Shown piece by piece: positions 1 to 64,000 of a stretch of 64,000 bases of DNA. This DNA is from a virus (lineage: Duplodnaviria > Caudoviricetes). A program made the translations under genes and the position numbers. The stretch spans positions 32,001 through 96,000 of IMG/VR virus record IMGVR_UViG_3300028591_000003. One strand, 5' to 3'. The notes beneath the pieces were generated by a model. That model made no database searches. It saw only the letters and a list, made by a program, of their open reading frames with translations, and had not been told where the DNA came from. How positions within the stretch are numbered: the first letter of the stretch is position 1; every line of letters starts with the position of its first letter.

Positions 1-653
1 CGAACTGTTTTAAGATAATTAGAAGCTAAATCTATTTCTTCTTTAATGGAATGTCCATTAGCTTGATAAAGTAGAGATACATGATCTATGCCTATAACAT
101 AAATCATTTCTGGATCATTCCATATAAAAACTTTTCTATTTTCAGATTCTTCAAAATGTCCATATTTTTCTAAATCTTCTAATATTCTTTTATAAAGACC
201 TCCAGCACTTACGTTCTTATCATAAATAGTCCAAACTTTTTCTACTTTTTCATACCAATTTAAAGCTTCTTGAACATATTCATAATTTTTTCCAGAAAGA
301 ATATATCCCTTTTTACTAGAGAATATTTCATCAGAAGAGAGTTGTATATGATAAGTATCGAATATATACATTGATAACATTCTTCCTACAACTTGTTCAG
401 CTGACATATCCATAGAAAAGAAATATCCTCTATATCTTCCATCTTCTAAATGATTTTTTAAAGGAGAATAGACATAAGAGTATAAATATAGAGCAGTTTT
501 ACCTCCTCCTGGATTAGATGTCAAAACAAGATATCTACTGTGAACAATACCGCCAGTAACTAAATCTAATTTGTCTAATCCAGTAGTAAAACCTTGATTT
601 TTTCCTTCGATTCCTAACTGAATTTGATTTTTTACAGATTCAGTTATTGTCAT
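1..653 (-). CDS. dnaB: DnaB-like replicative helicase, N-terminal part (runs off window)
   Basis: Hand translation from ATG at 653: TTGLDKLDLVTGG, Walker A SNPGGGKT, FFSMDM, IGIDHVSLL; open to base 1. Confidence 0.85.
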   Translation of the reverse strand, partial: MTITESVKNQIQLGIEGKNQGFTTGLDKLDLVTGGIVHSRYLVLTSNPGGGKTALYLYSYVYSPLKNHLEDGRYRGYFFSMDMSAEQVVGRMLSMYIFDTYHIQLSSDEIFSSKKGYILSGKNYEYVQEALNWYEKVEKVWTIYDKNVSAGGLYKRILEDLEKYGHFEESENRKVFIWNDPEMIYVIGIDHVSLLYQANGHSIKEEIDLASNYLKTV

Positions 654-827
654 AATATAAATTAATAATTATCATTAACTTTTAATAAATATTCCCAGCC
701 CATTTCACAGTTATAATTTCCTAGGTCAAAAATAAACCCATTTCTAAAATAGTTATTTTCAGAATCTATTACTACTATGTAACCATCTCCACACTCTAAT
801 TTCCAGTCTGTTAATTTATTAATTAAT

Positions 828-1061
828 TCAGTTATCGTCATCTGGTTTTACTAATTCATATTCATATCCAGTTTCATTACACCAATCTTCTGCTGATTCA
901 TTAGTATCAAAGTACATAATAATGTCTCCTTGACATACTCTTTCAATTAAATCTTCAGTTAATAGATTATCATAAAATCCACTTTCTGACTTTTTATCCT
1001 CATATCCAGTTACATCATAGCCGTAAGCATGGTCACCTAATGTTAAATAAACTCTAATCAT
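828..1061 (-). CDS. hypothetical protein
   Basis: 77 aa ORF in a tightly packed minus-strand operon. Confidence 0.65.
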   Translation of the reverse strand: MIRVYLTLGDHAYGYDVTGYEDKKSESGFYDNLLTEDLIERVCQGDIIMYFDTNESAEDWCNETGYEYELVKPDDDN

Positions 1062-1204
1062 AATTCTTCAACTAAATCAATATGAGCTATATTCCAATGT
1101 TCATCTTGAATATTTTGAGCAGCTTCTTGTTCAGAATTAGCATAGCACCATTCTTTGTCATAATCACCACTTTTAGTAGTAAACCTTACTAAATACTTTT
1201 TCAT
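1058..1204 (-). CDS. small hypothetical protein (paralog of 1201-1347)
   Basis: 48 aa, begins MKKYLVRFTTKSG; below ORF-track cutoff; start/stop overlaps with neighbours. Confidence 0.7.
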   Translation of the reverse strand: MKKYLVRFTTKSGDYDKEWCYANSEQEAAQNIQDEHWNIAHIDLVEEL

Positions 1205-1347
1205 ATTTCTAATATTGAATTAATAGTATCCAAATTAAATCTTTGCTGATATGCTTTATATTCAGCTTCTTCTTTAGAAAAAGCATTTATTCGCATAGAA
1301 TCCCTACTTCCAGAATTGGTAGTGAATCTCACTAAATACTTTTTCAT
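1201..1347 (-). CDS. small hypothetical protein (paralog of 1058-1204)
   Basis: 48 aa, begins MKKYLVRFTTNSG; ATGA overlaps. Confidence 0.7.
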   Translation of the reverse strand: MKKYLVRFTTNSGSRDSMRINAFSKEEAEYKAYQQRFNLDTINSILEI

Positions 1348-1598
1348 GCAATAATAATTCCATTTAATTTTGATTCATCCAAAAGATAATCATTAAAAAA
1401 TCTACTCCCAGGATATACTTTTGCATATCCGCTAACATCGGGATCAACACAAAATAGGCATTCATTTTCTGGATAATTACCTATAGCATTAATAGTTTCG
1501 TAATAATCATCAGCAGTATTCTCTATGAATACTAAACGTTCTCCAAAACCTTTTTCTTTTATAGTTTGAAGGACTTTAATTAACTCATTAACTGTCAT
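1344..1598 (-). CDS. hypothetical protein
   Basis: 84 aa ORF with ATGA overlaps. Confidence 0.65.
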   Translation of the reverse strand: MTVNELIKVLQTIKEKGFGERLVFIENTADDYYETINAIGNYPENECLFCVDPDVSGYAKVYPGSRFFNDYLLDESKLNGIIIA

Positions 1599-1783
1599 AT
1601 TAATTTAAAATTGAAGGGGTGAATCTTACTATATATTTTTTCATAAAAATCTTTTTTATTAATAATTAGCCATCCAGTATTTACTTGAATAGTAAGATAA
1701 TTGCCATCAACTGATATTATAGGGGATTTATATTTTAAAGTTTTAAAGGCTTCCTCTATAGCTTTTAAACTAATAGTTTTCAT
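1595..1783 (-). CDS. hypothetical protein
   Basis: 62 aa ORF with ATGA overlaps. Confidence 0.6.
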   Translation of the reverse strand: MKTISLKAIEEAFKTLKYKSPIISVDGNYLTIQVNTGWLIINKKDFYEKIYSKIHPFNFKLI

Positions 1784-2370
1784 ATCATTTTAATAGCTTC
1801 AGTATTAACATTAATACCATTTCCTTCTTTCATTGCTTTAATTGCAATCCAACTATTATCAACTATAAAGGAATCTAGAGTTGTAAAATTATATCCATTA
1901 TCAATTCCCCATTTAATAAGTTCTATTACTTCCTGATGAACTTCTGGTGAATTGTGAATATATTTAGCATATTTAGCAAAAGCATCTTCTAAAGAATCGA
2001 ACTTACGAGACACTCTTTTTAAATTATAGATTTGTCCGTTTACTATGGTAGATTGTGGATAAGTGTTAAATAACTCTTCTCCCATTTCAAAAGAGGATCT
2101 GAAATATTGTTTCTGAAAATTCTGATTAAAAGGAATATTTTCAACTATCAGTTGTTGTCCTTCTTTTGGAAGTTTCCAAGACTTTAAAATTATTCCTTTC
2201 TCTTGAAGTTTGACGAGAATGTCTCTCAATTTTAATATTTGACTTAATCTTTGCAACCATTCGTATTCTCCGTCTTCTTTAGCCAACAGAATTAATTTTA
2301 CTGTAAATAACTCTGTTGGAGTTAAATTATATTTTTCTAATAAACTTAGTTCGTTTTCTAATGTAAACAC
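1780..2370 (-). CDS. hypothetical protein in replication module (possible HTH-like N-terminus)
   Basis: 196 aa ORF between the two helicases. Confidence 0.7.
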   Translation of the reverse strand: MFTLENELSLLEKYNLTPTELFTVKLILLAKEDGEYEWLQRLSQILKLRDILVKLQEKGIILKSWKLPKEGQQLIVENIPFNQNFQKQYFRSSFEMGEELFNTYPQSTIVNGQIYNLKRVSRKFDSLEDAFAKYAKYIHNSPEVHQEVIELIKWGIDNGYNFTTLDSFIVDNSWIAIKAMKEGNGINVNTEAIKMI

Positions 2371-2401
2371 AGCATAAATTATTCATTTAGCTGCTAAAAG
2401 G

Positions 2402-2590
2402 TTAATCCAGTTTCCCGGTTTTATCAAGTGCATATGGACTTAAAAACTCTTTTCCGAGTTCTAAATATCTATTATTTATTTTCTCCACATTATAATTTGT
2501 ACTAAGAAATTCATTATATTCTATATCATTATTATAAGAATAAAAAATTTCTTGTAACAATATTAATTCTAACATTTTTTCTGGAATCAT
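2402..2590 (-). CDS. hypothetical protein
   Basis: 62 aa ORF in operon. Confidence 0.55.
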   Translation of the reverse strand: MIPEKMLELILLQEIFYSYNNDIEYNEFLSTNYNVEKINNRYLELGKEFLSPYALDKTGKLD

Positions 2591-2594
2591 AATA

Positions 2595-5041
2595 TTAAAA
2601 TCTAAATAACAATTGTCCTAATTTAGGTTTATATAAATCTGGCAATTCACCTTTTAATACTTTATCCAATCCTTTTTCATCAATAGTAATATAATTCTTA
2701 TCTTTCTTATGATTATTAACGACCCATTTTTCTTCTACTGTATCTTTAATAATAATATAAAAAACTTCTGCAATCTTATCACCTTCTTTTCTGACTGTAC
2801 GACCTCTTCTTTGTCTAGCTTTAGTTTCAGAACTATCAGTACCAAGTATTATAGCTACAGAAAGACCTGGAATATCAATTCCTTCATCTGCTTTTTTTAC
2901 GGTATTTAAAACTCCAGAAGATTGTACAGAAAAATCTTCAAGCATTGTAGCACTTCTTTTTTTAGATACTCTTCCTGTATATACGTCTCCTATTCCTATA
3001 GCTTCTGCCATATTTACATTATTAGAAAAAGTGATAATTTTTTTATCGGATCGAGCATTTATTATTTTTTTAGCTATCTCTATTTTTTTCGGATGATTAT
3101 TTATAAAAGCTTTTCTAAGTTGCATTGTTTGCATAAATCTTATAGAATGATAATTTATTGATTTTAAAATATCTTTCTTTTTTTGTTCATCATCCCCTTT
3201 ATATAACATATCTCTATATGCTAATTTATTTTTCCATCCAACTGTTGGTTTAACCATAGACATAGCTAAATTAAAGTCAAATTGAAAAAATTCATAATGT
3301 TCTATCCATTCTTTATTTAATGCTTTATATTCTTTGATGTTATCAACATCAATTAATACAATATATTCTTTATAATCAGATACCCAACCATTTACTAAAC
3401 ATTCAGCAAACGGAATATTATCAACAATTGGACAATATTTTTGCATTATTATATGTTTTCCATCAAGTCTTTCGAATGTTGCGGTAAGTCCAAGTATTAA
3501 TTTATATTTAACACAAGTAAATATTTTACTAAAATCATCAGAATTAACTCTGTGAACTTCGTCTATTACTAAAAAATCACAAGTCCAGTCATATTTAATA
3601 ACTGTATTTATTACTTGTATTTCTACATTAAAAGAAAATCCTTCTAGGTCAATTATATTTTGCCATTGATTCTTAAGTGCTGTTGTAGGAACGACAACAA
3701 GAACTCTAAAATGTGGATATTTTTTTAGTAGCCCTCGTATAGACATTACTCCCATATTTGTCTTCAGTTTTGTTATCCTATAAGCTTTTTATCTTATAGT
3801 TCTATAATTTCTTATTCATTATAGCTCAGCGTACATTTTCATCTACAGCATTATCTGTTTAGATGCAGGGCACTCTTGGATTTATTATATTTATTCAAAA
3901 TCTACGCGTTACACTACTAATTAACCTTTCGCAATTTAATTAGTTAGCTCGGTATTGGCATCACAGCTTTCACCGATATTGTCCTGTAATAATTCTTGTG
4001 ATTTCTCAACAAGAACGGCTGTGTTTATTTTAATTGGAATATATTCATTAGAATAATAAAATTTATATCCAGTCTTCTTAACTATATATGGATTTTCCAA
4101 AGTAGCATCAGAATGTTTACTTAATGTACTCTGTGTTGATCCACAAATTTTAGCACAATCTGGAAGTGTTCTAAAATAAAACAATTCTCCCTTTGGAGAT
4201 TCAGAAATAATATATTTTCCTATTGTACTTGTAGCAGTTAAAACTTTTTCATTTATATGATTTACTAAATCATTTAAATATACAAATTTAGTTTCACTTA
4301 TACAATACCTTTTTTTATATAATTTATTTTCAGAATAACTTCCATTTTTATCACTTAAAAATTTTAAAGCTGCTTTATGATAAGGAAACTCTCCAACAAG
4401 TGTTTTTGTAATAACATCATAAATATATGTAGTCTTCCAATTATGTTGTTGTTTATAAGTTTCTATTTCTCCAGATTTATATTTTTCTTTTAAAGTATTA
4501 CTAATTTTATTTTTAGTTTCATCAGAAACATTATGTCCAAAATTAGCTACTACATTTAAAGTTAAATTATACTCTGGTTTTAAAGTATCTATATAATATT
4601 GTTCTCTTGAAAACCTATTTTCAGGATTACAATATTCCAAAATACAATAAATAAAAGCATCTTCTCCATATTTATTCCAAGAAGATTGAAAATGAGCATT
4701 ATGTGACTTATTATTTTTTAAGTTATGATAATGCTCATGTATTCTATTATAAATATCTACTGATGATCCTACATATCTTTTTCCAGATTCTATGTTAAAA
4801 AACATATAAACTCCAGATTTTCCCTTTAAATTAAATTCAATTTTATTCATATACTTATTAATTTTTTATTTTAATAAATATATCATTAAATTTAATTTAG
4901 GCAAAATTAAAAATATAACAGGATATTTATTCCAGTTAAAATTTATTAACAACCAAATCCTGTAGCAGCTTCTATACTTCCTCTACCTTTAGCCTTGATC
5001 CAGTTCCTTACAGCTTCTTGTTGTCGTTCTGTTCTAGTCAT
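2595..5041 (-). CDS. SF2 DExH-box helicase, spliced: exon 1 4952-5041, exon 2 2595-3764
   Basis: Exon 1 MTRTERQQEAVRNW...EAATGFG joins in frame to KTNMGVM..., restoring Walker A (ATGFG|KT); DEVH, LGLTAT, EGIDIP and QRRGR motifs. Confidence 0.92.
3936..4850 (-). CDS. intron-encoded GIY-YIG homing endonuclease
   Basis: GVY...YVGSS...R...E...N motifs; NUMOD3-like GHNVSDETKNKIS. Confidence 0.92.
   Translation of the reverse strand: MNKIEFNLKGKSGVYMFFNIESGKRYVGSSVDIYNRIHEHYHNLKNNKSHNAHFQSSWNKYGEDAFIYCILEYCNPENRFSREQYYIDTLKPEYNLTLNVVANFGHNVSDETKNKISNTLKEKYKSGEIETYKQQHNWKTTYIYDVITKTLVGEFPYHKAALKFLSDKNGSYSENKLYKKRYCISETKFVYLNDLVNHINEKVLTATSTIGKYIISESPKGELFYFRTLPDCAKICGSTQSTLSKHSDATLENPYIVKKTGYKFYYSNEYIPIKINTAVLVEKSQELLQDNIGESCDANTELTN
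4875..4905 (-). promoter_or_regulatory. Bacteroidota sigma-A-like promoter for GIY-YIG gene
   Basis: TTTG-N19-TATATTTA; same pattern upstream of the HNH gene. Confidence 0.5.
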
Positions 5042-5043
5042 AG

Positions 5044-5937
5044 TTAATCATTTAACTTAATGTTTTTGCTTTTTGCAACAAGTTCTATCTGTTTTTGGAG
5101 ACGTTTCCAACTAAAAATGTGTCCATCGATTTCTCTAGATAATCTTAAAAGAACTTTATTTCTAAGAGTAACAAGTTGTTCAGTAGTCATATCAGAATAT
5201 TTCTGTTTTTTGGCTAAAGTTAGCATAGCTCTCATTTCATGATAAGACAAACCTTTTTCACTTAATCTCAGTACAAGTTCAGCAGGAAGATGAAGTTTTT
5301 CTTTAGCAGCTTTAAGTTTTTCTACATTAGAATTAGCACTTCCAAATTCATTTTCTTCTGATTTAGTAAACCAAATTCCCATTTTTGTGATAAATGTCAT
5401 AGTTAGATGTTGTTTTGAGAAAACACCTAAATTATCAATACATCCATCAAGAACATCTGCGATATTAATACTTTGAAATTCAGCTGGAAATTCACCTCCA
5501 TTCAAATGGGAAACAGAAATTTTATTCCAATCTAGAGTAATGTTTTGTTCAGCAGCTTCCTTTTCACTATTAGAAATAAATTCTCTAATAGCAATCATCA
5601 TTTTAAATCTAGGAGTAGGAATATAATTCTCACGTCTCATATAACTATTCTCTAAATATCTCAAGAATAATTCAACATTACATTTATTAATTTGTGAAGT
5701 AACTTCCTCTAGAACATTATAACGACCAAGATGCTTTGGATCATTATTTCTAAGCATTTTTTCACAATGTTGCCAACATTCTTTCAGTCTTTCTGGACTC
5801 ATTTCAGAAATTTTTTCAGAATCTTGAACATATTTTTTTCCATTCTTTTTCTTTTCACCTTTCCAAATAAATGTGGAAAAATCATTTTTCCTAGTGTCTA
5901 GAGCTTTCTGTAAAGCATCTCCTAAAATATTATTCAT
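5044..5937 (-). CDS. hypothetical protein
   Basis: 297 aa ORF directly upstream of helicase exon 1. Confidence 0.8.
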   Translation of the reverse strand: MNNILGDALQKALDTRKNDFSTFIWKGEKKKNGKKYVQDSEKISEMSPERLKECWQHCEKMLRNNDPKHLGRYNVLEEVTSQINKCNVELFLRYLENSYMRRENYIPTPRFKMMIAIREFISNSEKEAAEQNITLDWNKISVSHLNGGEFPAEFQSINIADVLDGCIDNLGVFSKQHLTMTFITKMGIWFTKSEENEFGSANSNVEKLKAAKEKLHLPAELVLRLSEKGLSYHEMRAMLTLAKKQKYSDMTTEQLVTLRNKVLLRLSREIDGHIFSWKRLQKQIELVAKSKNIKLND

Positions 5938-5947
5938 TTACAACTTA

Positions 5948-6322
5948 TCATATTACAATATTTTTATTTGAATTATCTTGTTCCTTAACAAATCTTTTAA
6001 ATATTAAATTTGAAAAGTTATATTTTACAATAGAATCAGTTCTTCTATCGTAATAAGTATCTACACCAGCTTCTACAACATCATACATTAAAAATCCAGT
6101 TTCTCCTAATTCAGGAATTCTAGATTCCCAATTAGGAAAAACTGTAACCATTATATATGAATGTCCAAAAGGTGGACTATTTTCTAAATTTTTAAAAACT
6201 AGAATATGATAATCAAGTATATCATGTTCTATTGCTACAACTTTACATTTTACAATATTTGTTGTCAAAATTTCAATTGCTTTATCGAAATGGAATCTAC
6301 CTCTGTAGGAATAGCATACCAT
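5948..6322 (-). CDS. hypothetical protein (start uncertain)
   Basis: ORF track; real start may be downstream given overlap with 6265-6567. Confidence 0.6.
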   Translation of the reverse strand: MVCYSYRGRFHFDKAIEILTTNIVKCKVVAIEHDILDYHILVFKNLENSPPFGHSYIMVTVFPNWESRIPELGETGFLMYDVVEAGVDTYYDRRTDSIVKYNFSNLIFKRFVKEQDNSNKNIVI

Positions 6323-6567
6323 CTCATCATATCATTAATATGATCTTGATATAATGTTTCAACATCTACTCCTGTTATTTCGGATTCTTTTGAAATTTGA
6401 CTATAGGAAGGAATTCCATATTTACCTTCATATTTATAATAGTACGAAGCAGCAGAATTTTTAGCAAGTTCATCAGCTTCTTGATCAGATTTGCACCATT
6501 TAGTAAAATGATATTTACATCCTAAAGTTTTTCCAATAGTTCCAAAATAAATATTATATTGTGTCAT
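6265..6567 (-). CDS. hypothetical protein
   Basis: 100 aa ORF in operon. Confidence 0.7.
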   Translation of the reverse strand: MTQYNIYFGTIGKTLGCKYHFTKWCKSDQEADELAKNSAASYYYKYEGKYGIPSYSQISKESEITGVDVETLYQDHINDMMRWYAIPTEVDSISIKQLKF

Positions 6568-6926
6568 AATAATAAACCTAAAATAAATAAAAGAATTCCT
6601 CCTACAGAAGATCCTATTAAAGTCTTCTTTTTAGAGGATTTTAATTTTTTAATTGTTTTTTCATCATCAGTAACTTTTTTCTTATATAAAGAAATCTCTT
6701 CTCTTTGTATAGAATCAGATTTCATATAAAGATCATTTAATTCAGTTAATGATGAAATTTGTTGTTTCAATAGAGGATTTTCAATACTTAATTTCTCATG
6801 TTCAATAAAAATTAATGCTGTCTCTTTTGCTGCGATGCTGTCTAATGTAATCTGTGATAAAACTACTGTCGGCATCACTAGATTGATTAATAATAACATT
6901 AATCCTTTCTCGATAATGTTTTTCAT
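6564..6926 (-). CDS. membrane protein (signal-like N-terminus, coiled coil, C-terminal TM); possibly spanin-like
   Basis: Hydrophobic ends; overlaps 6802-7149 in another frame, as spanin pairs do. Confidence 0.5.
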   Translation of the reverse strand: MKNIIEKGLMLLLINLVMPTVVLSQITLDSIAAKETALIFIEHEKLSIENPLLKQQISSLTELNDLYMKSDSIQREEISLYKKKVTDDEKTIKKLKSSKKKTLIGSSVGGILLFILGLLL

Positions 6927-7149
6927 TAGTAATTATTTTAACATGAGTTGAATCAATTACAATTCTAAGACTATCTTTTATATTAGAAATAGAATCTATT
7001 TTAAATTCAAGTTGTTCTAATTTATCTAATATTATATCATCCTTAGTTTTAATATTTGGAGTATGAAATACAACCCATAAATATAAACTAATTATTCCTA
7101 TAATAGATAGAATAATAACAATGTAAGTTTTTTTATTCACCTGTATCAA
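6802..7149 (-). CDS. N-terminal TM coiled-coil protein; possibly i-spanin-like
   Basis: TM YIVIILSIIGIISLYLWVVF followed by helical region. Confidence 0.5.
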   Translation of the reverse strand: MIQVNKKTYIVIILSIIGIISLYLWVVFHTPNIKTKDDIILDKLEQLEFKIDSISNIKDSLRIVIDSTHVKIITNEKHYRERINVIINQSSDADSSFITDYIRQHRSKRDSINFY

Positions 7150-7441
7150 ATTTTTCAGGGAGAGATTCTCTACATAATCTAACTATTTCTTCATAACTTT
7201 TTTGTAAAGTTTTAAGATATGTCATTAATGAAATATTCTCTTCCTCATATTTTTTAGCAACCCTTTTTTTAGCAATTTTGGTTAAACAATGAGAAAGAGT
7301 AAGTCCATACAATGTATCTCCTGGTTCTATTTCATAATTACCAGTATCCCTTTTCTTAACTCTTTTCATGAAAGTCAAATCATAGAAATCACTACATGAG
7401 CCAGAGGGTTTTATTATAAAATCTTTCTCTATTATTTCCAT
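7133..7441 (-). CDS. hypothetical protein
   Basis: 102 aa ORF. Confidence 0.7.
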   Translation of the reverse strand: MEIIEKDFIIKPSGSCSDFYDLTFMKRVKKRDTGNYEIEPGDTLYGLTLSHCLTKIAKKRVAKKYEEENISLMTYLKTLQKSYEEIVRLCRESLPEKFDTGE

Positions 7442-7549
7442 TATTTCTTTTCACTTCCAGGTTTCATATGAAGGTGGCCAGACTCTTTATTTTTTCCACC
7501 TCTTGCCGTCCAATCTTTAATTCTGGCATCCAAATACATTAGTCTTTTT

Positions 7550-8017
7550 TTATACTTCATCGCTTACAATCCCTAATTTTTCTTCAAGATCATTCAAATA
7601 GTTTGGATTATAAATTCTTAGATTATTCAAATCCATTCTAATATTACTATCAATTTTATCAATGTCTACATCTAGTAAATCGAGTAATTTACTATACTCA
7701 TTCCAAATTCTCACCAAGAAATTATGCTTCTTAATATTAGCGTTTAACTTAGCTTTCATAAAAGCAATGTTATTACCAATTTCTTCATCGAAAGCATCTC
7801 CTAAGCAAGGCTGTGAAATACCTGTACCAATAATCAAAGAACCATGACATTTACCATAGTCTTTATCAATAGAATTAATAATATCAACAGAGTTATTATG
7901 GACTTTATCCATAGACTCAATTACTCTATTCATAATCTTGTAGACATCTTCTACACAAACCTTGGTAATCTTGTTACCTTCCCGAGTTGTTTCAATCGGA
8001 ATTCTTACATTAGTCAT
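7550..8017 (-). CDS. hypothetical phage protein
   Basis: 155 aa; GDAFDEEIGNNIAFMKA resembles a recurrent phage motif. Confidence 0.7.
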   Translation of the reverse strand: MTNVRIPIETTREGNKITKVCVEDVYKIMNRVIESMDKVHNNSVDIINSIDKDYGKCHGSLIIGTGISQPCLGDAFDEEIGNNIAFMKAKLNANIKKHNFLVRIWNEYSKLLDLLDVDIDKIDSNIRMDLNNLRIYNPNYLNDLEEKLGIVSDEV

Positions 8018-8300
8018 AATATAAAATTATTTTAAAATTATTATTTAAGCTGTTTGAGCTTAATTGTTCCTGCAAATAAAAAATATTATACTTTCTGCAA
8101 TAAAATTCAACAATTTTCGGCATTGCTTTTTGAATTAATTGCGGATTTTGTACTATTAAATATATTAATTTATCTGAATTTTCAAAGTTATTTTCTGTTA
8201 AATAATCAGAATATAATGGAAGTAATTGTTTTTCAAATGATATAGGAGTCCCTCTAATCATTGCATTAAAAATAGATATACATTCTTCCTTAGTTACCAT
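8010..8300 (-). CDS. hypothetical protein
   Basis: 96 aa ORF. Confidence 0.65.
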   Translation of the reverse strand: MVTKEECISIFNAMIRGTPISFEKQLLPLYSDYLTENNFENSDKLIYLIVQNPQLIQKAMPKIVEFYCRKYNIFYLQEQLSSNSLNNNFKIILYYD

Positions 8301-8454
8301 TTGTATATTTTCTTATCAGATTTAATAAGTTTAATAATATCATTTAGTTTAGAGTTTACTTCTTTCCAAATTTCGTTTCCAGGATAAGTAATTTCTACAA
8401 ATTCTGCTCTTTTCTTTAAAGACTCTAACTCCTTAAGAAGTTCATTACCTGTTA

Positions 8455-8838
8455 TCATAATAACTCTAATCTTTTTAAATAATCAATTTCACTTTCATCA
8501 GTTACGGTATATATTTGATACTGAAGTAATCTTTCTGCTACATTTTTCATATAATTATATTCTTCATAATAATGAGGCTGAGACATCCACCACTCTTTAG
8601 GAATCCAATCTAAAAATTGTTTAAATCGTACAGCAAATGTATAACTACTAACTAGACGATTATCTATAATCGGATTAGCTAATTTCCAATGATGCAATTG
8701 CTCATTTAAAATAATATCACGTTCTTTGTTGATATAAACACTTATACCATTTTTTGTTATTTGTCTAACGTAAGCAATTCTATCAGGATCGTGAATTGAT
8801 ACTAAAACATATCCAGATTTTATATCTTCTTTTTTCAT
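8455..8838 (-). CDS. hypothetical protein
   Basis: 127 aa ORF. Confidence 0.7.
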   Translation of the reverse strand: MKKEDIKSGYVLVSIHDPDRIAYVRQITKNGISVYINKERDIILNEQLHHWKLANPIIDNRLVSSYTFAVRFKQFLDWIPKEWWMSQPHYYEEYNYMKNVAERLLQYQIYTVTDESEIDYLKRLELL

Positions 8839-9269
8839 AATATCATTTTAGATTCATTACTACAAAGTTTATCTACATAATTATTCCATTTTACATCATC
8901 ATTATCACCTTTTTGGTGTCCATCTACATGACGATAAGTAATTGGATTTTTAACAAGAGATTGAGTAGTTACTAAAATATTTTTAATTTTAGCAATTAAT
9001 TCAGTATTCTTTTTAGGATTCCACTTTTCATTAAATATACATCCTAAGGCATATTCAGAATCAGATACTATTTCTAAAGAATCAATAGGTTTTTTAATAG
9101 ATTTCAAAGCATAACCAATAGCAGTTAACTCCATTATGTTATTAGTTACATTTTTAAATCCTTTAGAAAATTCAAATACTTTTTCTCCATTCTTTATCCA
9201 TACTATTCCGATTCCTCCATTACTATTGGCTCTACAAGAACCATCAGTATAAATTATCCAGTTATTCAT
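8835..9269 (-). CDS. rnhA: ribonuclease HI
   Basis: IYTDGS, TNNIMELTA, SDSEY, HVDGH, NNYVD catalytic motifs. Confidence 0.92.
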   Translation of the reverse strand: MNNWIIYTDGSCRANSNGGIGIVWIKNGEKVFEFSKGFKNVTNNIMELTAIGYALKSIKKPIDSLEIVSDSEYALGCIFNEKWNPKKNTELIAKIKNILVTTQSLVKNPITYRHVDGHQKGDNDDVKWNNYVDKLCSNESKMIL

Positions 9270-9438
9270 CCCATTGCATCATTTAAATCACCAATATCAC
9301 CACCTAACCCCATATTATCTGGTTCCCAATCTTCTGGGATTGCCCATTCGTTTTTCTCTGAATCAAATAAACAATCATCAGGATAACCTGGATTATTCAT
9401 ATAGTCCTGAATTTCAGGCCAACCTACTTTAATGTATC

Positions 9439-9834
9439 TCATAATAAATGTCTATAATAATACTCTCTCCAATTATCAATTCCATTTTTACTTACATAAT
9501 CAGCAAGTTTTTGAAATTTATATTTATAATTATTATACTTACTATGTCCTTTAATCCATTTTAAATTATATTCTCTATATCCTTTATTAATAGCTGTTCT
9601 ATTATCACAATAAACAATAATATTTTCAGTATTATAATGTCTTTTTACATATTTAATTGCCCATATAATAGCAGCTCTTTCATAATAATTTATAGACATT
9701 TGTATTTCTTTACATTGTCGTTCTTTATAAATAACATCTGTTATATGATAATTTACTACAATTACAGCAGCTCTAGTATGAAAATTTTTCAAAGGTAATA
9801 AAGAAACATCAGTATAAATATAAAAAGTTCTCAT
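9439..9834 (-). CDS. second, divergent RNase H-fold protein
   Basis: YIYTDVS...ERAAI...VYCDN...WIKGH...LADY. Confidence 0.75.
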   Translation of the reverse strand: MRTFYIYTDVSLLPLKNFHTRAAVIVVNYHITDVIYKERQCKEIQMSINYYERAAIIWAIKYVKRHYNTENIIVYCDNRTAINKGYREYNLKWIKGHSKYNNYKYKFQKLADYVSKNGIDNWREYYYRHLL

Positions 9835-10313
9835 TTTACTAAAAATTCATCTGACCATGTACTTTGTTTAGTTTTATAATTCTCCCAAGGCCAACTTTCT
9901 TTAGCTTTTTCTATATTGGGTTCATCACATCCATATGACGTATTGTTATAATAGTATAGATACCAAAGAACTTGTTCCCAATATTCATCTTCTCTATGTT
10001 CTTGATGTGGAAATAAAGTCCAATACCATATAAAATTCCATTTAAATAAATGAATCCATATATAAGGTGCTCTTTCAAATCTAGGACTATCATATTTGTC
10101 TTTCCATCCAACATCATTAAAGATTATATGAATTAAAGCTGGGTTAGAACACCATAGAACAGGGCTAGGAATTATATTTTTACTAAATTTAAATTTACAT
10201 TGTAATGGTTTAAAAACATTTTTGACTTTATTTAAAGTCTTTTTTGGATTTCTAATATCTATATAAAGATATTTTCTCCAATCTAAATAAAACCAATCTT
10301 TTCTTACATACAT
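9831..10313 (-). CDS. hypothetical Trp-rich protein
   Basis: ORF; ATG at 10313 preferred because the track start lies inside a terminator hairpin. Confidence 0.7.
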   Translation of the reverse strand: MYVRKDWFYLDWRKYLYIDIRNPKKTLNKVKNVFKPLQCKFKFSKNIIPSPVLWCSNPALIHIIFNDVGWKDKYDSPRFERAPYIWIHLFKWNFIWYWTLFPHQEHREDEYWEQVLWYLYYYNNTSYGCDEPNIEKAKESWPWENYKTKQSTWSDEFLVK

Positions 10314-10316
10314 ACG

Positions 10317-10344
10317 AAAAAAGGCGATCACTCTGGATCGCCTA
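10317..10344 (-). terminator. intrinsic terminator
   Basis: AGGCGATC-loop-GATCGCCT followed by T run. Confidence 0.65.
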
Positions 10345-10679
10345 TAATATTTATATATTCACGTTTCTTATCTTTTTTATAACTATTGTACCATAATATA
10401 ATATGATACTTATCTCTATAATCTTTATAAATATCCAAATAAGGACTATAAATTATAAATAATGCTAATAATATTAAAAGAAATATAATCATATTATATA
10501 ATATAAATCGTTTCGATTACTTATTCCATAATTTCCTTCTAGTTCAGATTGTGACATCACATAGTTATCTTTAACAAACTACAATTCGTTTAAGGCATAA
10601 TTCCATTTGAGATAACCATCCCATTTCGGAACAATCCCTACTTTACCTTTTCTACAAAGTTTTTTTATTTCGTTATATG

Positions 10680-11168
10680 TCATACTCTATTTTTAAGTTT
10701 TTGAATATACATAGGATCTTCTGCATATCCTATTTTTAATAAATATTCGTAATAATCTCCGCCTTTATATCGATTACTAAATAATTTTTTATAATCTGAT
10801 ATACATTCTTTCCACGTATTATATTCTTTATATTTATTACCTTTTCGTATTCCAAATAAATTGTTCTTATTACGACAAAGTTTACTTGTATAATTTCCAG
10901 TTTCAAGTTTACTTTGTGCAAGAACAATTTTAGAATGAGGAATGTTTTGCCTTTTTAATTCGGCTAAAACATTTCCTTCATTTAAAGGTACTATTGTTTG
11001 ATGAACATAAAGTGTATCTCTACTAACAATAGTATCCCTTTTAACATCAATACTAATTACTCGATCAGTTGGGAGAGAATCAGGAGTATATCTTTCTATT
11101 CCAACTCCAATAAAGATTCCAATAAAGAGTAAACAGAATTCTTTCCAATAATTTTTTCTCATAATCAT
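10680..11168 (-). CDS. membrane-anchored GH73 glucosaminidase-like peptidoglycan hydrolase
   Basis: N-terminal TM; AQSKLETG...NNLFGIR...GYAEDPMY. Confidence 0.85.
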   Translation of the reverse strand: MIMRKNYWKEFCLLFIGIFIGVGIERYTPDSLPTDRVISIDVKRDTIVSRDTLYVHQTIVPLNEGNVLAELKRQNIPHSKIVLAQSKLETGNYTSKLCRNKNNLFGIRKGNKYKEYNTWKECISDYKKLFSNRYKGGDYYEYLLKIGYAEDPMYIQKLKNRV

Positions 11169-11189
11169 CTAATTTTAATTAAAAAATCT

Positions 11190-11297
11190 TTAAATAAATG
11201 GGTTAATTCCATAATTAATTGCAGGGCCATACATACGATTAAATCCTTCAATGTAAGCATGACCAATTTTCTTAAATAAATTTTTTACTTTTTTCAT
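11190..11297 (-). CDS. small protein (35 aa)
   Basis: MKKVKNLFKKIGHAYIEGFNRMYGPAINYGINPFI; promoter-like TTTG-N18-TATATTAG upstream. Confidence 0.55.
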   Translation of the reverse strand: MKKVKNLFKKIGHAYIEGFNRMYGPAINYGINPFI

Positions 11298-11458
11298 AAT
11301 TTACTACAAATTTAAAGTTTATAATATTAATTATCTAAATATAATACTAATATACTCATTTTTAAAAAATATCAAATGACTTGACACTTGATCTTAATCA
11401 AGAAATGAATTTACAAACTTTTAAGATATGTAGTAATAATATTTTTAAGCTTTAGTTT

Positions 11459-11549
11459 TGGGGTGTACTGTGAAATTCGAATTCACGTGTCTATATTTCA
11501 AGAATCGGGGCCACAACCCGACGGGATCGACCACTACCCAAAGTACACC
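11459..11549 (-). tRNA. trnH: tRNA-His(GTG) with long variable region, encoded G-1 and CCA
   Basis: Cloverleaf; anticodon arm TCGGG-TTGTGGC-CCCGA; 18 nt variable region. Confidence 0.85.
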
Positions 11550-11561
11550 ATATAAATATTG

Positions 11562-11632
11562 CGGGGATAGGGGGAATCGAACCCTCTCCTAAAAGTTAAC
11601 AGCTTCTTGCTCGACCTTCGAGCTATATCCCC
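11562..11632 (-). tRNA. trnN: tRNA-Asn(GTT)
   Basis: AGAAG-CTGTTAA-CTTTT; TTCGATT T-loop. Confidence 0.9.
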
Positions 11633-11789
11633 ATATACCTTTTTATTCTTTCCGTATAAAAAGGCTTTTTCAATAAGTTTATTTTTACTAATGTAAGGTT
11701 AAAACACTTATAAACACCTGTCTTGTTACATTTGTAAGACTATCAGTTTGGCAATTTATTTATGTCTCAGCCATTTCGACAGGAAATAG

Positions 11790-11867
11790 AGCGGTATACG
11801 GGAATCAAACCCGTGCATGCCTTCGGAGTGGAGGTCCGATATGCGCCTTCAGCTACACCAATACCGC
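11790..11867 (-). tRNA. trnG: tRNA-Gly(TCC), atypical (C33, TTTG T-loop)
   Basis: TCGGA-CCTCCAC-TCCGA; GCGGTAT/ATACCGC acceptor. Confidence 0.8.
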
Positions 11868-11875
11868 ATAATAAG

Positions 11876-11959
11876 TAGGACAGGTAGGATTCGAACCTAC
11901 AACGTATCAATGTATATGCTCCTAAGGCATACGCGGTTCACCAATTTCGCCACTGTCCC
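11876..11959 (-). tRNA. trnL: tRNA-Leu(TAG)
   Basis: TATGC-CTTAGGA-GCATA; long variable arm. Confidence 0.9.
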
Positions 11960-12104
11960 ATGAATAATAGTCTAAATTTCCTTTCCTCACTTAAAACCCT
12001 TCTCGCGAGCATAAACGTCTTATTTTAAGAATATTGAAAGTTCTATACCATAATGGAACAAACCCCGAAGCTTCTTTATGCAAGTTTGTATTTAGACTAT
12101 TTTG

Positions 12105-12192
12105 CGGTGAGTGTAAGATTTGAACTTACGATACATTTTTGATGTACGGATTCTTAGCAGGAATCTGGTTTAAACCACTCACCCAACTCACC
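12105..12192 (-). tRNA. trnS: tRNA-Ser(GCT)
   Basis: GATTC-CTGCTAA-GAATC; long variable arm; G73. Confidence 0.92.
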
Positions 12193-12198
12193 AATATG

Positions 12199-12285
12199 AG
12201 GAAGCAAAGAGATTCGAACTCTTGAAACGTGTTACCGTTCTTTTGTTTTCAGGACAAACGCTTTCGACCACTCAGCCATACTTCC
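12199..12285 (-). tRNA. trnS: tRNA-Ser(TGA), C33
   Basis: TTTGT-CCTGAAA-ACAAA; long variable arm. Confidence 0.85.
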
Positions 12286-12401
12286 TTATTAAATTATAAT
12301 AACTTCCACCATTTTTATAACTCCCACTATACCAGCCTTTTTTCAGGTTTCCGAGTATCCATTATAGGATTTTGTATTTCTACAACCAGTTATTATAATA
12401 G

Positions 12402-12475
12402 TTCCAGTAGAAAAATTCGAATTTTCGATCTCAGCATTATGAGTGCTGCGCTTTAGACCGCTAAGCTATACTGGA
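12402..12475 (-). tRNA. tRNA(CAT): Met or Ile2
   Basis: CAGCA-CTCATAA-TGCTG. Confidence 0.88.
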
Positions 12476-12610
12476 ATTTAAAAACCTAATTCTTCACTAC
12501 ACCTTTCGGAAGTAGATAAACTAACTGACCCGTCTTACAGAATATATGCTTAAATTGCCGGCATACATATATTAAGAATCGTTGCTCTCAGTATTAGGTT
12601 TTATATTTAG

Positions 12611-12684
12611 TACTCCATGAGAGATTCTAACTCTCGACCCTATCGTTCGTAGCGATATGCTCTAATACACTAAGCTAATGGAGC
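12611..12684 (-). tRNA. trnR: tRNA-Arg(ACG)
   Basis: TATCG-CTACGAA-CGATA; atypical D and T loops. Confidence 0.85.
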
Positions 12685-12685
12685 A

Positions 12686-13003
12686 TTAGTAATTAAATAA
12701 TTGTTCTGGATCTTTAAAATCTTTAAATAGATATGGAGAAACATAATATTTTCCTATCTTATAATCAGCATATTTTACAGTTTTCTTTTGTAAATATACT
12801 TTAGTGTTTCTATCTGTTTCTGGATATAACCACCAGTAATATATATCTAAGTCGTCTGTTGGCTGATTATTAAATAAAGAATACAACTTTGGAATTATAT
12901 GATGTTCCTCAAATTCTACATAATCTCCTCTTCCACCATGAACTATTCTATTATATCCATTAGCAAAGAGTGTTCCATTTTTTAAATATATATTCTGTTT
13001 CAT
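12686..13003 (-). CDS. hypothetical protein within tRNA cluster
   Basis: Start moved to ATG at 13003 (MKQNIYL) because the track start overlaps tRNA-Trp. Confidence 0.75.
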   Translation of the reverse strand: MKQNIYLKNGTLFANGYNRIVHGGRGDYVEFEEHHIIPKLYSLFNNQPTDDLDIYYWWLYPETDRNTKVYLQKKTVKYADYKIGKYYVSPYLFKDFKDPEQLFNY

Positions 13004-13005
13004 AG

Positions 13006-13079
13006 CACTCCGGGTACGAATCGAACATACGCTTTCTTGATTTGGAGTCAAGCCACACTTCCAATTATGCTACCGAAGC
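13006..13079 (-). tRNA. trnW: tRNA-Trp(CCA)
   Basis: CTTGA-CTCCAAA-TCAAG. Confidence 0.85.
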
Positions 13080-13173
13080 TTTTATAGAATTATAAAAAGT
13101 CAAGCGCATTACATACATTCATGTGGCAACTATTAAAAAACTAATTCTATGTCCGTTAGGAAATTTTTGCATG

Positions 13174-13248
13174 TTGGGCAATCTAGAGTCGAACTAGAAT
13201 CTCTTGATTTTCAGTCAAGCGCGAACTGACCACCTGCGCTATTGCCCA
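13174..13248 (-). tRNA. trnF: tRNA-Phe(GAA)
   Basis: CTTGA-CTGAAAA-TCAAG. Confidence 0.9.
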
Positions 13249-13446
13249 AAATTACGTAGATGTATCCAGACCATCTACTTACCCTTTACCTTAGTTTTAC
13301 ATTATAGTTTCCAAAACTTAGCGACGGCGGTTTTCTTACCTACAAAAAGCTCATTACATTCAGTTGCGCAACCTATCACTTCTTGAGTCTAAGTGAGAAT
13401 TGACATAACAGCATTAATGTCTCGTTACCAGACAGATTTGGATTAG

Positions 13447-13528
13447 TGGGTCCTGAGAGACTCGAACTCCCCATGCACGATGCAGCTGATTTACAGTCAG
13501 CCCCGATGCCATCTCCGGTCACGAACCC
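13447..13528 (-). tRNA. trnY: tRNA-Tyr(GTA)
   Basis: GCTGA-CTGTAAA-TCAGC; long variable arm. Confidence 0.88.
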
Positions 13529-13912
13529 ATACTAGATTGTTAAGTACAATCTAGAAAACCAAAAATCTGCAGCCTCTTCACCTGCTGATTAGTAATCATA
13601 GAATAAGATTAACAGCGCTCCTATGGAGTTACCCAATGGTCTGTCACCTACTAACTTCACATCTTACTAACATTATAAAGGTACATTGTTAGAAGGTTCA
13701 GGGTTTCTGATTCTTATTCTTATACCTACTATAAACCCTTTTTCAGTAACACGACAAATCGTATTTCTTGGCTTCCTCGAACCTCTTAAAGTTAATACTG
13801 AACTACAGACAATCCTCTGTCGTACAGGATAGTGGACTTACGATTACCCTAGATGGACAAAGCATCTAGCCTTACGTCTTATATACATTTGCAACTATAT
13901 ATAAGCCAAATG

Positions 13913-13985
13913 ATCCTCCTGCCGGGTATGATCCGACGACATCCACATTACAAGGGTGGTGTTCTACCAACTGAACTAAGGAGGA
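13913..13985 (-). tRNA. trnT: tRNA-Thr(TGT)
   Basis: Anticodon loop CTTGTAA; T-loop ATCATAC. Confidence 0.88.
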
Positions 13986-14041
13986 ATAAAAGGAGCTAAC
14001 TCGTAGCTCCAATAATTAAATTTATATTTTATGATTTCGGA

Positions 14042-14641
14042 TTAAGGCCATTCACCGAGTGGCATTTTAAATCCTAAACTATCTGGAAAAGCGGGATTAG
14101 AATTCTTAGCTTCTCCAGTTACAGCATCGACCCAAATTTGTTCATGAATATTACCAAAAATCCATTGTGTATTAACTGCTATAGGTCCAATAGGATTTCT
14201 TAAAGTAACATGTCTTGAATGAGGTTTAGGGAAATTGACTGCCATCATTTTATCCCAAGCTTCTGCATATTTAAGCTTAATTACTTCATCATTTAGTGAA
14301 TAATTTTCAATCCAAAAACCTTGAATAGAATCATGTACAACTGTGCCATCTTTAAAGTGTTGAAATTTATGTACCCATACATCAGCACCATTGCCTTCCT
14401 CAACAACACTTTGTAAAATATTTATAACCATTTCTGGACTACTTGTTGCACTATCCGAATCCATAAATTCTGGAAGAAGAATTTCTGTTTCGTACCAACG
14501 ATAATTATCTTTATAGTTTGCATACATAGTTTGTCTGTCTAAGGCAATCGAATGTTCTACATCTATAATGCCTTCTTTCGTACAAGACACAAAAGACATT
14601 ACTAAACCAATTAAAAGTGTTAAAATAAAACTCTTTTTCAT
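14042..14641 (-). CDS. putative lipoprotein
   Basis: Signal peptide ending FVSC; PepSY-like IWVDAVTGE near C-terminus. Confidence 0.75.
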   Translation of the reverse strand: MKKSFILTLLIGLVMSFVSCTKEGIIDVEHSIALDRQTMYANYKDNYRWYETEILLPEFMDSDSATSSPEMVINILQSVVEEGNGADVWVHKFQHFKDGTVVHDSIQGFWIENYSLNDEVIKLKYAEAWDKMMAVNFPKPHSRHVTLRNPIGPIAVNTQWIFGNIHEQIWVDAVTGEAKNSNPAFPDSLGFKMPLGEWP

Positions 14642-14678
14642 TTTACATTAATTAAGTTAAAAGAACTATCTACTGATA

Positions 14679-15419
14679 TTATTTTAAATTTTTTATTTCT
14701 TCTTTTGTTGTAGGAAGTCCCTAAGCTTTACACCATTTTCGTATAGCATTATCAGTAACTCCATACATTCTTCCAATTTCACAAAAAGATCGAGTCTAGA
14801 TCAATCGTAGTAATTCTTCTCGTTCCGGTCTTTCAACTTTTTGTAAACTTTTATGGTAACATTCTAAACATCTAGCTCCTTTAGTTGGAATTTCCTTTCC
14901 GCAATCAGGACAATAATAATGTTTAGTTTCTTTTTTCTAAGATTCTATTTTTTCTTTATATTTTATATAAGAATCTTTAAGTTTTTGCGTGTGTTTAAAA
15001 ACATTTGTAATTAAATAATCTTCTGCTTTGCTATAGTTTTGTTGTCCATTTGCAGGAGGTTCTAATCTTAATGTTTTAGAAGTTTTACATTCTTCAACAG
15101 GAACCACATAAACCTTTCCTTTAAAATAAGTAGCAAAATAATCTATTTCTTTATTAGAATAAGTATATCTAATAGTTTCTTTAGTATTAGTAGTTTGACA
15201 AGTAGTACTAAAACTAAATGCATCTTCTTTTATTTTGCCGTGGTCATTAACATAATTAGAACATTTGCATTGGATTCTATAAAGATGTTCTCCATCATCT
15301 GCTATAAAATCATACTTTGCTCCATTTCCATATGGAATTGAACATTCAAAACCTAGCTAAATAAAAGATGTAATACACCGTAACTCATTTGAGTTACCCA
15401 ACATTTGTGTATAATCCAT
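14679..15419 (-). CDS. free-standing PD-(D/E)XK homing-type endonuclease with Zn ribbon and HTH; TAG=Gln
   Basis: 246 aa through 4 in-frame TAG (15357, 14937, 14796, 14721): G...E...KYDFIAD...RIQCK, CPDC..CLEC, EIGRMYGVTDNAIRKW. Absent from ORF track. Confidence 0.85.
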
Positions 15420-15460
15420 AAATTAAATAAATTAAATAATTATTATAACTATCTACTAAG

Positions 15461-15533
15461 TCGGGAAGCCAGAATTCGAATCCAGTCCGCAATCTCCCAA
15501 AGATTTCATGCTACCATTAAACACCACATCCCG
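15461..15533 (-). tRNA. trnP: tRNA-Pro(TGG)
   Basis: C1-G72 acceptor; loop TTTGGGA. Confidence 0.82.
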
Positions 15534-15581
15534 ATAAGTAAACTATTTTCACAAACAATTTACTTTGGATTATACATAATT

Positions 15582-15709
15582 TTAAGAATCAAATAGGGAA
15601 TCGAACCCTATACTAAATATAACTTATAATCTTAAAGTAGCTACCCAATAAGAAGTTATATTCTACAGATTTTTCCTCCTGCTTTACCCTTTTCGCCATT
15701 GATTCTTAA
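15582..15709 (-). ncRNA. tRNA-like RNA without anticodon
   Basis: 11 bp terminal stem, ATAGGG-TTCGATT-CCCTAT T-arm, D-like loop, 10 bp inner stem AATATAACTT/AAGTTATATT. Confidence 0.65.
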
Positions 15710-15824
15710 TAAATAATCCTCTCAACGTATTCCACGAGCAGTTTAATGGTCTATAGATGCCATAGTTGAGCACTCTTTATAGTGTATTCTCTACACAACT
15801 GCTAAGTGTTTAGGATTATTATAG

Positions 15825-15897
15825 ACTCGGAGGTAGGAATCAAACCTACACAAACTGTTTTTGCAGAACAGTGACTTAATCATTCATCCACTCCGAG
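15825..15897 (-). tRNA. trnC: tRNA-Cys(GCA)
   Basis: CTGTT-CTGCAAA-AACAG; U73. Confidence 0.88.
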
Positions 15898-16135
15898 TAA
15901 TAAAAATAAATAATTCCTTCCATCGTGTATAGCTTTCCTATACCTTACTTGGGCATTGAAACTGTTTAGCCGGCTTTCCCCGTTGACCAGAATTATTTAT
16001 TTATTTTTATAAATCACAACAAGTACGTACTTACATTTATCTACCCTCAGGGAGAATTTACCTCTTGCGTTGTCCAGCAACTGCCTTCAAGCACCCAGAA
16101 AACTATACTCTTGATAATGTTTGTTGTGATTTTAG

Positions 16136-16208
16136 TGGGCCCACCGGGGTATGATCCCAGAATACCTGATTATGAGTCAGGCGTTTTAACCACTTGAACT
16201 ACAGGCCC
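16136..16208 (-). tRNA. tRNA(CAT): Ile2 or Met
   Basis: CCTGA-CTCATAA-TCAGG. Confidence 0.88.
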
Positions 16209-16308
16209 TGTTGAGGCATTATTCTTTTTATCTATAATATGTATTTATATTATGTACACTATACAAATAAATATTAATAGGAAGTGTGTAGCCTCCAAAA
16301 CACTTCTG

Positions 16309-16382
16309 TTCTGACACCTGGACTTGAACCAGGGATCTCTTGATTATCAGTCAAGTGCACTAACCTACTATGCTATGTCAGA
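16309..16382 (-). tRNA. trnI: tRNA-Ile(GAT)
   Basis: CTTGA-CTGATAA-TCAAG. Confidence 0.92.
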
Positions 16383-16580
16383 ATTTGCTAGGACTTCCTC
16401 TACCTAGCTTTGCAGATTTTCCTATGAAGGAAGGTTTACTCATACTAAAGTAATGAGGACTTCTCAATATATTTTGAGACATTATATATTGAACTCGTAG
16501 GCTCTGCTTAACCTTACCCGAAAGGATTATTAAGTTATTATATAATAAATTATATTCAAAATAAAAAATGCTAAAATTTG

Positions 16581-17252
16581 TTAATTACAAAATTTTAATA
16601 AAAGGTCTAAACATCCTCCTTGTTTTTCGTAAACAACAATCTTAGTTCCTCGACCTTGTCTAGGAGCAATTTTATGAAATTTTTCTATAGCTCTATTATC
16701 TACTCTAAAACAACCGTGAGATATATTCATTCCATTAAATAAAGGATTTCCTGTACCATGTAATCCTACTCCAGATCTTCCTCCATTATGATTAGTTCTA
16801 TAGAAATAAGTTCCAAATGACATAGTACCTCCATCTTTGGATTCTCCGTTTTCTGGAGCACCTAATCTAAAAGAACCATTAGGACTTTTATTATCTCCAG
16901 TTTTTGATTTATCACCTTTAATCAATCCTGTTCCTACTGGGGATGATATTTGTAATTCACCATTATTATCGTAATACCTAGCTAAATGATTTCTTTTATC
17001 TATAGTCCAAGTATTCCTTGGATTATTAACTTTTTCTCTTGTGAACCAAGGAAATACTCCTGTTACCATAGCATTAGCTCTATTTTTCAGAGCAACAGGT
17101 AATTTAACAACACCAGTAGCTGCAGCAGAAATATTTCTTAATGCTTCAGATCCAGTATTTACTGCTGCCTAATTAATTATATCAGTAGTAGGTTCAATTG
17201 GTTCATTAATAAATTCAAGAGCTTTCTGTAAAAAACTTTTTTCTTTATCCAT
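16581..17252 (-). CDS. L,D-transpeptidase (YkuD-type) protein; TAG=Gln
   Basis: VGLHGT...SHGCFRV; extends upstream through one TAG to ATG at 17252, overlapping the previous stop. Confidence 0.85.
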
Positions 17253-17787
17253 AGGCGTAAATATATATATTTCCTTTTTTATAAAAATATTTTAATACTC
17301 CAATTGTAGTAAGACTGACAGTAAAACATCCTCTACTTTCAGAAGTTATAGGAATTAACACCCCGTTTGGAGTAAGTGATACTCCAAATCCAGGGTGTAT
17401 TAAAATTCCTCTAGTTTCAGCATTTGAATTTGTATTATTTAAACCTCGTAATCTAAAACAGTCTACCATTTTATTACTACGCATTTTATCTAAAGTAGTA
17501 ATTTTATATAGTCCTAAACTAGAACAATTACTTCCTATTTTATTACTAAATTCAGGTTTAAATATTGTACTTTTCCCTCCGTTTCCGTGCTGAACTTGAG
17601 CTGAATAAACAATCATTTTCTTATGTACATCATATATGAATAGTCTATTCATACAAGATAATCTTCTAAAATCTACAAAACATATATAATTTGCATCTTT
17701 AGGAATATTAATCTTCGGAATACCAAAGGGATAATAAATGATTAATGATACTATAAATATAAATAATATTATTAATATCTTCTTCAT
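17245..17787 (-). CDS. L,D-transpeptidase-like protein (YkuD_2 type) with N-terminal TM
   Basis: VDF..RLF..HGNGG..FSN..SSLG..LRGL..NSNA..RGILIH..SRGCF. Confidence 0.85.
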   Translation of the reverse strand: MKKILIILFIFIVSLIIYYPFGIPKINIPKDANYICFVDFRRLSCMNRLFIYDVHKKMIVYSAQVQHGNGGKSTIFKPEFSNKIGSNCSSLGLYKITTLDKMRSNKMVDCFRLRGLNNTNSNAETRGILIHPGFGVSLTPNGVLIPITSESRGCFTVSLTTIGVLKYFYKKGNIYIYAYG

Positions 17788-18128
17788 AATTTAGTTATAG
17801 TACATTTCTTAGTATTAATTTTAAATTTACCTAAAGAAGAATCAACAACATATACATTTCCTTTTTTAGAAATAATTTTTGCTGTTATTCCTAGACATTC
17901 GAAACTTCCATCAGTATTCTTTTTTATGTTGTATTCACCAAGAGGAGTATTTACAACATATTTTTCTGGAGTACTTTTTATAATTCCATAAATAGTTCCT
18001 ACAGGAGCTTCTTTTACTTTGTTGATAACTTCATTTTTAATAGTTTCAAAAACACTTGTTTCGGATTGTGCAAACCCGTTAATGCTCATACCTAGTACAA
18101 ACATTAATAAAATTAACATTCTTTTCAT
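17784..18128 (-). CDS. secreted hypothetical protein
   Basis: Signal peptide ending GFA-Q; internal repeat YVVNTPLG/YVVDSSLG. Confidence 0.7.
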   Translation of the reverse strand: MKRMLILLMFVLGMSINGFAQSETSVFETIKNEVINKVKEAPVGTIYGIIKSTPEKYVVNTPLGEYNIKKNTDGSFECLGITAKIISKKGNVYVVDSSLGKFKINTKKCTITKL

Positions 18129-18129
18129 A

Positions 18130-19656
18130 TTAATTAATTAAATTAGATAAAAAATTCTAATCTAAATTATTTTCACTAATTAAATTCTATAATAAATTCT
18201 CAGACTATTCAGTCATATGTCTTGTATTATGTCCTGTTCCATATTTTGTTCTAACTGGAGTTTTATCAGCTTCTGTTAATCTATCTCCGGTATAGAATCT
18301 TTTACCATAAGGATTATTTACAGTATAATCCCACCAATCTCCATATCTAAGATTTGTTCCATTTTCATCATCAGCAACAAGAGATTGATTTCCCATATAT
18401 CCCATGTTTGGTAATATATAAGCAGTATGATCATCATTCCAATAACCTTCTTTACTATGACTTAAGAAATAATTAGCCATTTCTGAATTAATCCTCTCTC
18501 TTTGTTTAGAATCCTTAATTCTATATGTACTAGCACCTCTAGCTTTTGCAGTAGGAGATTCGTAATCAGGATTAATTTCATAAGTGTCCCACTACTAAGG
18601 TCTACCAGCATACATATTCATTTGATCAAGTCTTGCTCTTATTTCAAATTGATTATTTAAAGGATCACCAATAATTCTAACAGTTCCATTTGGTGCGTTT
18701 CTTGATAAATTACGCCATTCAGCCATACCTTCTGGAGTAGATAAATCAAGTGCTGCCATTCTTTCGACATATTCTCTTCTAGGATCTTTTCCTTTAACTC
18801 CATTAATAAATTTAGAAATTAAAGAACTAGCTTGCAAAGTAGCGGGATCATCAGCAGTTGTTTGTCTTACGTGTCCTTTAGAATCATCACCTGTATAAGG
18901 TTTTAATCCATCTTTTGTCTATATTACATCGCCATAACTATATGGATAAGCATTATCAAAAGATCTTTGAACAACCTTACCAGCAATCCAACCAAGAGGA
19001 GAAGCTTTAACAGCTGTAGTAAATAAATCTTTTCCTCCTTCTTTTATATTTCCACCAAGAAGTTTATCTAAAGACTAATTAAATTCCTCTCCTACTATCG
19101 TACTTCCTTTTCTTTCATCTTCTTTTTTCTAAATAGGCTAATTACTAATTTTCTTCTATCTTCTTCCACTATGATTTTTTATAGCCTATTCAGTCAAAGA
19201 ACCTCTAACTCCATCAACAGCCTATTCGTAAGTTATTTCTCTTCCTTTTTTATCTTTTAATCCTTTATATGCTCCGTTTTTCCATAAATAATCTTGAAGT
19301 ATTGTAATACTATTTGACTTTGGTTTATTATTCAACCTCTAATAAAATATTCTTTGATTATTTAAATTAGATTCTCCTCTATTTAGAGCCTATGTAAAGT
19401 TTTGTTTTCTAGTTGATTTTTTATTTCCGGAAATCCTAATATTTTGTCCAATTTCAATTTTATTAGGATCTTTAATATCAGAATTTAATTTTAATAATTC
19501 CTATAAAGACATTCCGTTAGTCTTTGCTATTTTACCTAAACTGTCTCCTTTTTTTATTGTAACAAATCCTCCACTCTAAAAGAATTTTATGAAATTTTTA
19601 TTTTTAAATCTTTCAATAGGATTTTTATTAACTATTACATTCATATTATTTTTCAT
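18130..19656 (-). CDS. LysM plus peptidoglycan-binding domain protein; TAG=Gln
   Basis: One frame through many TAG joins track fragments 18205-18480 and 18595-18837; LysM TIKKGDSLGKIA...LLKLN..IEIGQNI; PG-binding-like LQDYL...VDGVRGSLT. Confidence 0.82.
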
Positions 19657-19991
19657 TTTAGTATTAAAAATTAAAATTATCTATTTAACAATTAATTTTA
19701 TTACTAAAATATAAAAAATCAAAATTAAATTCCGGTAACTAATTCATCAAGATATTCTCTCCAATATTCATCTTCTATTTCATATTGTTCAGCCAAAAAC
19801 TGTTCGTATTTGTCAAAATCTATTTCTATTTTCATATTATTAAGTTAAAATAAACTAGAGGTTGTCTCTAGTTTAAATACCCTTACCTTTTGCCAGAGAA
19901 GGCAGTACTCTGCGTTTGAATTCTTGTTGACAAACAGCTAACTGTCACCGATCGATTTACAGATTAATCTGAAGGTTGGTCGGACACAACC

Positions 19992-20384
19992 TTATTCATT
20001 ATAATTCATTTCTTTTAAGAAAATTTTGAGAGCTTCTATAGCATCTTTTTCTCTTAAGAAATAAGGAATACCTGTATACATGACAGAAGAATGTTTAATA
20101 ACAGTCCAACCGTCATATGTACTTTTACCTATGAAATATTTATCACAATTTGGTTTTATAACGTCTGATGGTCTTTTATAAAATTCAGCTAAAACTTTTA
20201 ATACTTGTTCTTCTTTAGAAATTGTAAATGGCTTAACCATCAAAAATATTTGCTGATAAGTTGGAATTTCTAATTCCTTTTTAGTAAAAGCTTGTAAAGC
20301 TAATTCTTTAAGAATGGGATCATCACTAAAATACCATTCTTTGGCTTTATTATAACTTACTTTAATAGTTCTTGTCTCTTCCAT
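19992..20384 (-). CDS. hypothetical protein
   Basis: 130 aa ORF. Confidence 0.7.
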   Translation of the reverse strand: MEETRTIKVSYNKAKEWYFSDDPILKELALQAFTKKELEIPTYQQIFLMVKPFTISKEEQVLKVLAEFYKRPSDVIKPNCDKYFIGKSTYDGWTVIKHSSVMYTGIPYFLREKDAIEALKIFLKEMNYNE

Positions 20385-20385
20385 A

Positions 20386-20637
20386 CTATAATGTAATTAC
20401 ATTTATTATTTTATTAGCTCCTTCAACATATCCAGTAAACAATCTTGGATTATTAGCTACATCAGTATTTACAAAATTATTATTCCAAATAACTTCTCCA
20501 TAAATTACGCCAAAATGTTTAATAGCATTTTCAATTTCATGACCTTCTTTAACAGGCTCTTCAATCATACCTGTTTGTGAAATTCCAGTTAAAGTATCAA
20601 CTATTTGTACATAAACCTTTTTCATCTTTGTATTCAT
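20386..20637 (-). CDS. hypothetical protein (ends at TAG)
   Basis: 83 aa ORF whose TAG abuts the next ATG. Confidence 0.65.
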   Translation of the reverse strand: MNTKMKKVYVQIVDTLTGISQTGMIEEPVKEGHEIENAIKHFGVIYGEVIWNNNFVNTDVANNPRLFTGYVEGANKIINVITL

Positions 20638-21029
20638 TTTTTAATCTACAAAATATTCTTCTATCATCAATTTGAAGATCAGGCTTCCAATCTGAATCCC
20701 AAGGAAACCAATCTGTTAATATTTTACCTTTATTAGACCAATATTCATATCGTTTGTATGTCATATTGTTAAAAACCTTCAATAAGTCATTTAATTATCC
20801 TCTTTTGAGTTCAGTGAAGATAATATCTATTATTTCATATTGTTCAAGTGTAATGTTTTATAACTCTTTTAATTTAATTAACCATTCGATTTCTTTATTA
20901 AAAGAAAGCATTTTTTCTTTCTCAAGAGTATTTAGAGCAAATATAATTTCTTCCACAATACCTCGGTCTGCTGCTGACATTTGAATAAATGCACCTTTAC
21001 CTAATACTTTCATAAGTCAATCAATAAAT

Positions 21030-21224
21030 TTACCACCAAATAATTTCTATATTTTTTAATAGAGCATTATATTGCTCATCAGATAGTTTATGACCATAAT
21101 CATCTCCAGCAGCATTAGTCCAAATATAATGAGAGGACTTTTTACCAGCTATTAAACATATATTATGTATAGGAATTATAGTCCCATTTTCCGATATAAC
21201 ACATCTAATTTTATCCATAATCAC
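21030..21224 (-). CDS. hypothetical protein
   Basis: 64 aa ORF. Confidence 0.6.
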   Translation of the reverse strand: MIMDKIRCVISENGTIIPIHNICLIAGKKSSHYIWTNAAGDDYGHKLSDEQYNALLKNIEIIWW

Positions 21225-21249
21225 AACATTTTAAGTTCTTTCATAATTA

Positions 21250-21477
21250 TCATAATTTATATCCATATTCATCTTCTTCATCTTTGATAAAATATGTATG
21301 AGATACATCTTCTTGTTCATCAAGAACCAAATCTTTTAATTCACATTCAGTTATTTTAACTTCTTCAGTATATTCATGAGAACTATAATATCCACCATGA
21401 CAAGTTCTTATTATTATTTGTTTACCTTGCTGCTCTGCTTGGTAAAGTTCCATCAGTCTTCCTAAAGTCATAACCAC
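21250..21477 (-). CDS. hypothetical protein
   Basis: 75 aa ORF. Confidence 0.6.
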   Translation of the reverse strand: MVMTLGRLMELYQAEQQGKQIIIRTCHGGYYSSHEYTEEVKITECELKDLVLDEQEDVSHTYFIKDEEDEYGYKL

Positions 21478-21823
21478 AACAAACTAAGTTAAATATCGTT
21501 TCAACACAAGTATCAACATGGCTATTTGATGGTTCACCTAATATACAAGATGTTCCTTCTTTATTATAAGAATCACATCGCCAACCACTAAATGTTTTAT
21601 GTAATGAAGGAAATGGTAAAACATCAAGCAACGCTGCAAGACTCCAACAAGGAAACATTTTATAATATTCAGCTTGTTTAATTAACATATCCTTTTCCAT
21701 TCTTCGAAGAACACCGATTGTATAATTATTACAAGATGTTTCCATATAATACATATCCGCACTTTCAATTGGTAGTATCTTAGCAAGTGCCTTAGACTGT
21801 TCTAAATCTGTATATGATTTCAT
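21422..21823 (-). CDS. paralog family A (KSYTDLEQS...CWSLAALL)
   Basis: Motifs shared with 21820, 28322 and 31316. Confidence 0.8.
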   Translation of the reverse strand: MKSYTDLEQSKALAKILPIESADMYYMETSCNNYTIGVLRRMEKDMLIKQAEYYKMFPCWSLAALLDVLPFPSLHKTFSGWRCDSYNKEGTSCILGEPSNSHVDTCVETIFNLVCCGYDFRKTDGTLPSRAAR

Positions 21824-22233
21824 AATTTTTTACTTTCTTTTAACCAACAAATCATATCAAATGCAACATCAATTAAATTTTCTTTTTCTGCTGTATTTAT
21901 CATATCTTTCCAAGAAATACTTCCATCTTCATAAAGTTTATAATTACCATAGGCAATTTGATATAAATCAACATTATCTGTAAATTTATATTTACGAATT
22001 TCGATTTTGTATTTATACTTGCCAAATTTGTTTTCTGTCGTAAACTCACTCGGCAATAATTTCAATAATGCAGCAAGACTCCAACATGGATGTATAACAT
22101 AAGACACACCATCAACATCTTCATCGGAATTACTCTCTATGGTTTTATTTTGAAAGTCTGCAGTTTCAATTGGTAGAAACTCTGCTAATTTTTTACTTTG
22201 CTCTAAATCTGTATAACTTTTAATTGTTGTCAT
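21820..22233 (-). CDS. paralog family A
   Basis: KSYTDLEQSKKLA, PCWSLAALL. Confidence 0.8.
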   Translation of the reverse strand: MTTIKSYTDLEQSKKLAEFLPIETADFQNKTIESNSDEDVDGVSYVIHPCWSLAALLKLLPSEFTTENKFGKYKYKIEIRKYKFTDNVDLYQIAYGNYKLYEDGSISWKDMINTAEKENLIDVAFDMICWLKESKKL

Positions 22234-22252
22234 AGTTATTTAAATTATATTT

Positions 22253-22789
22253 TCAAGACAATATTTTATTGTCGATTTTTGCTTTAAGCCCAAGTTCAAA
22301 GAAGTGCTTGGCAATCCATTCAATATCATGCTTATTAAGTTCTACTCCACTAAATTCTCTTATCCTATAATTACAACAAGTAGATATAATCTCTTTCTCC
22401 AAGTCCACCTCTTTTATTTCAAAGTTTTCTTTATAACGTGGGTCTCTTGCAAGTTCAACACCATCATAACCACCACTAATACAAGCTTGTTCAATTTCCT
22501 TTCGCCACAGCTTCTGTTGTTCTTTTGTCAGTTGATTAAACAACTTACTTTCTACGTTGAAAGAATAATCTTCAGCATGCGCTTCTATACCACTTTTAAT
22601 GCTTTCATATTGAATACGCTGTTCATAAGGGTCTTTCACTTCGAGGGTGTCAAGAACACAAATAACATCATCAAATGCAGTAGTTCTTCCTTCCCAAAAA
22701 CCTTCATCATATTCATTGAAAATATTTCCAATGTCCATCTTTAATTTTTTTATCTCTACCACTACAGCGGCTTTGTCTATCAATTCCAT
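22253..22789 (-). CDS. paralog family D (LIDKA.VV.EI...KEVDLEKE...AKHF.ELGL)
   Basis: Shared with 25032-25352. Confidence 0.8.
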   Translation of the reverse strand: MELIDKAAVVVEIKKLKMDIGNIFNEYDEGFWEGRTTAFDDVICVLDTLEVKDPYEQRIQYESIKSGIEAHAEDYSFNVESKLFNQLTKEQQKLWRKEIEQACISGGYDGVELARDPRYKENFEIKEVDLEKEIISTCCNYRIREFSGVELNKHDIEWIAKHFFELGLKAKIDNKILS

Positions 22790-22794
22790 AACAC

Positions 22795-23019
22795 TTATTT
22801 AATTAGTTTAAAATGACCTCTTGTTGTGCCTTCTGGAAAACTAATTCCGCATCCATTACAACCACCGCAGAAACCTTTTACCCGTTCCATTCCTTCTGAA
22901 TAAAGGTCGCACCCTTCTCCTGAATTTGGAACAATGGCTTTAAAATGGTATTTCTTTCCATTAACTTTTACTATATCGCCTACAGCAAAATTCTTTCGTC
23001 CATATTCGTCGAGTTTCAT
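22795..23019 (-). CDS. small Cys-containing hypothetical protein
   Basis: 74 aa with C...CGGCNGC. Confidence 0.6.
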   Translation of the reverse strand: MKLDEYGRKNFAVGDIVKVNGKKYHFKAIVPNSGEGCDLYSEGMERVKGFCGGCNGCGISFPEGTTRGHFKLIK

Positions 23020-23240
23020 ATTTTGTTCTCCATATACTTTTTAAATTGTTCAATAAACCAATCTTTATGCCCTTCAAGACACACACGATAAGCATCCCAT
23101 TCTTTTAGGAATCCCACTGCTTTCTCAATAAAGGCATCCTTGCGGACATATTCAATGCCATTTTTTGTTATATTATGCCTATTTGCCATTAATCCATAAT
23201 ATTGGCTTTCATGAATATAAATTTTCTCTGGTATTTCCAT
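23016..23240 (-). CDS. paralog family C (PEKIYI...EY.RKDAF)
   Basis: Shared with 25515-25805. Confidence 0.75.
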   Translation of the reverse strand: MEIPEKIYIHESQYYGLMANRHNITKNGIEYVRKDAFIEKAVGFLKEWDAYRVCLEGHKDWFIEQFKKYMENKI

Positions 23241-23242
23241 AA

Positions 23243-23671
23243 TTAAATCAAGTTTTCCAAACAATATCTTATTGCTGCTTCAGCAGCTTCTTCATATTTT
23301 TCTGAAGGAAAATCTTTATCTGAAGATAAATCTTGACCAGTATTTGAATTAAATATAGCACAGGAGTAAATACCTTTACCAATCTTCCAAGGAAATATAT
23401 CAATATCATGTACTTCTCTCAGCCACTTCATTGCCATTTGAAGAGTTGGACAATAACATTTAGGCTCAGGAACTCCAACAGGGTATGAAGATAATGTTCC
23501 GGCTTTTACAATTCTGGTTTTTACAATCATTCTTTGGACTTCATATTCATCTTCATAATCTTCTTCGTTATATACCATAGAATGATATCTGTCATATTCT
23601 TGAGTAAACCCCTTCTTTTTCAATAGTTTCGCAACTTCAAATGAAACGTAATCTTCTGTAATTGTTGCCAT
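23243..23671 (-). CDS. paralog family B (YVSFE..KLLK.KGF...PTLQMAM.WLREVH)
   Basis: Shared with 25802-26185. Confidence 0.8.
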   Translation of the reverse strand: MATITEDYVSFEVAKLLKKKGFTQEYDRYHSMVYNEEDYEDEYEVQRMIVKTRIVKAGTLSSYPVGVPEPKCYCPTLQMAMKWLREVHDIDIFPWKIGKGIYSCAIFNSNTGQDLSSDKDFPSEKYEEAAEAAIRYCLENLI

Positions 23672-23673
23672 AG

Positions 23674-24066
23674 TTATTTCTCTTTTATATTATACATTCC
23701 TTTAGGTGCTTCAAGAGCAAGTCCCTTTTCAATCAATTCACGATAGTCAAAATGATGCTTGTTAAACCAATCACATAAATCATAATATTTGTATTTGCTT
23801 CCAATATTATTTATGCCATACGAAATATTGTAATATTCCTCATATTCTTCCTTAGTCATACTTGACATTGAACGAAGATATGGTTTAATTATCCAATATG
23901 CTGTTTCTGACTTTATATCTTTAATCATATCTGGTGAAAGAAAACAGTCAAAATTTGTTTTCTCATCATCTTCTTCAGTACAATTAATTATAACATTATA
24001 AGGCAATCTTGCTGAAAGGTCTTTTAACAGTATTTCTTTATCTTCTTTATTCATGTTCTTCGACAT
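23674..24066 (-). CDS. hypothetical phage protein
   Basis: LKDLSARLPY...KPYLR...HHFDYRELIEKGLA. Confidence 0.75.
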   Translation of the reverse strand: MSKNMNKEDKEILLKDLSARLPYNVIINCTEEDDEKTNFDCFLSPDMIKDIKSETAYWIIKPYLRSMSSMTKEEYEEYYNISYGINNIGSKYKYYDLCDWFNKHHFDYRELIEKGLALEAPKGMYNIKEK

Positions 24067-24206
24067 AATTTAAAAGTCTATTTGTAAAATCATCAACACT
24101 ATCATAGTGGTCTTGGGTTTCTACATATGTACCTGTCCAATCTGTATAAGTATCAAGGTTATCTTCACAAAATTTCCTTATAAGTTCTTTATCTTCTTGT
24201 GTCATA

Positions 24207-24473
24207 CTATTCTCCTTTCTGTTTGTTGAATCGGTTTAATACTTCTTGATAGTACTTATTGGTTGTCACATCAAAGCCATCTTTAAATACGTCAGTAAAT
24301 ATCTGGTCTATTGCCTCAATATCTTCCCAAGTAAGTTCCAAATCTTTCTCCGCTTGCTCGTACCCTTGTTGATATATGATTCTTTTAACTACATTTAAAT
24401 CATAAGAACCACGACTATCCCCATTAATGTTTAGAGGAAACGCTTCTAATGCTCTATCTTCTGCCTTACTCAC
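24207..24473 (-). CDS. hypothetical protein (ends at TAG)
   Basis: 88 aa ORF whose TAG abuts the next ATG. Confidence 0.7.
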   Translation of the reverse strand: MSKAEDRALEAFPLNINGDSRGSYDLNVVKRIIYQQGYEQAEKDLELTWEDIEAIDQIFTDVFKDGFDVTTNKYYQEVLNRFNKQKGE

Positions 24474-25030
24474 AATTCTATTTCTTTTGGAAGTTCAATA
24501 TCAAGCCAATATTTGATATTAGGAATATTCCATCCACCTTTGTCATAGGTCTTAGGATAATTTCTTGTAACCTTACCTGTAACAATATCCTTACCATCCC
24601 AATACTCTGGAGGTCTATGCCCAAATGCTACACTACCATTATCAAGCAACACAATAACTTCTCTATCAATCTCTGGCAAATCCTCTCCATCGGCAGGCTT
24701 CCAAAGATGTTCTTTTTGCCACTTAGCAACCCTCACAGCAATCCTTGATAACTTGGCAAATGACACCTCTGGGAACTGCTTGGATAGTTCATTGATATAA
24801 TCACCTAAGTCCTCGCTTACAGGCTCTTCTTTCTTGCGATATTTCAAAGGACACCTACCAAGTTCTGATTGTTGAAGAGAATTAATGAGAACAAGAATGC
24901 TTTCATAAACTCCATTTTGAAGAGCACAATCTCGTTTCATATTTATTTGTTCTGTATTTGATAGAACAATGAGCCTTCTTTGTTGCCTTTCTATTTCGGA
25001 TATTATCTTTTCTGCATCAACGTATTTCAT
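24470..25030 (-). CDS. hypothetical modular protein
   Basis: Likely start MKYVDAEK; W..A...LP...EVIV...YWLD C-terminal module. Confidence 0.75.
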   Translation of the reverse strand: MKYVDAEKIISEIERQQRRLIVLSNTEQINMKRDCALQNGVYESILVLINSLQQSELGRCPLKYRKKEEPVSEDLGDYINELSKQFPEVSFAKLSRIAVRVAKWQKEHLWKPADGEDLPEIDREVIVLLDNGSVAFGHRPPEYWDGKDIVTGKVTRNYPKTYDKGGWNIPNIKYWLDIELPKEIEL

Positions 25031-25031
25031 A

Positions 25032-25352
25032 TTATCCTCCTTTCTGTGCATTAAGTCCAAGTTCATAGAAATGTTTGGCAATCTCTTTTAATTGTTCAAC
25101 TACCAAATAGTTTGATGCTCCTTTAATTGCAATACCATTTAATTCAAAATAGATATTATCAAGAGTATTCAATTCCTTCTCCAAATCCACCTCTTTCACT
25201 TCAAGATTGTTTATGGATGACATTATACTCTTAACATACCATAAAGCAGTCTGTTCTTCGCTACTTAAAGAATCAAATGGCAGACCTGCATATATTTCAT
25301 CTATAAGTTTCTCTATCTCCGCTACTACAACGGCTTTGTCTATCAGTTTCAT
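25032..25352 (-). CDS. paralog family D
   Basis: See 22253-22789. Confidence 0.8.
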   Translation of the reverse strand: MKLIDKAVVVAEIEKLIDEIYAGLPFDSLSSEEQTALWYVKSIMSSINNLEVKEVDLEKELNTLDNIYFELNGIAIKGASNYLVVEQLKEIAKHFYELGLNAQKGG

Positions 25353-25514
25353 AATTGCCCTAATCCTTTAAAGAATAAATACATTTGCTTAACTTCCGAA
25401 TATCCATACTTTTCTAATAATGCAGCCGCAATCATATCACAATCTTTCTTTGTTAAGATTACATCGTATTGCTTACTTTGTAAATCATGGACTATTGCCA
25501 ATTTTGCCTTTGCT

Positions 25515-25805
25515 CTACTCATATTCCATATACTTTTTAAAATCTTCAATAAGCATCCCCAATGTAACACAGCCATTACGAACTAACACACTATTGACGT
25601 TTGGATTGTTTGTTATATTTTCCTTTAGCCAATCACAGGCCTTCTTAACAAAGGCATCCTTGCGAATATATTCAATATTTTCTTGACCTAACTCAGGTTC
25701 TTCTGTCCAAACATCATCAAAGTAAAGTTTCCTTGCAAATTTTGCATCTTTTTCACTGACATTAAAAGATTGAATATATATCTTCTCTGGTGCTTCCATA
25801 ATCAA
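25515..25805 (-). CDS. paralog family C
   Basis: See 23016-23240. Confidence 0.75.
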   Translation of the reverse strand: MIMEAPEKIYIQSFNVSEKDAKFARKLYFDDVWTEEPELGQENIEYIRKDAFVKKACDWLKENITNNPNVNSVLVRNGCVTLGMLIEDFKKYMEYE

Positions 25806-26185
25806 ATCAAATTTTTAAGACAATACTTTATTGCAGATTCACATGCTTGCTCATAAGTTTGGTGATCTTTCGATTTAATATTGTCGTAATAATTATCTCC
25901 TTGCCATAATGATGCTATATAACTTGAATATTTTTTATTAATATAATTATAGGCACGTGGCTCAATAATAATACAAATATTATGCACTTCTCTCAACCAG
26001 CGCATAGCCATTTGAAGAGTTGGCATAGAATACCACATATCATGTACATTCCAATTTCTGAAATCTCCTATATTATAGGTTATATCATCATCTATCTTTT
26101 GATAGTAATAGCGCACACTTACATCAAATCCTTTCTCTTTCAACAGTTTTGAAGTTTCAAAACTTACGTATGCTTCTTCTATCAT
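25802..26185 (-). CDS. paralog family B
   Basis: See 23243-23671. Confidence 0.8.
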   Translation of the reverse strand: MIEEAYVSFETSKLLKEKGFDVSVRYYYQKIDDDITYNIGDFRNWNVHDMWYSMPTLQMAMRWLREVHNICIIIEPRAYNYINKKYSSYIASLWQGDNYYDNIKSKDHQTYEQACESAIKYCLKNLI

Positions 26186-26241
26186 ACTACTATTTGTTTA
26201 AATTGTACATTTCTTCTGGTGCTTCATTTGCTTTCATAACT

Positions 26242-28317
26242 TTAATCTTTTAGTTTCTTTAATTGTTCATAGAGCGACACTAATGTGGCTTTATACCCTC
26301 CATAATCAAAGTTAGTAACATAACGTAAAGCATTCATTTGTTCTTCACTCGGCTTCCACATTGTTGTGCAATTTGTTTTACAACCAATTCTGTCTTTTAG
26401 GGACTTAAGCCAATAGTAAGCATATTCATTACCGCACTGTTCACATGATTTAATTACCATCTTTAGCATATTTTCATCCTCTTCGGTCCACTCAACTTTA
26501 GGCTGTACTCTGTCCTTTAGGGATTTGAGCCAAGTAATTGTGTCCTGCAATGTTAAATACCCATAATACTGAGTTCCATATTCTTCTAAGAAATGACATA
26601 AATTATTTATTCTGTTATTATCCTCTTCATCCATAATATTCTTCAACTCTTTCTTATCGGCATCCCACTCACAACCCGCTTCTTTCATTTTAGCAAAGAG
26701 AGTATCACGCTGTTTTTTGGCAGCAGGACATATCTTATTTCTTGTAGTTAATAATGTATCGTCCACTTCTTTACTGTGGAAATTATTTGTTTGCCCGTTA
26801 TACCAACAGTATAAAGAGATGCGACCTTGCACTGAATATGATTTAAATAGTAAAATTTCTTCGTTGCAAGCAAGTACATCGCCATCCTTTGCATCTTGGA
26901 TAGTCCAAAGATGATAAGAACACATATGACCTTGCCCATTATCAAACTGATAAGGTATTTTTACTTCCTCATTGCTTGGAGTAACTGCTATATAACAATT
27001 TAATTCATCATTTAATGAAATTATTTTAAATACATTATTTGCCCCAACAATCCAATCACCTTCATGAAACTTTGATTCAACCTTATCAACAGGTTTTCCA
27101 ATAAGTTCCCATCTAGCAGAATTTTCAAAACTACAAATAAACAAATCATCTGACCAATAACCAAAACAATCAATTCTAGTGATAGTCAGTGATCCTTCAT
27201 TGGCAGTCTTTATTTCATCACCAATTTGGAATTTTAATTTTCTTAGTACCTTCTTTTCAAAATCAAAGGTATATCCCGCATCTATCATCGCATTTTTAAA
27301 AGTATTGTACTGTTCTTTGGTGGCTGGATGTGGGTTTATTGTATCAAGGGCATAATAGTTTCCGATTTTAAACTTATTACCCTCCAACAAACAAGACACA
27401 TCAATTTTTCCTGTACTTTTATTAACATAACTCACAATACCAACTACAAGCCTTCCGTGGTCACCAAATTCAAGTACATCTCCAGCCTTTGCATCGACAA
27501 TATTCCATTCGTGTGCATCGTTCAATGAACTTGCATCAAACACATGCTCGTTACCATTAGTATCAATAAGTGTAACATTAAACCCATCTATTTTGGATAT
27601 AAGATATACACATTTCCCTGTTGCTACAATCCACTGCCCGACTTTAAAATGAAAGTTTGGTTCAACCTTATCAACAGGCTTGTGCTCAACAATCTCATTT
27701 TGGAATACAGAATTACCATCCTTATCCTCATACATTGGGTTATCTGTTCCGTCTTCAACAATATTGGCAATGGTAAAACTTACTAATCTTCCGAATGAAT
27801 CGTAATATATAGTATCGCCAACTTTATATCTTGCAAACGACTTCTGCTCATCTTGCTTTTCAGAACTAATATAAGGATTTTTATCTGACCATTCGGCACC
27901 TTTAATAAACCATTCCTCTTGCTCTATGATACCTGTAGCGGACATTGCTGCCTTTTCTATCTCTAATTTTCTCGATTGATTAGTAGGTTTTTCCATAAAT
28001 TTATCATTATATATTTTACCATCAACTTTACTTACATACCAATCCTTTGCTTTGAAATCAACGACAGCAGGCTTCTGCTCACTTTGCTTTTCAAGCCAAG
28101 CAAGAATCTTTTTAGGTTCGAGACCTGCAAATGTCTGTAGATGAAAATTATTAAAATAATCAATAAGGCCTTCTTTTATCTTTTCATCATCACTCTCTTT
28201 GAGTTCGGGGAAGATTCTTTCTAAAGTTGCTTTAAGATGCCTATCCTCATCTTTATATGCAACAACTGCTATTTTAATAGCCTCATCATAGGCTTTTACT
28301 TTTTCTTCTTGTGTCAT
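26242..28317 (-). CDS. large mosaic repeat protein (family E)
   Basis: 691 aa; repeated KF..G.W, W.I.DAK.GDVL, PA.K.Q..L and WLKSLKDR modules. Confidence 0.85.
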   Translation of the reverse strand: MTQEEKVKAYDEAIKIAVVAYKDEDRHLKATLERIFPELKESDDEKIKEGLIDYFNNFHLQTFAGLEPKKILAWLEKQSEQKPAVVDFKAKDWYVSKVDGKIYNDKFMEKPTNQSRKLEIEKAAMSATGIIEQEEWFIKGAEWSDKNPYISSEKQDEQKSFARYKVGDTIYYDSFGRLVSFTIANIVEDGTDNPMYEDKDGNSVFQNEIVEHKPVDKVEPNFHFKVGQWIVATGKCVYLISKIDGFNVTLIDTNGNEHVFDASSLNDAHEWNIVDAKAGDVLEFGDHGRLVVGIVSYVNKSTGKIDVSCLLEGNKFKIGNYYALDTINPHPATKEQYNTFKNAMIDAGYTFDFEKKVLRKLKFQIGDEIKTANEGSLTITRIDCFGYWSDDLFICSFENSARWELIGKPVDKVESKFHEGDWIVGANNVFKIISLNDELNCYIAVTPSNEEVKIPYQFDNGQGHMCSYHLWTIQDAKDGDVLACNEEILLFKSYSVQGRISLYCWYNGQTNNFHSKEVDDTLLTTRNKICPAAKKQRDTLFAKMKEAGCEWDADKKELKNIMDEEDNNRINNLCHFLEEYGTQYYGYLTLQDTITWLKSLKDRVQPKVEWTEEDENMLKMVIKSCEQCGNEYAYYWLKSLKDRIGCKTNCTTMWKPSEEQMNALRYVTNFDYGGYKATLVSLYEQLKKLKD

Positions 28318-28321
28318 AATC

Positions 28322-28705
28322 TTACTTGTTTACTTTAATATGTCCATGTTCTATTAGCCAGCATATCATTTCAAAGACTGCGTCAATATAGGTTTTATCT
28401 TCTACACGTTTGTTGCCTGTTACTATTCCGTTATGAACAAAAGTTATATCAATTCTAACATAGTTATATTTTTTGTAAGTTTGAATATGATCAGGCATCA
28501 ACTCTAAAAGGACTGTGAGAGACCATGCCGGCACATATCCTTTGGGGATTTCTCCCCTCATATCCAGAAATGGTCTTATCTGAGGAACGCATTGATTCTC
28601 TCCGTTGTAGAAATAACCCCACATCATATCAGCTGTACTTGGGTCAAGTCCAAGACTAAGCAGTTTCTCTGACTGTTCTATTGAGGTACATATTTTATTG
28701 TTCAT
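28322..28705 (-). CDS. paralog family A (divergent)
   Basis: CTSIEQSEKL..TADM..PAWSLTVLL. Confidence 0.75.
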   Translation of the reverse strand: MNNKICTSIEQSEKLLSLGLDPSTADMMWGYFYNGENQCVPQIRPFLDMRGEIPKGYVPAWSLTVLLELMPDHIQTYKKYNYVRIDITFVHNGIVTGNKRVEDKTYIDAVFEMICWLIEHGHIKVNK

Positions 28706-28851
28706 AATTCTATAACATTTACAACAGTACAATTTTCATACTTTCTTTCAAAATCGCTTATAGCTTTAGTTTTAGAAGTACTATTAACATAGTGATGTAT
28801 AAACTTCCGTGTAGATTCATCAAATGCAACTACAAAAAAATGTTCCATAAT

Positions 28852-29412
28852 TTAAAGTTGTTTAAGTTGTTCATACAAAGTTTCAAGGGCGTTTGGATAA
28901 CTTGTAAAATGTCCTTGATCTATTACTTCTTTGACTGATTTTAATTGTTCCTCAGTTGGTTTCCACCTTTGCTTTGGCTGTGGCTGCACTCTATCTTTGA
29001 GAGATTTGAGCCAAGACTTTAACTTTTCCGCGTATTCTTTTCTAAAAACATTTATTTTGGTAAGTGTTTTGAGTTCGCCAGATAGGGCATAAAAGTTATC
29101 TATGACCTCAATACAAGCTGCTAAATATTCTTTATCCTCTTCACTCCAATTAGGCTTCTGTGCATTTTCATACTTATTGTCTTTATGTATAACAAATACT
29201 TCCTTGATGCAACCTTTCGGAATAGTCGTAATATTAGAATACTGTTCTGGATCATTACCATAATTTTGTGCTATAGCAAGAAACTCATCAGTATCCTTGA
29301 CAACTACACCAAAAGAATTAATATATATCGGTTCTACCTCAATGTCCTCTGCAACAGTCCAATTCATATTTGAATTACAACTGTCTATCCATAAAACCTT
29401 TACTATCTTCAT
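28852..29412 (-). CDS. hypothetical protein with family E C-terminal module
   Basis: WSEED..WLKSLKDRVQP..WKPTEEQ..LYEQLK shared with 26242-28317. Confidence 0.8.
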   Translation of the reverse strand: MKIVKVLWIDSCNSNMNWTVAEDIEVEPIYINSFGVVVKDTDEFLAIAQNYGNDPEQYSNITTIPKGCIKEVFVIHKDNKYENAQKPNWSEEDKEYLAACIEVIDNFYALSGELKTLTKINVFRKEYAEKLKSWLKSLKDRVQPQPKQRWKPTEEQLKSVKEVIDQGHFTSYPNALETLYEQLKQL

Positions 29413-29425
29413 ATCTTTCTATTTT

Positions 29426-29611
29426 TTAATTGGTCATTGAAAAATCCTCTACTTTTCGCATTACATCTCTTAGTTTGACATTGTACAGTCTTTGAGACTC
29501 TTCAATGCGTTTATCTATTTCTTCAACCTGCTCTCTGCTAAATACAGAATTAAAATCTTTTTCTTCAGGAAATAGTTTTTCTGTTAATTTGTAATATTTT
29601 CGTTTTTTCAT
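29426..29611 (-). CDS. hypothetical protein
   Basis: 61 aa ORF. Confidence 0.55.
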   Translation of the reverse strand: MKKRKYYKLTEKLFPEEKDFNSVFSREQVEEIDKRIEESQRLYNVKLRDVMRKVEDFSMTN

Positions 29612-29616
29612 AATTG

Positions 29617-29717
29617 TGGAGCGTGTCAGAGTCGAACTGACTTGGAATCACCCATTACCAACACTTGTACTCGGTTCCCGATTTAAACAATCGTTACTGA
29701 TTGTATACTTACGCCCC
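29617..29717 (-). ncRNA. Ala-acceptor tRNA-like RNA (resembles tmRNA tRNA-like domain)
   Basis: GGGGCGT/ACGCTCC-A with G3.U70; GTCAG-TTCGACT-CTGAC T-arm; no canonical D or anticodon arm. Confidence 0.72.
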
Positions 29718-30052
29718 GTTTGTACCTGTCGATAGAAATACACATACGTGCAATATGTAAATCATATTCTGCAGGTACTTTGCACGATTTAAATCACTGA
29801 CCTTTTATTTCACACTCTCTCGCATGAATCTTTGTGATCACTCTATACCTTTTGAGTATAGTTTCGGGAACAAAGTTTGTTGGTTGTCAACACCACATCT
29901 TCCGACTTGGTTACATAACAATAACCTTTCAAACGTCTCTTTGGTACTTTTGCAAGGTATATTCTAAAACACAAGCACCTTTTCCCAAAGTCTATTACAC
30001 AACTATTAACAAAGTTGTATGTAAATCCGTATAGTCTTGTCATGCTTTATTG

Positions 30053-30349
30053 TTATTTCTTTTTAAGTTCGTTATATTTATTAAGTAAGGCTTCCTTACA
30101 TTTACTCAACCAATATTCTCTTTCTTCTTCTGTATCAAAAGAACCTTTATATTCGTCGTCTACTCTTTCGTTGAAAACTTTGTCACAAACTCGTATGTCA
30201 TTATCTGTAAGTTTTCCTTTTGGAAGATAATCGCAAGTCAAATGTCCCCAACGAAGCCTAATATATCCTATAATGTGAGAACCCTTATACGCCCAATATT
30301 GTTCTGGGCAACATCCGCACGTTTGTTCTAATATAATAGTATTTGCCAT
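30053..30349 (-). CDS. hypothetical phage protein
   Basis: TCGCCPEQY...GYIRLRWG. Confidence 0.75.
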   Translation of the reverse strand: MANTIILEQTCGCCPEQYWAYKGSHIIGYIRLRWGHLTCDYLPKGKLTDNDIRVCDKVFNERVDDEYKGSFDTEEEREYWLSKCKEALLNKYNELKKK

Positions 30350-30351
30350 AG

Positions 30352-30990
30352 TTATTTCTTTAAATTAGTGCATCCATTTTCGCAAGCAAGCACATCACCC
30401 TCTTTTGCGTCTTTAATAGACCAAAGATGATGTAGTCTATCGTATTCTTCTAAATTAACAGATTCTCCATCAACCACATAATAACTATTATATTCATCAA
30501 AATGAACTTCAGAAATTCGTCTTGCCTTTTTGTCTAAATTAGATACAGCCCAGTCTCCTTCATGAAACTTCGGTTCAACCTCATTAGCAGGTTTAGTTCT
30601 TCTCGGCTTAGCAACTCTCTCTAGTTGTGAAAGATTAACAAGTATTCCAGCCTCATTGCGAGTTACTTTATCGCCAACTTGAATTTTGGAAAGGAAATTG
30701 GCATGCTCACCTTGTTTTTCAAGCCAAGCAATCCATTTTTGCATTTTACCTACAAGAACCTTTGCATCATGAGATATTATTTCTTCACTTCTAATATTCT
30801 CTATAGTTTCCTTAAAATGACTTATTAGTTCTTTCCTTATCTTATCGTCCTCGGACTCTTTGAGCTCGGGAAAGACACTTTCTAAATCATCAGCATATAA
30901 CTGATTATCTCTTTGTTTATAACCTTTATAAAAATCCTTTGCTCTTTCAATAGCCTCGTCATATCTTTTAGCTTTTTGCTCTGTTGTCAT
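30352..30990 (-). CDS. family E protein, apparently 3'-truncated
   Basis: YDEAI..FPELKES..AWLEKQ..KFHEGDW..HLWSIKDAKEGDVLAC, then stop. Confidence 0.78.
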   Translation of the reverse strand: MTTEQKAKRYDEAIERAKDFYKGYKQRDNQLYADDLESVFPELKESEDDKIRKELISHFKETIENIRSEEIISHDAKVLVGKMQKWIAWLEKQGEHANFLSKIQVGDKVTRNEAGILVNLSQLERVAKPRRTKPANEVEPKFHEGDWAVSNLDKKARRISEVHFDEYNSYYVVDGESVNLEEYDRLHHLWSIKDAKEGDVLACENGCTNLKK

Positions 30991-30992
30991 AA

Positions 30993-31319
30993 TTATTCAA
31001 AATTAATTAAATCCTTCTCATATGCCCATCTAAATTCTCTATTAACATTAAACCCCAGATGTGCAGACCATTGTTCAGGTGTATAGGTATGTGCTTCCCC
31101 TTCTATATGTCCGTAAGCAGAACTAACAATAAAATCAGTAATACCATTTAGATTGTACTTAGGAACGACATTTTCACTATTCCAAACAGTGTTAGGGTTT
31201 AACTTCCTTTTAGCAGCAGCAATAGTAACCCAATCAGATGCAGACATATAAGGAAAATCTATTGCTCTGCTCTCAATACTTTCAAGACCTTGTATTATTT
31301 CTTTTTGTGTCATAATCAC
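30993..31319 (-). CDS. hypothetical protein
   Basis: 108 aa ORF. Confidence 0.7.
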   Translation of the reverse strand: MIMTQKEIIQGLESIESRAIDFPYMSASDWVTIAAAKRKLNPNTVWNSENVVPKYNLNGITDFIVSSAYGHIEGEAHTYTPEQWSAHLGFNVNREFRWAYEKDLINFE

Positions 31320-31702
31320 AACAAATTTAATTCATGTAACTTTAATATCATTTCGTAGCAAGCATCAACGGGATTTTTGGAATAAGGAATTAATACAATA
31401 TCTTTATATTCGATGTAATAATAATATCCATTATATCCATCCTCCGCTTTAATTTTTTCAACCTTAAGAGGAATACCATTTATTTCTGGTAAAAAATCAA
31501 GTAATGCTGCAAGTGACCAACAAGGAATAAAAATGTAACAACATTCAGGTTCTTCAAATCCATCCTTAACAAATGGAAAATTACTAACTTTGCTACCATC
31601 TTTTTTTAAGAACATATATTCCATATCAGCACTCTCAATTGGCAATATCTCTGCCAACTTCTTTGACTGCTCTAAGTCTGTATAAGATTTAATTGTTGAC
31701 AT
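31316..31702 (-). CDS. paralog family A
   Basis: KSYTDLEQSKKLAEILPIESADM, PCWSLAALL. Confidence 0.8.
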   Translation of the reverse strand: MSTIKSYTDLEQSKKLAEILPIESADMEYMFLKKDGSKVSNFPFVKDGFEEPECCYIFIPCWSLAALLDFLPEINGIPLKVEKIKAEDGYNGYYYYIEYKDIVLIPYSKNPVDACYEMILKLHELNLL

Positions 31703-32212
31703 AATTACTTATTTTAATTACTAATTCAATATCATAATTATCACTGACTAACATTTCGGCATTACGTTCAAGACATCGACATTGTATTTTAAATATTTCT
31801 ATTTTTTCTTCTCTTGTTAAATTAATTATTGCCATAGTCAATCGTATTTTTTATCTGAACAATATTTGCCTCTACATCTATCTTGACAAAAATGCCAATG
31901 CTTACAGAACTCTGAACATATATGGTCCATACCTGCATCACTTGAACATAATATATTGATATTATTAATACTTACAATAGTTATGCAGGGTCTTATATAT
32001 TTTTTAATTGTCGTCATAATTATTTCTCTTTTAAATCCATTGTTCTTCTATAAAGTTCTTTGCCTTAACAAGTTCATCCTTTATAAGTGAGACATTAGAG
32101 CCTGTTGATATATTAACATGAGTAAGAAGTAGCACTAACTCATTAAGTTCTTCTTTACTTAGTGTAAGTGTTGTTTCTTCTGTTCCTAGGTTTACTACTG
32201 CTTTTGCCATAG

Positions 32213-32467
32213 TTATTTCTCCTTATCTTTATAAACCACTACACTATCAACTGGAACTCCATCTTTGTAGGTAATTTCAAGAGTAGTTTTATCTTGATAT
32301 ACGTCCATTGCTGTAGGTTCGCAACTTTCTTGACACATCATTACACCACTTGATAAAAGATATGCACCCGTTATACCCAAAAGGAAGGACTGAATATCTC
32401 TATTCGTGACTAGACAAACTAAGCCTATCATTATCATAATTGAACCGATTATAATAAATATTTCCAT
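32213..32467 (-). CDS. membrane protein
   Basis: Two hydrophobic segments. Confidence 0.7.
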   Translation of the reverse strand: MEIFIIIGSIMIMIGLVCLVTNRDIQSFLLGITGAYLLSSGVMMCQESCEPTAMDVYQDKTTLEITYKDGVPVDSVVVYKDKEK

Positions 32468-32480
32468 AACTATTTCTCCT

Positions 32481-32744
32481 TTAATTTCTGCTTTCTATAA
32501 ATACAACCTTACCTTCCCATACTCCATACATGGAACTCTCCTGAAAGACCTTTATCTTTGGTTTATAGTTAGAATCCATTGGTTCTGTGAGATACCATAG
32601 GTTTGATTCTTTCCATGTTGCCTCAATAAGTTTTTGTCCTGGTTCAAGTTTGATGTTTGTAGTTCCACCAATATTACGTGCTACATACTGATCACATCCC
32701 ACCATCAACAATGCTATAAATACTAACAATATCAGTTTCTTCAT
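32481..32744 (-). CDS. putative lipoprotein
   Basis: Lipobox MVGC. Confidence 0.75.
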   Translation of the reverse strand: MKKLILLVFIALLMVGCDQYVARNIGGTTNIKLEPGQKLIEATWKESNLWYLTEPMDSNYKPKIKVFQESSMYGVWEGKVVFIESRN

Positions 32745-32756
32745 TTTATTTTTCTT

Positions 32757-33008
32757 TTAATTACCAATTCTTTTAACAGTTATCACTAAGGTATCTCCAA
32801 TATTAAAATCTGTAGTATCACGGTAAGAATAATCATACCAATTACTACCACCTACTTTAATAAGATTATAGGTGAACTTTTCAGGCCTTTTACTTTTTGA
32901 TATTACTACATATTTTGCTCCGTTAATAATATCCAAACCTTCCATTGTCATATTATCACCACACCCAAACATCAAGACGGCAAGTACTAATAGAATAATC
33001 TTTTTCAT
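32757..33008 (-). CDS. putative lipoprotein
   Basis: Lipobox MFGC. Confidence 0.7.
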   Translation of the reverse strand: MKKIILLVLAVLMFGCGDNMTMEGLDIINGAKYVVISKSKRPEKFTYNLIKVGGSNWYDYSYRDTTDFNIGDTLVITVKRIGN

Positions 33009-33012
33009 AGTC

Positions 33013-33225
33013 TTATTTTTTTAGTTGTTCAATAGTATCTTTGATTATCCATAAAAGAGCCTTACCGTAGTCATTGAGAAGTTTGTCTTCTTTTGGAAGA
33101 ACCTCCTCTATTTCATCAAGCACATAGTTTGCACCTGTCTTATATGCCAAAAATGCAGCATTGTTAGTTACTGGATTTGTTATGTCAGAAGTATATTCTT
33201 CTGCCTTTTCTTTTATACTTTTCAT
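33013..33225 (-). CDS. hypothetical protein
   Basis: 70 aa ORF. Confidence 0.65.
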   Translation of the reverse strand: MKSIKEKAEEYTSDITNPVTNNAAFLAYKTGANYVLDEIEEVLPKEDKLLNDYGKALLWIIKDTIEQLKK

Positions 33226-33266
33226 ACGCTTTATTTCTTTAGTAGTTCAAATTTTCACTTAATTTA

Positions 33267-33312
33267 TAAAAAAAGAAAGGGAGTCCAATGGAAAACTCCA
33301 CCGAACTCCCTT
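33267..33312 (-). terminator. intrinsic terminator at end of RNA array
   Basis: AAGGGAGT...ACTCCCTT followed by TCTTTTTTT. Confidence 0.55.
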
Positions 33313-33323
33313 AAAAATCTATG

Positions 33324-33397
33324 TACATAGGGTAGGATTCGAACCTACGAAAGCTAGTTTGTAATACTAGATGCTTAAACCACTTGCATACCTATGC
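33324..33397 (-). tRNA. trnV: tRNA-Val(TAC)
   Basis: CTAGT-ATTACAA-ACTAG. Confidence 0.88.
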
Positions 33398-33403
33398 GTT
33401 AAG

Positions 33404-33516
33404 AGAGATACTTTATAATAATCAATGCAGGATTTGAACCTGCTACTTCAATTTTAACAAAATTGCGCTCTATCCATATGAGCTAATCGATCAAAATCAG
33501 TGTTGTAAGTATCTCT
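33404..33516 (-). ncRNA. ACUUACAA-module RNA: tRNA(GTT) cloverleaf enclosed by module stem
   Basis: AGAGATACTT-ACAACA...cloverleaf...AAGTATCTCT. Confidence 0.8.
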
Positions 33517-33735
33517 ATTCTCTAAAACAAATAGCTTCAAATAAAAAAGATGATGTTTACCAGACATCATCTGTTATTTACCAAAAATCTAGAATTTAGT
33601 AAACCTATTAGTTTTCGTCACGCAACCACTAACAAAACTCGTCTCTTCATATGGTCAAGAAATAACCCCGATTTCGCTCTTACATTGCTAAATCTAGTCA
33701 CAAATTCTGTTTTACATCTAGAATTAAGATGGGTG

Positions 33736-33807
33736 CGGTCTATGACGGTTACGATCCGTCCTCACTACTGTGACAGAGTAGTATCCTAACCAATGAACGA
33801 ATAGACC
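33736..33807 (-). tRNA. trnD: tRNA-Asp(GTC)
   Basis: CTACT-CTGTCAC-AGTAG; G73. Confidence 0.9.
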
Positions 33808-33813
33808 ATTATC

Positions 33814-34401
33814 TTATAGATTTATTAAACCTTTTTCTAACATTGCATGATGATTAGGGCATAGCCAAACTAAATTATTTTCATTATTTATTTCTTTAAT
33901 TAAAGTGTCTTCTGAAAATTCTAAAATTCCTTTTATATGATGTACTTCAAGTATTTCATCAAATTCATGATTTTTACAATAAGCACAAACTTTTTCTTTA
34001 TCAGATTTTTCTAATATTTTTCTTGCGTTTTTCCTAATTTCTCCACATTTAGTTGTGAGATATTTTTGTCCTGAAATATAATATCCTAAAGTTTTTTCTC
34101 CTATTGTTCCCCTTTTCTTGTTATAACATTCCAAACATATTTCAGAATGTACATCTTTAGGCTTTCCACATATAGGACAAATCTTATTAGGATTTTTTTC
34201 ATGTATATCTGTTCTGCCTTTGTTAAAGGTTTCAGATTCATTAATTATTCTTCTTCGAGGTAATTCAATTCCTAATTTTCTAGCAACTTTTTTAATATTA
34301 CTTCCAGAACAACCATATCTTCTACCTATTTCTTCATAACTGACTTTTTCTATATTTATAAGTCTTTCTAATTCTTCTTTTTCAGAATCCCATTTTGACA
34401 T
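33814..34401 (-). CDS. free-standing HNH endonuclease (HTH + Zn ribbon + HNH)
   Basis: EEIGRRYGCS HTH; CPIC..CLEC; CAYC..EVHH..NLVWLCPNHH. Confidence 0.9.
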   Translation of the reverse strand: MSKWDSEKEELERLINIEKVSYEEIGRRYGCSGSNIKKVARKLGIELPRRRIINESETFNKGRTDIHEKNPNKICPICGKPKDVHSEICLECYNKKRGTIGEKTLGYYISGQKYLTTKCGEIRKNARKILEKSDKEKVCAYCKNHEFDEILEVHHIKGILEFSEDTLIKEINNENNLVWLCPNHHAMLEKGLINL

Positions 34402-34435
34402 ATTTACAAACGAAGGGTTTTTAATCTTCGTACTA

Positions 34436-34466
34436 TAAATATACATTTTGAGTTCGAAAAATCAAA
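34436..34466 (-). promoter_or_regulatory. sigma-A-like promoter for HNH gene
   Basis: TTTG-N19-TATATTTA. Confidence 0.5.
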
Positions 34467-34519
34467 CTTAAACTTATAAATTTAAGAAATTTTAACAATT
34501 ATAAAATAATACAATTTAG

Positions 34520-35094
34520 TACACCAGGTAGGATTCGAACCTACGACCTACTGCTTCATACTACTCTATGTTGCCATAGCCAAACAATGTCCTATTCTTA
34601 GACGATTAGATTTCCATCCTGCTAGGCATTTCACCACGCATTTTGTTTGTTGTAGTCTGGAATACATTATTACCATATTGAAATCCTTGCAAGTAACTAA
34701 GTCCGTTCATTCCCTTCTCATTTCCATCATTTCTGATTTCTCGGGTGTCTTCTTAGTAATTTCAATTTAGGTATCTCCTCTATACTCTCTACACGTTTAT
34801 AAGAAATAAGTGTCCACTCCTACAACACCTTTCGCTATATAAGCTAATGCTTCCATCATACAATACAATGGTATTTCTTAATTTAGCACGGTATTATCCT
34901 TACACATTATTGATTAGTGTTGTTAATCCTGTACTGATTTAACAGCTTAATGAGCGAATTGTTAACATCATTGCTCACACTCTTAGAAAAAGGACTTCCA
35001 CCGTTTTAGGGAGATTCTACATAGGACTTTCGTGCCCATGCATCCAATTTATTTATAGAAGGCAGTTGCTCTAATCCAGCTGAGCTACTGGTGC
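34520..35094 (-). tRNA. trnR: tRNA-Arg(TCT), exons 35057-35094 and 34520-34556
   Basis: Joined halves give ACTGC-CTTCT|AA-GCAGT. Confidence 0.9.
34557..35056 (-). mobile_element. ORF-less group I intron (500 nt) in tRNA-Arg
   Basis: U|...G| ends; P3 AUCUCC/GGAGAU; P4 ACGGU/ACCGU; homologous to the tRNA-Leu intron. Confidence 0.9.
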
Positions 35095-35098
35095 TTAA

Positions 35099-35163
35099 AA
35101 AGATACTTATTTTTATAACCATCCTATATTTATGTTTTATTAAAAATAGTTGTAAGTATCTTT
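35099..35163 (-). ncRNA. ACUUACAA-module RNA, short form
   Basis: AAAGATACTT-ACAAC...AAGTATCTTT. Confidence 0.7.
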
Positions 35164-35229
35164 ATTAACTCTGGATTATCCAAAAACTCCTCTGTTAGGG
35201 AGAGGTGAGTTAATTACTCCAGTTAATAG

Positions 35230-35305
35230 TGGACCTGGAGGGGCATGATCCCTCAACCTTCTGGTTGCAAACCAGACGTTCTAGCCAAATTAGAACTACA
35301 AGCCC
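35230..35305 (-). tRNA. trnA: tRNA-Ala(TGC)
   Basis: TCTGG-TTTGCAA-CCAGA; G3.U70. Confidence 0.9.
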
Positions 35306-35312
35306 TTAAAAG

Positions 35313-35386
35313 TGCGATCACTGGGACTCGAACCCAGGCCACACGGATTAAAAATCCGTTGCTCTAGCCTACTGAGCTATGGTCGC
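35313..35386 (-). tRNA. trnK: tRNA-Lys(TTT)
   Basis: ACGGA-TTTTTAA-TCCGT. Confidence 0.9.
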
Positions 35387-35589
35387 AACTACCCAAGTAA
35401 ATAAAATTTAAATAGTCATCCATTTTGTTTGCTTTGGGTACTACTAGTTTATACTAGGAATTTAATTGATTACTCTAGTTACTATGTGGTAATCTGGGTT
35501 ATTTTCCCTCTAACACGGATAGCTTTTAAGGTATTAACTATCAGAACTCCTTTTATTCTTTAACGAGTTCAAAGGCTTACTCGGACTAG

Positions 35590-35661
35590 TCATCGGTAAG
35601 GGAATTGAACCCTTCTTGGCAGGTTGAAAACCTGTAGTCCTAACCACTAGACGAACCGACG
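35590..35661 (-). tRNA. trnE: tRNA-Glu(TTC)
   Basis: CAGG-TTTTCAA-CCTG. Confidence 0.9.
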
Positions 35662-35665
35662 ATAC

Positions 35666-35733
35666 AAGATACTTTCAACAACTAACCTAAACAATTTACA
35701 AACTATGAAAGTAATAAAAATTGTAAGTATCTT
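35666..35733 (-). ncRNA. ACUUACAA-module RNA, short form
   Basis: AAGATACTT-ACAAT...AAGTATCTT. Confidence 0.7.
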
Positions 35734-35759
35734 ATATTATAATTATGCCAAAAAAGGAG

Positions 35760-35830
35760 TTGCGGTCGTGTGATTCGAACACCGTTTCAAGGTTATGAGC
35801 CTTGCGAGCTACCATTGCTCCACCACCGCG
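35760..35830 (-). tRNA. trnfM: initiator-type tRNA-fMet(CAT)
   Basis: C1:A72 mismatch; CAAGG-CTCATAA-CCTTG. Confidence 0.8.
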
Positions 35831-36022
35831 ATATTAAAAAAGAATATTTGACATTACATAACGCTCTATGTATTCAATTGTTATGTTCTAAGAGTAATTT
35901 CACTTGTGCACAACTTTATAGTTACTCTCACCGGGTATTATGAGGCTTGATTCGCGAAAAACCCATAACTCTAACGGCAGTCTTTACCTTAGTTAGAGGG
36001 TCTTAAATATTCTTTTATGAGA

Positions 36023-36146
36023 AAGTTACTTAATAAATATTTGCATTAAACCACTATGCTAATCCGCAAACATGGAGCAGATAATGGATTCGAACCACTG
36101 ATACTTTTTTAAGTATAATATTTTTAACTAATATTGTAAGTAACTT
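36023..36146 (-). ncRNA. ACUUACAA-module RNA, circularly permuted tRNA (YrlA-like topology)
   Basis: Module stem, T-arm GGTTCGAATCC, acceptor ATCTGC/GCGGAT closed by a loop, D-arm GCATAGTGGTTTAATGC, closing strand. Confidence 0.82.
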
Positions 36147-36150
36147 ATAG

Positions 36151-36221
36151 TTGGAGATAGAGGAGTCGGACCTCTCTAATCAGGACCAAAATCTGAGGCA
36201 TTACCGCTATGCTAATCTCCA
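36151..36221 (-). tRNA. trnQ: tRNA-Gln(TTG)
   Basis: U1-A72; loop TTTTGGT. Confidence 0.88.
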
Positions 36222-36303
36222 ATTTACTACTACTTTTCATCTCGTGAGTAGCCAACGAGTGTTAAAACAGTTTAAATAGTTTATTAATGTCATCACGACA
36301 TCG

Positions 36304-36884
36304 TACGACAGGCGGGGATCGAACCCGCAAGATCTCTACAGACCTGAGGGATTTTCTTACCACTCTATGTTACCATAGCCAAACAAACACATTTTGTCGT
36401 TTAAAGCCGAGCAAGTTCTTAACTTCCATCTGATTTCACCCTTCAAAGAAGTTAATGCAGGCTTTTGTTTGTTGTGGTCTGGACTGTCTCTTTACCATAT
36501 TGAAATTCTTGCAAGTTCGTGACTTATCTCTATATATTGAGGGTTATCAAAAACCATTTTCTTTTGTCCTTATAAATTTCAACTTAGGTATCTCCCGTTC
36601 AGTCTCTACACGATTATAAGAAAAATATTCCTAAGAATATGGGTTGGGAATCGAACCCAACTTTACGCACCCGTAGGTGCACAGGATACCATTACCTGCC
36701 TACACTTCTTATTTTCGCTCGGTATAGTCCTACACATTATTTGTTAGTGTACAGTATTGGATTAAATTATGCACTGCTTTCACCTCAAGGATTTCCACCG
36801 AATTTAGGAGATTCTACTATGGGATTTCTCGCCATAGCACTCAATTTTCTAAGTCCCTTGTGTACACCATTCCACCACTGTCGC
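36304..36884 (-). tRNA. trnL: tRNA-Leu(TAA), exons 36851-36884 and 36304-36355
   Basis: Joined halves give AGGGA-CTT|AAAA-TCCCT with long variable arm. Confidence 0.9.
36356..36850 (-). mobile_element. ORF-less group I intron (495 nt) in tRNA-Leu anticodon
   Basis: U|...G|; P1 ACUU|A / UGAGU; R element AGAGACUG; S element AAGAGACAGUCC. Confidence 0.92.
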
Positions 36885-36886
36885 AT

Positions 36887-36968
36887 TTGAGATACTTAAA
36901 TTTATCTTTTACCAACACGTTGTTCCTATATTTATGTTTAATTAAATAAATATTTATAAGTATCTCAA
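36887..36968 (-). ncRNA. ACUUA(C/U)AA-module RNA, short form
   Basis: TTGAGATACTT-ATAAAT...AAGTATCTCAA. Confidence 0.7.
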
Positions 36969-37022
36969 GATGAACGTAAATAAATTTATTACTTAATTTT
37001 TAAAATCTATAGTTAAAAGATG

Positions 37023-37247
37023 TTAAATCAGTTTAGATAGATTCTGTTTTATGCTAGCGATTTCAGTCTTTAATCGTTCACATTCTTCATTATAACTACG
37101 TCCTTTATGATAGATAGTTCTACCATTTCGTGTTGAAGTCCAAGGTTTCTTGTCTTCACCAGCAGCTTTAAATTTTTCGTAAACTACTTCCAACCTTTGT
37201 AGTGCCATTCTTCTACGGACTACAATATTTCCTTTTCCTTTTGACAT
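37023..37247 (-). CDS. basic hypothetical protein
   Basis: 74 aa ORF. Confidence 0.65.
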   Translation of the reverse strand: MSKGKGNIVVRRRMALQRLEVVYEKFKAAGEDKKPWTSTRNGRTIYHKGRSYNEECERLKTEIASIKQNLSKLI

Positions 37248-37250
37248 ATT

Positions 37251-37550
37251 TTAAAAATGTTTTGTTATTAATTTATAAGAATAGTTATCAAATTTTCTCA
37301 TACATTTAGATTCAAATTTAAAAACTTTCTTAATTTCTTCTTCACTCATTCTAACAGACATATGTACTCTGTAAAATTTATCCCAAGAAAAAAGTCTATG
37401 TTTTATGACTTTAAATTTAATATTGTATCCATTCTCTTTAAAAATATCTGGAATAGAGAAAAGCATTCTGTCTTTAATAGAGTAATTCGGATTAGTCCCG
37501 ATATAATCGTAATAATCCTGAACTGTAAAAGCAATTCTATATTTTTCCAT
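37251..37550 (-). CDS. hypothetical protein
   Basis: 99 aa ORF. Confidence 0.65.
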   Translation of the reverse strand: MEKYRIAFTVQDYYDYIGTNPNYSIKDRMLFSIPDIFKENGYNIKFKVIKHRLFSWDKFYRVHMSVRMSEEEIKKVFKFESKCMRKFDNYSYKLITKHF

Positions 37551-37798
37551 TAAATATATTCTATGATCGTTGTTACTTTTTTAATTTCTATAGTATATTC
37601 TATAATAGTATGAAAATAATCATTATCTGGATAAGTATCATATTTATACTTATGAGTTTTAATGATTTCTTCAATATCATCTTCTTTAGGATTTAGTTTT
37701 TCCCATAAAGGAGCAAATTGTTGTTTAAAATAACGATGTCTCCATAATTGGAAATTATCATCATTAATACATTTAACAAAATATTCAACTTTTTCCAT
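37550..37798 (-). CDS. hypothetical protein
   Basis: 82 aa ORF; AACAATATG start context. Confidence 0.7.
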   Translation of the reverse strand: MEKVEYFVKCINDDNFQLWRHRYFKQQFAPLWEKLNPKEDDIEEIIKTHKYKYDTYPDNDYFHTIIEYTIEIKKVTTIIEYI

Positions 37799-38076
37799 AT
37801 TGTTTGTTGTTTGTTTAAAAATAAGAAGTGCGTTTCACAACGGACTTCTTTCTTGTAGATGAAAAGCCACTGCTTCTCCATAAATTTTAAAAATTTGAAT
37901 TAGTTCTATTATGATTTTCAATTACATTTTCAAAAAATTTTTCACTATCCTCACTTCCTTTAGAATCTAATCGCAGAACTTTCGACCTTAGAAGATATAC
38001 CAACGTACCCACCCAGGTTGAATAGGAAAACCACACTATTTTTAACGCGTATATTATTAGTGTGTAAAATAAATAG

Positions 38077-38209
38077 TCGGGGGACCAGGAATCGAACCTG
38101 GGACTTAGATTTATGAAATCCTTATTTTATTATGCTTTAAGATGTTGTAGGTATCAAAATGATACTAATGCTTTTATTTTCTTACATGTTACCACTACAC
38201 CATCCCCCA
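38077..38209 (-). ncRNA. tRNA scaffold with module in anticodon-arm position
   Basis: GGGGGA/TCCCCC acceptor, D-arm, TAAGA[..GTATC-ATTTT-GATAC-CTACAACA]TCTTA, T-arm CCAGG-TTCGATT-CCTGG. Confidence 0.78.
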
Positions 38210-38218
38210 TATAATAAA

Positions 38219-38350
38219 TCGGAAGGAGAGTTGGACTCGAACCAACAACACTTTGTTTAATAGACAAATACTCTAACCTCTTGAATTTATTAAATTATAA
38301 GTAACTCACGAAATTACTAGAATCAATTTTTATGTTGAGTTATCCGGCCA
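38219..38350 (-). ncRNA. tRNA(ATT)-like scaffold with module in D-loop
   Basis: ACTC..[AGTAATT-TCGTG-AGTTACT-TATAAT]..GGTTAGAGT; TTTGT-CTATTAA-ACAAA; T-arm; degenerate acceptor. Confidence 0.75.
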
Positions 38351-38496
38351 ATTTAATCCAAACTCTGTACAGAAACAGTTTCTTTCTTCATTATAGGTGC
38401 GTGTTATCCTAATTTTTACAGATTCAATGAAACTACCTACGTTTAGTTACATTATATCTGACCGCCAATTTCAATATCGCTGTTAGTTTGGATTAG

Positions 38497-38613
38497 TGGA
38501 GGGAGCAGGAATCGAACCTACATTATAGTCATTTTACGCATGATTAGAAATTTACTATGATTGAATGGTAAGTATCATATGATACTCGTCGTTACCAATA
38601 TTTCAATCCCTCC
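38497..38613 (-). ncRNA. tRNA scaffold with module in D-loop
   Basis: GGAGGGA/TCCCTCC-A; GAAAT[..GG..AGTATC-ATAT-GATACT-TACCAT..]ATTTC; T-arm. Confidence 0.75.
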
Positions 38614-38688
38614 AAATTAAAATTAGTAATCTATCTTCACAGACCAATTACTACTGTCAAACCTTAAAAAACATAACAAATTATGCAG

Positions 38689-38806
38689 CGGGGAGTACAA
38701 GAGTCGAACTTGCACTTCTGGAAAATCCCAGAAATTATGAAAGATGTTTTTGTAAGTAATAATTTACTACTCAACATAATCGGGCTTAACCATGCCCAAA
38801 CTCCCC
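38689..38806 (-). ncRNA. class-II tRNA scaffold with module replacing the anticodon loop
   Basis: GGGGAGT/ACTCCCC; ATTATG[..AGTAGTA-AAT-TATTACT-TACAAA..]CATAAT; long variable arm; T-arm. Confidence 0.8.
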
Positions 38807-38810
38807 TAAT

Positions 38811-38916
38811 TAAGATACTAGAAAATACATCTTGGAATCGAACCAAGTACACTCGGCGTTACGGCTGATGCTCTAACCAAATGAGCTAATGTGGTTATAT
38901 TATTGTAAGTATCTTA
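38811..38916 (-). ncRNA. ACUUACAA-module RNA enclosing a degenerate cloverleaf
   Basis: TAAGATACT-TACAATA..D-arm GCTCATTTGGTTAGAGC..T-arm CTTGG-TTCGATT-CCAAG..AGTATCTTA. Confidence 0.8.
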
Positions 38917-38974
38917 TTCGTCTCAAATAAAGAAATTATGATGCAGTTTTTCTTTTATCTGATGCACATCTAAA

Positions 38975-39367
38975 TCATTTTATACTATCATTTTTATTAA
39001 TAGACCAACTATCTACCCATTTGTCTAAAGCTTTTATACATTTATCTGGAAGTTGTTTTGCAGTTGGATTTGATTTAACATAATCAATAGTTCCACCAAC
39101 TCCATAAATAAGAAGTGCTTGATTTGTTGTAGGAATAAATATTTCTCCTAGACAGCAAACAAAGAAAATAGGTATTGTAAACCTAAGAATTTTAATTGAC
39201 AATTTTTGATACATTTTGTATTCAGTACGTTGGTCCTCAACTTCATTGCAATAGTTTACTAAATATACTATAAAAAATGCTATAGAAAGAATAATACTAG
39301 TAACAAGGAATATTGTTAAAACAGTACTGATTGAATCAAATCTTGTAATCCAATAAATTTCATTCAT
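38975..39367 (-). CDS. two-TM membrane protein
   Basis: YWITRFD, two hydrophobic helices, FIPTT. Confidence 0.78.
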   Translation of the reverse strand: MNEIYWITRFDSISTVLTIFLVTSIILSIAFFIVYLVNYCNEVEDQRTEYKMYQKLSIKILRFTIPIFFVCCLGEIFIPTTNQALLIYGVGGTIDYVKSNPTAKQLPDKCIKALDKWVDSWSINKNDSIK

Positions 39368-39386
39368 ATTATTAAATTTGTTTAAA

Positions 39387-39452
39387 AGGATACTAAAAAT
39401 GTCCCAATTAAAAGTTAGGTGCTTACTAGCAATTTAGTATTATAAGTATCCT
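39387..39452 (-). ncRNA. ACUUA(C/U)AA-module RNA, short form
   Basis: AGGATACT-TATAATA...AGTATCCT. Confidence 0.65.
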
Positions 39453-39483
39453 ATTTATTATGAAAGTAATTATTATAAAGTAA

Positions 39484-39604
39484 AAGTTACTTAGTAAAAA
39501 ACGTTGCTCTAAACCAAGCTGAGCTATCCCGAAACCCTCAGGAGTTGGATTTGAACCAACGACACACGGCTTACAAAGCTGATTCTTGATATTGTAAGTA
39601 ACTT
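39484..39604 (-). ncRNA. ACUUACAA-module RNA, circularly permuted tRNA (YrlA-like topology)
   Basis: AAGTTACTT-ACAATA..T-arm GTTGG-TTCAAAT-CCAAC, TCCTGA-loop-TCGGGA, D-arm GCTCAGCTTGGTTTAGAGC..AAGTAACTT. Confidence 0.82.
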
Positions 39605-39611
39605 AATTAGA

Positions 39612-39642
39612 AACTAGAGGAGGAATCGAACCTCCTCTAGTC
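39612..39642 (-). other. tRNA minihelix-like hairpin
   Basis: ACTAGAGGAGG-TTCGATT-CCTCCTCTAGT. Confidence 0.6.
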
Positions 39643-39661
39643 GTGATGCTTATTAAAAAAA

Positions 39662-41521
39662 TCAAAGGGTATTTGCTCTCACGAGTTCATACCTATTGCT
39701 TCTATAGAGACTCAACAGTGGAGTATAGACATCAAAGACATCCATATCCTTGAAGTTAGTCAGGAATTGCTCAATCATTGCTGGATTCGAAGGTATGTAC
39801 ATCATGTTGTCAATTCCACTAAATCGGTCTGCTCCAGCACTAGCACGAGAGCCAACAGCACCAGTAACATCCATAAGGATTACGTAAGGACGGAATCCAA
39901 AGAACCCCTCACACTGACGGAAGAAATCGTTCATACTCGCCTCTGGTGAATACATATTATTGAACATACCATCAGACATGATTGTCCATACAGGATAGTT
40001 ACGAAGAGCATCCTTAATCTCAGGATTTGCCTGACAAGCCTGGTTCAATCCCTTAGGAATACATGAAATATCAGTATTCCATCCCTGGAACTTACTTTGA
40101 AGGAAAGCAGAAATCCTCTTGTAATTATCCAGGAAACTAAGTTTAGGATCAACGAATGGTTGTGCCTTAGTCTTAGCTACCTTACTTCTTAAGATTGAGT
40201 TCTGAGATGTAGCCTGAGAATCAATGTAAGAATAGAAACGAGATGTTCCATCAAACATACCAACGAGATTACGAGCATCATCATCGGGATTCTTAACCAT
40301 ACATACTGCAGTAATAAAGGCAGCAAATCTGAATGGTGTACCACTCATAGAACCAGAACTGTCAATAATGGTCAGTGAATTATAAGGAAGATTAACCTTA
40401 TTCATAAAGGACTCAATCTTCAACTTATCAATTGTGCCACTAAGAATCTGGTTGTAGAGTTCAGTAAAGTTAGTAGCACCAATTGTTACCTTGGCCTCTT
40501 TCTTCACTTTCTCCAATTTAACCTTATCCTCCTCACTAGCCTGACCTTGACGAACCTTCTCTTCCAGAATACGTTGTTCTTGTTGCTTCTGCTCCTTATA
40601 AGTTTCCCATTCCTTGATCCAAGGCTGGAACTTAGCCCACTTAGATACTTCTGCAATAGCTACATTAGACTTTCCATCCAATCCAGCTGTCTCACAGTCT
40701 GCACCTACTACCTTGGAATAGAGGATTCTGTTCTTAACCCTGAACCTAGCCTGAGATGGGAGCTTGTCAAACCAGTCGATGAATTGCTGCTTGTCAAACT
40801 CATTTATCTTGCCAGTAGAGAAAAGTACAGATTCAAGAGAGCCATTGTACTGCTTTCGCCACTCACGATAACCCTTAAAATATTCCAGTTCCCATCCCAT
40901 CATCTTAGAGAGTTCAGTTAAGAAGTTCTTTTTCTCATTCATTACCTGAATAGTCTCAGGAAGAACTCTCTTATGACCTTGACGCTTACTGGTTCTTGGG
41001 ATAGTCAAGAACTTGGCAATCAATGTCTTATTGAACGGATTAGAACCGTTAATCACAGCATATGTATAGTCAAGAAGAGCCTTCACATACTCTTTATCTT
41101 GAAATGCATGATATATTTTCAGTACCTTCGAACCCTTAGTTTGAACTCGATTACGGAACAAAACATCAAAGCATGTATACTCATTAAAGAGTTGTGCATT
41201 TAAAAACTTGATGAATTGTTTCTTATCTTTTTTCCAAAGCCAGGTTGTGATAGTATAGAAAGCCTCACGATTGGCATTACCACCACTGTCAACCTTCTTC
41301 TTTTTAAAGATGTTGTGCTGACGATTAGTAATGTCTCCAATAGAGAACAGGATTGAGAAGAAAAGTTCTCTCTTTTCTTTAGAGTTCTTTACTTCAAGCC
41401 ATGCATCATTCAGAAGAACCTCTGAAATAACTGCATCAGTTGATGCCTGCTGAAGTTGCAGACATCTGCGAAGTCCGTAAAACGGATTGTTACTTTTTTT
41501 ATTAAGTTCTACTTGTACCAT
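39662..41521 (-). CDS. DUF2828/TROVE(Ro60)-like helical domain plus vWA domain protein
   Basis: MIDAS IIDSSGSM...NTD...MSDGMF; N-terminal pattern AW...LF...DI...GG...RE.F, AKF...PR, KLPSQA recognised by eye as DUF2828-like. Confidence 0.75.
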   Translation of the reverse strand: MVQVELNKKSNNPFYGLRRCLQLQQASTDAVISEVLLNDAWLEVKNSKEKRELFFSILFSIGDITNRQHNIFKKKKVDSGGNANREAFYTITTWLWKKDKKQFIKFLNAQLFNEYTCFDVLFRNRVQTKGSKVLKIYHAFQDKEYVKALLDYTYAVINGSNPFNKTLIAKFLTIPRTSKRQGHKRVLPETIQVMNEKKNFLTELSKMMGWELEYFKGYREWRKQYNGSLESVLFSTGKINEFDKQQFIDWFDKLPSQARFRVKNRILYSKVVGADCETAGLDGKSNVAIAEVSKWAKFQPWIKEWETYKEQKQQEQRILEEKVRQGQASEEDKVKLEKVKKEAKVTIGATNFTELYNQILSGTIDKLKIESFMNKVNLPYNSLTIIDSSGSMSGTPFRFAAFITAVCMVKNPDDDARNLVGMFDGTSRFYSYIDSQATSQNSILRSKVAKTKAQPFVDPKLSFLDNYKRISAFLQSKFQGWNTDISCIPKGLNQACQANPEIKDALRNYPVWTIMSDGMFNNMYSPEASMNDFFRQCEGFFGFRPYVILMDVTGAVGSRASAGADRFSGIDNMMYIPSNPAMIEQFLTNFKDMDVFDVYTPLLSLYRSNRYELVRANTL

Positions 41522-41992
41522 TGTTTTAAATTTATTATTTGTAAGTAACTAATTAAATAAATTTCCTACATCTGTTTTATAGCAATTAACTCGTTCAATC
41601 TACTAAAGAGATTCTACTAAAGTGCAGATTCTCACTGCTTTTCTATTTTACAGTCTCCATCACGTTGCTTTACGTATCACAATGACCTCAATCACATGTT
41701 TGCCACTACAAGGTCTTTCAACTGTCAATTCAGTATGCCCATTGAAGGTTCAATATTGGAATTCCCTTCAGCCCTCGGAAATTTATTATAAATTAAAATA
41801 CTATCTAACGCTATAAACGCAGGAGTTGGCAACACCCTTTTCTCCCTAGCATAAGTTAATATGCCTCCAATTCGACCAATAGATAGTATTTTATCTGAAA
41901 AAGAGTGGCTTCGAGCGGTTTTATCTCTACTTCACCCGCGCTATAGTTTCCGCACACGTGGTTCCGGTATCAAGCTTCACTCTTATTCTTGT

Positions 41993-42430
41993 TTAGTTGA
42001 ACTCTTCCGTAGAATCCATAGCAGCAAGCTCTGCCTCCATCTCCTTAATACGATCCTCAGGAGTTTTGGTGGACTCTTTAAGTTCAGCGAGCTTCTCAGT
42101 AAGCTCTGCCTTCTTACGGCGACTCTCTGCGAGTTCAAGATGGTAGCGCTTGAAACCTACAATGAGATTTACAAGTTCCTTCATCTCCTTGAGAGAATCG
42201 AGTTCAGTAGTGTTAACTTCTACCCATTCATCCTTGTTCTCAAGATTCTGAATCTTAGTTGAAAGACCAGCCTTGATATTGTTCAGGGTGTTAATACTTG
42301 TTGTGTGAATCAACTCTACAATGTTAAGTGGAGCACCCATTTTAGTAGAGATTGTACTGTTTGTCATGAGCATCTTAAGAGCAAGCTCACACATCTTGCT
42401 GTAATGCTCTTTTGTGAAATTTATTTTCAT
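41993..42430 (-). CDS. coiled-coil hypothetical protein
   Basis: 145 aa; GC-richer codon usage like the vWA gene. Confidence 0.8.
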   Translation of the reverse strand: MKINFTKEHYSKMCELALKMLMTNSTISTKMGAPLNIVELIHTTSINTLNNIKAGLSTKIQNLENKDEWVEVNTTELDSLKEMKELVNLIVGFKRYHLELAESRRKKAELTEKLAELKESTKTPEDRIKEMEAELAAMDSTEEFN

Positions 42431-42523
42431 ATTGTTAAAACTTTTTTAATTATTTTAATTATAGTTAGATTATCTGTATTACATTTACGAGCAATATCTG
42501 TAATTGCTCGTAAAATATAACCT

Positions 42524-42883
42524 TCAATTTCCTCCTCCATAGCTTCCAATTTTTTGATAAATCGTACCACCATTCTCCTTTTTAAAAGAGAATGCCTCAT
42601 ACAATCTCTCAAAAGGAATTACTTTATAATTTGATGTTATTACTCTATACATTTCTTCAGATTCTTTAATCAATTCCTCTAGCTCTGGTATGATGCAAAA
42701 TTCGACAATTACATCTAATTCTGCTACTAATGAATCATCATCATCTTCAATATATCCTTTGAATAGACGATTTTGAGCATAAGCAATAACCTCTTTTCCT
42801 GTTGGAAAAAGAGATTTCTCAGATAAAATCACACAAGACAATTCCAAATCATTGTGTGTCAAGAGAGTTGAAATTCTTTTCAT
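42524..42883 (-). CDS. hypothetical protein
   Basis: 119 aa; AACAATATG start. Confidence 0.65.
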   Translation of the reverse strand: MKRISTLLTHNDLELSCVILSEKSLFPTGKEVIAYAQNRLFKGYIEDDDDSLVAELDVIVEFCIIPELEELIKESEEMYRVITSNYKVIPFERLYEAFSFKKENGGTIYQKIGSYGGGN

Positions 42884-43065
42884 ATTGTTTGTTGTTTATT
42901 ATAGATTTGTGACATTACATTCAAAGAATGCTCTATCAATTCGTTGTCAATACCTTGGTAATGTTCTACAAGGTAGTCTTCTGCTTCTGGAATTGTTCCA
43001 GTAAAAACAGCATTTGCAACAAGTGAGATTAACTCACAAGCGAATTTTCTTTCTGTTGGTTTCAT
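42880..43065 (-). CDS. hypothetical protein
   Basis: 61 aa ORF. Confidence 0.6.
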   Translation of the reverse strand: MKPTERKFACELISLVANAVFTGTIPEAEDYLVEHYQGIDNELIEHSLNVMSQIYNKQQTI

Positions 43066-43100
43066 TCGTTTACAATAATTAAGTTCTACTTTTGATTTTA

Positions 43101-43502
43101 TTAAAATAATTTTGCTTTGTCTAATTCCTTTAAGACAAGGTGATTACAACTACCAATTTTCTTCCATTGCCAATCAAAATCAGCATTATTGGGAAACAAA
43201 GATTTCCAATATTCAGGGATGTGACCACCACACCATAAATTAGTAGTAGTAACTTTTCTACCATCCTTAAAACGGATTTCAAACTTATCACCGCCAAATC
43301 CTCTAAAAGGATCTTTAGAGTCTTCGTCATCAATGGTATAAAATATACCATCAATGATAGCTACATCAGGTCTTCCTACTAAAGAAAGACGCTCACGCCA
43401 GAAAGAACATTCAAAACATTCTCCACGCTCTTTTATAGAGCGTCCATCAGAACCAATGAAACTATCAGTTCCTAGTTCTTTACCGCAAGTTGGACATTTC
43501 AT
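43101..43502 (-). CDS. Zn-ribbon hypothetical protein
   Basis: CPTC..CFEC..GFGG..TTNLW. Confidence 0.78.
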   Translation of the reverse strand: MKCPTCGKELGTDSFIGSDGRSIKERGECFECSFWRERLSLVGRPDVAIIDGIFYTIDDEDSKDPFRGFGGDKFEIRFKDGRKVTTTNLWCGGHIPEYWKSLFPNNADFDWQWKKIGSCNHLVLKELDKAKLF

Positions 43503-43686
43503 ATTGCTGTTTGTTTTAAGTTATTAAAAATAAATATAGGAGTTTCTCAGTGAAGAGGTCTTCTCATTACTCTATTGTGAATTCATTATTCGAGAATTCG
43601 GTATAAAGGCGAGTAACATCTACAAAGCTACCAAACATGCTATCCGGACATACCGGTCCTATATTATAGAGTGTAGATTCTCTTAG

Positions 43687-43761
43687 TAGCCAGAGTTGGA
43701 TTTACACCAACGACCTTTCACCCTCCCGGGAACGCTCTTATATTATCTGAGCTATCTGGCT
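43687..43761 (-). ncRNA. tRNA mimic with GNRA-capped anticodon arm
   Basis: AGCCAGA/TCTGGCT-A; D stem GCTC/GAGC; CC-GGGA-GG; GTTGG-TGTAAAT-CCAAC. Confidence 0.72.
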
Positions 43762-44110
43762 AAATTGTACGGCCTTACCATACTTTATCCGTACTTTTAT
43801 TTAATTTTCGGAGTCTCCTTCATGTATGGCTTCCAGTGCATGTCCTATCTGATTAGGTTTGAATTATGTAAATATAATTTTTACTCAAATACCTGCAGAG
43901 TCAAAAGTCTGATACACATTTCGTGGTCACCTAAGCTCAAGCTTCGCATTTTTTATCTTCTTATTATGATTCCGTATCAGTTGAATCACATACTGAGGAG
44001 TTTGTAACTTAATTTAACAACATCTGAATTACCAAACTTTTCCGAAAATAATCAGATGGGGCCCAAATTTCTTCTTAAATGAAGTCCAAAAGAAATTATT
44101 GAAACAGACT

Positions 44111-44566
44111 TCAAGACTTTAGAGTATCTGCAATCGCATTTATATTTGATCTTAAATGTTGCCTATACTGCTGCATAATAAGATCATAGACTTTTTTATT
44201 GGGATCAATTCCGAAACCATTTCCAGCCATAGTTTCATCCTTGTGTTCCTCCCAGAACTTACCAGTATTAGTCCATAAACCCCAAATATCTCCAAGATAG
44301 AGATTATCTAGAGTTAATGCTGAAATACTGTCACAACGAAACATTCCCCAAGAACATGGTGAAAGATTTGAATTTCTATATCCAATATCCCAAGCATGTT
44401 TATGGACATTAATAAGATCTTGAAGAGTTTTAGCTCTCCTAAGATCTTCATTTAACTGCTTATTCCATCCTATAATAGAATCCGCAGTTTCTTTCCACTC
44501 TTGATATTCTTTAAGAGCTTTTGAATGGAATAATCTATTCCATAAAGTATCTTTAATCTTTTTCAT
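44111..44566 (-). CDS. hypothetical protein
   Basis: 151 aa; AACAATATG start. Confidence 0.78.
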   Translation of the reverse strand: MKKIKDTLWNRLFHSKALKEYQEWKETADSIIGWNKQLNEDLRRAKTLQDLINVHKHAWDIGYRNSNLSPCSWGMFRCDSISALTLDNLYLGDIWGLWTNTGKFWEEHKDETMAGNGFGIDPNKKVYDLIMQQYRQHLRSNINAIADTLKS

Positions 44567-45419
44567 ATTGTTGTTTTGTTTATTTAGCTATTTTTGTTAT
44601 CTTTCTTCAAATGTTTTTATTTCTTTTGATGAAACATGAAATTCCATATCATATAATGTTTCACTTATGTTTTCCTTTAACTTATCCATTTCTTGATATG
44701 TTAAAGGTGTATCTACCTCAAATTGTAATATTATTGTTCTTTTCATATTATTTTATTTGTTTATTTAGCTATTAATAAAATCTCAAATCCTTTCGGATTA
44801 TAAGATGTCCAGTAAAAGCAGCACGCCGAAAACCTGGACTCTCTATTGACTAGAGTAGCTAATTCTAGTTAGAGATTTTTAAACCCTTGCATTTTTTAGT
44901 TCCTGCAATGATTTAATAGGAACACTCTAGAGCTCGGATTGGTTACCGAAAACTAGATACTTTGGACAAGCAGTCTAATATCAATTTAGGTTTTACTTTC
45001 AGGTTTACATCAGATTAATTATCCAAATGTCTATCTGCCTAAAATCTAATATTGAGCCTCTTATGTCTGCTGTAATATATTGTACCAGCAAGTTAAAGAT
45101 ATTTTTCTTTGGCAATCTAGTTTATATCCTATTCTTGAACAGATTGATTACCGAAAATCATTTACTGAACATTCATCAATATTCATCATCCATGCGTCTG
45201 GTGAATTTAGGGTAGGAACACTTTTAAAAGGTATTCTTTGATGAATTCTCTTCTTGAGTTCTTCTGTAATTTCTTCTTTTTTCATAATGTATCCTTGATT
45301 ATCGGTTTTTATAATATCAATACATACTATAAATATATCCCATTCCTCTAATGTTTACTCGGAAGATAATCTTGAGTTGAGTTCCTAACGGATCTCATAC
45401 TCAAGATTATACTTCTTTG

Positions 45420-45863
45420 CTATACTTCTTCGTAAATTAAATATTTACTCCAAAGCTGAGGATAATCCTTTTTAAAGGATTCCTCATCAAAACCTACACA
45501 TTTTTTGAGCTGGTATCCTTGCTGCTTTAAGTAAGTAGCACACTCAGACTCGAAGTCTGCGTCTTTTTCTGAAACTTTGGACTTCTCTGAATGTGGAGGA
45601 TAAATCCAATTCTCAAACCAAGTTTTATGGATTGGATTATATGGAAACATATATCCAATATGATTTCCTCTACCCATTCCCTCTCTTTTAAATTTTTGAA
45701 GAAGAGTAGGATTAGCAACAATTTTTGATGCCATAACTCCACTTAATCCAGCTTCTTTTAAAAGCTTAATTACCTGTTCATTTGAGAATTTTTTCCCTTT
45801 GTTCTTATCTCGAACTAAGTTATACCTCGCTGAGACTTCTTCTGTGTTAATTTTATTTTTCAT
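45420..45863 (-). CDS. hypothetical protein
   Basis: Start at AACAATATG (MKNKIN); ends at TAG. Confidence 0.75.
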   Translation of the reverse strand: MKNKINTEEVSARYNLVRDKNKGKKFSNEQVIKLLKEAGLSGVMASKIVANPTLLQKFKREGMGRGNHIGYMFPYNPIHKTWFENWIYPPHSEKSKVSEKDADFESECATYLKQQGYQLKKCVGFDEESFKKDYPQLWSKYLIYEEV

Positions 45864-47073
45864 ATTGTTTGTTGTTTGTTTATTTGGATACCACATGGTA
45901 TCCAAGATTAGATACTATTCCGTTATTTGTTTTTCTTGTGACCCTAATTAACGGACCCTCAGGATCAATTCCAATTAAATCTTCTTCTGAAAATTCAACC
46001 GGAACATCATTGAATCTTAATAATTTCATTGCGTTATATAGACAATTACTGTTGACAATGCTAATATTACAAGTACATAAATCGTACTTAAAACTAATTC
46101 TAATTCTTTTTTCATAATTGTTTGTTTTTAAAGTTTCATATTATTAATTTGTTAAAAATGTCTCCATACCCGTATTGATATGGAGACCAAACAAACTTAA
46201 CAATTTCGGCCGATTATTTATACTCGGGAGACGGCCTACCTACATGTTATCCTGAACATCGTGGCAAATCTGCCCATTAATTGGCAGTAATCATCAGTGA
46301 AATTCCGAGTTTTTCAAATTGTTAATTTCTCAGATTGTTAATTTTTAAAAATGAAAGTCTAGGCTATCAACTTTCTGGAGGACTACGAAACCCATGATCT
46401 CCTCTTTGACATAACTAGGTATGCATGTTTACCCTTGTGTTTACCTTCCCACAACTGGTGTATCCATTTTCAAGATACTGGTTCGAACTAAAATTTTGCC
46501 GTCTATTCCGAGCTGCCAACTTATTACTAAGTATAATAACGCAAGGGAAATCAACACTTACTATCCTTCTTGCTACTTTTCGTATAAGCCATGTGTGCAA
46601 CTTCCAACTGCCTCCTCCTCAGCCATATGAACTCCACCATTCAGTTGGTAACAAATGAAGTTCGGCTACACCTTTTAAATTTAAAACTAAAAATCCATAT
46701 TATTAAAAATTAATCCTCTCACGTACATTTGAGGGTTAATGCCTAATATTACGACAGAGCCTATAATTTCAAGGATGTAAATAGGTCATTAAATATTATC
46801 TCCTCACTTCCTTGGAGATCGAGCTTAACATTCAGAGACTCTTATTGAGTAGTTAAGTCTACTTACGTCAATTCCATGTGCCAGCATGGACAGATACGGA
46901 ACACAATATACTGGCATATATTGTGAACATTCGCTAAGTATTTTCATGTGCATTTTATCACATGCTGCTCTGTCCGCCCTTAGCTTCTGAGGCCATTTTA
47001 CACATTTATAGTACGCAGTCCTATAATGCGCCAAGCTTTTTATTTTACTTCCCTTCTTGGTTATAGGAAGTTT

Positions 47074-47301
47074 TTATTTTAATAACCTTAACAACTCTTT
47101 ATCATCAGGTTCTGTTGCACCTGCTTCTATAAGACCTTCATATGTTCTTAAATCCTTAGATAAATCTATTGCTCTCCATCTTGAAAGAGAAATGTAAAGA
47201 TTCTCTGGAATAGGTCCACCTACTGGTCTAGTTTCAAATTCATCTTTTTTAAGATGCTGAAAGAGCCAGTTACCAATACTTAAATAATCAGGATATTTCA
47301 T
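47074..47301 (-). CDS. hypothetical protein
   Basis: 75 aa; AACAATATG start. Confidence 0.7.
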   Translation of the reverse strand: MKYPDYLSIGNWLFQHLKKDEFETRPVGGPIPENLYISLSRWRAIDLSKDLRTYEGLIEAGATEPDDKELLRLLK

Positions 47302-47385
47302 ATTGTTAATTATTTGTTTTGAAAAATTATTTGAGAGTAACTATCTTCACAGACTGTTACTCTCTAAACTATGAAAAACACACTC

Positions 47386-47898
47386 TTATTTTATACATTC
47401 TGGAGGAAAAGCTTGAAGTTCACAAAGAACACTTACAAGCTGTGAATAACGAAATCCACCCATATCAGAATGATCCTGTTCTGTATCATTGAGAAGAGCT
47501 TTAAGAGTTTGATCAATCCAAGATCTTCTAGTACAGAATATCTTAAAATCAGAATTCTCTAAAGCTTTTATACATTTCTGCATGGCCTCAAATGATGGAA
47601 TATTGAAATCACCGCCAGTTCCATCCTTACGACGCCAACAAATATGTTTTCCATCATTATACTCAATGTCATTGATATGAGCAATGAGTAATGACTGACA
47701 TGCTTGCATGCGTCTCTCTAATGAAGCAATGATACGTGGTGAAAATGCTCCTATGATATCTATCATAAGATTAATACCCCTCTGCTGTGCTTTATCCAAA
47801 TCAAAGTCAGAACCAGCAGGTTTACACTTTTTCGGAATAAGCAGATCAAAAGACATCAACACACCTTTTTCAGTCTCTGAAAATGTTGTATTCTTCAT
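47386..47898 (-). CDS. hypothetical protein
   Basis: 170 aa; AACAATATG start. Confidence 0.78.
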   Translation of the reverse strand: MKNTTFSETEKGVLMSFDLLIPKKCKPAGSDFDLDKAQQRGINLMIDIIGAFSPRIIASLERRMQACQSLLIAHINDIEYNDGKHICWRRKDGTGGDFNIPSFEAMQKCIKALENSDFKIFCTRRSWIDQTLKALLNDTEQDHSDMGGFRYSQLVSVLCELQAFPPECIK

Positions 47899-48411
47899 AT
47901 TGTTAAGTTACTACAGAATAGAGCTGTAGGACCTCAGATGGCTAATTATACCGCTAACCTAACGTACCCTCATATTGATGGCGAGTCACAACCCCTCCGA
48001 CTGTGGACTAGGGAAACCTTACTATACTTCTGGTTTTACGAATTGTGTTTTACACCTAAAACTTGTTCAATATCCACGGTAGAATATTATTCTCCTTATT
48101 GTCTTGATGGAGCTGAAAGAACAAGAAACTGGCGTCCTCAACATCTTGGAAATCCTAACTGTTTTACGCCACATGACCATATAGTATCTATATGTTAAGC
48201 CAGGACAACTCCACGTTAGAATATTTTATATTGAGTTTTTTACAGGCTTAACGTACCTGTTATGCTCATTACGGAAGGTTCTATGTTGTACTGAAACCTA
48301 CAAGCCTACATCGTAACTTTTACCACGCTCTACGATGTTCGCGTGAAACCTAGGGACGATAGGAAATACTGCCCTTATATGGTTAGCATGCCCTCATGGC
48401 ACAAGTCATAA

Positions 48412-48750
48412 TTAATCCATTTTATGAGTTTTCCAATATCCGAAAGGAATTTTCTCGTTAAAGGGATATTCTCCCATAGAAGAATTGTCTAAATCTTCCA
48501 TTGTTACACCCAAAAAAGAATATGCATCAGCAAGAGTTTTAAATGCTTCTACACCATATCTACTATTTTCTAATGTGTCAGCAGTATAGCATTGATGTGC
48601 TATATACATTGTACTTCCACCTAAAACAGCTGTCCAATCACATTCAACTACTCGAATAAATCCAAGTAATTCACCAGAATTAGATTCTACTTTGGTTACA
48701 AAGGTCCCACCTGCAGGACCTGTTGTTACAGGAATTTGTTTTGCTTTCAT
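48412..48750 (-). CDS. hypothetical protein
   Basis: 112 aa; AACAATATG start. Confidence 0.75.
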   Translation of the reverse strand: MKAKQIPVTTGPAGGTFVTKVESNSGELLGFIRVVECDWTAVLGGSTMYIAHQCYTADTLENSRYGVEAFKTLADAYSFLGVTMEDLDNSSMGEYPFNEKIPFGYWKTHKMD

Positions 48751-48768
48751 ATTGTTAATTGTTTGTTT

Positions 48769-48840
48769 GTTTGTACGAATATATTTTTTCGTTTCGTTCT
48801 GGCCTCATCAGCAAACCTTTTTAATGTCTTCCAGAATGAC
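48769..48840 (-). ncRNA. type I hammerhead ribozyme
   Basis: GUUUG-CUGAUGA-G-GCCAGAA-C-GAAA-CGAA-loop-UUCG-UA|CAAAC; loop II CCAGAA complementary to upstream UUCUGG. Confidence 0.85.
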
Positions 48841-49392
48841 GGAGTCTTAAGTTTGGAACAAACTTGAGACCTTGGTATTTTTACAGGATTTTAAAAATTC
48901 TGTTAGTTTATACTCAACTAATTTTTTAAAAATTTTCTAACACTTCAGAAATAAATAATTTTCAAACATAAATTTTCTATCTTATGAAAATATGTATAAG
49001 ATAGCCAATTTTCGAAATCGAATTGTTTGAAAATTGTTAATTGAGTTGGCGATGTTGACAGTCCTTTTGAGTATATCTCTTACATACAAATTTTGCATAA
49101 AACATACTCTCAACACTGTGGAACATATACTTAACTTGAGTTATTGTGAAACTATATCTTAGTATTAAATAAAATTAGTTCCCTATTCATCTCGAACTGG
49201 GAACTAATTACACTAAAACATTATTCACTCATAAAATTCAAAAATTTCCAGTAGAAACCCCTCTTCTCGAGGAGAAAGTAACCGGACTTCCCAACAATCC
49301 AGTCAGGAAGCCCGATTACTGAGAGCACATAATTATCGGTAATGATGTGGCTACTATCCTTCACCACACCAAATACTGTAATCATATGACGA

Positions 49393-49932
49393 TTACTTAC
49401 CGAAAGTGAATACCGGCAGCTTACGGTCGCGAGTGCCGGTAATCTGGCCGTCACGGTTGTAACGTGCGGCCTTCACCGGAACAAGGTCAGCAACAACCAG
49501 AGTCTTACCCTTGATTGCATTCCAGACCTCCTGGTCATTGGCGCAGGCGGCGACGGCGTCATACACATCGTGATGCTCCTTAGTTGAAGCAGGTACAATA
49601 CGACCCGAAGGAGTCAGATCTGCCTTGTACTCAGGAACGTTACGATCGAGCGCACTGAAGAACAGGTTCTTACTGGTAGCTACACCAGCTGACTCAGCGG
49701 GACAAATTACACCATAACTCTCGCCTCCCCGGAATACACTCTTGAACAGAGTATCACCATTTGCAGGAACATACAGGATGTCACCCTTCTGATACTGAGC
49801 ACCGGCAGGATCGCTCTTGGTACGCTCTACCAAATCACTCTCGAGACTAGCGCCAACATTGTTAACGCCCATACGCTTAGCAGCAAGCTCAACTGCAGCC
49901 TTGCTACTCTTAATAACATCTTCTTTCTTCAT
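49393..49932 (-). CDS. hypothetical protein, GC-rich codon usage (probably early, highly expressed)
   Basis: 179 aa ORF. Confidence 0.85.
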   Translation of the reverse strand: MKKEDVIKSSKAAVELAAKRMGVNNVGASLESDLVERTKSDPAGAQYQKGDILYVPANGDTLFKSVFRGGESYGVICPAESAGVATSKNLFFSALDRNVPEYKADLTPSGRIVPASTKEHHDVYDAVAACANDQEVWNAIKGKTLVVADLVPVKAARYNRDGQITGTRDRKLPVFTFGK

Positions 49933-50306
49933 TTTTTTGAAAGTTTTAATTGTTAATAAATGTTGTTAATTACTACTATTAACGTAAGCATAAACGGTCC
50001 GCTGTTCAAAGCACAACGGACGAAGCTCTATTTCTTTTTGGTAAATTTTCTTAGATAAGATGGACTAGTGTTATCACCATCATGTGTCTCACTGCACTTA
50101 CAGAGACTTGTGGAACGTTTCAATTCAATTACGGAGTCTAGAAACTTCAAAAACTTCTTACGTACTCCAACCTCAATCGCACTCTTCTCGTGAGGATGTA
50201 GTCTTTAAACTACTACAGAAAAACAACATATATATGCTGCTCTGCTAAAGATATTAATATGCTATACATATGGCTACGTTTTACCTATTGCCTTGGGGTC
50301 GGTGGA

Positions 50307-50338
50307 AAAAAATGGGGCGGTCGTATGCACCGCCCCAA
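50307..50338 (-). terminator. intrinsic terminator
   Basis: TGGGGCGGT-loop-ACCGCCCCA followed by T run, just after the stop at 50343. Confidence 0.8.
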
Positions 50339-50342
50339 ATGT

Positions 50343-50798
50343 TTAGATGAATGTAACAAGCGCCTTGTTCATAGCACGGCGACCACCAACACGACGCAAT
50401 TTCTTCACATCGAAATTAAACTTCTTGGTGGTAGCGTTGAGTGCTTCCCAACGTGAGGCATCATCGTCTTTCTCAGACGTGAAACCTTGCGACACCACGA
50501 AGTTGTTACGGTCATCGACATAGGTAGTTTGTTCTAAGTTAGCCACGGGAATTAAATCCCCTGTTTCCTTCAGACAAACAGCCATAAAAGAATGTGGCTG
50601 TCCATCAGTACCAACGTACTCGGGATAGTAAATGTTGACTTTATTTTTGTCAGCCCCTGAACCACCCTTGAGTTCAAGAGTGTAAGTCCCCTTGGGAACG
50701 AGAGTTAAAGCCTGCTGATAACGAATTTGTTCGGCAGACTTGGTATTAATTTCATCAACGGTTGCAGGGCGAATGCCTGCGATTTCAGATTTCTTCAT
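50343..50798 (-). CDS. hypothetical protein, first gene of minus-strand arm
   Basis: Likely start MKKSEIAG at 50798. Confidence 0.8.
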   Translation of the reverse strand: MKKSEIAGIRPATVDEINTKSAEQIRYQQALTLVPKGTYTLELKGGSGADKNKVNIYYPEYVGTDGQPHSFMAVCLKETGDLIPVANLEQTTYVDDRNNFVVSQGFTSEKDDDASRWEALNATTKKFNFDVKKLRRVGGRRAMNKALVTFI

Positions 50799-51035
50799 AA
50801 AGCGATTAAATTTAAATGAATAATGTTGTGTCGGCAGAGCGGCATACGCGTTCATACCTGTAGGTATGTACACACTTTACACATTGACTACGTTTTCCCA
50901 TAGCGGGGCCCAGGGGGCTACCCGCTAGGGTGTCGTCTTAGTCATATAACACAAAAAATTTTTAAAAAAATTAAAAAATTTTCAAAAAAAAATTAAAAAT
51001 TTTGAAATTCAAAAATTAAATATAAAATATGAGTT

Positions 51036-52232
51036 ATGAAAAAAATATTAATTTTATTAACGGCTTTTATGTTTGTAGGATGTAACAAACATGAGATACT
51101 TTATAATTCACAAGCAGAAGATAATTATAATAAAGCATTTATAACTTCTTTTGGTTAGCCTGCTTTAGATCAAGATTGGGGATTTGGAAATACTTCTACT
51201 ACTCGTGGATATGATACTAACGCAAATAACTGGGCATAGAATGGATGGACAGTTCCTTTAAAAATAACAGATGAAGAAAGAGAAAAAGTTAAAACCTATT
51301 TTTCACAAGAACGTAAAATAGATATTTCAGAACAAGTTAATTGGTCAGATTTCTTTGTACAACAAGTTTATAAAGGAGAATCAACTTATACAGCCAAGAA
51401 TAATGGAAGTGTAGGAAAAGGTTCAGATCATATGGATTATTTAACATGTGGTAATGATGAACATATTTACAATTTTAATAATGGCAAAGGTAGTAATACA
51501 TATGTTAATTATTCATATGTTGAGATTCCAAATGTAGATAAAAATAATTGGAAAAAATATTGGAATGATGAAATTTCATTAATGACTAATTCTTCTACTT
51601 CTCGTTTTGGTTATCATAATTCAACAGACAATAAACAGCATTATGAATATTTAATAGCATTTATTGATGGTGCATACTATGTAGGATTTGATTTTTGTGC
51701 AAATGGTACTAATACCAATCAACAAGTAGACAGAGATTATATTTATAATGATTGGATTATAAAAATTAGTCCAGGAAAGGATTTGCCAAAACCAGCAGTT
51801 CGTATTATATGTGAAGATTTAAGTGTTGGTACTGATTTTGATTTTAATGATATTGTATTTGATGCAACATATGAAACAGATGGTAAGACAAAAATTACAG
51901 TTTTAGCAGCAGGTGGAACTTTACCTTTATATATAGAAGGAAAAGAAGTACATGAATTATTTGGAGTTCCACGTTCAGTAATGGTGAATACAGGAATATG
52001 TTCTAGAAAACCAGTATCTTTTATACTTGATAGAATTATTGCTCCTTGGAATATCGAAATAACAGTAATGAAAGAACATCAATTAATTCCATTAAAAGCT
52101 GAAGTAGGTAATCCAGCATCAAAAATTGCAGTATCTCCATCATTTAATTGGTGTAAAGAAAGAGAAGATATTAGAAGTAAATATCCAGATTTTTCAAAAT
52201 ATGTACAAAACACATCAGTTAATTGGTATTAA
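51036..52232 (+). CDS. lipoprotein with DUF4842/LruC-like C-terminal domain; TAG=Gln
   Basis: MKKILILLTAFMFVGC signal in frame with the track ORF through 2 TAG; EDL..DFDFNDIVF..LAAGG..WCKER. Confidence 0.78.
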
Positions 52233-52279
52233 CATTTTTTAAATTTGAGTTTTATAAATTGATAATAATTTAATATCAT

Positions 52280-52636
52280 ATGAAACAAGAAGAAATGATT
52301 AAAACTCTTGTGAAAGAGTTGATGGAATTGGATGAACTACATCAAGAATATCAAGATAAAGATACTCACTTTGTAGTAGATTCTTAGAAAGAAGGTAATA
52401 CTTTAACAATTAAAGTACAACTTTTAGAAAATAAAGATAAGGAACAGTTTGAAAAATGGTTAGAAAGTATAGATGATGATATATTATCTGAAGTTTTAGA
52501 AGAAGTTAATAGTGATGGAGATTTAAATGAACTTTATAATTCTGAAAATTATAAACAAGCTATTAATAAAGTAAAATCTAAAACTAAAGAAATTATAGAT
52601 GAAAAGATTAAATATCTTAAAGCAATTAAATTTTAA
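52280..52636 (+). CDS. acidic hypothetical protein; TAG=Gln
   Basis: 118 aa through one TAG. Confidence 0.7.
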
Positions 52637-52700
52637 TATTGGCCAGTGATGATAAATATTAAAATTTTATACTCTTAGAAAGGCATCTAAGAGATTTTAT

Positions 52701-52776
52701 TGGGGCGTAGTCGAGCGGCTTCAGACTGGAGACTCTAAATCTCTGCATTACGCGGGTTCGAATCCTGCCACCCCAA
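52701..52776 (+). tRNA. amber suppressor tRNA(CTA), probably Gln-accepting
   Basis: GGAGA-CTCTAAA-TCTCT; U1-A72, G2-C71, G3-C70 as in tRNA-Gln. Confidence 0.92.
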
Positions 52777-52793
52777 CTAGACGTAAATGAATT

Positions 52794-53108
52794 ATGTTAA
52801 TATATAAACCATTAAACTTAATGAAATTCATATATAATGGAAGGATATATAATCCTTCAAATTTAGAGAAAAAACTTAAAAAAATGGGAATAACAATCAA
52901 TGATATTGAAATTATTCCCGAGAAAAAGAAAAATGATTCTGGAATAGAAGATTATATGCTAGACAAAGAACAAGTTATTATACGTTCTACAAAAGATGAT
53001 ATTAGAAGAATATGTTATGTTAAAAAAGGAGAAAGACCTCCAATTAAAGATATTTTAAACAATTTATATTTTGAAGAAGAATTAATGACAATGTATTATG
53101 AGAACTGA
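52794..53108 (+). CDS. hypothetical protein
   Basis: ORF track; start may be 52821. Confidence 0.65.
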   Translation: MLIYKPLNLMKFIYNGRIYNPSNLEKKLKKMGITINDIEIIPEKKKNDSGIEDYMLDKEQVIIRSTKDDIRRICYVKKGERPPIKDILNNLYFEEELMTMYYEN

Positions 53109-53256
53109 ATTATTTCGTTAGCTTTATGAAGCTAATATTGATGAAATTAAAGCTATAGAACAATTATCTATAGATCACAATATGCTTGATAATGGATATT
53201 ACCTTCATTGGAAAGACATGTTAAATAAATATAGTGAAGATGTTGATAGACAATAA
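53098..53256 (+). CDS. small hypothetical protein; TAG=Gln
   Basis: 52 aa through one TAG. Confidence 0.55.
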
Positions 53257-53295
53257 AAATAGGCAGCCTCCTTTTTAGGAAGTTGCCTATTTTTT
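53255..53295. terminator. bidirectional terminator between convergent genes
   Basis: AAAAATAGGCAGC...GTTGCCTATTTTT. Confidence 0.7.
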
Positions 53296-54504
53296 ATTTG
53301 ATAATAAAGTTCCAACTGTTCCAAGTCCTTGAGCAATAATATCTCCAAAAGGTGGAGTCTGTTGTAATAACTACTATTGAATATACTAATCTGCTTCTTG
53401 AGAAGCTTTTTGTCTAGCAGCTATTAAAGCATTAGAAGCTAATCGATTTCGGTTATATGCTGTAACAATAGGACTAGAATTATAATCTGGATTTTCCTAT
53501 TTAAGTCTTTCTTCTTCCTATTTTATCTACTAAGAAAAATCTTCAGGTTGAATAGAATTAATATAAGATTGTTTCCATCTCTATAATTTTTTATTTAATT
53601 CCTATTGTTCAATACTAGATGAAATTCCATTATATAATTGAGATCCTAAACTAATAATAGATTTTCCAGTATCGCTATTTAAAAAGTTTCCAATTTTCTA
53701 TCCTTCCTAAGCTTTAATAATGCCTCCAAACTTATGTTTTCTTCCTTTAACAGTTACTTCAGGTAAATATGTGGAATGTGTTGGGGTTTTAACTCCATAA
53801 TAATCATCTAAATATATTCTATCATAAAAAGAAACTGGAGTACCTATTCCTCTAGAATCATCTCTTTCTCCTGCGGATCCTCCAAACGGAGATAAATCCC
53901 ATTTATCATAATAAGAAACATATTCTCCTTTATCATCATATCCCCTACTTATAGTATGGTTTCCTAAATCCTAAGATAAAGAGGTATCAACTCTAGATTC
54001 TCCTATATTAAGAGGTTTATCATATCTTCTTGAATTATACATAGAAGATATTAAATGTGATATACTTCCCTAATGGTATCCTTTTTCTCTCCAAGCAGTA
54101 ACAGTAGGAGAAGCATAATATTTACTTCCTGATTTTCCTATAGTCGGCTAATATTTGGATTCTACTAATTTATACTCACTCTCATGTCTGTCCTTTTCTG
54201 GAATATTTAAATACTCTGCAAAAATGGGATCTCTTTGTTCATTTAAATAAGCATGTTTATTGTCACCCCTTTTTATTCTTCTATCTTTTTCGTTATTAAC
54301 TACAGCATTTCTAAATCTACCTATTACATCATTATAACCGTGTGGATATAAATTATTATATAATCTTTGTCTAACAATAGAAATAGGAAGTCCTCCGGTC
54401 ATATATCTATATCCTATATTTTCAATAGTTTCTTGATTAAACTATGGAAAATATCCAGAACCTCCAGTAGTAATTGGTTTACCCTATTGATATTTTCTAA
54501 CCAT
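53275..54504 (-). CDS. hypothetical protein (possible virion cargo); TAG=Gln
   Basis: Single frame from ATG at 54504 through many TAG; contains track fragment 54148-54402. Confidence 0.72.
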
Positions 54505-54593
54505 ATTAAAAATATTTAATTATTCAGTAAACTTGAACTTTTCCATCGGTAAAATTGGATTTTACTGATGGTAAAACTAATTCACTAAATGTG

Positions 54594-55892
54594 TTAGTTA
54601 ATTAATAAATTTCCTAAGTTACTATAAATCTATCTCTTTAATTTGAATTCATCTACAATACTTCCTCCGTTCCTATGTTTGAAGTGCCTTGCGTTCTAAG
54701 CAAAAGTAGCTCTTTTTCTAATAGCAGGATTAGAAGAATTTTTACCCTTCTAAATACATTCTTGAGTTACTTTTCCTCCACAATATTCTGTAAACTTTCC
54801 TCTATTCTCTTTCTTTATATGAATTCTTCCACCTTTCTTAAATTCATGAGGTCTCCACCCTATAATAGGATGTTTCTTATAATATTTAAATCCAGAATTT
54901 ATAGGTTGTGAATTTACAGAACCATTATTATATGGAAAAGCTTCTACTCCAAGAGAAGCATTTGAATCTAATACTTGAATTGGATTATACCCTTCACCAT
55001 ACATTTCCTTCATCTATCTAGGAGTAGCATCTCTTAGATTATATTGATAATCAACATATTTTCCACCATTAATCCAAGTAGTTGCATCAGGTTTTCCTTC
55101 AATTACATATTTTTCTGCAAACGGAACCTCTCCTTTTCCAAAATAAGGACCAAAATGTAAATCTGGATTATTAGTTCTAATTATTCCAGTATTTTTAGCA
55201 TCTTGAATCGCATCTTTTCCTACTGTTCTATAAAAGTTATTAGGATTAAATGGCATATGTCTTTGAATAATTTTTCCTTCATTCCATAGAAATTTAGCAG
55301 GTTTAGATGCTAATTTAGATATTTTAGAAACACCACCTACTTTAACCGTTGCTGCATTTAAAGCATCCATTGCTCCAGAACCTGCTCCTTCTAAAATTTT
55401 ACCTTCGTTTAAAGTATTAATAGTTTTTCTAAGTCCATTAGATCCAGCAAGTTCTAAACCTGCTTCTAAACCAAACCAAGCAGGAGTATATCCTATAGGA
55501 GTTTTTGATATTAAATGATATAACCCGTTTTCACTATTTGTTCCTCCTATATTTTTTATATAATCAATAGTATTATCTATTACATCGTTAGTTTTCTATG
55601 TTATTTCACCTTGATTATACTAGTTACCTGTAATATTTCTACCTCTAACATTATTTAATTGAGTCGCATCATCTAAAGGTATTCCTAATCGATTTGCTGT
55701 GTCATAATCTTCTACAATACGGTTTGTCCATTCATCTGCCTTTTGCTAAGCTCTTTTTTCCATTTGTATATCCGAATTAGTATATTCTCCGGCCTTATTT
55801 GTAGCAAATTGATAAAGACCAGGAACAATTCTTTTTACCTTTATTAATGACTATTTAGCATTTTTTTGCCAGTTTTTATCAAATATTCCCAT
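54594..55892 (-). CDS. hypothetical protein (possible virion cargo); TAG=Gln
   Basis: Single frame joins track fragments 55014-55370 and 54750-55013; C-terminal IHIKKENRGKFT...RKRATFA.NA module. Confidence 0.78.
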
Positions 55893-55928
55893 AATTTTAT
55901 TTATTTTTTGTTTAATTTTATTAATTAT

Positions 55929-55959
55929 TTTGACATTAATAATAATATCAATAATTTAG
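55929..55959 (+). promoter_or_regulatory. sigma-A-like promoter for lysis/packaging operon
   Basis: TTTG-N19-TAATTTAG. Confidence 0.45.
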
Positions 55960-55993
55960 GATAAATACAAATATTTTTTATTTAATTAGATAA

Positions 55994-56677
55994 ATGTTAG
56001 AAAAACTAAAAATTTTAAAAAATGTATGGGAATACATTAATAAAATAAATCCAGAAACTAGAAGTTTAATAATTATTTTACTTTTTGGATATATTTTGTA
56101 TTCTTAGATAACTGACTTTACTGAAAAAATGATTAATGAAAAATCCAATCAAGAAGTAATCTGTAATAAAAAAGCAGAACAATATTCTATGGAAAAATCA
56201 ATTGAATTAAATGAATAGGTATAGTTAATAGCAGAAAAAGATTAGGATGCTTTTGATGTATTACTTTTAAATTATCATAATAATACTCAAAGTTTACAGG
56301 GCTATAAATATTTGTATTTATCTTGTCTCACTGAAGCTCCAAGAGATTTAGATACTCCATTAATGAAATAGTAGTGGAATAGAATAGATTATATCTATTA
56401 TGCAGATGAGTTAGCTAAAATACACAGTCAAAGCTTTGTTAAATTTGAAGATATTGAAAGAATGTAGTATTAGTTACCAAAACTATATAGATTAGTTAAA
56501 TCTAGTGATGCTAAAGCTATTACATTTTTCACAATAGAAGGGCATAATTCTCCAATAGGATTAATTGTAATTTTATACAAAACTAATAAAAAATATGATT
56601 AGGCTTATGCTAAAAGAATATTACCGTGTATTTAGAAATTAGCTATATTATTAGATTATGATACAATAAAAGAATGA
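55994..56677 (+). CDS. putative holin (single N-terminal TM plus soluble domain); TAG=Gln
   Basis: 227 aa through about 10 TAG; ATGA overlap with amidase; function inferred from topology and position. Confidence 0.6.
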
Positions 56678-57279
56678 AAACTATAATTTTAGGAACAGCT
56701 CATTTAAAAAGTACTCCTGGAAAGTGTTCTCCAGATAAAAGTTTTTATGAATATCAATACTCTAGAGAAGTATGTAAAGCTATAAAAGCAATTTTACAAA
56801 ATATGGATTATCAAGTTTTTATTGATATTGAAGATGATGACTTAGATGTTAATCAAAATAGAGAATTAAATTTAAGATGTAAAATTGTTAACGACTTACA
56901 AAAAACATATAAAAATTGTATTTATGTTTCTATTCATGTTAATGCTGCTGGAAATGGAACTAACTGGATGAACGCTACGGGATGGTCTGCGTATACATCG
57001 ACTGGAGTTACTAGTGCTGATAAACTAGCCAATTGTTTATATGATGCTGCTAAAAAGAATTTAAAAGGAAAGAAAATAAGAACTGAAATGACAGATGGAG
57101 ATCCTGATATAGAATCAAATTTTTATGTTCTCAAACATACAAATTGTCCAGCTGTTCTTACAGAAAATTTCTTTCAAGATAATAAAGAAGATGTTGAATA
57201 TTTAAAAAGTAACATCGGATTTCATTAGATAGTAAGACTTCATGTAGAAGGAATACTAAAATATATTCAAGATAATTAA
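56674..57279 (+). CDS. N-acetylmuramoyl-L-alanine amidase (Amidase_3) endolysin; TAG=Gln
   Basis: AH..YEY..SIHVNA..AVLTENFF; final helix requires read-through of TAG at 57226. Confidence 0.9.
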
Positions 57280-57304
57280 AAAGAATTAAAAATGATTATG
57301 TATT

Positions 57305-58210
57305 ATGAATTATGATAAGATAAATAAAGATGTATGGTTTAGAGAATCTGATCATGTCTATGGAAATATTAACGATTCTTCAATAAAATATACTAGTGTT
57401 ACTACTTTAATTGGAAAGTATGAAAATGAATTCGATAAAGAATTTATAAGTAAATATAAAGCACTTGAAAAACTTCTTCCTTCAGATATTTGGAAAAAAG
57501 AAAAAGGAGCTATTTGGAAAAACCATAAAATTCCTAATGATTTTTTAGAAGTATATGAAATATCTGAAAAAGAATTAAATAAAGTGCAACAAGATATTCT
57601 TGATGAATGGGCACAAGTAAATAGAGAATCTTGTGAAAGAGGAACTAAAATTCATGCTCAATTAGAAAATAGTTTTTACAAAGCAGGTTCTAATGTTACA
57701 TTAAATAAATTCGGAATAGGTGGAAAATTTGTTTGTAAAAAGAATTATTCCGAACTTGACTTAGAATATGGAGTATATCCAGAATATCTTATTTACTATG
57801 ATAATCCTAAAATAAATTTACATATAGCAGGACAAATTGATCTTTTAATAAAAGATGGTAATGATATAATTATAGGAGACTGGAAAACTAATGCTAAAAT
57901 AGATCAGAAAGGATTCTACAATACTTCTACAAGAAGTACAAAGAAAATGAAATATCCTTTAACTAATATAGAAGATTGTAATCTTTGGCATTATTATTTA
58001 CAACTATCTACTTATGCTTGGATGATTCAAAAAATCAATCCTAACTTTAATATTAAAAGATTATTTATATATCATTTTGATCACGAAGGAAATGAAACTT
58101 TATACGAAGTTCCATATTTAAAAGATGATGTAGAGAAAATGTTAAAACATTTTGCTAGACAGCAAAAACTTGAAAATCAGAAAAAGAAATATGCAAGAAT
58201 TGAATATTGA
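57305..58210 (+). CDS. PD-(D/E)XK (RecB/Cas4-like) nuclease
   Basis: SVTT..RGTKIH..AGQIDL..GDWKT..QLSTY. Confidence 0.85.
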   Translation: MNYDKINKDVWFRESDHVYGNINDSSIKYTSVTTLIGKYENEFDKEFISKYKALEKLLPSDIWKKEKGAIWKNHKIPNDFLEVYEISEKELNKVQQDILDEWAQVNRESCERGTKIHAQLENSFYKAGSNVTLNKFGIGGKFVCKKNYSELDLEYGVYPEYLIYYDNPKINLHIAGQIDLLIKDGNDIIIGDWKTNAKIDQKGFYNTSTRSTKKMKYPLTNIEDCNLWHYYLQLSTYAWMIQKINPNFNIKRLFIYHFDHEGNETLYEVPYLKDDVEKMLKHFARQQKLENQKKKYARIEY

Positions 58211-58400
58211 TGAAAGATTAGCTATATGTAAAAAATGTCCGATATTTAATAATGGAAGATGTAACTCTAATTTATGGATTAATCCTGATACAAATGAGGT
58301 AAGTACTTATGCTAGAATAGGATTTATTAGAGGATGTAATTGTATTATTTCAATAAAAGCGAAAAATCGTTATAATCATTGTATAGCAGGAAAATGGTAA
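58191..58400 (+). CDS. Cys-rich small protein
   Basis: RLAICKKC..GCNC..CIAGKW. Confidence 0.7.
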   Translation: MQELNIDERLAICKKCPIFNNGRCNSNLWINPDTNEVSTYARIGFIRGCNCIISIKAKNRYNHCIAGKW

Positions 58401-58615
58401 GAAATCTCTTTCTTAAAATACGAAATATAATAATTGGTAACTGGAGAAATTTAACCGGTTATACTTCAGATGAAATAAAACGTAGAAGATAGATATGTAA
58501 ATCTTGTGAACACAATATTAAATTTAGTGGGACAAGAATCTGTGACCAGTGCGGATGTATAATAAATAGTAAAACAGCAGTGGAATCAGAAAAATGTTTA
58601 ATGAATAAATGGTAA
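58394..58615 (+). CDS. Cys-rich small protein, paralog of 58191-58400; TAG=Gln
   Basis: RR*ICKSC..CDQCGC..CLMNKW. Confidence 0.7.
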
Positions 58616-58616
58616 T

Positions 58617-59192
58617 ATGAAAGAAAAATTAGCAATGGATTTAGCAGGAGAAAGCACAACAAGAATCGTAGCTTTAGATGGAACAACAGCAGAAGATGTC
58701 ATTAATAAAAGAAATACTGAGAAACTTAATGATATGATAGATCAATATTCAGAAAAATTCGAACAAAGATCTACTAACATTAAAGAATTTGCTAATAAAA
58801 TAAATGAAAATGTCCAGAATATAGAGATAATGCCTCTTGGTAATTATGTTCTTGTAAAACAATTTGATGAAAATCCTTTTCAAAGAATTGTTAGAGATTC
58901 GAAATCTGGACTTATTATTGATACAGGCGGACTTGCTCCAGAATATAAAAATACAGATAATGGAGAAATTGAAGAAGAAAAACCGTTTATATTAGTAGGC
59001 GTTGTTCAAGAAGTTGGACCTGAATGTAAATATCTACAACCTGGAGATGCAGTATTTTACACTGTTCCATCTGCTGTACCTGTTCCATTCTATAAACAAA
59101 AACTTATACAAGTTAATGAAACTAGAGTTCTTGCTGTAGTAAATGAGTTTCTTACTGAAAGATTTAATAAGATAAAAGAAAATGGAAAATAA
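58617..59192 (+). CDS. groES: GroES-like co-chaperonin
   Basis: PLGNYVLVK..SGLII..GVVQEVGP..PGDAVFY. Confidence 0.72.
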   Translation: MKEKLAMDLAGESTTRIVALDGTTAEDVINKRNTEKLNDMIDQYSEKFEQRSTNIKEFANKINENVQNIEIMPLGNYVLVKQFDENPFQRIVRDSKSGLIIDTGGLAPEYKNTDNGEIEEEKPFILVGVVQEVGPECKYLQPGDAVFYTVPSAVPVPFYKQKLIQVNETRVLAVVNEFLTERFNKIKENGK

Positions 59193-59418
59193 TTATGTTA
59201 ATTCTCCAGATGAAAAAACATTTTTTCAGCCTGGAGATATATGTCAAATAAAATAGGATATTCCTAATAAACCTAAGATGATGGTAATAAAAATAGAGAG
59301 ATCATTATTAAAAAAAGACGAACAAAGCTATTTAAGAGGAGTTAAGTGTCGTTGGTTTACTATAAGTGGATAGTTACAAGAAGCTATCTTCTCAACAAAA
59401 GATTTAATTAAATTATGA
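59182..59418 (+). CDS. small YodC/DUF2158-like protein; TAG=Gln
   Basis: FQPGDIC..PKMMV..VKCRWF..F...DL through 2 TAG. Confidence 0.68.
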
Positions 59419-60044
59419 TAAACAAATTTCAACAAGGTGGAATTTTAGCGCAACTTCAACAGTTACCTTAGGAACAACAGTAGTAGATTATGTAGGCTTT
59501 TGCACAATGGGCACAATAGAAAGGTGTAGATATTAATTAGTTACAAAATAACCCTCAAGCTTTAGAGCAAGCATTAGGTCAATTTATGTAGGAAATGCAA
59601 TAGCAAACTCAATCAGCTCGTCATGGTGCTAAACTTCAATATATCAAATCTTTAAAACATCAATGTGCAGAAGATGAAGAAGTTGTTTATTTCAAAAGAG
59701 GTGGTTCTGTAGATTGCGGTTGTAAAAAGAAAATGGAAGAAGGTGGTCCTGTTGAAAAAAAGGATAATCCTATAAATAGATTTAAAAACAGAAATCTTGA
59801 TAAAAAAGAACAAGGTGAAAAACCAAAAAGAGAAGAACCAAAAGAACCTAAAATTAAAAGACCTAAATTATCTGATAAAAAAGATACTAACAAAGGAACA
59901 GTAAAAATTGATCACATGTGTGGTGGTTCTAAAATGAAACTTCAAAAGAAAGGCGGAGAAGTATGTCCTAAATGTGGAAAAGTTCATTCTGCGGGAATAG
60001 GATGTGCTATTGCTAAATTTAAAATGAGAGGTGGAATCCTTTAA
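59415..60044 (+). CDS. Gln-rich hypothetical protein; TAG=Gln
   Basis: LQQLP*EQQ**IM*AFAQWAQ*KG, in frame with track ORF 59733-60044. Confidence 0.8.
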
Positions 60045-60070
60045 TTAATTAAATAAATGTTAATGTAAAT

Positions 60071-60622
60071 ATGAATTTAAATGTTTTTGATTATGATTAG
60101 AGAACTGGAAAAGTAATTCTCAATTCAGCGGATCTTGCTCTTATTGATGAATTTAAAACAATCATTAAAAGAGATAAAGATCGTGCTGATAGAGAATTTA
60201 CTTATATATATTTAGCAATTGATTGGAAATCTCCTTATAATGGATATTCAGAACAAGAGAGACATGAAGCAGCATTACAAGATGCTCATATTACTGAAGA
60301 AGAATGGAATGATCCTTCTTTTAGAGCAGCTTGTAGAAAATACAGAGCATTACAAGAGTCTAATCGTTACGTAAGACTTCTTAAATCTGCTGAATTGGTA
60401 ACTGATAAAATTATCGATTATTTTAATAATGTAGATTTAGAAGAACGTGATGAACAAACTGGTAAATATGTTAATAAAGTAGCTGATATACAAAAAGCTA
60501 TGGAAAACGCTTCTAAACAAATAGAAACATTAAAAATGATAGAATCTCTTGTTAAGAAAGAAATTGCTGAACAAAGTCAGATTCGTGCTGGAGCTACAGA
60601 AGGATTTGTTCCTGATTTTTAA
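60071..60622 (+). CDS. protein upstream of terminase (possible small subunit); TAG=Gln
   Basis: 183 aa through one TAG; stop overlaps the terL start. Confidence 0.7.
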
Positions 60623-62964
60623 TGGAAGAACAAATTAAAAAGAAAAGAGGTAGACCTCGTAAAAATCCTATTCTCCCTGAAGAAATTTAGTCTTTAGTAA
60701 ATGAAGTTCAAGAAAAAAGTTAGTAGCTCCAAAAAGAAACAATAGTTAAAGAAGAAATTCGTTCTAAAGAAGGCGAATGGGATGTTAAAATAAATGATTC
60801 TATTGAATATTTTGATAAAAGATTATCTTATGAAATAACAGGCTATAGACCTATTACAGAAACACAAGGATTAGATTTTGATCCAAGTTGGTTTACTGAA
60901 GCTAGAGATAATAAAATAAAAACTGGACATTATACATCTTATTATTTTGGTTCAAAAGCATATAGAGATTTTTGGAATCAAGAATATAAAAGATGTAGAG
61001 AAGGAATGACAGTTAACGGATATACAATTCCTGGAACATATTATTATTTTCTTAATTATTATCAATTGCCTCAGACTGAAGTTAAAAAACTTGGTACTAG
61101 TCGTTCTGATATATTTCCAGAGTTCTATACTGCTCAATATGAGTTTTTTCATTATTTTGAATTATGTAAAATACTTAAAAAAGATGTTTGTATGTTTAAA
61201 TCTAGAGGTATAGGTTTTAGTGAGATAAATGCTGCTATTTGTGATTAGATTTATAACTGTTATCCTAATTCAGTATGTATGATTTCAGCATTTGCTTAGA
61301 ATTATGTTGATAAATCTCTTGATAAAGTATGGGGAGGTCTTACATTTGCAAATGATAATACAGATGGAGGATTCTTTAAACTTCGACAAGTACTTGACAA
61401 ACAAATGATTAAGAAAGCTTCTTATTATAAAATAGTAAATGGACAAAAAATTGAAGATGGATGGATGTCTATGATTGAAGCAATTGTTGCTGATAATGAT
61501 AGAAAAATTCGTGGTGATCGTGTAGATTTATTAGTATATGAAGAAGCTGGATCTAATCCTGTTTTAAGAAAATCTTATATTAAAGGTAATGCTCTAGTAG
61601 AAATTGGAGGTAACAGGTTTGGTATTAGAGTCGTTGGCGGTACTGGTGGTGATGTTGATGGGCTTGAAGGATTATCTGATATGTTTTATAATCCAGAATC
61701 TTACAACATTTTACCCTTTCTTAATAACTATACTGAAGATGGAGAATGGGTAAAAACTGCATTTTTTATTCCAGCTAATATTGCTTTCTATAGAGATGGT
61801 TATGTAGACAAAAGAGGAGTTTGCGATATAAAGAAAACTACAGAATTTTATATGAATGAAAGAGCTAAACTTGAAGCTACTCCAAAAGCTTTAGTAGACT
61901 ATAAAGCAGAATATTGTCTATATCCATCTGAAGCATTTGCTCTTGAAGGACAAAACAATTTTAATAAAGTAAAATTAGTAGAACAAATATCTGCAATTAA
62001 GTTTAAAAAAGCAATTGTTCCAAATATCGAAAGAGGATATATGGAATTTGTATATAGTGATCCAAATCACAAAAGAGATAGTATTAAAGGAGTCAGATTT
62101 AAGCCACATCCGAATGGACCTGTTTATATATTGCAACATCCTCTTTGGGAAATCCCAACAGGATAGGATATAGAACCTGGTGAAACAGATGAAGAATATT
62201 CTTACAGAAAATCATCAGAAGAACAAGTAGCTTATAGTAAAATGAATAATTTGTATGTAGCAGGAATAGACGGAATTGATTTAGGATAGGAAGATACTTC
62301 TGATTATACTAAAAATCCATCTAAATTTTGTACTGTTATTAAAAGAAGAGTTCATGGAATGAAAGAGCCTATGTATGTAGCATATTATTTAGATAGACCT
62401 TAGCGAATAGAAGAAGCTTATGAGTAGACTCTAGCATTAATGTATTATTATAATGCTAAAGGAAATATAGAAGCGTCTAAAGTCGGAGTTTTAACTTGGG
62501 CTAAAAAAGAAAAATGGATTAATTACTTTATGCGAAGACCAAGAGTATGTTCCGGTGATCCAGCTAAAAGACCTTCTGGTAATGCACCTTATGGAACAAC
62601 GACTGCTGTTGCTATGATATAGCATGGACTAGATTTAATAGCTTCATATATAGAAGAATATTTTCATAATATATGGTTTTTAGATATGCTAAATTAGTTT
62701 CTTAAATATTCTTACGAGAATAAAGGAAAGTTCGATATTGTAGCAGCTTGTTAGATGGCTGAAATTGCAGATGAAGAACTATCTGAATTAGTTCCAGTAT
62801 AGGTTAAAGAAGCTAAACGAAAATTTTAGGATATTGGATATTATAAAGATAAAAATGGATATACTCGTTTTGGAATAATTCCAAGATAGGAAGAATAGAA
62901 AATTCAAGTTAAATGGGATAATTCTGATGGAGGAAATAGAAATAGTAATCCTGAATATAGATGA
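60622..62964 (+). CDS. terL: terminase large subunit; TAG=Gln
   Basis: 780 aa through about 16 TAG; KSRGIGFS, LLVYEEAG, GGTGG, YVAGIDGID. Confidence 0.92.
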
Positions 62965-63227
62965 ATAATTTAGAAAAAGCTATCTTAGATATTATTGAAA
63001 ATCGTTATAAACGAAAATATACTGGAGGTATAATTGTAACTAGATTAATATCAGGATATAAATTAGTTTTGGATTTAGGTAATCCAGATAAAAGGATAAT
63101 ACAAATATCTGTTGATTGTAATTCAGAAGAAGATTTTTTAAAATATATCGAACAAGAACTCATATCTAGACAATTAGAAAGAGTACAATTTTTTAGAGGA
63201 GTTGTAAATTATCCAGAAGATGAATAG
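62961..63227 (+). CDS. hypothetical protein
   Basis: 88 aa between terL and portal. Confidence 0.75.
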   Translation: MNNLEKAILDIIENRYKRKYTGGIIVTRLISGYKLVLDLGNPDKRIIQISVDCNSEEDFLKYIEQELISRQLERVQFFRGVVNYPEDE

Positions 63228-64000
63228 AGAAGAATTGATTGCAAAAACTAATTTGGCTATAGGTGAACTTGTTTATGATAAAGAGAAATTAAGAAAATCT
63301 TATAACTATTATAATTGTAAACGAGATCAGGAATAGTTTAAATATTTGGAAGAAAATTATGGAATAGGACAACCTACTGCTGTAGAATTTATTCCTTTAA
63401 TAAGAAAACACGTTGATGCTCTTGTTGGAGAATATTTAGATATTCCAATTCTTCCTAAAGTTTCTTGTAAAGATGAAGAAACTATAAATAATATATTTAG
63501 AGAAAAGTAGTTAAAAATATCTACTGAATGTTTTCAACTGTTACAAAGAAATCTAAAAAATAATTTATTAAAGGTTCTTGGTAACAAAGATATGACAGAT
63601 TTAAATATAAAAGAACAATTAGATAATTTAATTGAGGATATAAATGAAAATTTTATTTCTCAATATGAAATAGCTGGACAAAATATAGTTGAATATATAA
63701 TTCAATCTAGAAATACAGATTTAGTTACTAAATTAAAATAGTTATTTATAGATGTTTTAGTAACTGGGTTTAATTTTTATAGAGTACTTCCCTCTCCTGC
63801 TGGATAGAACATTTAGATAGAATGTTTAAATCCATTAAATGTATTTCCTGATTTGAATTATGATTCTCCTTATATTAAAGATTCTTATAGAATAGTTGTA
63901 CGAAAATATCTTACTAGAAATGAAGTTCTTAATAAATACGGAAAAGATTTATCTAAAGAAGATATTTCGAAAATAAAAGAATTATGGGAAGACCATTTAG
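63220..64000 (+). CDS. portal protein, N-terminal part; TAG=Gln
   Basis: YNYYN..FIPLIRKHVDALVGEY..LNPLNVF; open to window end except TAG; follows terL. Confidence 0.8.

What the first reader, a model, noticed from the sequence alone, without database searches (positions are those of the whole stretch)
33404..41555. Candidate new RNP system: Ro60/TROVE-like vWA protein plus an array of 12 RNAs sharing one module grafted onto tRNA scaffolds
Seen: a module made of a 5-11 bp helix (consensus strand AG[A/U]UACU) followed by unpaired UACAA (variants UAUAA, UACCA) recurs at 33404, 35099, 35666, 36023, 36887, 38077, 38219, 38497, 38689, 38811, 39387 and 39484. All lie on the strand of, and downstream of, the 619 aa vWA gene. 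The helix covaries (GAUAC/GUAUC versus GUUAC/GUAAC). The module encloses a cloverleaf, closes a permuted tRNA, sits in a D-loop or anticodon arm, or stands alone. Established: Ro60 (TROVE plus vWA) binds Y RNAs through a terminal stem, and bacterial YrlA RNAs carry a tRNA-like domain. Inference: this protein binds the module and displays varied tRNA mimics, for example as decoys against anticodon nucleases or as adaptors for RNA repair or decay. I do not know of a described system with this motif or this range of topologies.
Basis: partly seen in the sequence, partly recalled or inferred. Interest (0 to 1): 0.97.

Follow-up and report, generated by a model that had tools for sequence, protein, structure and literature searches.

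The report
Phage Ro60-like protein with handle-tagged tRNA mimics
A 176-kb crAss-like rumen phage and over 80 relatives encode a hidden relative of the RNA-binding ring protein Ro60, followed by up to 14 small RNAs that carry one short conserved handle on whole, rearranged or partial tRNA shapes; the same handle also wraps the protein's own start codon, so the protein probably controls its own synthesis.

Summary
The motif GWTACYTAYMA occurs 13 times in the window against 0.9 expected. Twelve copies lie on the minus strand at 33503-41549. The whole 176-kb genome has only 14. In 80 related metagenome loci it occurs 354 times on the gene strand and 8 times on the other.

Its first five bases form a covarying helix, GNNAC pairing with GUNNC. 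Five sequence types each have their own complement. The unpaired UUACAA is invariant.

The cargo is of three main kinds:
- permuted, YrlA-like tRNA bodies; one matches Rfam YrlA at 39 bits, below threshold
- normal cloverleaves
- small D-arm plus anticodon-arm RNAs

The 619-aa protein matches no Pfam family. Its whole model has Ro60/Rsr/TROVE as the top ten Foldseek hits, and it has an intact vWA MIDAS. The N-domain alone matches only generic HEAT repeats.

One point is new here. A handle copy sits 20-55 nt upstream of the ATG in every locus. Its partner AGUAAC lies inside codons Ser-Asn and is always AGT-AAC.

My reading is a divergent Ro60/Y-RNA-type particle with a new handle, an RNA array and autoregulation. 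Binding and function are untested. The scan noted the same family before on other DNA.

The parts
39662..41521 (-). 619-aa Ro60-like protein: N-terminal helical-repeat domain (about residues 1-375) and C-terminal vWA domain with MIDAS (D387-x-S389-x-S391, T483, D517)
   Evidence: AlphaFold model has pLDDT 84.7 and pTM 0.78. Foldseek top 10 are all Ro60/Rsr/TROVE, E 8e-6 to 4e-4. VIA gives Z 11.7/11.4/10.7 with about 390 residues aligned. The MIDAS residues are invariant in 50 homologs down to 23% identity. No Pfam hit.
41489..41549 (-). Operator-like handle enclosing the gene's start codon: GUUACUUACAA at 41549-41539, ATG at 41521-41519, partner AGUAAC at 41494-41489 (codons Ser-Asn)
   Evidence: Present in every related locus with upstream sequence. 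60 of 61 unique versions have a partner. All 57 in-CDS partners are in frame as AGT-AAC, although AAC is 33% of Asn codons and AGT 29% of Ser codons gene-wide. The helix alone is weak, -3.4 kcal/mol.
39618..39650 (-). GC-rich hairpin with a T-loop-like loop directly after the stop codon (3' end or minihelix element)
   Evidence: Read. The same hairpin follows the stop codon in many related loci.
39484..39604 (-). Handle RNA 1: YrlA-type permuted tRNA mimic (handle, V hairpin, T arm, acceptor stem closed by a loop, D arm, handle)
   Evidence: Rfam YrlA at 39 bits, E 2e-7, model positions 1-114. Consensus fold of 11 orthologs has compensatory changes in the T arm and acceptor hairpin.
39387..39452 (-). 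Handle RNA 2: short form with a D-arm-like hairpin and an anticodon-like stem-loop (loop CUUUUAA)
   Evidence: MFE fold. A conserved subclass in relatives shows covariation in the anticodon-like stem.
38811..38915 (-). Handle RNA 3: handle enclosing a degenerate cloverleaf
   Evidence: Rfam tRNA at 34.5 bits for 38823-38895. 9-bp partner. Fold.
38685..38806 (-). tRNA-like body (acceptor, D arm, long variable arm, T arm) with a handle-like local hairpin plus UUACAA in place of the anticodon arm (variant AUUACUUACAA)
   Evidence: Fold z -5.69. ACTTACAA at 38750-38757.
38497..38613 (-). tRNA-like body with an internal hairpin-type handle (GUAUC-loop-GAUAC, then UUACCA)
   Evidence: Motif at 38566-38576. 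Fold shows acceptor stem, T arm and handle hairpin.
38219..38350 (-). Motif copy GUUACUUAUAA (38295-38305) ahead of a partial tRNA (anticodon arm plus T arm); structure uncertain
   Evidence: Rfam partial tRNA at 38230-38287. Fold not better than shuffles, z -0.75.
38077..38209 (-). tRNA-like body with an internal hairpin-type handle (GUAUC-loop-GAUAC, then CUACAA)
   Evidence: Motif at 38145-38155. Fold z -2.25 with acceptor stem, T arm and handle hairpin.
36887..36967 (-). Handle RNA: short form, directly upstream of an insert-bearing tRNA-Leu(UAG) gene
   Evidence: 11-bp partner. Fold z -4.30.
36023..36146 (-). Handle RNA: second permuted tRNA mimic (hairpin, T arm, closed acceptor stem, D arm)
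   Evidence: 9-bp partner. Fold z -3.00. Orthologs in many loci.
35666..35733 (-). Handle RNA: short form, abutting the 5' end of tRNA-Glu
   Evidence: 12-bp partner. Fold z -2.84.
35099..35162 (-). Handle RNA: short form, directly upstream of an insert-bearing tRNA-Arg(UCU) gene
   Evidence: 10-bp partner. Fold z -3.24.
33404..33515 (-). Handle enclosing a complete tRNA-Asn(GUU) cloverleaf, a second Asn(GUU) copy besides 11561-11632
   Evidence: ARAGORN and Rfam tRNA at 58.9 bits. 10-bp partner. Fold z -2.75.
41993..42430 (-). Conserved upstream neighbour: 145-aa helical/coiled-coil protein with an acidic C-terminus ending in ...EEF; possible but unproven part of the system
   Evidence: Present upstream of the Ro-like gene in 32 of 33 long loci, with 57 unique versions. 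No known family.

Best explanation
This is a divergent Ro60/Y-RNA-type ribonucleoprotein system of crAss-like phages.

The proposed mechanism:
- The 619-aa protein has a helical-repeat domain plus a vWA domain with an intact MIDAS. I infer that it binds a short RNA handle.
- The handle is a 7-10 bp helix whose 5' strand reads G-N-N-A-C-U, followed at the cargo-side junction by unpaired UACAA.
- The handle is either the closing helix of a small RNA or, capped by a loop, an internal hairpin of a tRNA-like body. Both forms leave the cargo at the same end of the helix.
- The cargo is a panel of tRNA shapes: YrlA-like permuted tRNAs, permuted tRNAs that keep an anticodon arm, whole cloverleaves, and D-arm plus anticodon-arm minis.
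- The particle would therefore present tRNA mimics to tRNA-binding factors of the host or phage.
- A further handle encloses the start codon of the protein's own mRNA. Once free protein accumulates, it can clamp this weak helix and shut off its own translation.

Status of each step:
- Shown: the handle, its covariation, its strand and position linkage to the gene, the cargo classes, and the fold-level resemblance to Ro60.
- Inferred: protein-handle binding, autoregulation, and the downstream role. I favour sequestering or tethering tRNA-directed enzymes, such as host anticodon nucleases or exoribonucleases.
For: Handle statistics and genome-wide restriction to the gene's neighbourhood.

Linkage to the gene:
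- 354 copies on the gene strand against 8 on the other in 80 loci. Almost every locus has one copy just upstream of the ATG, one after the stop codon, and an array downstream.
- In an IMG/VR pattern scan, every locus with three or more same-strand copies either carries the gene or lies on a contig that has it. The one exception is a 5.4-kb fragment too short to tell.
- A homolog at 47% identity keeps the same motif.

The helix is real:
- 93% of copies have a partner, against 36% of control GWTAC sites.
- Five covarying helix types.
- Unbiased shuffle test.

Y-RNA character:
- Sub-threshold but full-length YrlA match.
- Compensatory changes in the T arm and acceptor hairpin.
- 48 permuted, 45 normal-order and 109 short cargo forms among 236 unique modules.

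Protein:
- Ro60/Rsr/phage Ro60 are the top whole-chain matches.
- MIDAS is invariant.
- 21 invariant Arg/Lys/His residues in the N-domain.

Operator:
- 60 of 61 versions are paired, always through AGT-AAC codons.
- The early (+21 to +27) and late (+51) partner sites are almost mutually exclusive (39 early only, 15 late only, 1 with both).
- The helix is marginal without a protein.

Published precedent:
- Ro60 recognises mainly the 5' strand of a terminal helix (PMC4201824, citing Stein 2005).
- YrlA lies within 4 kb of the Ro60 gene on the same strand (PMC4201824).
- A phage Ro60 binds two phage-encoded Y-like RNAs (PMC12135203).
Against: - No sequence-level link to TROVE, DUF2828 or DUF7788. 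The PDB profile search gave only insignificant hits, E >= 0.06.
- The N-terminal domain modelled alone (pLDDT 77.7) matches only generic HEAT/ARM proteins at Z <= 6.6, with no Ro60 in the top 50. The ring is therefore not shown.
- Whole-chain TM-scores to Ro60 are low, 0.23-0.37 normalised to the query and 0.27-0.46 to the target. The VIA Z for Ro60 is no higher than for vWA-only proteins.
- The canonical GNCGAA / CGAA Ro-binding motif is absent.
- Nothing here measures binding.
- RNA-library contigs cover the array only at low depth, and DNA carry-over cannot be excluded.
- A second conserved protein (145 aa) sits next to the gene and could be the binder instead.
Confidence: 0.6

Rival explanations
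1. The handle is an RNA processing or maturation signal of the tRNA operon. On this view, an endonuclease, perhaps with a ligase, recognises the helix plus UUACAA. It would release or re-join tRNA bodies, so that permuted and handle-flanked genes mature into working tRNAs. It would also process the mRNA 5' end. The vWA protein would be a chaperone or unrelated.
For: - Handles flank genuine-looking tRNAs: 48 ARAGORN tRNAs in relatives and tRNA-Asn here.
- Short handle RNAs abut the 5' ends of tRNA genes.
- Permuted forms that keep all four arms exist.
- M. smegmatis YrlA is cut by RNase P and receives CCA (PMC4201824).
Against: - No RNA ligase, kinase or splicing endonuclease was found in the window.
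- Most tRNAs of both arrays lack handles.
- The acceptor hairpin of element 1 has 6 bp, not 7.
- 109 of 236 modules carry no tRNA body at all.
- The anticodon loop of one permuted class changes freely between close relatives, which is odd for a decoding tRNA.
- The handle-enclosed Asn(GUU) is redundant with a free copy.
- The strict linkage to this one gene and its start codon is not explained.
Confidence: 0.15
2. The handle is a real RNA element, but it is bound by another factor: the conserved 145-aa neighbour or a host protein. The vWA protein would have a different role, for example as a MIDAS-mediated protein adaptor.
For: - The 145-aa gene is as tightly linked as the handle, in 32 of 33 loci.
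- The Ro60 assignment rests on fold resemblance only.
- vWA/MIDAS domains usually bind proteins.
Against: - The handle encloses the start codon of the vWA gene, not that of the 145-aa gene.
- The 145-aa protein is acidic and coiled-coil, with no RNA-binding features.
- The helical-repeat plus vWA architecture with an adjacent YrlA-like RNA fits Ro60 systems.
Confidence: 0.12
3. The repeats act at the DNA level, as phage promoters (TACAAT resembles a -10 box) or as terminal inverted repeats of small mobile cassettes. They would not form an RNA helix.
For: - The motif contains TACAAT or TATAAT in many copies.
Against: - Five helix types each have their own complement, and there is flank covariation.
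- Hairpin forms have 3-8 nt loops.
- Strand bias is 354 to 8.
- A partner is kept inside a coding sequence by codon choice and moves between two alternative sites.
- A promoter would leave the 5' arm untranscribed.
Confidence: 0.04

Closest known systems
Bacterial and phage Ro60 (Rsr) with YrlA/YrlB Y RNAs (Chen et al. 2014, PMC4201824; Rfam RF02553)
   Same: - A helical-repeat plus vWA/MIDAS protein.
- Small RNAs on the same strand within a few kb.
- At least one RNA has a T arm, a closed acceptor-like hairpin and a D arm inside a stem formed by the RNA's two ends.
- A short conserved motif on the 5' strand of that stem.
- More than one Y RNA per locus.
   Different: - The protein is invisible to the TROVE Pfam model.
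- The handle is GNNAC-UUACAA instead of GNCGAA.
- There are up to 14 handle RNAs rather than 1-3.
- The cargo includes whole cloverleaves, permuted tRNAs with anticodon arms, and minis.
- The handle can sit inside a tRNA body as a capped hairpin.
- A handle encloses the protein's own start codon.
- No RtcB/RtcA genes are nearby.
Thermus phage phiLo Ro60 with Yrl1/Yrl2 (PMC12135203; PDB 9KOP, 9L5Y)
   Same: - A phage-encoded Ro60-type protein with phage-encoded partner RNAs next to the gene.
- It is among the best structural matches: Foldseek E 2e-4 and VIA Z 10.7 with 388 residues aligned.
   Different: - phiLo Ro60 is a recognisable TROVE protein, and its Yrl RNAs carry the CGAA motif in a bulge.
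- It has two RNAs and no tRNA panel.
- No operator in its own mRNA has been reported.
Autoregulated RNA-binding proteins whose mRNA mimics their RNA target (e.g. ribosomal proteins L1, S8, L20; phage T4 RegA, MS2 coat)
   Same: A copy of the protein's RNA target covers its own translation start, which gives feedback repression.
   Different: This is an analogy of logic only. It is inferred here from conservation and has not been described for Ro60 proteins in the papers I could search.
DUF2828/DUF7788 proteins (Pfam PF11443, PF25043)
   Same: Language-model neighbours of this protein include viral clusters in which 10-57% of members carry these domains. One distant family member has a weak DUF7788 hit at E 0.015.
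   Different: Neither HMM matches this protein or this genome. No function is published for these families.

Membership tests
Ro60 / TROVE (Pfam PF05731) | Sequence match to the TROVE domain model | tested here: not met
   - No Pfam hit for the protein or for any of 50 family members at E 0.01.
- PF05731 finds nothing in the whole genome at E 10, while the control genomes ring.
- Profile search against PDB gives Ro60/TROVE chains only at E 0.06-1, over the MIDAS region.
Ro60 / TROVE (Pfam PF05731) | Architecture: N-terminal alpha-helical HEAT-type repeats followed by a C-terminal vWA domain with MIDAS | tested here: met
   - Secondary structure and model.
- DxSxS, T and D are invariant.
- Ro60/Rsr/TROVE chains fill Foldseek ranks 1-10 over about 630 alignment columns.
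- VIA Z 11.7/11.4/10.7, rmsd 5.7-5.9, 388-396 residues aligned across residues 12-614.
Ro60 / TROVE (Pfam PF05731) | Helical repeats closed into a ring with a central cavity | tested here: inconclusive
   - The N-domain modelled alone (pLDDT 77.7) gives only generic HEAT/ARM matches: Foldseek E >= 0.07 and VIA Z <= 6.6, with Ro60 not among the 50 rows.
- Whole-chain TM-scores are 0.23-0.37 normalised to the query and 0.27-0.46 to the target.
Ro60 / TROVE (Pfam PF05731) | Binds Y RNA through a terminal stem | not testable with these tools
   Only indirect evidence: handle linkage to the gene and to its start codon.
YrlA (Rfam RF02553) | Score at or above the family's gathering threshold (69 bits) | tested here: not met
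   39.0 bits, E 2.2e-7, full model 1-114, at 39472-39590. The other handle RNAs have no YrlA match.
YrlA (Rfam RF02553) | T arm, acceptor-like stem closed by a loop, and D arm, in that order, inside a stem made by the RNA's ends | tested here: met
   - Alignment to the model.
- Consensus fold of 11 orthologs: 9 of 25 pairs have compensatory changes.
- 48 such permuted forms in relatives.
YrlA (Rfam RF02553) | GNCGAA(N)G motif near the 5' end (proposed Rsr contact) | tested here: not met
   - The conserved 5' motif is GNNAC-UUACAA.
- The model's CgaA positions align to a non-conserved AGAA.
YrlA (Rfam RF02553) | Encoded within about 4 kb of, and on the same strand as, the Ro60 gene | tested here: met
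   Element 1 starts 58 nt after the stop codon. The same arrangement holds in relatives.
DUF2828 / DUF7788 (PF11443, PF25043) | Sequence match to either model | tested here: not met
   No match in the genome at E 10. The only signals are a language-model neighbourhood and one weak hit in a distant member.

The most novel reading that the evidence does not exclude
A large clade of gut and rumen crAss-like phages makes a self-limiting Ro60-like particle that displays a library of tRNA look-alikes. These include forms whose anticodon loops change quickly between relatives. The library would act as decoys or sponges for host tRNA-targeting defence enzymes, so this would be an RNA-based counter-defence built on a Y-RNA chassis.
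Probability: 0.22. Interest if true: 0.9.

Novelty: new variant of a known kind. Interest (0 to 1): 0.78.

Why it matters
Ro60/Y-RNA particles are conserved from bacteria to humans, and the job of their tRNA-like modules is still unknown.

This system offers a natural experiment:
- One protein family, undetectable by standard domain models, is found in more than 1,200 metagenome proteins.
- A short handle is defined by strong covariation.
- Dozens of different tRNA-shaped cargoes are attached at different points.

That makes several things directly testable:
- The binding code, by swapping handle bases.
- The cargo's partners, by pull-downs with different mimics.

It also gives the first sequence-level sign I know of that a Ro60-type protein regulates its own translation through a copy of its RNA target.

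The carriers are crAss-like phages, among the most abundant viruses of animal guts. No paper I could search mentions such a system in them.

Tried and rejected
I could therefore not fetch the contigs of distant homologs (below 45% identity) to ask whether the handle changes with the protein.
- The search for related loci in IMG/VR with two distant homologs found nothing.
- Diverse alignments had no stretch conserved enough to search with.
- tblastn of the protein and of two distant homologs against GenBank phages (INPHARED) found nothing.
- Complex prediction of the Ro-like protein with the 145-aa neighbour gave no answer (score 0.00). This is evidence neither for nor against binding.
- The N-domain-only fold search did not recover Ro60.
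- Counting G-U against A-C pairs, to tell RNA-level from DNA-level pairing, gave too few cases to decide.
- Laying metatranscriptome contigs cannot show RNA ends, strand or level. The array is covered in two sheep RNA libraries at low depth, and DNA carry-over cannot be excluded. One stretch, 37455-37731, had no RNA-library cover.
- Rfam found no family for the two large inserts in tRNA genes, even in a 600-base search.
- Pfam and PHROGs found no RNA-repair enzyme among about 25 neighbouring ORFs.

Full report
**Context**

The window is bases 32001-96000 of a complete 176,443-bp virus record with direct terminal repeats. It is AT-rich and carries 24 tRNA genes in two arrays, including a suppressor tRNA(CUA). 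A terminase gene is readable only if TAG is translated. Earlier notes of this scan call it a crAss-like phage. Sequencing runs that hold it come from sheep, goat and cattle gut. Everything in the finding lies on the minus strand.

**Observation**

The motif:
- GWTACYTAYMA occurs 13 times in the window against 0.91 expected, with no shuffle reaching 13.
- Twelve copies lie on the minus strand between 33503 and 41549.
- The whole genome has 14 copies, 12 of them in this 8-kb stretch.

Pairing in the window:
- Eight copies pair with a 9-12 bp complement 45-106 nt downstream. Each such element folds with that helix as its closing stem, with z from -1.6 to -4.3.
- Four copies pair with a complement a few bases upstream and form a capped hairpin. 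Three of these sit inside bodies with an acceptor stem and T arm. The fourth, at 38215-38350, is not supported by folding.
- The two forms are topologically the same. In both, the cargo leaves the helix at the end that carries UUACAA.

**Relatives**

The 619-aa protein has more than 1,262 homologs in metagenomes and none in GenBank phages. I fetched 80 loci at 59-81% identity. Many lie on contigs of 96-104 kb or 124-183 kb, from rumen and human gut.

Motif distribution in these loci:
- 354 copies on the gene strand and 8 on the other.
- Almost every locus has one copy 20-55 nt before the ATG, one just after the stop codon, and up to 14 in all, nearly all downstream.

Evidence that the helix is real:
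- 93% of copies have a Watson-Crick partner for the five helix bases within 250 nt, against 36% of control sites.
- Bases 2 and 3 vary, and the partner follows:

| 5' strand | Partner | Copies with own partner |
|---|---|---|
| GAUAC | GUAUC | 154/162 |
| GUUAC | GUAAC | 117/151 |
| GACAC | GUGUC | 28/29 |
| GUCAC | GUGAC | 29/29 |
| GCUAC | GUAGC | 22/26 |

- With partners picked without using the variable bases, pairing at base 2 is 0.88 against 0.52 in shuffles. The two flanking pairs also covary.
- G1, A4, C5, the following U and the unpaired UACAA stay fixed. This is the pattern of a helix read by a protein.

A pattern scan of IMG/VR returned mostly single chance hits. Every locus with three or more same-strand copies either holds the gene or lies on a contig that does. 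The one exception is a 5.4-kb fragment that is too short to tell. One of the gene-bearing loci has a homolog at only 47% identity.

**Cargo**

Among 236 unique closing-helix modules:
- 109 enclose fewer than 70 nt and have no T loop.
- 48 have the T arm first, so they are circularly permuted.
- 45 have it last, so they are normal cloverleaves.
- ARAGORN tRNAs with many different anticodons.

The permuted class:
- The element right after the gene (39484-39604) matches Rfam YrlA over the full model, at 39 bits against a threshold of 69.
- Eleven orthologs show compensatory changes in the T arm and in the acceptor-like hairpin.
- Other permuted subclasses also keep an anticodon arm. In one of them the loop reads GUG, GUA, GCA, CAA or others in close relatives while the stem stays constant.

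A conserved short subclass, which includes 39387-39452, has a D-arm-like hairpin and an anticodon-like stem-loop with loop CUUUUAA.

**Protein**

- No Pfam, PHROG function or PDB sequence match.
- TROVE, DUF2828 and DUF7788 models find nothing in the genome.
- The vWA MIDAS residues are invariant across 50 homologs down to 23% identity.
- The AlphaFold model is good, with pLDDT 84.7.
- Its ten best Foldseek matches in the PDB are all Ro60, Rsr or phage TROVE proteins, aligned over the whole chain at E 8e-6 to 4e-4. vWA-only proteins follow.
- An independent aligner puts Ro60, Rsr and phage phiLo Ro60 at Z 10.7-11.7 with about 390 residues aligned. These are the only rows that clearly align both domains, the others aligning under 200 residues.
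- The caveat is that the N-domain modelled alone recovers only generic HEAT/ARM repeats.

I therefore call the protein Ro60-like in architecture and probably homologous. I do not call it a demonstrated TROVE ring.

**The operator**

The copy upstream of the gene is always the GUUAC type. Its partner AGUAAC (or AGUAAU, with a G-U pair) lies in one of three places in the 61 unique versions:

| Partner site | Versions |
|---|---|
| +21 to +27 in the coding sequence | 41 |
| +51 in the coding sequence | 16 |
| Just before the ATG | 5 |

These counts overlap slightly. One version has both the early and late sites, one has a partner both before the ATG and early in the coding sequence, and one version has no partner.

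- The early and late in-CDS sites are almost mutually exclusive: 39 have the early site only, 15 the late site only, and 1 has both.
- All 57 in-CDS partners are in frame as Ser-Asn, spelled AGT-AAC.
- Gene-wide, AAC is 33% of Asn codons and AGT is 29% of Ser codons. The spelling is therefore held by selection on the RNA.
- The helix is worth only -3.4 kcal/mol by itself, no better than shuffles. That fits a switch which needs a protein clamp.

The simplest reading is feedback repression by the encoded protein. This in turn is the best indirect evidence that this protein binds the handle.

**Comparison with what is known**

- Ro60 orthologs with YrlA RNAs were reported for 254 bacteria and 22 phages, found through TROVE-annotated genes (PMC4201824).
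- There the proposed contact is GNCGAA on the 5' strand.
- A phage Ro60 binds two Yrl RNAs and host PNPase (PMC12135203).
- The present system shares the logic and one RNA class.
- It differs in the handle sequence, the size and variety of the RNA set, internal handle insertion, the operator, and a protein outside the TROVE model.
- I found no paper linking crAss-like phages with Ro60 or Y RNAs.
- The scan itself noted the same family before on another gut phage (e1-1940142), and analogous handle-tagged arrays beside Ro60-like genes in other phages (e1-272486, e1-5935525).

**Expression**

- Contigs identical to parts of the gene and the array occur in two sheep-gut RNA libraries at depths similar to each other.
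- Contigs cannot show RNA ends or exclude DNA carry-over.
- I count this as weak support only.

**Verdict**

Protein-handle binding, autoregulation and any decoy role are inferences that simple experiments can test.

Noticed in passing
window 34545-35084 and 36305-36886, minus strand: Two tRNA genes, Arg(UCU) and Leu(UAG), are each split in the anticodon loop by a related insert of about 480-500 nt. For the Arg gene the 5' exon ends in U and the insert ends in G, which looks like a group I intron. Rfam has no match. In three gut metatranscriptome assemblies the summed contig depth over the inserts is 2,900-29,000, against about 5-50 for the neighbours. In a DNA run it is 290-610 against about 45. 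So this RNA family is widespread and very abundant in rumen samples.
   Followed up: partly
window 33814-34446, minus strand: A 210-aa ORF with an HNH endonuclease domain lies just downstream of the insert-bearing tRNA-Arg gene. It is probably a free-standing homing endonuclease.
   Followed up: no
window 41893-41983, minus strand: A conserved structured RNA of about 90 nt lies between the 145-aa gene and the Ro-like gene. It has an outer stem GAGUG/CACUC, conserved internal loops and a variable hairpin. It is present in the 124-183 kb relatives and absent in the ~100-kb ones, where the 145-aa gene runs up to the handle. No Rfam family matches.
   Followed up: partly
window 41993-42430, minus strand: The 145-aa coiled-coil protein is conserved upstream of the Ro-like gene in 32 of 33 long loci. 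Its C-terminus is acidic and nearly always ends in ...EEF or ...EDF, like the partner-binding tails of SSB-type proteins. A tail that docks on the vWA MIDAS is conceivable but untested.
   Followed up: partly
related loci, e.g. L023:13897-14010, L028:8877-8989, L032:3519-3635, L071:4742-4859: In one orthologous class of permuted tRNA mimics, the anticodon-like loop differs between close relatives (GUG, GUA, GCA, CGA, CAA, ACA) while the stem and the rest of the RNA are conserved.
   Followed up: no
window 52701-52777 (+) and 60622-62964 (+): There is a suppressor tRNA with anticodon CUA. The terminase large-subunit gene has 16 in-frame TAG codons, so late genes use TAG as a sense codon. The Ro-like gene has none.
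   Followed up: no
window 39618-39650, minus strand, and the same place in many loci: A 10-11 bp GC-rich hairpin with a T-loop-like UUCGAUU loop follows the stop codon of the Ro-like gene. Some relatives have a different GC-rich hairpin at the same place.
   Followed up: no

What the first reader, a model, noticed from the sequence alone, without database searches (positions are those of the whole stretch)
33404..33516. Intact tRNA-Asn(GUU) cloverleaf caged by the module stem (also 38811-38916)
Seen: leader and trailer pair over 10 bp beyond the acceptor stem. A normal tRNA-Asn exists at 11562, so this copy is redundant. Inference: either a pure mimic or a protein-gated precursor whose maturation is blocked or released.
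Basis: partly seen in the sequence, partly recalled or inferred. Interest (0 to 1): 0.7.

Follow-up and report, generated by a model that had tools for sequence, protein, structure and literature searches.

The report
Phage tRNA look-alike locked by handle
A large gut-type phage carries a second, perfectly folded "asparagine tRNA" whose two ends are clamped by a short conserved stem shared by a dozen neighbouring small RNAs next to a Ro60-like RNA-binding protein, so it is most likely a tRNA mimic (a new form of Y RNA) and not a working tRNA.

Summary
On the minus strand, 33418-33493 is a full tRNA-Asn(GUU) cloverleaf (Rfam tRNA 58.9 bits). Its leader (33516-33507) and trailer (33413-33404) form a perfect 10-bp stem. 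38811-38916 is a degraded copy of the same design.

The stem is a conserved "handle", G-NN-ACUUACAA paired to AGU-N'N'-C:
- Ten of its 13 minus-strand copies in the complete 176-kb genome lie in 33.5-41.6 kb of the window.
- It recurs downstream of homologues of one 619-aa gene in 36 related viral contigs.
- Its two variable pairs covary: 47 of 52 cases match exactly, against about 11 on permutation.

That gene's model has a MIDAS vWA domain behind helical repeats, and its best structural matches are Ro60/Rsr. Two handle RNAs have YrlA topology (below Rfam's threshold).

Handle-enclosed ("caged") cloverleaves differ from the phages' free tRNAs:
- AU-rich, often 8-bp acceptor stems
- C74 in 26% against 95%
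- more odd anticodon loops
- anticodons that change between near-identical orthologues

Best reading (about 0.6): a Y-RNA-like tRNA mimic, not a decoder. A protein-gated real pre-tRNA (about 0.2) is not excluded. No expression data could be obtained. Earlier notes of this scan on the same genome reached the same Ro60-like reading. I rate it a new variant of a known kind.

The parts
33404..33516 (-). Whole module: handle stem enclosing a tRNA-Asn(GUU) cloverleaf
33503..33516 (-). 5' handle strand AGAGAUACUU (33516-33507) plus the conserved unpaired ACAA (33506-33503); exact match to the motif AGATACTTACAA
   Evidence: exact hit at 33503-33514; G, ACUUA and AA invariant in 35 modules
33404..33413 (-). 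3' handle strand AAGUAUCUCU, 10 bp with the 5' strand
   Evidence: covariation
33418..33493 (-). tRNA-like cloverleaf. 8-bp AU-rich acceptor (one G:C, two G.U), canonical D and T arms, 7-nt anticodon loop with GUU at 33458-33456. The acceptor is followed by UUAU (no C74, no CCA)
33323..33397 (-). Ordinary tRNA-Val(UAC) starting 6 nt after the last paired base of the handle (33404). The same slot is kept in relatives L001, L002, L003 and L005
38811..38916 (-). Second caged cloverleaf, degenerate: 9-bp handle, intact D and T arms, 6-nt anticodon loop, mismatched acceptor
39662..41521 (-). 619-aa protein: N-terminal helical repeats plus a C-terminal vWA domain with a DxSGS MIDAS motif. Ro60-like architecture; presumed handle-binding partner
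41489..41549 (-). Handle hairpin (GUUACUUACAA ... AAGUAAC) enclosing the start codon of the 619-aa gene
   Evidence: same arrangement in at least 25 of the 37 sequences
39472..39603 (-). Handle RNA with YrlA topology (T arm, loop-closed acceptor, D arm), directly downstream of the 619-aa gene
   Evidence: RF02553, 39 bits, E 6.5e-6, below the gathering score of 69
36023..36146 (-). Second permuted (YrlA-type) tRNA-like RNA inside a GUUACUUA/UAAGUAAC handle
11561..11632 (-). The phage's ordinary tRNA-Asn(GUU): 7-bp acceptor with four G:C pairs, G73, C74. Used as the comparison

Best explanation
The caged tRNA-Asn is one member of a family of small non-coding RNAs that a metagenome-only group of large phages encodes next to a very divergent Ro60-like protein (helical-repeat domain plus MIDAS vWA domain). 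Every member carries the same short 'handle': a 7-11 bp stem G-NN-ACUU / AGU-N'N'-C followed on the 5' strand by unpaired UACAA. I infer that the handle docks the protein, as the conserved stem of a Y RNA docks Ro60. The handle encloses different cargos: plain hairpins, circularly permuted tRNA-like domains (YrlA type) and, here, a complete non-permuted cloverleaf. In this member the handle sits just outside the acceptor stem. The RNA therefore has no free acceptor end and presents only the tRNA elbow (D/T arms) and an anticodon loop. It acts as a tRNA mimic, not as a decoder. It could tether the protein to something that recognises tRNAs, or compete with tRNAs for such a factor. SHOWN: the cloverleaf, the stem and its covariation, the clustering next to the gene, the vWA/MIDAS domain, and the systematic differences from the phages' real tRNAs. 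INFERRED: transcription as RNA, binding of the handle by the protein, absence of processing and charging, and the downstream effect.
For: 1. The handle is a selected RNA stem.
- In 35 aligned caged cloverleaves from the window and the viral contigs, all 245 stem cells pair. The two middle pairs switch among AU/UA/CG/GC (26 double changes; 0 of 500 shuffles reach this; slid controls pair in only 20-44% of cells).
- That set was chosen using complementarity, so I ran an unbiased test. Of 52 tRNA calls that merely have the 5' motif upstream, 47 have the exactly complementary AGUNNC just after the tRNA. Permutation gives a mean of 11.2 and a maximum of 22.

2. The handle is linked to the protein gene.
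- Ten of the 13 minus-strand motif copies in the complete 176-kb genome lie in 33.5-41.6 kb of the window, on the gene's strand.
- In the related viral contigs the motif clusters directly downstream of the homologous gene. In most of them it also forms a hairpin over that gene's start codon.

3. The protein looks like Ro60.
- A DxSGS MIDAS motif is invariant.
- The nine best Foldseek PDB matches of the full model are all Ro60/Rsr/TROVE, over the full length (E 1e-5 to 1e-3).
- VIA-align gives 9kop Z 12.5 over 339 residues and phage phiLo Ro60 (9l5y) Z 10.5 over 384 residues.

4. YrlA-type RNAs carry the same handle: 39472-39590 (RF02553, 39 bits, E 6.5e-6), 36023-36146, and L028:13103-13220 (35.5 bits).

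5. Caged cloverleaves are not like the phages' real tRNAs (47 caged against 299 free).
- Acceptor G:C pairs: 1.04 against 3.45.
- 8-nt acceptor: 22/47 against 10/299.
- At least one acceptor mismatch: 29/47 against 47/299.
- Anticodon loop not 7 nt: 7/47 against 6/299.
- C74: 12/47 against 285/299, Fisher p 1.7e-26.
- In this window all 22 free tRNAs have C74, while the caged Asn has UUAU.

6. The anticodon is not conserved.
- The slot just upstream of tRNA-Val holds GUU (window), GCU (L001), UUU (L002, L005) and GAU (L003).
- Two pairs have identical bodies but different anticodons.
- Near-identical pairs differ at 0.47-0.56 per site in the anticodon, against 0.05-0.09 in the rest of the body.
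- The 'Ser(GCU)' forms have no long variable arm.

7. Caged cloverleaves form their own family. 38 of 47 are closer to a caged RNA with another anticodon than to any free tRNA. The caged and free Asn of the window share only 44 of 83 aligned positions.

8. Asn(GUU) is redundant in this complete genome.
Against: - No expression, end-mapping or binding data exist.
- This particular copy is a flawless cloverleaf: 58.9 bits against 56.8 for the free Asn, a 7-nt loop with U33 and A37, and no mismatch. On its own it cannot be told from a real tRNA gene. The case against decoding rests mainly on the family and on the acceptor end.
- The internal loop (13 nt / 5 nt) between handle and acceptor could still let RNase P and RNase Z in. 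M. smegmatis YrlA is cleaved by RNase P and receives CCA (PMC4201824).
- The Ro60 assignment is structural only. Pfam TROVE does not hit the protein or the genome. The N-terminal domain modelled alone gives only generic HEAT/MIF4G-type matches (Z at most 6.9). TM-scores of the full-length matches are low (about 0.3).
- The handle lacks the GNCGAA motif of bacterial Y RNAs.
- Many aminoacyl-tRNA synthetases read the anticodon, so anticodon switching could also make new working tRNAs.
Confidence: 0.6

Rival explanations
1. Protein-gated real pre-tRNA. The cloverleaf is a working tRNA-Asn gene. Leader-trailer pairing, stabilised by the vWA/Ro60-like protein, blocks RNase P and RNase Z until the protein leaves. 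The tRNA is then matured, given CCA by the host enzyme and charged.
For: - Perfect cloverleaf with a canonical anticodon loop.
- It sits in a tRNA array, 6 nt upstream of a real tRNA-Val, between two terminator-like hairpins.
- The 13/5-nt internal loop leaves the cleavage sites partly single-stranded.
- Several of the anticodons seen in caged forms (Asn, Lys, Ile, Glu, Gln, Thr, Pro) belong to systems in which the anticodon is a main identity element (established knowledge).
Against: - The acceptor end differs from all 22 free tRNAs of the same phage: no C74, U or A instead of the G73 of the free Asn, one G:C pair, 8 bp.
- Orthologues change anticodon with no other change. They include forms that could not be charged as labelled (Ser without a long arm) and 6- or 8-nt loops.
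- The genome already has a tRNA-Asn(GUU).
- No CCA-adding enzyme is encoded by the phage; this is weak evidence, since the host has one.
Confidence: 0.2
2. The handle is a processing, stability or regulatory hairpin of the tRNA operon that works without the vWA protein, for example an endonuclease site or a punctuation element. The enclosed cloverleaf would be a decaying tRNA pseudogene trapped in its loop.
For: - Plain handle hairpins lie a few nt upstream of real tRNAs: 35160-35102 and 36964-36891 before intron-bearing tRNAs, and 35732-35665 before tRNA-Glu.
- 18 of 149 distinct modules have a tRNA within 12 nt downstream.
- Binding to the protein has not been shown.
Against: - D and T arms, U33 and the handle's unpaired UACAA are strongly conserved across 35 modules, which is not what pseudogenes show.
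- The handle is also grafted onto permuted YrlA-type RNAs and onto the protein gene's own start region.
- Most modules are not next to a tRNA.
- A 7-11 bp stem is short for RNase III (established knowledge).
Confidence: 0.12
3. DNA-level element. The inverted repeats are ends of a small mobile or recombination cassette that carries tRNA-like cargo, with no RNA function.
For: Short inverted repeats flank variable cargo in many copies. HNH and GIY-YIG endonuclease genes are nearby.
Against: - Only 7-11 bp are complementary, and the conserved UACAA has no partner.
- All copies have one orientation on the transcribed strand.
- Pairing tolerates G.U, which points to RNA.
- Orthologous copies keep their position.
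Confidence: 0.03

Closest known systems
YrlA-type bacterial and phage Y RNAs with Ro60/Rsr (Chen et al. 2014, PMC4201824; Rfam RF02553)
   Same: Small RNAs encoded beside a Ro60-type gene, several per locus. The 5' and 3' ends form a conserved stem that encloses a tRNA-like domain with canonical D and T arms. Two handle RNAs of this window have exactly the YrlA order T arm, closed acceptor, D arm.
   Different: - This member is not permuted. It is a full cloverleaf with an anticodon arm, and the stem extends the acceptor end instead of taking the anticodon-arm position.
- The handle sequence (G-NN-ACUUACAA) is unrelated to the GNCGAA(N)G motif.
- Rfam YrlA does not hit this module.
- The protein is not recognised by Pfam TROVE.
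- There are about a dozen RNAs per genome instead of 1-4.
Thermus phage phiLo Ro60 with Yrl1/Yrl2 (PMC12135203; PDB 9KOP, 9L5Y)
   Same: A phage-encoded HEAT-repeat plus vWA ring protein with adjacent Y-like RNAs. 9KOP and 9L5Y give the longest alignments to the model of the 619-aa protein (Z 12.5 over 339 residues; Z 10.5 over 384 residues).
   Different: About 10-12% identity and low TM-score. The phiLo Yrl RNAs were found through a CGAA motif, and the passages I read do not describe them as tRNA cloverleaves.
Ordinary phage tRNA genes in arrays
   Same: Cloverleaf of 76 nt that scores above Rfam's tRNA threshold, lying inside a tRNA array on the same strand.
   Different: AU-rich 8-bp acceptor, no C74, leader-trailer stem, redundant anticodon, and an anticodon that is not conserved among orthologues.
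Other tRNA mimics (tmRNA tRNA-like domain, viral 3' tRNA-like structures); from general knowledge
   Same: RNA that copies the tRNA L-shape in order to engage tRNA-recognising factors.
   Different: Those mimics keep a free, chargeable acceptor end and lack a true anticodon loop. Here it is the reverse: the acceptor end is closed and the anticodon loop is canonical.

Membership tests
tRNA (functional decoder) | Cloverleaf that scores above the Rfam RF00005 gathering score | tested here: met
   58.9 bits against a threshold of 29; ARAGORN Asn(gtt)
tRNA (functional decoder) | Acceptor end like the genome's own tRNAs (7 bp, G:C-rich, N73-C74) | tested here: not met
   8 bp, one G:C pair, followed by UUAU. 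All 22 free tRNAs of the window have C74. Across the family C74 is 26% in caged against 95% in free tRNAs
tRNA (functional decoder) | Anticodon conserved among orthologues | tested here: not met
   The syntenic slot holds GUU, GCU, UUU or GAU. Bodies can be identical while anticodons differ
tRNA (functional decoder) | Processed to a CCA end and aminoacylated | not testable with these tools
   No read data
YrlA / Y RNA (RF02553) | Encoded next to a Ro60 orthologue | tested here: inconclusive
   Same strand, 6.1 kb downstream of a Ro60-like gene, within one array of handle RNAs. The Ro60 orthology itself rests on structure only
YrlA / Y RNA (RF02553) | The 5' and 3' ends form a conserved protein-binding stem | tested here: met
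   10-bp stem with a conserved, covarying handle. Binding itself was not tested
YrlA / Y RNA (RF02553) | GNCGAA(N0-1)G motif in the 5' strand | tested here: not met
   The 5' strand reads AGAGAUACUUACAA. The motif is as defined in PMC4201824
YrlA / Y RNA (RF02553) | Permuted order T arm, loop-closed acceptor, D arm; a covariance-model hit | tested here: not met
   This module has the normal tRNA order, and the E<=1 scan of 33000-42000 gives no RF02553 hit on it. Its neighbours 39472-39590 and 36023-36146 do have the permuted order
Ro60 / TROVE protein (partner gene 39662-41521) | C-terminal vWA domain with MIDAS | tested here: met
   Invariant DxSGS; vWA matches at Z about 10
Ro60 / TROVE protein (partner gene 39662-41521) | N-terminal TROVE HEAT-repeat ring | tested here: inconclusive
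   The top nine full-length Foldseek hits are Ro60/TROVE, and 339-384 residues align to 9kop and 9l5y. However, Pfam TROVE gives no hit, and the N-domain alone gives only generic solenoid matches

The most novel reading that the evidence does not exclude
The caged cloverleaves are anticodon-display decoys. The handle, with the bound Ro60-like protein, holds an uncharged and uncleavable tRNA body. Its anticodon loop is offered to anticodon-specific host factors, such as tRNA-cleaving defence nucleases or modification enzymes. The triplet is under diversifying selection as hosts change: it is the fastest-evolving part of the RNA, while U33 and A37 are kept. The Asn(GUU) copy would then protect or sense the Asn/AAY decoding system.
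Probability: 0.2. Interest if true: 0.9.

Novelty: new variant of a known kind. Interest (0 to 1): 0.68.

Why it matters
What the tRNA-like part of bacterial Y RNAs does is still open. Here a natural series places the same presumed protein handle on hairpins, on permuted tRNA-like domains and on complete cloverleaves with changing anticodons. This happens in a widespread phage group known only from metagenomes: more than 1,200 homologues of the protein, and none in 50,697 GenBank phage records. If the handle binds the Ro60-like protein, three things follow. It extends Ro60/Y-RNA particles to a branch that sequence profiles cannot see. It shows that a Y RNA can carry a whole tRNA with a live-looking anticodon loop. 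And it gives a simple test of whether such RNAs act on tRNA-recognising machinery, including tRNA-directed host defences. It is also a practical warning for annotation: tRNA finders will count these RNAs as phage tRNA genes.

Tried and rejected
- Promoter reading of the motif. UACAAU resembles a -10 box, but I rejected this. The partner strand covaries, and a transcript starting after the motif could not form the stem. The sigma-70 scan shows no enrichment.
- Recent duplicate of the free tRNA-Asn. Rejected: 44 of 83 aligned positions are identical.
- Closer relative for a fine-scale comparison. The contig of P0001 (92% identity) has no DNA on hand.
- Sequence-level assignment of the protein.
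  - Pfam gives no hit and PHROGs only one weak unnamed match (E 0.0022).
  - A phmmer search and an alignment-profile search against PDB sequences give only weak vWA hits.
  - Pfam on all 27 aligned members gives noise (DUF2828 at E 0.068 in two members).
  - The TROVE HMM on the whole genome gives nothing at E<=10.
  - tblastn against GenBank phages gives nothing.
  - ESM Atlas neighbours partly carry DUF2828/DUF7788. This is only a lead, and the literature on DUF2828 is uninformative.
- N-terminal domain modelled alone: only generic helical-repeat matches.
- RNA-repair context: no RtcB, Rnl2-type ligase or CCA-adding enzyme in the genome.
- The idea that modules are generally released by RNase P cleavage of a downstream tRNA: only 18 of 149 modules have a tRNA within 12 nt, so this is not a general rule.
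- Complex prediction was not used, because it does not model protein-RNA pairs.

Full report
WHAT IS THERE

The window is AT-rich (about 26-38% GC). It is bases 32001-96000 of a complete 176,443-bp virus record with direct terminal repeats. All 24 tRNAs that ARAGORN finds in that genome lie in the window, nearly all on the minus strand.

At the coordinates of the finding, ARAGORN calls tRNA-Asn(gtt) at 33418-33493 (-), and Rfam's tRNA model scores 58.9 bits. Reading the minus strand, the leader AGAGAUACUU (33516-33507) pairs with the trailer AAGUAUCUCU (33413-33404).
- The stem appears in the MFE and centroid folds (z -3.26).
- The full 'handle plus cloverleaf' structure costs -26.6 kcal/mol against an MFE of -29.0.
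- The acceptor helix is 8 bp, with one G:C and two G.U pairs. It is separated from the handle by an internal loop of 13 nt (5' side) and 5 nt (3' side).

A canonical tRNA-Asn(GUU) with a G:C-rich 7-bp acceptor, G73 and C74 lies at 11561-11632. The two share only 44 of 83 aligned positions.

The second site, 38811-38916, has a 9-bp handle around a body with intact D and T arms. Its anticodon loop is 6 nt and its acceptor is mismatched. It is a degenerate sibling, not an intact tRNA.

THE STEM IS A SHARED, SELECTED 'HANDLE'

The 12-mer AGATACTTACAA, and near variants of it, recur on the minus strand at 33514, 35161, 35732, 36145, 36965, 38914, 39451, 39603 and 41550 (37 matches at up to 2 mismatches against 15.6 expected). 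Genome-wide, 10 of the 13 minus-strand matches to G-NN-ACTTA[CT]AA fall between 33.5 and 41.6 kb of the window. In each case a complementary AGU-N'N'-C follows after 40-110 nt.

The enclosed sequence varies:
- short hairpins (35160-35102, 35732-35665, 36964-36891)
- permuted tRNA-like domains (36146-36023, 39603-39486)
- cloverleaves (this finding and 38916-38811)

The 619-aa ORF at 39662-41521 has more than 1,200 homologues in metagenomes. Thirty-six IMG/VR loci that carry it were fetched. In these, the motif clusters on the gene's strand directly downstream of the gene. In most of them it also lies about 30 nt upstream of the start codon, with its partner inside the first codons.

An alignment of 35 caged cloverleaves (A2) shows:
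- invariant G, ACUUA and AA in the 5' strand
- invariant AGU..C in the 3' strand
- two middle pairs that switch among AU, UA, CG and GC, with no broken pair

Those modules had been picked by complementarity, so I made an unbiased count. Among 52 distinct tRNA calls that only have the 5' motif upstream, 47 have the exactly complementary hexamer right after the tRNA. Permuting arms among modules gives a mean of 11.2 and a maximum of 22. Two more pair through G.U. This is an RNA helix under selection. It is neither a promoter nor a chance repeat.

THE NEIGHBOURING PROTEIN

Pfam, PHROGs and PDB sequence searches do not place the 619-aa protein. It has no match in 50,697 GenBank phage records. Its alignment has an invariant DxSGS MIDAS motif.

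An AlphaFold model (pLDDT 74) gives Ro60 structures as its nine best Foldseek matches, over the full length. They include Xenopus and human Ro60, Deinococcus Rsr and Thermus phage phiLo Ro60 (E 1e-5 to 1e-3, but TM about 0.3). VIA-align ranks the phiLo TROVE protein first (Z 12.5, 339 residues) and gives 384 aligned residues for 9l5y.

The N-terminal 375 residues modelled alone (pLDDT 78) match only generic HEAT/MIF4G solenoids (Z at most 6.9). The vWA part is therefore solid and the overall Ro60-like build is likely, but TROVE membership is not proven.

Independent support comes from the RNA side. The handle RNA just downstream of the gene (39472-39590) matches Rfam YrlA over the whole model, with the order T arm, closed acceptor, D arm (39 bits, E 6.5e-6, below the gathering score of 69). 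A relative has a similar hit (L028, 35.5 bits). YrlA RNAs are the tRNA-like Y RNAs encoded next to bacterial and phage Ro60 genes (PMC4201824). Phage Ro60 with adjacent Y-like RNAs has also been shown for phiLo (PMC12135203).

IS THE CAGED ASN A tRNA OR A MIMIC?

I compared 47 distinct caged cloverleaves with 299 free tRNAs from the same sequences.

| Feature | Caged (47) | Free (299) |
|---|---|---|
| Mean G:C pairs in the acceptor | 1.04 | 3.45 |
| 8-position acceptor | 22 | 10 |
| At least one acceptor mismatch | 29 | 47 |
| Anticodon loop not 7 nt | 7 | 6 |
| C at position 74 | 12 (26%) | 285 (95%) |

The C74 difference gives Fisher p 1.7e-26. In this window all 22 free tRNAs have C74, and the caged Asn is followed by UUAU.

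The caged RNAs form their own family. 38 of 47 are closer to a caged RNA with a different anticodon than to any free tRNA (mean 0.83 against 0.70 identity to free tRNAs with the same anticodon). This count is conservative, because a few caged ones were misfiled as free.

The anticodon is not conserved:
- The slot immediately upstream of tRNA-Val(UAC) holds GUU in the window, GCU in L001, UUU in L002 and L005, and GAU in L003.
- L003 and L005 carry a module that is identical except for UUC against UUG. L027 and L032 carry one that is identical except in the anticodon loop.
- Among pairs with at least 85-90% body identity, the triplet differs at 0.47-0.56 per site. The unpaired linkers differ at 0.20-0.26, and the D/T/acceptor body at 0.05-0.07.
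- These pairs are not independent, so this is only suggestive of diversifying selection. It does rule out purifying selection for one amino-acid identity.
- U33 and A37 stay conserved.
- The 'Ser(GCU)' forms lack the long variable arm that seryl identity needs (established knowledge).

Finally, Asn(GUU) is the only redundant elongator anticodon in this complete genome.

HOW IT MOST LIKELY WORKS

Shown: a conserved, covarying stem closes the acceptor end of a well-formed cloverleaf. The same stem tags a dozen RNAs and also the leader of the adjacent gene for a Ro60-like protein.

Inferred: the stem with its unpaired UACAA is the docking site of that protein, as in Y RNAs. The hairpin over the gene's own start codon fits feedback control by the same protein. 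With its ends held in the handle, the Asn module cannot be charged. It offers the tRNA elbow and an anticodon loop to whatever recognises tRNAs, either as a tether for the protein or as a competitor.

I put this at about 0.6. The gated-precursor idea stays at about 0.2, because this copy is flawless and the internal loop could admit RNase P or RNase Z, as happens with M. smegmatis YrlA (PMC4201824). A protein-independent processing hairpin with a trapped pseudogene is at about 0.12, and a DNA-level cassette at about 0.03. These are less likely for the reasons given under the rival explanations.

COMPARISON AND NOVELTY

The nearest known system is Ro60/Rsr with YrlA. This module differs in four ways:
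- Topology: a full, non-permuted cloverleaf, with the stem on the acceptor side.
- Handle sequence: no GNCGAA motif.
- Number of RNAs per genome.
- A protein that sequence profiles cannot detect.

Searches of the held literature found no description of this family or of Y RNAs that carry a complete cloverleaf. Earlier notes of this scan on the same genome independently describe the handle-tagged RNAs and the Ro60-like protein. My tests of covariation, acceptor-end features and anticodon turnover add to them and agree with them.

I class the finding as a new variant of a known kind.

Noticed in passing
window 52701-52777 (+): tRNA with anticodon CUA (an amber suppressor; ARAGORN labels it 'Pyl'; Rfam tRNA 44.1 bits). 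Similar ones occur in relatives L004, L005, L026, L030 and L035. This hints at TAG reassignment in part of the genome.
   Followed up: no
window 34519-35092 and about 36305-36880 (-): Two tRNA genes are split by related inserts of about 500-570 nt (repeat families D3, D5, D6, D9; 72-91% identical). They are probably group I introns in the anticodon loop. Rfam Intron_gpI gave no hit here at E<=1, but gave a hit below the gathering score in L019:14667-14899. An HNH endonuclease ORF lies at 33814-34446.
   Followed up: partly
window 41489-41549 (-); about 9966-10023 in most loci L004-L036: A handle hairpin encloses the start codon of the Ro60-like gene in at least 25 of the 37 sequences. This suggests translational feedback by the protein on its own mRNA.
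   Followed up: partly
window-wide and loci L001-L036: Free tRNA genes of these phages encode C74 in 285 of 299 cases but a full CCA in only 8. This is a sharp rule of unknown reason, and it separates real tRNAs from the mimics.
   Followed up: partly
window 37990-38810 (-): Four tRNA-like bodies carry a closed version of the handle (for example GAGUAUCA-UA-UGAUACUUACCA) inside the D loop or the anticodon arm. The same motif is thus grafted 'inside out'.
   Followed up: no
L012:5733, L015:7542, L015:8338, L019:12208, L029:12302, L033:12208: Caged cloverleaves with 8-nt anticodon loops (ARAGORN 'tttg', 'ttct', 'ttgg') recur in several relatives. They may be degenerate, or they may read four bases.
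   Followed up: no
L002:19136-19530, L027:8689-9199, L033:7882-8223; L019:12298-12414: ARAGORN tmRNA calls, and one partial Rfam tmRNA hit, lie beside the handle-RNA arrays of relatives.
   Followed up: no
window 33548-33572 and 33277-33312 (-): Terminator-like hairpins with U runs bracket the pair 'Asn module plus tRNA-Val'. The pair may therefore be its own small transcription unit.
   Followed up: no
L003:23-95 (+): RAGATH-1 hammerhead ribozyme hit below the gathering score (40.5 bits, E 0.003).
   Followed up: no

What the first reader, a model, noticed from the sequence alone, without database searches (positions are those of the whole stretch)
36023..36146. Circularly permuted tRNA-like RNA with a vestigial CCA inside the closed acceptor loop
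Seen: order is module, T-arm, acceptor 3' strand ATCTGC followed by TCCA, linker TGTTT, acceptor 5' strand GCGGAT, D-arm, module. This is YrlA topology. The internal NCCA suggests origin from tandem or circularised tRNA, and cleavage in the loop could expose a chargeable end (inference).
Basis: partly seen in the sequence, partly recalled or inferred. Interest (0 to 1): 0.8.

Follow-up and report, generated by a model that had tools for sequence, protein, structure and literature searches.

The report
Phage Y-like RNA mimicking tRNA
This is a real, conserved gene for a small phage RNA shaped like a back-to-front tRNA with a closed acceptor stem, most likely the partner RNA of a neighbouring Ro60-like protein, and its internal CCA recurs far too often among relatives to be chance.

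Summary
The order is clamp helix, T-arm, acceptor 3' strand, U-CCA-UGUUU loop, acceptor 5' strand, D-arm, clamp helix.

- **Conservation:** 27 distinct relatives keep the fold. 97% of cells are paired, 14 pairs show compensatory changes, and 0 of 500 shuffles do as well.
- **YrlA topology:** it has the YrlA order. However, it does not match the Rfam YrlA model and lacks YrlA's Rsr-binding motif.
- **Clamp ("handle"):** this is a covarying helix followed by UACAA, shared by about a dozen tRNA-like RNAs. They lie in a row downstream of a 619-aa gene.
- **The 619-aa protein:** I show it is a divergent DUF2828/DUF7788 protein (hhalign 99%). Its best structural matches are Ro60/Rsr.
- **CCA:** it is not a passive relic of a phage tRNA junction. 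These phages' ordinary tRNA genes almost never encode CCA (3 of 518). Yet CCA ends the acceptor 3' strand in 14 of 27 orthologues and 11 of 41 paralogues, usually followed by a U-run.
- **Loop cleavage:** cleavage by RNase P has a published precedent (M. smegmatis YrlA) but is untested here.

This scan has flagged the same system before, in this genome and in others. Verdict: a new variant of a known kind.

The parts
36023..36146 (-). Whole element (E1): ~125-nt tRNA-shaped RNA gene in permuted (YrlA-like) order
   Evidence: Sequence. 27 orthologues with covariation.
36138..36146 (-). Clamp ('handle') helix, 5' arm AAGUUACUU
   Evidence: Pairs with 36023-36031: 98.8% paired, one UA->CG compensatory change in 3 orthologues. 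Across all loci, 357 of 622 motif occurrences have the matching partner, against 28 for mismatched partners.
36123..36137 (-). Conserved unpaired tail ACAAUAUUAGUUAAA. Its first bases, with the last U of the helix, form the family-wide UACAA motif.
   Evidence: A10, C11, A12 and A13 are invariant in A2. The motif [AT]TACTTAYAA is enriched on this strand between 33.5 and 41.5 kb.
36117..36122 (-). Anticodon-stem-like helix, strand AAUAUU (takes the place of tRNA positions 39-43)
   Evidence: Pairs with 36036-36041. Five of six pairs show changes on both sides (AAUAUU <-> AUUAAU types), 84% paired. RNAalifold does not predict this helix.
36101..36116 (-). Hairpin AUACUU-AAAA-AAGUAU in the variable-arm position. 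Its invariant core UACU/AGUA is the same as the core of the clamp helix.
   Evidence: 100% paired; UA<->AU swap in 9 orthologues; loop length varies from 4 to 8.
36083..36099 (-). T-arm AGUGG-UUCGAAU-CCAUU
   Evidence: 100% paired; 3 of 5 pairs have compensatory changes; loop UUCRAAU is invariant.
36077..36082 (-). Acceptor-like stem, 3' strand AUCUGC
   Evidence: Pairs with 36062-36067. 4 of 7 alignment pairs have compensatory changes.
36068..36076 (-). Closing loop U-CCA-UGUUU (CCA at 36073-36075)
   Evidence: CCA is in register in 14 of 27 orthologues. The last loop base is U in 23 of 27.
36062..36067 (-). Acceptor-like stem, 5' strand GCGGAU, followed by U8 A9 (36060-36061)
36043..36059 (-). 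D-arm GCAU-AGUGGUUUA-AUGC
   Evidence: Invariant in all 27 orthologues. Close to the D-arm of the adjacent tRNA-Gln.
36036..36041 (-). Anticodon-stem-like helix, strand AAUAUU (takes the place of tRNA positions 27-31). No anticodon loop follows.
36023..36031 (-). Clamp helix, 3' arm AAGUAACUU
36150..36221 (-). Upstream tRNA-Gln(UUG), ending 3 nt before the element. Its 3' processing would set the element's 5' end.
   Evidence: ARAGORN and Rfam. An upstream tRNA lies 3-5 nt away in 19 of 27 orthologues.
39662..41521 (-). 619-aa gene for a divergent DUF2828/DUF7788 (Ro60-like, helical repeat + vWA/MIDAS) protein: the proposed partner
   Evidence: The clamp motif lies within 70 nt upstream of the start in 30 of 36 related loci.
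39484..39604 (-). Paralogue E2. Same clamp, permuted tRNA-Thr(UGU)-like body broken in the anticodon stem, GGU loop with no CCA.
   Evidence: RF02553 match at 39 bits, E 1e-7.

Best explanation
The element is a gene for a ~125-nt non-coding RNA made from the phage's tRNA-array transcript. It is released by the tRNA end-processing enzymes that cut its neighbours.

It folds into a tRNA-like L shape: T-arm, D-arm, acceptor-like stem and an extra hairpin in the variable-arm position. The acceptor stem is closed by a loop. The anticodon stem, instead of ending in a loop, runs out into a 9-bp clamp helix formed by the RNA's two ends, followed by unpaired UACAA.

The RNA cannot decode. It is one of about a dozen RNAs with this same clamp encoded downstream of a Ro60-like (DUF2828/DUF7788) protein gene. 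The clamp is most likely that protein's docking site, so the particle would be a phage counterpart of Rsr/YrlA that presents a tRNA look-alike.

What is shown:
- the fold and its conservation;
- the clamp helix covariation;
- the gene-array linkage;
- the protein's family.

What is inferred:
- that the RNA is transcribed and released;
- that the protein binds it;
- that in CCA-bearing copies such as this one the loop is cut by RNase P and trimmed to a CCA end.
For: **Fold**
- 97% of cells paired, 14 compensatory pairs, 0 of 500 shuffles as good.
- RNAalifold recovers the clamp, hairpin, T, acceptor and D helices.
- No anticodon loop is present.

**Clamp helix**
- It covaries in at least four versions: GUUAC/GUAAC, GAUAC/GUAUC, GCUAC/GUAGC, GACAC/GUGUC.
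- 357 of 622 motif occurrences have their own matching partner, against a mean of 28 for partners of another version.

**Linkage to the gene**
- In 36 related loci, 177 paired clamps lie downstream on the gene's strand, against 6 upstream and 4 on the other strand.
- The motif precedes the gene's start in 30 of 36 loci.
- 8 of the 11 element-bearing loci with at least about 3.2 kb held upstream carry the gene, on the same strand, 1.8-8.6 kb upstream.

**Protein**
- MIDAS motif DxSxS.
- The Foldseek top 10 are all Ro60/Rsr over the full length, E 5e-5 to 3e-3.
- VIA-align's top two are Rsr (Z 10.4) and Ro60 (Z 10.0).
- A profile of distant family members hits DUF2828+DUF7788 proteins at E 7e-19.
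- hhalign gives 99.2% probability over 420 columns, including the N-terminal part.
- Language-model neighbours of the N-terminal domain are DUF2828 and TROVE clusters.

**Same pairing elsewhere**
- A DUF2828/DUF7788 gene on another phage-like contig has a YrlA-model match (45 bits) 330 nt downstream.

**Release as a discrete RNA**
- An upstream tRNA ends 3-5 nt before the element in 19 of 27 orthologues. A downstream tRNA starts 2-3 nt after it in 5.

**Loop cleavage**
- Most orthologues have a 7-bp acceptor stem.
- U precedes the 5' strand in 23 of 27, and CCA plus a U-run is present in 14 of 27.
- Precedent: M. smegmatis YrlA (PMC4201824).
Against: - There is no transcript, binding or processing data of any kind.
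- Pfam TROVE, DUF2828 and DUF7788 models do not hit the phage protein directly.
- The N-terminal domain folded alone matches only generic helical repeats. Kinship with Ro60 proper, as opposed to DUF2828, therefore rests on fold and language-model similarity.
- The element gets no RF02553 match and lacks the YrlA motif.
- The clamp's 5' arm ends in TACAAT, a -10-like hexamer, so a DNA-level role is not excluded.
- This copy has only 6 standard acceptor pairs. In the published case, 7 pairs were thought necessary for RNase P cutting.
- 13 of 27 orthologues have no CCA, and some have 4-5-nt loops that look hard to cut.
Confidence: 0.6

Rival explanations
1. The tRNA mimic is real, but the 'clamp' is mainly a DNA-level expression cassette: a phage promoter ending in TAYAAT plus a matching downstream signal. 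On this view the RNA works without the neighbouring protein, for example as a decoy for host enzymes or defence nucleases that act on tRNA.
For: - The conserved block GWTACTTAYAAT contains a -10-like hexamer. It also precedes ordinary tRNAs and two ORFs.
- Transcription starting about 7 nt after it would begin close to the tRNA-like body in several paralogues (read).
- The consensus scan picks a weak promoter-like site inside the element.
- No protein binding has been shown.
Against: - The two arms covary in at least four versions. That points to base pairing, not to a fixed protein-recognition sequence.
- The element starts 3-5 nt after a tRNA in 19 of 27 cases, so the 5' arm would be transcribed by read-through.
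- Promoter-like sites are no more frequent than in shuffled sequence: 2 found against 2.2 expected.
- The array is strictly polar and lies downstream of one gene.
Confidence: 0.2
2. It is a true circularly permuted tRNA gene. Its transcript would be rejoined at the open end and opened at the acceptor loop, or used as a two-piece molecule, to give a chargeable tRNA that works in translation.
For: - The L-shape elements are complete.
- NCCA followed by a U-run, with U before the 5' strand, looks like a bacterial pre-tRNA junction.
- Paralogues keep intact anticodon loops, for example UUUGUAA in E2 and in the L005 type.
Against: - This element has no anticodon loop in any of 27 orthologues.
- The base before CCA is not conserved.
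- Some related copies have lost the anticodon arm altogether.
- The phage has no RtcB and no CCA-adding enzyme.
- The phage already has a full set of ordinary tRNAs.
Confidence: 0.07
3. It is a decaying by-product of tandem tRNA duplication and rearrangement, with no function of its own.
For: - It lies inside a tRNA array.
- Its 5' half resembles the neighbouring tRNA-Gln.
- CCA is patchy among relatives.
Against: - All six helices are kept through compensatory changes across 27 distinct sequences from many samples.
- The tertiary-contact bases are invariant.
- The neighbouring tRNA genes encode no CCA to be left over.
Confidence: 0.03

Closest known systems
YrlA (Y RNA-like A; Rfam RF02553) bound by Rsr/Ro60 in bacteria and some phages (Chen et al. 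2014, PMC4201824)
   Same: - Same strand order: the ends pair, then T-arm, loop-closed acceptor stem, D-arm.
- tRNA tertiary-contact bases are kept.
- It is encoded near a Ro60-type protein gene on the same strand.
- In M. smegmatis the acceptor loop is cut by RNase P and the 5' half ends in CCA.
   Different: - No match to RF02553 for this element.
- No GNCGAAN0-1G motif. The end helix plus UACAA is a different, covarying 'clamp'.
- An extra hairpin sits in the variable-arm position.
- The partner protein is not recognised by Pfam TROVE and belongs to DUF2828/DUF7788.
- About a dozen RNAs with different tRNA-like bodies share one clamp.
- CCA is encoded in the loop, not added afterwards.
Circularly permuted tRNA genes of Cyanidioschyzon merolae and some algae and archaea
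   Same: The 3' half of the tRNA lies before the 5' half, joined through the acceptor ends by a short linker.
   Different: - Those genes yield decoding tRNAs through a bulge-helix-bulge cut, circularisation and end processing.
- This element has no anticodon loop and no bulge-helix-bulge motif.
- The phage has no splicing endonuclease or RtcB ligase.
- This comparison rests on my own knowledge of that literature. The library search found only reviews.
Small stable RNAs of the phage T4 tRNA operon (species 1 and 2, rnaC and rnaD)
   Same: Non-tRNA RNAs encoded between phage tRNA genes and released by tRNA processing; function unknown.
   Different: No known permuted tRNA fold, clamp motif or protein partner. 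This comparison is from my own knowledge and was not tested here.

Membership tests
YrlA (Rfam RF02553) | tRNA-like domain in the order T-arm, loop-closed acceptor stem, D-arm, enclosed by pairing of the RNA's 5' and 3' parts | tested here: met
   Sequence, covariation, and comparison with the model's structure line.
YrlA (Rfam RF02553) | Match to the family covariance model at the gathering score (69 bits) | tested here: not met
   No match at E <= 10 for 35800-36500 or in the whole-genome search. Paralogue E2 scores 39 bits, below the cut-off.
YrlA (Rfam RF02553) | Conserved Rsr-binding motif GNCGAAN0-1G in the 5' strand of the end helix (PMC4201824) | tested here: not met
   The 5' part reads AAGUUACUUACAAUAUUA. 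No GNCGAA occurs outside the T-loop.
YrlA (Rfam RF02553) | Encoded next to a gene for a TROVE-domain Ro60 orthologue | tested here: inconclusive
   - No Pfam TROVE hit in the phage.
- A 619-aa gene 3.5 kb upstream on the same strand has Ro60/Rsr as its best structural matches.
- That protein is homologous to DUF2828/DUF7788.
- Its N-terminal domain alone gives only generic helical-repeat matches.
YrlA (Rfam RF02553) | Bound by Rsr/Ro60 in vivo | not testable with these tools
   Needs immunoprecipitation or a gel-shift assay.
Transfer RNA (RF00005), including permuted tRNA genes | Anticodon stem closed by a 7-nt loop with an anticodon | tested here: not met
   The anticodon-like stem opens into the clamp in all 27 orthologues. 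ARAGORN makes no call. Rfam tRNA scores 14.4 bits for a fragment.
Transfer RNA (RF00005), including permuted tRNA genes | Free 5' and 3' acceptor ends, with a conserved discriminator for charging | tested here: inconclusive
   The ends are joined by a 4-12-nt loop. CCA is present in 14 of 27 orthologues, but the preceding base varies among A, U, G and C. Whether the loop is cleaved is untested.
DUF2828/DUF7788 proteins (Pfam PF11443 + PF25043), for the partner protein | Homology over both domains | tested here: met
   - A profile of distant family members hits three PF11443+PF25043 proteins at E 7e-19 to 1e-13.
- hhalign gives 99.2% probability over 420 columns, query 56-611.
- The Pfam models themselves give no direct hit on the phage protein.

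The most novel reading that the evidence does not exclude
The loop-embedded N-CCA followed by a U-run and a U before the 5' strand is a selected, built-in maturation site, not a relic. RNase P and 3' trimming would convert the closed mimic into a two-piece, CCA-ended tRNA look-alike held together by its clamp on a Ro60-like protein. The phage would use it as bait or a sponge for host factors that act on tRNA 3' ends, for example defence toxins that modify or extend the CCA end. Copies with short CCA-less loops would stay closed.
Probability: 0.2. Interest if true: 0.85.

Novelty: new variant of a known kind. Interest (0 to 1): 0.6.

Why it matters
Bacterial Y RNAs that mimic tRNA are known, but what the tRNA-like part is for remains open. 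Here a large group of uncultured phages carries whole arrays of such mimics. They share one new docking helix and lie next to an uncharacterised Ro60-like protein family (DUF2828/DUF7788) that has no homologue in about 50,000 deposited phage genomes.

The CCA result adds a specific, testable point. Phages whose real tRNA genes never encode CCA write CCA into the closed acceptor loop of their mimics again and again. This suggests the mimic's 3'-end look, or its cleavage, is what selection acts on. It gives DUF2828 proteins a candidate RNA ligand, and gives the field a natural series of variants (with or without CCA, with or without an anticodon arm) to test what tRNA mimicry by Y RNAs does.

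Tried and rejected
- **Permuted, decodable tRNA (my first reading, 55%): dropped.** All orthologues lack an anticodon loop, and related copies have lost the anticodon arm.
- **Exact 39-nt search in viral contigs:** found nothing. A degenerate pattern was needed.
- **GenBank phages:** blastn found only tRNA-level similarity to Lak phages. tblastn with the protein found nothing.
- **Sequence searches on the 619-aa protein:** Pfam, PHROGs and PDB all gave nothing. The profile against PDB gave only a weak vWA hit.
- **Direct Pfam model searches of the genome (TROVE, DUF2828, DUF7788):** no hit.
- **N-terminal domain folded alone:** no Ro60-specific match, only HEAT/PUF/MIF4G-type repeats with Z <= 7.1.
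- **TROVE proteins from 'relatives' for a profile-profile test:** not possible for a virus record.
- **RtcB and CCA-adding enzyme:** absent from the phage.
- **Literature:** searches for permuted tRNA in phages, YrlA in phages, Ro60 in crAss phages and DUF2828 found nothing describing this system.
- **Tree of the 27 orthologues:** too weakly resolved (1 starred branch) to tell repeated gain of CCA from repeated loss.

Full report
**Context.** The window is bases 32001-96000 of a complete 176,443-bp virus record with direct terminal repeats.
- It carries 24 ordinary tRNA genes, nearly all on the minus strand.
- One is a CUA-anticodon suppressor. Long late ORFs open only if TAG is read as sense.
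- The finding lies between tRNA-Gln (36150-36221) and tRNA-Met (35759-35830), so it must be read on the minus strand.

**Observation.** On the minus strand, 36146->36023 reads:
- AAGUUACUU (clamp 5' arm)
- ACAAUAUUAGUUAAA
- AAUAUU
- AUACUU-AAAA-AAGUAU, then C
- AGUGG-UUCGAAU-CCAUU (T-arm)
- AUCUGC (acceptor 3' strand)
- U-CCA-UGUUU (loop)
- GCGGAU (acceptor 5' strand), then UA
- GCAU-AGUGGUUUA-AUGC (D-arm), then A
- AAUAUU, UAUU
- AAGUAACUU (clamp 3' arm)

ARAGORN and Rfam call no tRNA, and no Rfam family matches at E <= 10.

**Conservation and structure.** A degenerate pattern search of viral contigs and one of metagenome contigs gave 27 distinct orthologues. They were aligned as A2.
- I wrote out six helices and counted them. 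Cells paired: 97.0%, against 35-47% when partners are slid.
- 14 of 37 pairs change on both sides, in 46 cells. No shuffle out of 500 reaches any measure.
- Compensatory changes occur in the T stem (3 of 5 pairs), the acceptor stem (4 of 7), the anticodon-like stem (5 of 6), the extra hairpin and the clamp.
- The D-arm never varies, so it says nothing either way.
- RNAalifold, run independently, returns five of the six helices. It misses only the all-A/U anticodon-like stem.
- U8, A14, G15 with C48, G18G19, the UUCRAAU loop and A58 are invariant or nearly so. A D/T elbow is therefore expected; this is inferred from tRNA knowledge.
- None of the 27 has an anticodon loop. The anticodon-like stem opens into 15 unpaired bases on one side, 3-5 on the other, and then the clamp.

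**The element is one of a family.**
- The motif [A/U]UACUUAYAA recurs on the minus strand between 33.5 and 41.5 kb of the window. It is usually paired with a downstream complement.
- Some clamps enclose AT-rich sequence. One encloses the ordinary tRNA-Asn. Others enclose tRNA-like bodies.
- A scanner for 'T-arm, acceptor 3', loop, acceptor 5', D-arm' found a second permuted element in the window: E2, 39604->39484. It has a Thr-like UUUGUAA anticodon loop and the break inside the anticodon stem.
- The scanner also found dozens of such elements in related contigs. Their break is in the anticodon loop, the anticodon stem or the variable region, or the anticodon arm is missing.
- The clamp helix covaries in several versions (GUUAC/GUAAC, GAUAC/GUAUC, GCUAC/GUAGC, GACAC/GUGUC and others). 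357 of 622 motif occurrences have their own partner within 240 nt. Partners of a different version are found only 28 times on average, 41 at most.
- This speaks for base pairing. It weakens the rival that the block is only a promoter, although the block does end in a -10-like TAYAAT.

**Link to a protein.**
- The 619-aa ORF at 39662-41521 (minus strand) has no Pfam, PHROG or PDB sequence match. It does have a large metagenomic family with a DxSxS MIDAS motif.
- Its AlphaFold model (pLDDT 72.8) has Ro60 and Rsr as all ten best Foldseek matches, aligned over the full length, E 5e-5 to 3e-3.
- VIA-align ranks Rsr (Z 10.4, 241 residues, rmsd 4.5) and human Ro60 (Z 10.0) first. They stand only slightly above plain vWA domains at Z about 9.
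- The N-terminal 375 residues folded alone match only generic helical repeats.
- An exhaustive profile search found 177 family representatives. The distant ones carry weak Pfam vWA hits.
- A profile of those distant members hits three proteins annotated DUF2828 + DUF7788 at E 7e-19 to 1e-13.
- hhalign gives 99.2% probability over 420 columns, covering both domains.
- Language-model neighbours of the N-terminal domain are DUF2828 and TROVE clusters, one of which carries both labels.
- My reading: the protein is a divergent DUF2828/DUF7788 member with Ro60-like architecture. Kinship with Ro60 itself is likely but not proven.

**Genomic association.**
- In 36 related loci, 177 paired clamps lie downstream on the gene's strand. 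Only 6 lie upstream and 4 on the other strand.
- The clamp motif lies within 70 nt of the gene's start in 30 of 36 loci.
- 8 of the 11 element-bearing loci with at least about 3.2 kb held upstream carry the gene, on the same strand, 1.8-8.6 kb upstream. In one of these only the last 38 residues reach the locus.
- Outside this group, a DUF2828/DUF7788 gene on a phage-like contig has a YrlA-model match (45 bits) 330 nt downstream. A bacterial one has a tRNA with a 56-nt insert 85 nt upstream.

**The CCA.**
- The CCA is not specific to this copy. Counting from the T stem, 9 of 27 orthologues have a 7-nt strand, then N, then CCA. Another 5, including this copy, have CCA one base earlier.
- Chance at a fixed place is about 0.8%.
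- CCA-bearing loops are longer (7-12 nt) and continue with a U-run. The last loop base is U in 23 of 27.
- Among other clamp-flanked permuted elements, 9 of 41 have NCCA and 2 have CCA one base early. These fall in several unrelated body types.
- By contrast, ordinary tRNA genes almost never encode CCA: none convincingly among the phage's own 24, and 3 of 518 distinct tRNAs in all fetched loci.
- The CCA therefore cannot be the leftover of a junction between two such genes.
- On a weakly resolved tree the trait changes state at least 8 times. Several CCA-less loops (GACA, AUCA, GCAU) look like mutated NCCA.
- The constraint is therefore real but loose, and I cannot tell gains from losses.
- The base before CCA varies, which argues against a synthetase identity set.
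- Chen et al. (PMC4201824) showed that M. smegmatis YrlA has a 7-bp acceptor stem, is cut by RNase P in vivo and in vitro, and its 5' half then ends in CCA. Both halves remain bound to Rsr.
- The same fate is a reasonable inference for the CCA-bearing copies here. This copy, however, has 6 pairs plus U.U, and the phage has no CCA-adding enzyme or RtcB of its own.

**Release as a discrete RNA.** The element begins 3-5 nt after an upstream tRNA in 19 of 27 orthologues (Gln in 17). A downstream tRNA starts 2-3 nt after it in 5. No terminator-like site is nearby, and promoter-like sites are at shuffle level. Co-transcription with the tRNAs and release by RNase Z and RNase P is the simplest reading; this is inferred.

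**Comparison with YrlA.**
- The topology is the same.
- Membership fails on the covariance model and on the GNCGAAN0-1G motif (PMC4201824).
- It is inconclusive on the TROVE partner.
- The body is closest to the neighbouring tRNA-Gln, especially the D-arm, which suggests local origin from a tRNA gene.
- The extra hairpin has the same invariant UACU/AGUA core as the clamp. It may be a second, closed copy of the docking helix; this is an untested inference.

**Earlier notes of this scan.**
- Notes on this genome and on others describe the same clamp-tagged tRNA mimics next to a Ro60-like gene. The system has therefore been found before by the scan.
- Those notes changed my reading from 'processed tRNA' to 'Y-like RNA'.
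- I then tested the protein, the clamp covariation and the linkage myself.

**Verdict.** This is a real gene for a tRNA-mimicking, Y-like RNA and a new variant of a known kind. The mechanism (protein docking on the clamp, loop cleavage to a CCA end) is inferred, not shown.

Noticed in passing
window 34520-35094 (-) and 36304-36884 (-): Two tRNA genes that ARAGORN does not call: tRNA-Arg(UCU)-like and a class II tRNA-Leu-like. Each is split by a ~500-nt insert in the anticodon loop. The two inserts share their ends (GUUUGGCUAUGGYAACAUAGAGURGUA), like ORF-less group I introns. Rfam's intron model did not reach threshold. An HNH endonuclease ORF (33814-34446) lies next to one of them.
   Followed up: no
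window 35831-36022 (-): The 192-nt spacer between the element and tRNA-Met folds with a 12-bp end-to-end helix (AAAAGAAUAUUU/AAAUAUUCUUUU), z = -2.45. Its start (AUAAAAGAAUAUU...CCCUCUAACUAAGG) is conserved in several orthologous contigs. It is probably another small structured RNA.
   Followed up: partly
window 39484-39604 (-): Paralogue E2. It has the same clamp and a permuted tRNA-Thr(UGU)-like body whose break lies between positions 29 and 30 of the anticodon stem. The acceptor stem is closed by GGU only. It is the only element of the genome that matches the Rfam YrlA model well (39 bits, E 1e-7).
   Followed up: partly
window 38080-38620 (-): tRNA-like bodies with the clamp arms in the reverse order (AGUAUC-loop-GAUACYUAC) inserted inside the cloverleaf. 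Examples: GGAGGGA...UCCCUCC and UGGGGGA...UCCCCCG acceptor pairs separated by about 100 nt.
   Followed up: no
window 52701-52777 (+) and long ORFs such as 18130-19722 and 60622-62964: A suppressor tRNA with anticodon CUA. Late-gene-sized ORFs open only when TAG is read as an amino acid (up to 17 in-frame TAG). The 619-aa gene and other early genes use the standard code.
   Followed up: partly
L091:7600-8010 and L092:5802-5917: Near DUF2828/DUF7788 genes of an unrelated phage-like contig and of a bacterium (between pyrH and tsf), the nearby tRNA-like RNAs carry a helix followed by ACAGCAA. This may be the counterpart of the UACAA tail here.
   Followed up: no
window 36101-36116 (-): The variable-arm hairpin of the element has the same invariant core (UACU/AGUA) as the clamp helix, as if a second, closed copy of the docking helix were built into the tRNA-like body.
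   Followed up: no

What the first reader, a model, noticed from the sequence alone, without database searches (positions are those of the whole stretch)
36632..36711. tRNA-shaped domain nested inside the tRNA-Leu group I intron
Seen: D-arm CAGG-UAAUGGUAU-CCUG, arm GCACC-UACG-GGUGC (tetraloop, no anticodon) and T-arm UUGGG-UUCGAUU-CCCAA. It occupies a peripheral position where the sister Arg intron has unrelated sequence. Inference: the excised intron carries a tRNA mimic, or the domain recruits a tRNA-binding splicing helper.
Basis: partly seen in the sequence, partly recalled or inferred. Interest (0 to 1): 0.75.

Follow-up and report, generated by a model that had tools for sequence, protein, structure and literature searches.

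The report
Anticodon-less tRNA look-alike inside phage intron
A rumen phage's leucine-tRNA gene is split by a self-splicing intron, and one exchangeable side arm of that intron holds a tRNA-shaped fold that cannot read codons; it is most likely a tRNA-derived passenger or structural module, and no function has been shown.

Summary
On the minus strand, a 495-nt group I intron (36850-36356) splits tRNA-Leu(UAA) at the classical U34/A35 site. The tip of its helix P6 carries three hairpins in tRNA order and with tRNA dimensions:
- a D-like arm with a GG loop;
- a 5-bp anticodon-like stem capped by UACG;
- a canonical T arm.

This is far beyond chance: a D-AC-T descriptor finds 8 sites in the 176-kb genome (6 of them tRNAs) and none in 20 shuffles. 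It is still not a tRNA. Rfam and ARAGORN do not call it, it has no anticodon loop, and nearest-neighbour folding prefers a five-way junction (-32.1 kcal/mol) over a true cloverleaf (-27.1).

P6 is the swappable site of this intron family. About 45 phage homologues and 120 bacterial ones carry unrelated inserts there. Only one other phage homologue (L064) has a T arm in P6, and three have one in the 3' extension.

Sheep-rumen RNA libraries hold exact contigs that span the domain, at about 300 times the depth of the flank. Variant contigs keep the stems.

Best reading (0.5): a tRNA-derived, non-decoding cassette that stays in the excised intron. Cargo, decoy or helper-recruiting roles remain open.

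This scan has noted similar tRNA-like inserts in phage introns on other DNA. I found no paper describing them.

The parts
36851..36884 (-). 5' exon of tRNA-Leu(UAA): acceptor 5' strand, D arm, anticodon stem 5' strand and C32-U33-U34. It ends ...GGGACUU, with U-1 at 36851.
   Evidence: Sequence. The spliced exons are called tRNA-Leu(taa) by ARAGORN.
36356..36850 (-). Group I intron, 495 nt, IC3-like tRNA type. Site is CUU/a...g/AAAA, with omegaG at 36356. P1 pairs exon CUU plus intron AG with UUGAG (36844-36840), placing a U.G wobble at the splice site.
   Evidence: The core pattern is shared with more than 120 mostly cyanobacterial genomes; of 5 such loci scanned, 4 score 79-89 bits for Rfam Intron_gpI. 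There is no RF00028 hit on the phage copy itself.
36304..36355 (-). 3' exon of tRNA-Leu(UAA): A35-A38, anticodon stem 3' strand, long variable arm, T arm, acceptor 3' strand and discriminator A. No CCA is encoded.
36705..36712 (-). P6 closing helix, 5' strand (AUAAGAAG). It follows the conserved J4/6 sequence AGCGAAAAU directly.
   Evidence: Same position in all homologues. 65% of 43 distinct inserts close with 5 or more pairs, against 19% for mismatched partners. Pairing probability is 0.9-0.99 for the five A-U/G-C pairs at 36710-36706 and 0.54 for the G.U pair at 36705; 36712-36711 pair in the MFE.
36616..36623 (-). P6 closing helix, 3' strand (UUUCUUAU). It directly precedes J6/7 (AAUC) and P7 (GUGUAGAGACU, 36611-36601).
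36681..36699 (-). D-like arm: a 4-bp stem CAGG/CCUG plus G.U, and a 9-nt loop UAAUGGUAU with GG at the G18/G19-like position.
36667..36680 (-). Anticodon-stem-like arm: GCACC/GGUGC capped by the UACG tetraloop (36675-36672). It has no U33 and no anticodon.
   Evidence: A variant contig has loop UCAU and C36677->U, which keeps a G.U pair.
36643..36661 (-). T-like arm: UUGGG / UUCGAUU / CCCAA plus an outer G-C pair. G53-C61 and U54...A58 equivalents are intact. A 5-nt variable-like linker GUAAA lies at 36666-36662.
   Evidence: It matches the T arm of the tmRNA/tRNA clan models only locally.
36625..36640 (-). Fourth hairpin AUAUUC / UUAG / GAAUAU, between the T arm and the P6 3' strand. Its 5' half can pair instead with 36711-36703 to make an acceptor-like stem and a true cloverleaf.
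   Evidence: The five-way junction scores -32.1 kcal/mol and the cloverleaf -27.1.
34520..35094 (-). Sister gene: tRNA-Arg(UCU) split after U36 by a 500-nt paralogous intron (35056-34557), whose P6 holds an unrelated 85-nt insert.

Best explanation
The domain is a tRNA-derived (or tRNA-mimicking), non-decoding cassette of 81 nt (36704-36624). It sits at the tip of helix P6 of an IC3-type group I intron in the phage's tRNA-Leu(UAA) gene.

Shown:
- The intron is homologous to the classical cyanobacterial tRNA-Leu intron and sits at the same splice site.
- P6 is the place where this intron family exchanges inserts.
- The cassette has D-like, anticodon-stem-like and T-like arms with tRNA spacing, and all the nucleotides needed for a D-loop/T-loop elbow. 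Its anticodon loop is replaced by a tetraloop.
- RNA containing the intron with the cassette occurs in rumen RNA libraries, at far higher contig depth than the flank.

Inferred:
- The cassette folds on its own into a compact elbow-type module.
- It stays part of the excised intron rather than being released.
- It is tolerated because P6 points away from the catalytic core.
- At most it acts as a rigid, stable cap of the P4-P6 domain. It is not needed for catalysis.
For: 1. Intron identity and site. In-silico splicing gives tRNA-Leu(taa). The 25-nt P7/P3' pattern hits more than 120 bacterial genomes, mostly cyanobacteria. Of 5 such loci scanned, 4 score 79-89 bits for RF00028, and in L094 the hit covers the pattern site. 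The alignment puts the cassette where the Anabaena intron has its P6 extension.
2. P6 is a swap site. The 43 distinct inserts are 29-276 nt long and unrelated, each between a covarying closing helix. Contigs of close relatives join 36619/22 to 36706/09 through 26-35 other letters. In bacteria P6 is 16-141 nt with no T arm.
3. tRNA-likeness beyond chance. The descriptor gives 8 hits against 0 in 20 shuffles. Arm pairing probabilities exceed 0.9.
4. Not a working tRNA: 4-nt loop, no Rfam or ARAGORN call.
5. The module stays within the intron RNA. Exact RNA contigs 36594-36735 and 36590-36815 cross both borders. Contig depth along the intron is even, 2.4-3.7 thousand in X2, against about 12 for the flank.
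6. Two variant contigs change the tetraloop, convert two G-C pairs to G.U, or fall outside the stems. No arm is broken.
7. T-arm hairpins recur in peripheral inserts of the family: P6 of L064, and the 3' extensions of L008, L032 and L034. Shuffles give about 0. This fits repeated capture or reuse of tRNA parts as building blocks.
Against: - It is a single case. No second genome in IMG/VR or the JGI metagenomes has this cassette, so there is no covariation test.
- No donor tRNA was found among 287 phage tRNAs or in the genome itself, so tRNA ancestry is inferred from form only.
- Intact elbow nucleotides and a stable cap on the anticodon-like stem look maintained rather than decaying. That would also fit a real function.
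- Related phages have free-standing anticodon-less tRNA-like genes (L018, L024), which favours a small-RNA cargo reading.
- Contigs cannot show RNA ends, so release of the module is not excluded.
- The two RNA libraries with exact contigs come from one sample.
Confidence: 0.5

Rival explanations
1. Intron-borne cargo. The cassette is a small tRNA-like RNA gene nested in P6. After splicing, RNase P and a 3' nuclease cut it out of the intron through the alternative cloverleaf (acceptor-like stem 36711-36703 / 36641-36632). The released anticodon-less tRNA look-alike then acts as a decoy or sponge for host factors that read the tRNA elbow or acceptor arm.
For: - A well-formed cloverleaf exists only 5 kcal/mol above the predicted ground state.
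- The proximal and distal UUCUUA copies give the P6 5' strand two possible partners.
- Related phages carry free-standing tRNA-like genes with a 3-nt cap in place of the anticodon loop: L018:5903-5953 and L024:3543-3591.
- The variant C36641->U is compatible with acceptor-like pairing.
- Earlier notes from this scan report tRNA-like inserts in P6 loops of other phage introns. Those are leads, not evidence.
Against: - The family-wide rule that the P6 3' strand abuts J6/7 favours the five-way junction.
- High-depth RNA contigs run uncut across both borders.
- There is no encoded CCA. In the GUGUAGG/CCCAUAU pairing no nucleotides separate the acceptor-like and D-like stems.
- The cassette is absent from all sampled homologues.
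Confidence: 0.2
2. Helper recruitment. The elbow-bearing module binds a host tRNA-binding protein that chaperones folding or stabilises the active intron. Candidates are LeuRS (which in E. coli recognises tRNA-Leu without reading the anticodon), TruB, TrmA and RNase P.
For: - The T loop, the G53-C61 equivalent and the GG of the D-like loop are all intact.
- Synthetase-assisted group I splicing is established for fungal mitochondrial TyrRS (PMC4275181, found) and, from my own knowledge, for yeast mitochondrial LeuRS.
- The intron is long (495 nt) with large P5, P6, P8 and P9 extensions, so folding help is plausible.
Against: - Relatives with the same core manage with unrelated inserts, some as short as 26-35 nt.
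- The paralogous Arg intron in the same phage lacks the module.
- The phage encodes no matching protein.
- No binding data exist.
Confidence: 0.15
3. Plain relic. A fragment of a tRNA gene was pasted into P6 by illegitimate recombination in a tRNA-rich region. It has no role and is on its way to decay.
For: - The intron lies in an array of more than 20 tRNA genes.
- P6 tolerates any insert.
- The domain occurs in one genome only.
Against: - No similar tRNA exists in this genome or in 287 tRNAs of related phages: best alignment score 17, against a median of 43 between true tRNAs. So it is not recent.
- All three stems are nevertheless perfect, and the loop is a stable cap rather than a decayed anticodon loop.
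- Variants keep the pairing.
Confidence: 0.12
4. Chance resemblance. Three unrelated hairpins happen to look like tRNA arms.
For: The folding energy is not exceptional (z = -1.5). No covariance model calls it.
Against: The descriptor gives 0 hits in 20 shuffles of 176 kb on both strands. The exact 11-nt T-loop core GGTTCGATTCC, flanked by perfect stems, sits in a genome of 29% G+C.
Confidence: 0.03

Closest known systems
Cyanobacterial/plastid tRNA-Leu(UAA) group I intron with its variable P6b stem-loop (PMC4476775; Williams 2020, bioRxiv 10.1101/2020.01.27.920355, class 'Leu.3Ug')
   Same: Same host gene and same splice site (CUU/a...g/AAAA). P1-P4 and the P7/P3'/P8 core are homologous. P6 is the length-variable site in both.
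   Different: The phage intron is about twice as long and is missed by RF00028. Its P6 holds a tRNA-shaped module instead of simple repeats or hairpins. None of 120 bacterial homologues has a T arm there.
IC3 introns after the anticodon in bacterial tRNA genes (Azoarcus tRNA-Ile, Agrobacterium tRNA-Arg; from my own knowledge, Reinhold-Hurek and Shub 1992)
   Same: The sister intron in tRNA-Arg(UCU) sits after U36, like these, and shares the GUGUAGAGA P7 motif.
   Different: Those introns are minimal (about 200 nt), with a short P6 and no tRNA-like insert.
Synthetase-dependent group I introns (Neurospora CYT-18 TyrRS, PMC4275181; yeast mitochondrial LeuRS, from my own knowledge)
   Same: Both link a group I intron to tRNA-like recognition. 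This is the model for the 'helper' reading.
   Different: In those cases the protein reads the intron core as a tRNA-like surface. Here a literal D/anticodon-stem/T module sits in a peripheral loop, and no protein partner is known.
Non-decoding tRNA mimics: YrlA Y-RNA-like (RF02553), the tmRNA tRNA-like domain, and viral tRNA-like structures (PMC5723415)
   Same: T arm plus D-like arm with elbow nucleotides, and no functional anticodon loop.
   Different: Those are free RNAs or RNA ends with an accessible acceptor end. This one is internal to a ribozyme helix. There is no YrlA hit on it and no TROVE protein in the genome.
Phage group I introns that carry a passenger (homing endonuclease ORF) in a peripheral loop (e.g. 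PMC3428280, PMC11878797)
   Same: A peripheral loop serves as a permissive site for a passenger.
   Different: The passenger here is an 81-nt structured RNA, not an ORF. The nearest HNH gene is free-standing, beside the sister tRNA-Arg gene at 33814-34446.
Free-standing anticodon-less tRNA-like genes in related rumen phages
   Same: D arm with GG, a 5-bp stem capped by a 3-4-nt loop, a short linker and a canonical T arm.
   Different: Those have their own acceptor stem and lie between genes or in tRNA arrays. They share no sequence beyond the T loop.

Membership tests
Group I intron (IC3-like, tRNA anticodon-loop type) | Inserted in the anticodon loop with U at -1 and G at the last intron position; removal restores a normal tRNA | tested here: met
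   Removing 36850-36356 gives a tRNA that ARAGORN calls tRNA-Leu(taa). Removing 35056-34557 gives tRNA-Arg(tct). The site matches class Leu.3Ug of Williams 2020.
Group I intron (IC3-like, tRNA anticodon-loop type) | P1 helix pairing the 5' exon end with an internal guide, with a U.G wobble at the splice site | tested here: met
   Read from the sequence: exon CUU plus intron AG pairs with UUGAG at 36844-36840, and U36851 pairs with G36842. The geometry matches the Rfam-aligned Anabaena copy.
Group I intron (IC3-like, tRNA anticodon-loop type) | Conserved catalytic core (P3, P4, P6, P7, P8 and junctions) homologous to recognised group I introns | tested here: met
   The 25-nt P7/P3' pattern hits more than 120 genomes. 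Four of five such loci scanned score 79-89 bits for RF00028, and in L094 the hit covers the pattern site. The alignment shows shared P1-P4, J4/6 and P7-P8.
Group I intron (IC3-like, tRNA anticodon-loop type) | Detection by the Rfam RF00028 covariance model (an operational test, not a biological definition) | tested here: not met
   No hit even at E <= 10. Probably the large P5, P6, P8 and P9 insertions are the cause.
Group I intron (IC3-like, tRNA anticodon-loop type) | Self-splicing and exon ligation | tested here: inconclusive
   RNA libraries hold the intron at high depth and the exon bins at very low depth. Back-joints from the 3' end to the 5' end appear in RNA runs. No exon-exon joint was listed, and contigs cannot show ends.
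tRNA (RF00005) | Seven-nucleotide anticodon loop with U33 and an anticodon | tested here: not met
   The loop is UACG, 4 nt.
tRNA (RF00005) | Seven-bp acceptor stem with free ends and a discriminator (plus or minus CCA) | tested here: not met
   The module is closed by intron helix P6. An acceptor-like pairing exists only as a less stable alternative (-27.1 against -32.1 kcal/mol). There is no CCA.
tRNA (RF00005) | T arm with a G53-C61 pair and the UUCRANY loop; D loop with GG | tested here: met
   UUGGG / UUCGAUU / CCCAA, and a D-like loop UAAUGGUAU.
tRNA (RF00005) | Score at or above the model's gathering threshold (29 bits), or a call by ARAGORN | tested here: not met
   Only a local T-arm match of 8.5-12 bits to the tmRNA model of the clan. 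No ARAGORN gene.
YrlA / Y RNA-like (RF02553) | tRNA-like module joined to a Ro60-binding helix, with a Ro60 (TROVE) protein in the genome | tested here: not met
   No YrlA match on the domain. No TROVE match in the 176-kb genome. The neighbouring 619-aa ORF has no Pfam hit.

The most novel reading that the evidence does not exclude
Phage group I introns act as carriers for anticodon-less tRNA mimics. Splicing of the tRNA-Leu precursor yields an essential tRNA. It also yields a stable (possibly circular) intron RNA, or a released RNA of about 80 nt. The tRNA elbow on that RNA titrates or recruits host tRNA-binding factors, such as defence nucleases, RNase P, modification enzymes or LeuRS.
Probability: 0.2. 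Interest if true: 0.8.

Novelty: new variant of a known kind. Interest (0 to 1): 0.5.

Why it matters
[quoted passage not shown] A natural intron that holds a complete tRNA-style elbow module would be informative in either of two ways:
- If the module is structural, it shows that tRNA parts are reused as folding blocks inside ribozymes. That would be a natural counterpart of engineered tRNA scaffolds.
- If it is functional, phages would be delivering tRNA mimics through splicing.

T-arm hairpins recur in other inserts of the same intron family, and earlier notes from this scan report similar inserts on other phages. This suggests a wider, undescribed habit of large gut and rumen phages rather than a one-off.

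There is also a practical point. Rfam's group I model and ARAGORN both miss this intron family, so two tRNAs (Leu-UAA and Arg-UCU) go unannotated. From general knowledge of A+T-rich codon usage, TTA and AGA should be favoured codons in this 29% G+C genome; I did not count codons.

Tried and rejected
- BLAST of the 611-nt locus against 50,697 phage records found no match.
- Exact or degenerate patterns for the cassette gave no hit in IMG/VR. An intron-context pattern requiring a T loop in P6 found one other contig in IMG/VR and the same contig in the JGI metagenomes.
- No paralogue of the domain exists in the genome beyond the 13-nt T-loop core. No donor was found among 287 tRNAs of related phages.
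- Rfam on the domain alone returned only a local T-arm match and a meaningless 10.6-bit sRNA match.
- Rfam on the 3' half of the intron alone gave no group I hit.
- The GUGUAGG/CCCAUAU pairing as acceptor stem scores -20.4 kcal/mol with about zero ensemble probability. I kept it only as a minor alternative.
- The T loop (CGAUU) is complementary to J6/7-P7 (AAUCG). I judged this to be chance, because tRNA-likeness fixes one sequence and the intron family fixes the other.
- RNA contig depth over the exons is very low. Mature tRNAs and short exons are poorly captured and some contigs are filtered, so I do not use this as evidence.
- No exon-exon joint and no exact full-length circle joint of this intron were among the listed joints.
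- Five literature searches found no description of a tRNA-like module in a group I intron helix.
- No 3D RNA prediction tool was available, so the elbow is inferred from sequence.

Full report
**Context.** The window is bases 32001-96000 of a 176,443-bp IMG/VR virus record with direct terminal repeats and 29% G+C. DNA and RNA runs that hold the locus come from sheep, cattle and goat gut samples. Everything described here is on the minus strand, inside a long array of tRNA genes.

**The host gene and the intron.** From 36884 the sequence starts as a tRNA: acceptor strand, D arm, anticodon stem, then C-U-U. It then runs into about 500 nt of other sequence. The matching anticodon-stem strand, a long variable arm, a T arm and the complementary acceptor strand follow at 36355-36304.
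- Removing 36850-36356 in a script gives an RNA that ARAGORN calls tRNA-Leu(taa). The same operation on the paralogue found (removing 35056-34557) gives tRNA-Arg(tct).
- The Leu site is CUU/a...g/AAAA, with U at -1 and G at the last intron position. This is the classical cyanobacterial site, class 'Leu.3Ug' of Williams 2020.
- P1 can be read directly. Exon CUU plus intron AG pairs with UUGAG, which puts a U.G wobble at the splice site.

**Why Rfam misses it, and why it is still a group I intron.** Rfam's Intron_gpI model does not report the phage intron, even at E <= 10 or on the 3' half alone. Identity therefore rests on homology.
- A 25-nt P7/P3' pattern taken from the window hits more than 120 bacterial genomes, nearly all cyanobacteria.
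- Of five of those loci scanned, four score 79-89 bits for RF00028. In the Anabaena locus L094 the hit covers the pattern site.
- A MAFFT alignment shows shared P1-P2-P3-J3/4-P4, the J4/6 motif, and P7-P3'-P8.
- The phage family has large extra inserts in P5, P6, P8 and the 3' region. These probably explain the Rfam miss.

**Where the domain sits.** In 43 distinct homologous inserts from 58 IMG/VR loci, the conserved motif ACCGNGCNAAAWU is followed by one strand of a helix. The other strand of that helix lies directly before AUAAWY-GUGUAGAGA.
- The two strands covary. 65% close with five or more consecutive pairs, against 19% for mismatched partners.
- This is P6 by comparison with the Rfam-annotated Anabaena copy.
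- What lies between the strands is unrelated from intron to intron, 29-276 nt long.
- In the Leu intron, P6 is 36712-36705 / 36623-36616 and the insert is 36704-36624.
- Contigs of close relatives in four sequencing runs keep the flanks but replace 36705-36623 with 26-35 other letters. The cassette is therefore exchanged as a unit and is not needed by the ribozyme.

**The domain itself.** The three arms are exactly as described:

| Arm | Coordinates | Sequence |
|---|---|---|
| D-like | 36699-36681 | CAGG / UAAUGGUAU / CCUG, plus a G.U pair |
| Anticodon-stem-like | 36680-36667 | GCACC / UACG / GGUGC |
| Linker | 36666-36662 | GUAAA |
| T-like | 36661-36643 | UUGGG / UUCGAUU / CCCAA, plus a sixth G-C pair |

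- Stem lengths, the 0-1-nt D/anticodon spacing, the 5-nt linker, the position of GG in the D-like loop and the T-loop consensus are all those of a class I tRNA.
- Pairing probabilities exceed 0.9 for every arm.
- A strict descriptor of these features finds eight places in the whole genome: six annotated tRNAs, one odd tRNA-like gene at 38230-38286, and this domain. It finds none in 20 shuffled genomes. Chance is excluded.

**In what respects it is not a tRNA.**
- The loop has four nucleotides, so there is no anticodon.
- ARAGORN and the Rfam tRNA model do not call it. Only the T arm matches locally.
- The junction differs from a tRNA. In the predicted ground state (-32.1 kcal/mol), P6 closes a five-way junction that also holds a fourth hairpin at 36640-36625.
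- A true cloverleaf, using 36711-36703 with 36641-36632 as an acceptor-like stem, is 5 kcal/mol less stable (-27.1). The pairing GUGUAGG/CCCAUAU is worse still (-20.4).
- The family rule that the P6 3' strand abuts J6/7 also favours the five-way form.
- Tertiary D-loop/T-loop contacts are not counted in these energies, so the choice between the forms needs probing.

**Origin.** No other part of the genome resembles the domain beyond the 13-nt T-loop core. None of 287 tRNAs from the genome and related phage loci is close: the best global score is 17, against a median best of 43 among real tRNAs. If the module descends from a tRNA, the event is not recent. Even so, all stems are perfect.

**Relatives and recurrence.**
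- Searches for this cassette in IMG/VR and the JGI metagenomes found nothing.
- A pattern asking for any T loop in P6 of this intron family found one other case, L064, and only that contig again in the JGI metagenomes. L064 is an intron in a tRNA-Ser(UGA) gene. Its T arm stacks directly on the P6 3' strand and is preceded by a hairpin with a GG loop, with no anticodon-like stem.
- Perfect T-arm hairpins also occur in the 3' extensions of L008, L032 and L034. In total there are 2 in 50 distinct 5' halves and 3 in 20 distinct 3' halves, where shuffles give about zero.
- None of 120 bacterial homologues has one in P6.
- Related phages also hold free-standing tRNA-like genes whose anticodon stem is capped by a 3-nt loop: L018:5903-5953 and L024:3543-3591.
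- Earlier notes from this scan report tRNA-like inserts in intron loops of other phages. They agree with what I saw, but they are unchecked leads.
- Five literature searches found no description of such a module. P6b variability in Nostoc introns is known (PMC4476775).

**RNA evidence (contigs only).**
- Two RNA libraries of one sheep-rumen sample hold exact contigs 36594-36735 (depth 3683) and 36590-36815 (depth 396). They also hold 36488-36604 and 36711-36815 at similar depth.
- Exact contigs of the upstream flank (36912-37000) have depth 11.7 and 2.6 in the same libraries. A DNA run is flat at 16-46.
- The intron with its cassette is therefore present as RNA well above any DNA background, and molecules run uncut across both borders of the domain.
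- A bovine RNA library holds two variant contigs.
  - One changes C36641 to U.
  - The other changes the tetraloop to UCAU, C36677 to U (G.U kept) and C36643 to U (G.U kept).
  - No arm is disrupted, and refolding gives the same structure. This is weak support for maintenance of the fold.
- Contigs cannot show ends, so release of a small RNA is not excluded.

**Reading.**
- The data fit best (0.5) a tRNA-derived, non-decoding cassette that occupies the exchangeable P6 tip. It would fold on its own, stay in the excised intron, and act at most as a stable structural cap.
- A cargo or decoy role (0.2) gains from the alternative cloverleaf and the free-standing look-alikes.
- Recruitment of a host tRNA-binding helper (0.15) gains from the intact elbow and from the precedent of synthetase-assisted introns. 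It is weakened by the sister intron and many relatives that lack the module, and by the absence of any matching phage protein.
- A functionless relic (0.12) and chance (0.03) are less likely.

**Verdict.** This is a new variant of a known kind: a group I tRNA intron with an unusual peripheral module. Interest is moderate (0.5). The structure is striking and seems to belong to a wider, undescribed pattern in large gut and rumen phages. This particular cassette, however, is known from one genome plus near-identical RNA variants, and no function has been shown.

Noticed in passing
window 34520-35094 (-): An unannotated tRNA-Arg(UCU) is split after U36 by a 500-nt paralogue of the Leu intron (35056-34557). 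ARAGORN and Rfam miss both split genes, so Leu(UAA) and Arg(UCU) are absent from automatic tRNA lists.
   Followed up: yes
window 33814-34446 (-): A 210-aa ORF with a weak HNH endonuclease match (E = 2.5e-4) lies just downstream of the intron-bearing tRNA-Arg gene. It may be a free-standing homing nuclease associated with the introns.
   Followed up: partly
window 37880-39680 (-): A dense run of odd tRNA-like genes with long inserts. It includes a Y-RNA-like (YrlA) match at 39472-39590 (39 bits, below the cut-off of 69) and weak tRNA matches at 38823-38895 and 38230-38287. The genome has no TROVE (Ro60) match, and the adjacent 619-aa ORF (39662-41521) has no Pfam hit.
   Followed up: partly
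window 52701-52777 (+), and ORFs window-wide: A tRNA with anticodon CUA is present. Reading TAG as sense doubles the ORFs of 300 aa or more from 5 to 10, some with 16-17 in-frame TAGs. TAG recoding in part of the genome is likely.
   Followed up: partly
window 36356 / 36842-36850 (RNA runs X2, X3, X5): Contigs listed from RNA libraries join the intron's 3' end (36351-36370) back to its 5' region (36836-36848), with 8-22 other letters between. This would fit circular intron RNAs of related introns. It could also be an assembly artefact of repeated cores.
   Followed up: no
L064:3855-3959 (-); L008:141-157; L032:4417-4433; L034:11031-11047: Other members of the intron family carry perfect T-arm hairpins in peripheral inserts: P6 of a tRNA-Ser(UGA) intron, and the 3' extensions of three others. 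Several sit next to a hairpin with GG in its loop. Shuffles give about zero.
   Followed up: partly
L018:5903-5953 (-); L024:3543-3591 (-): Free-standing tRNA-like genes in related rumen phages. They have their own acceptor stem, a D arm and a T arm, but a 3-nt cap (AUU, CAA) in place of the anticodon loop.
   Followed up: partly
window 36925-36940 and 35125-35140 (-): Both intron-bearing tRNA genes are preceded by the same AAACAUAAAUAUAGGA motif, and by an AAGUAUCU motif just before the tRNA 5' end. These may be a shared promoter or leader element, or a trace of a segmental duplication.
   Followed up: no
window 36356-36850 (-), and 58 IMG/VR loci (L006-L063): This whole phage intron family is invisible to Rfam RF00028, although its cyanobacterial homologues score about 80-89 bits. 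Intron-split tRNAs in large gut and rumen phages are therefore probably undercounted.
   Followed up: partly
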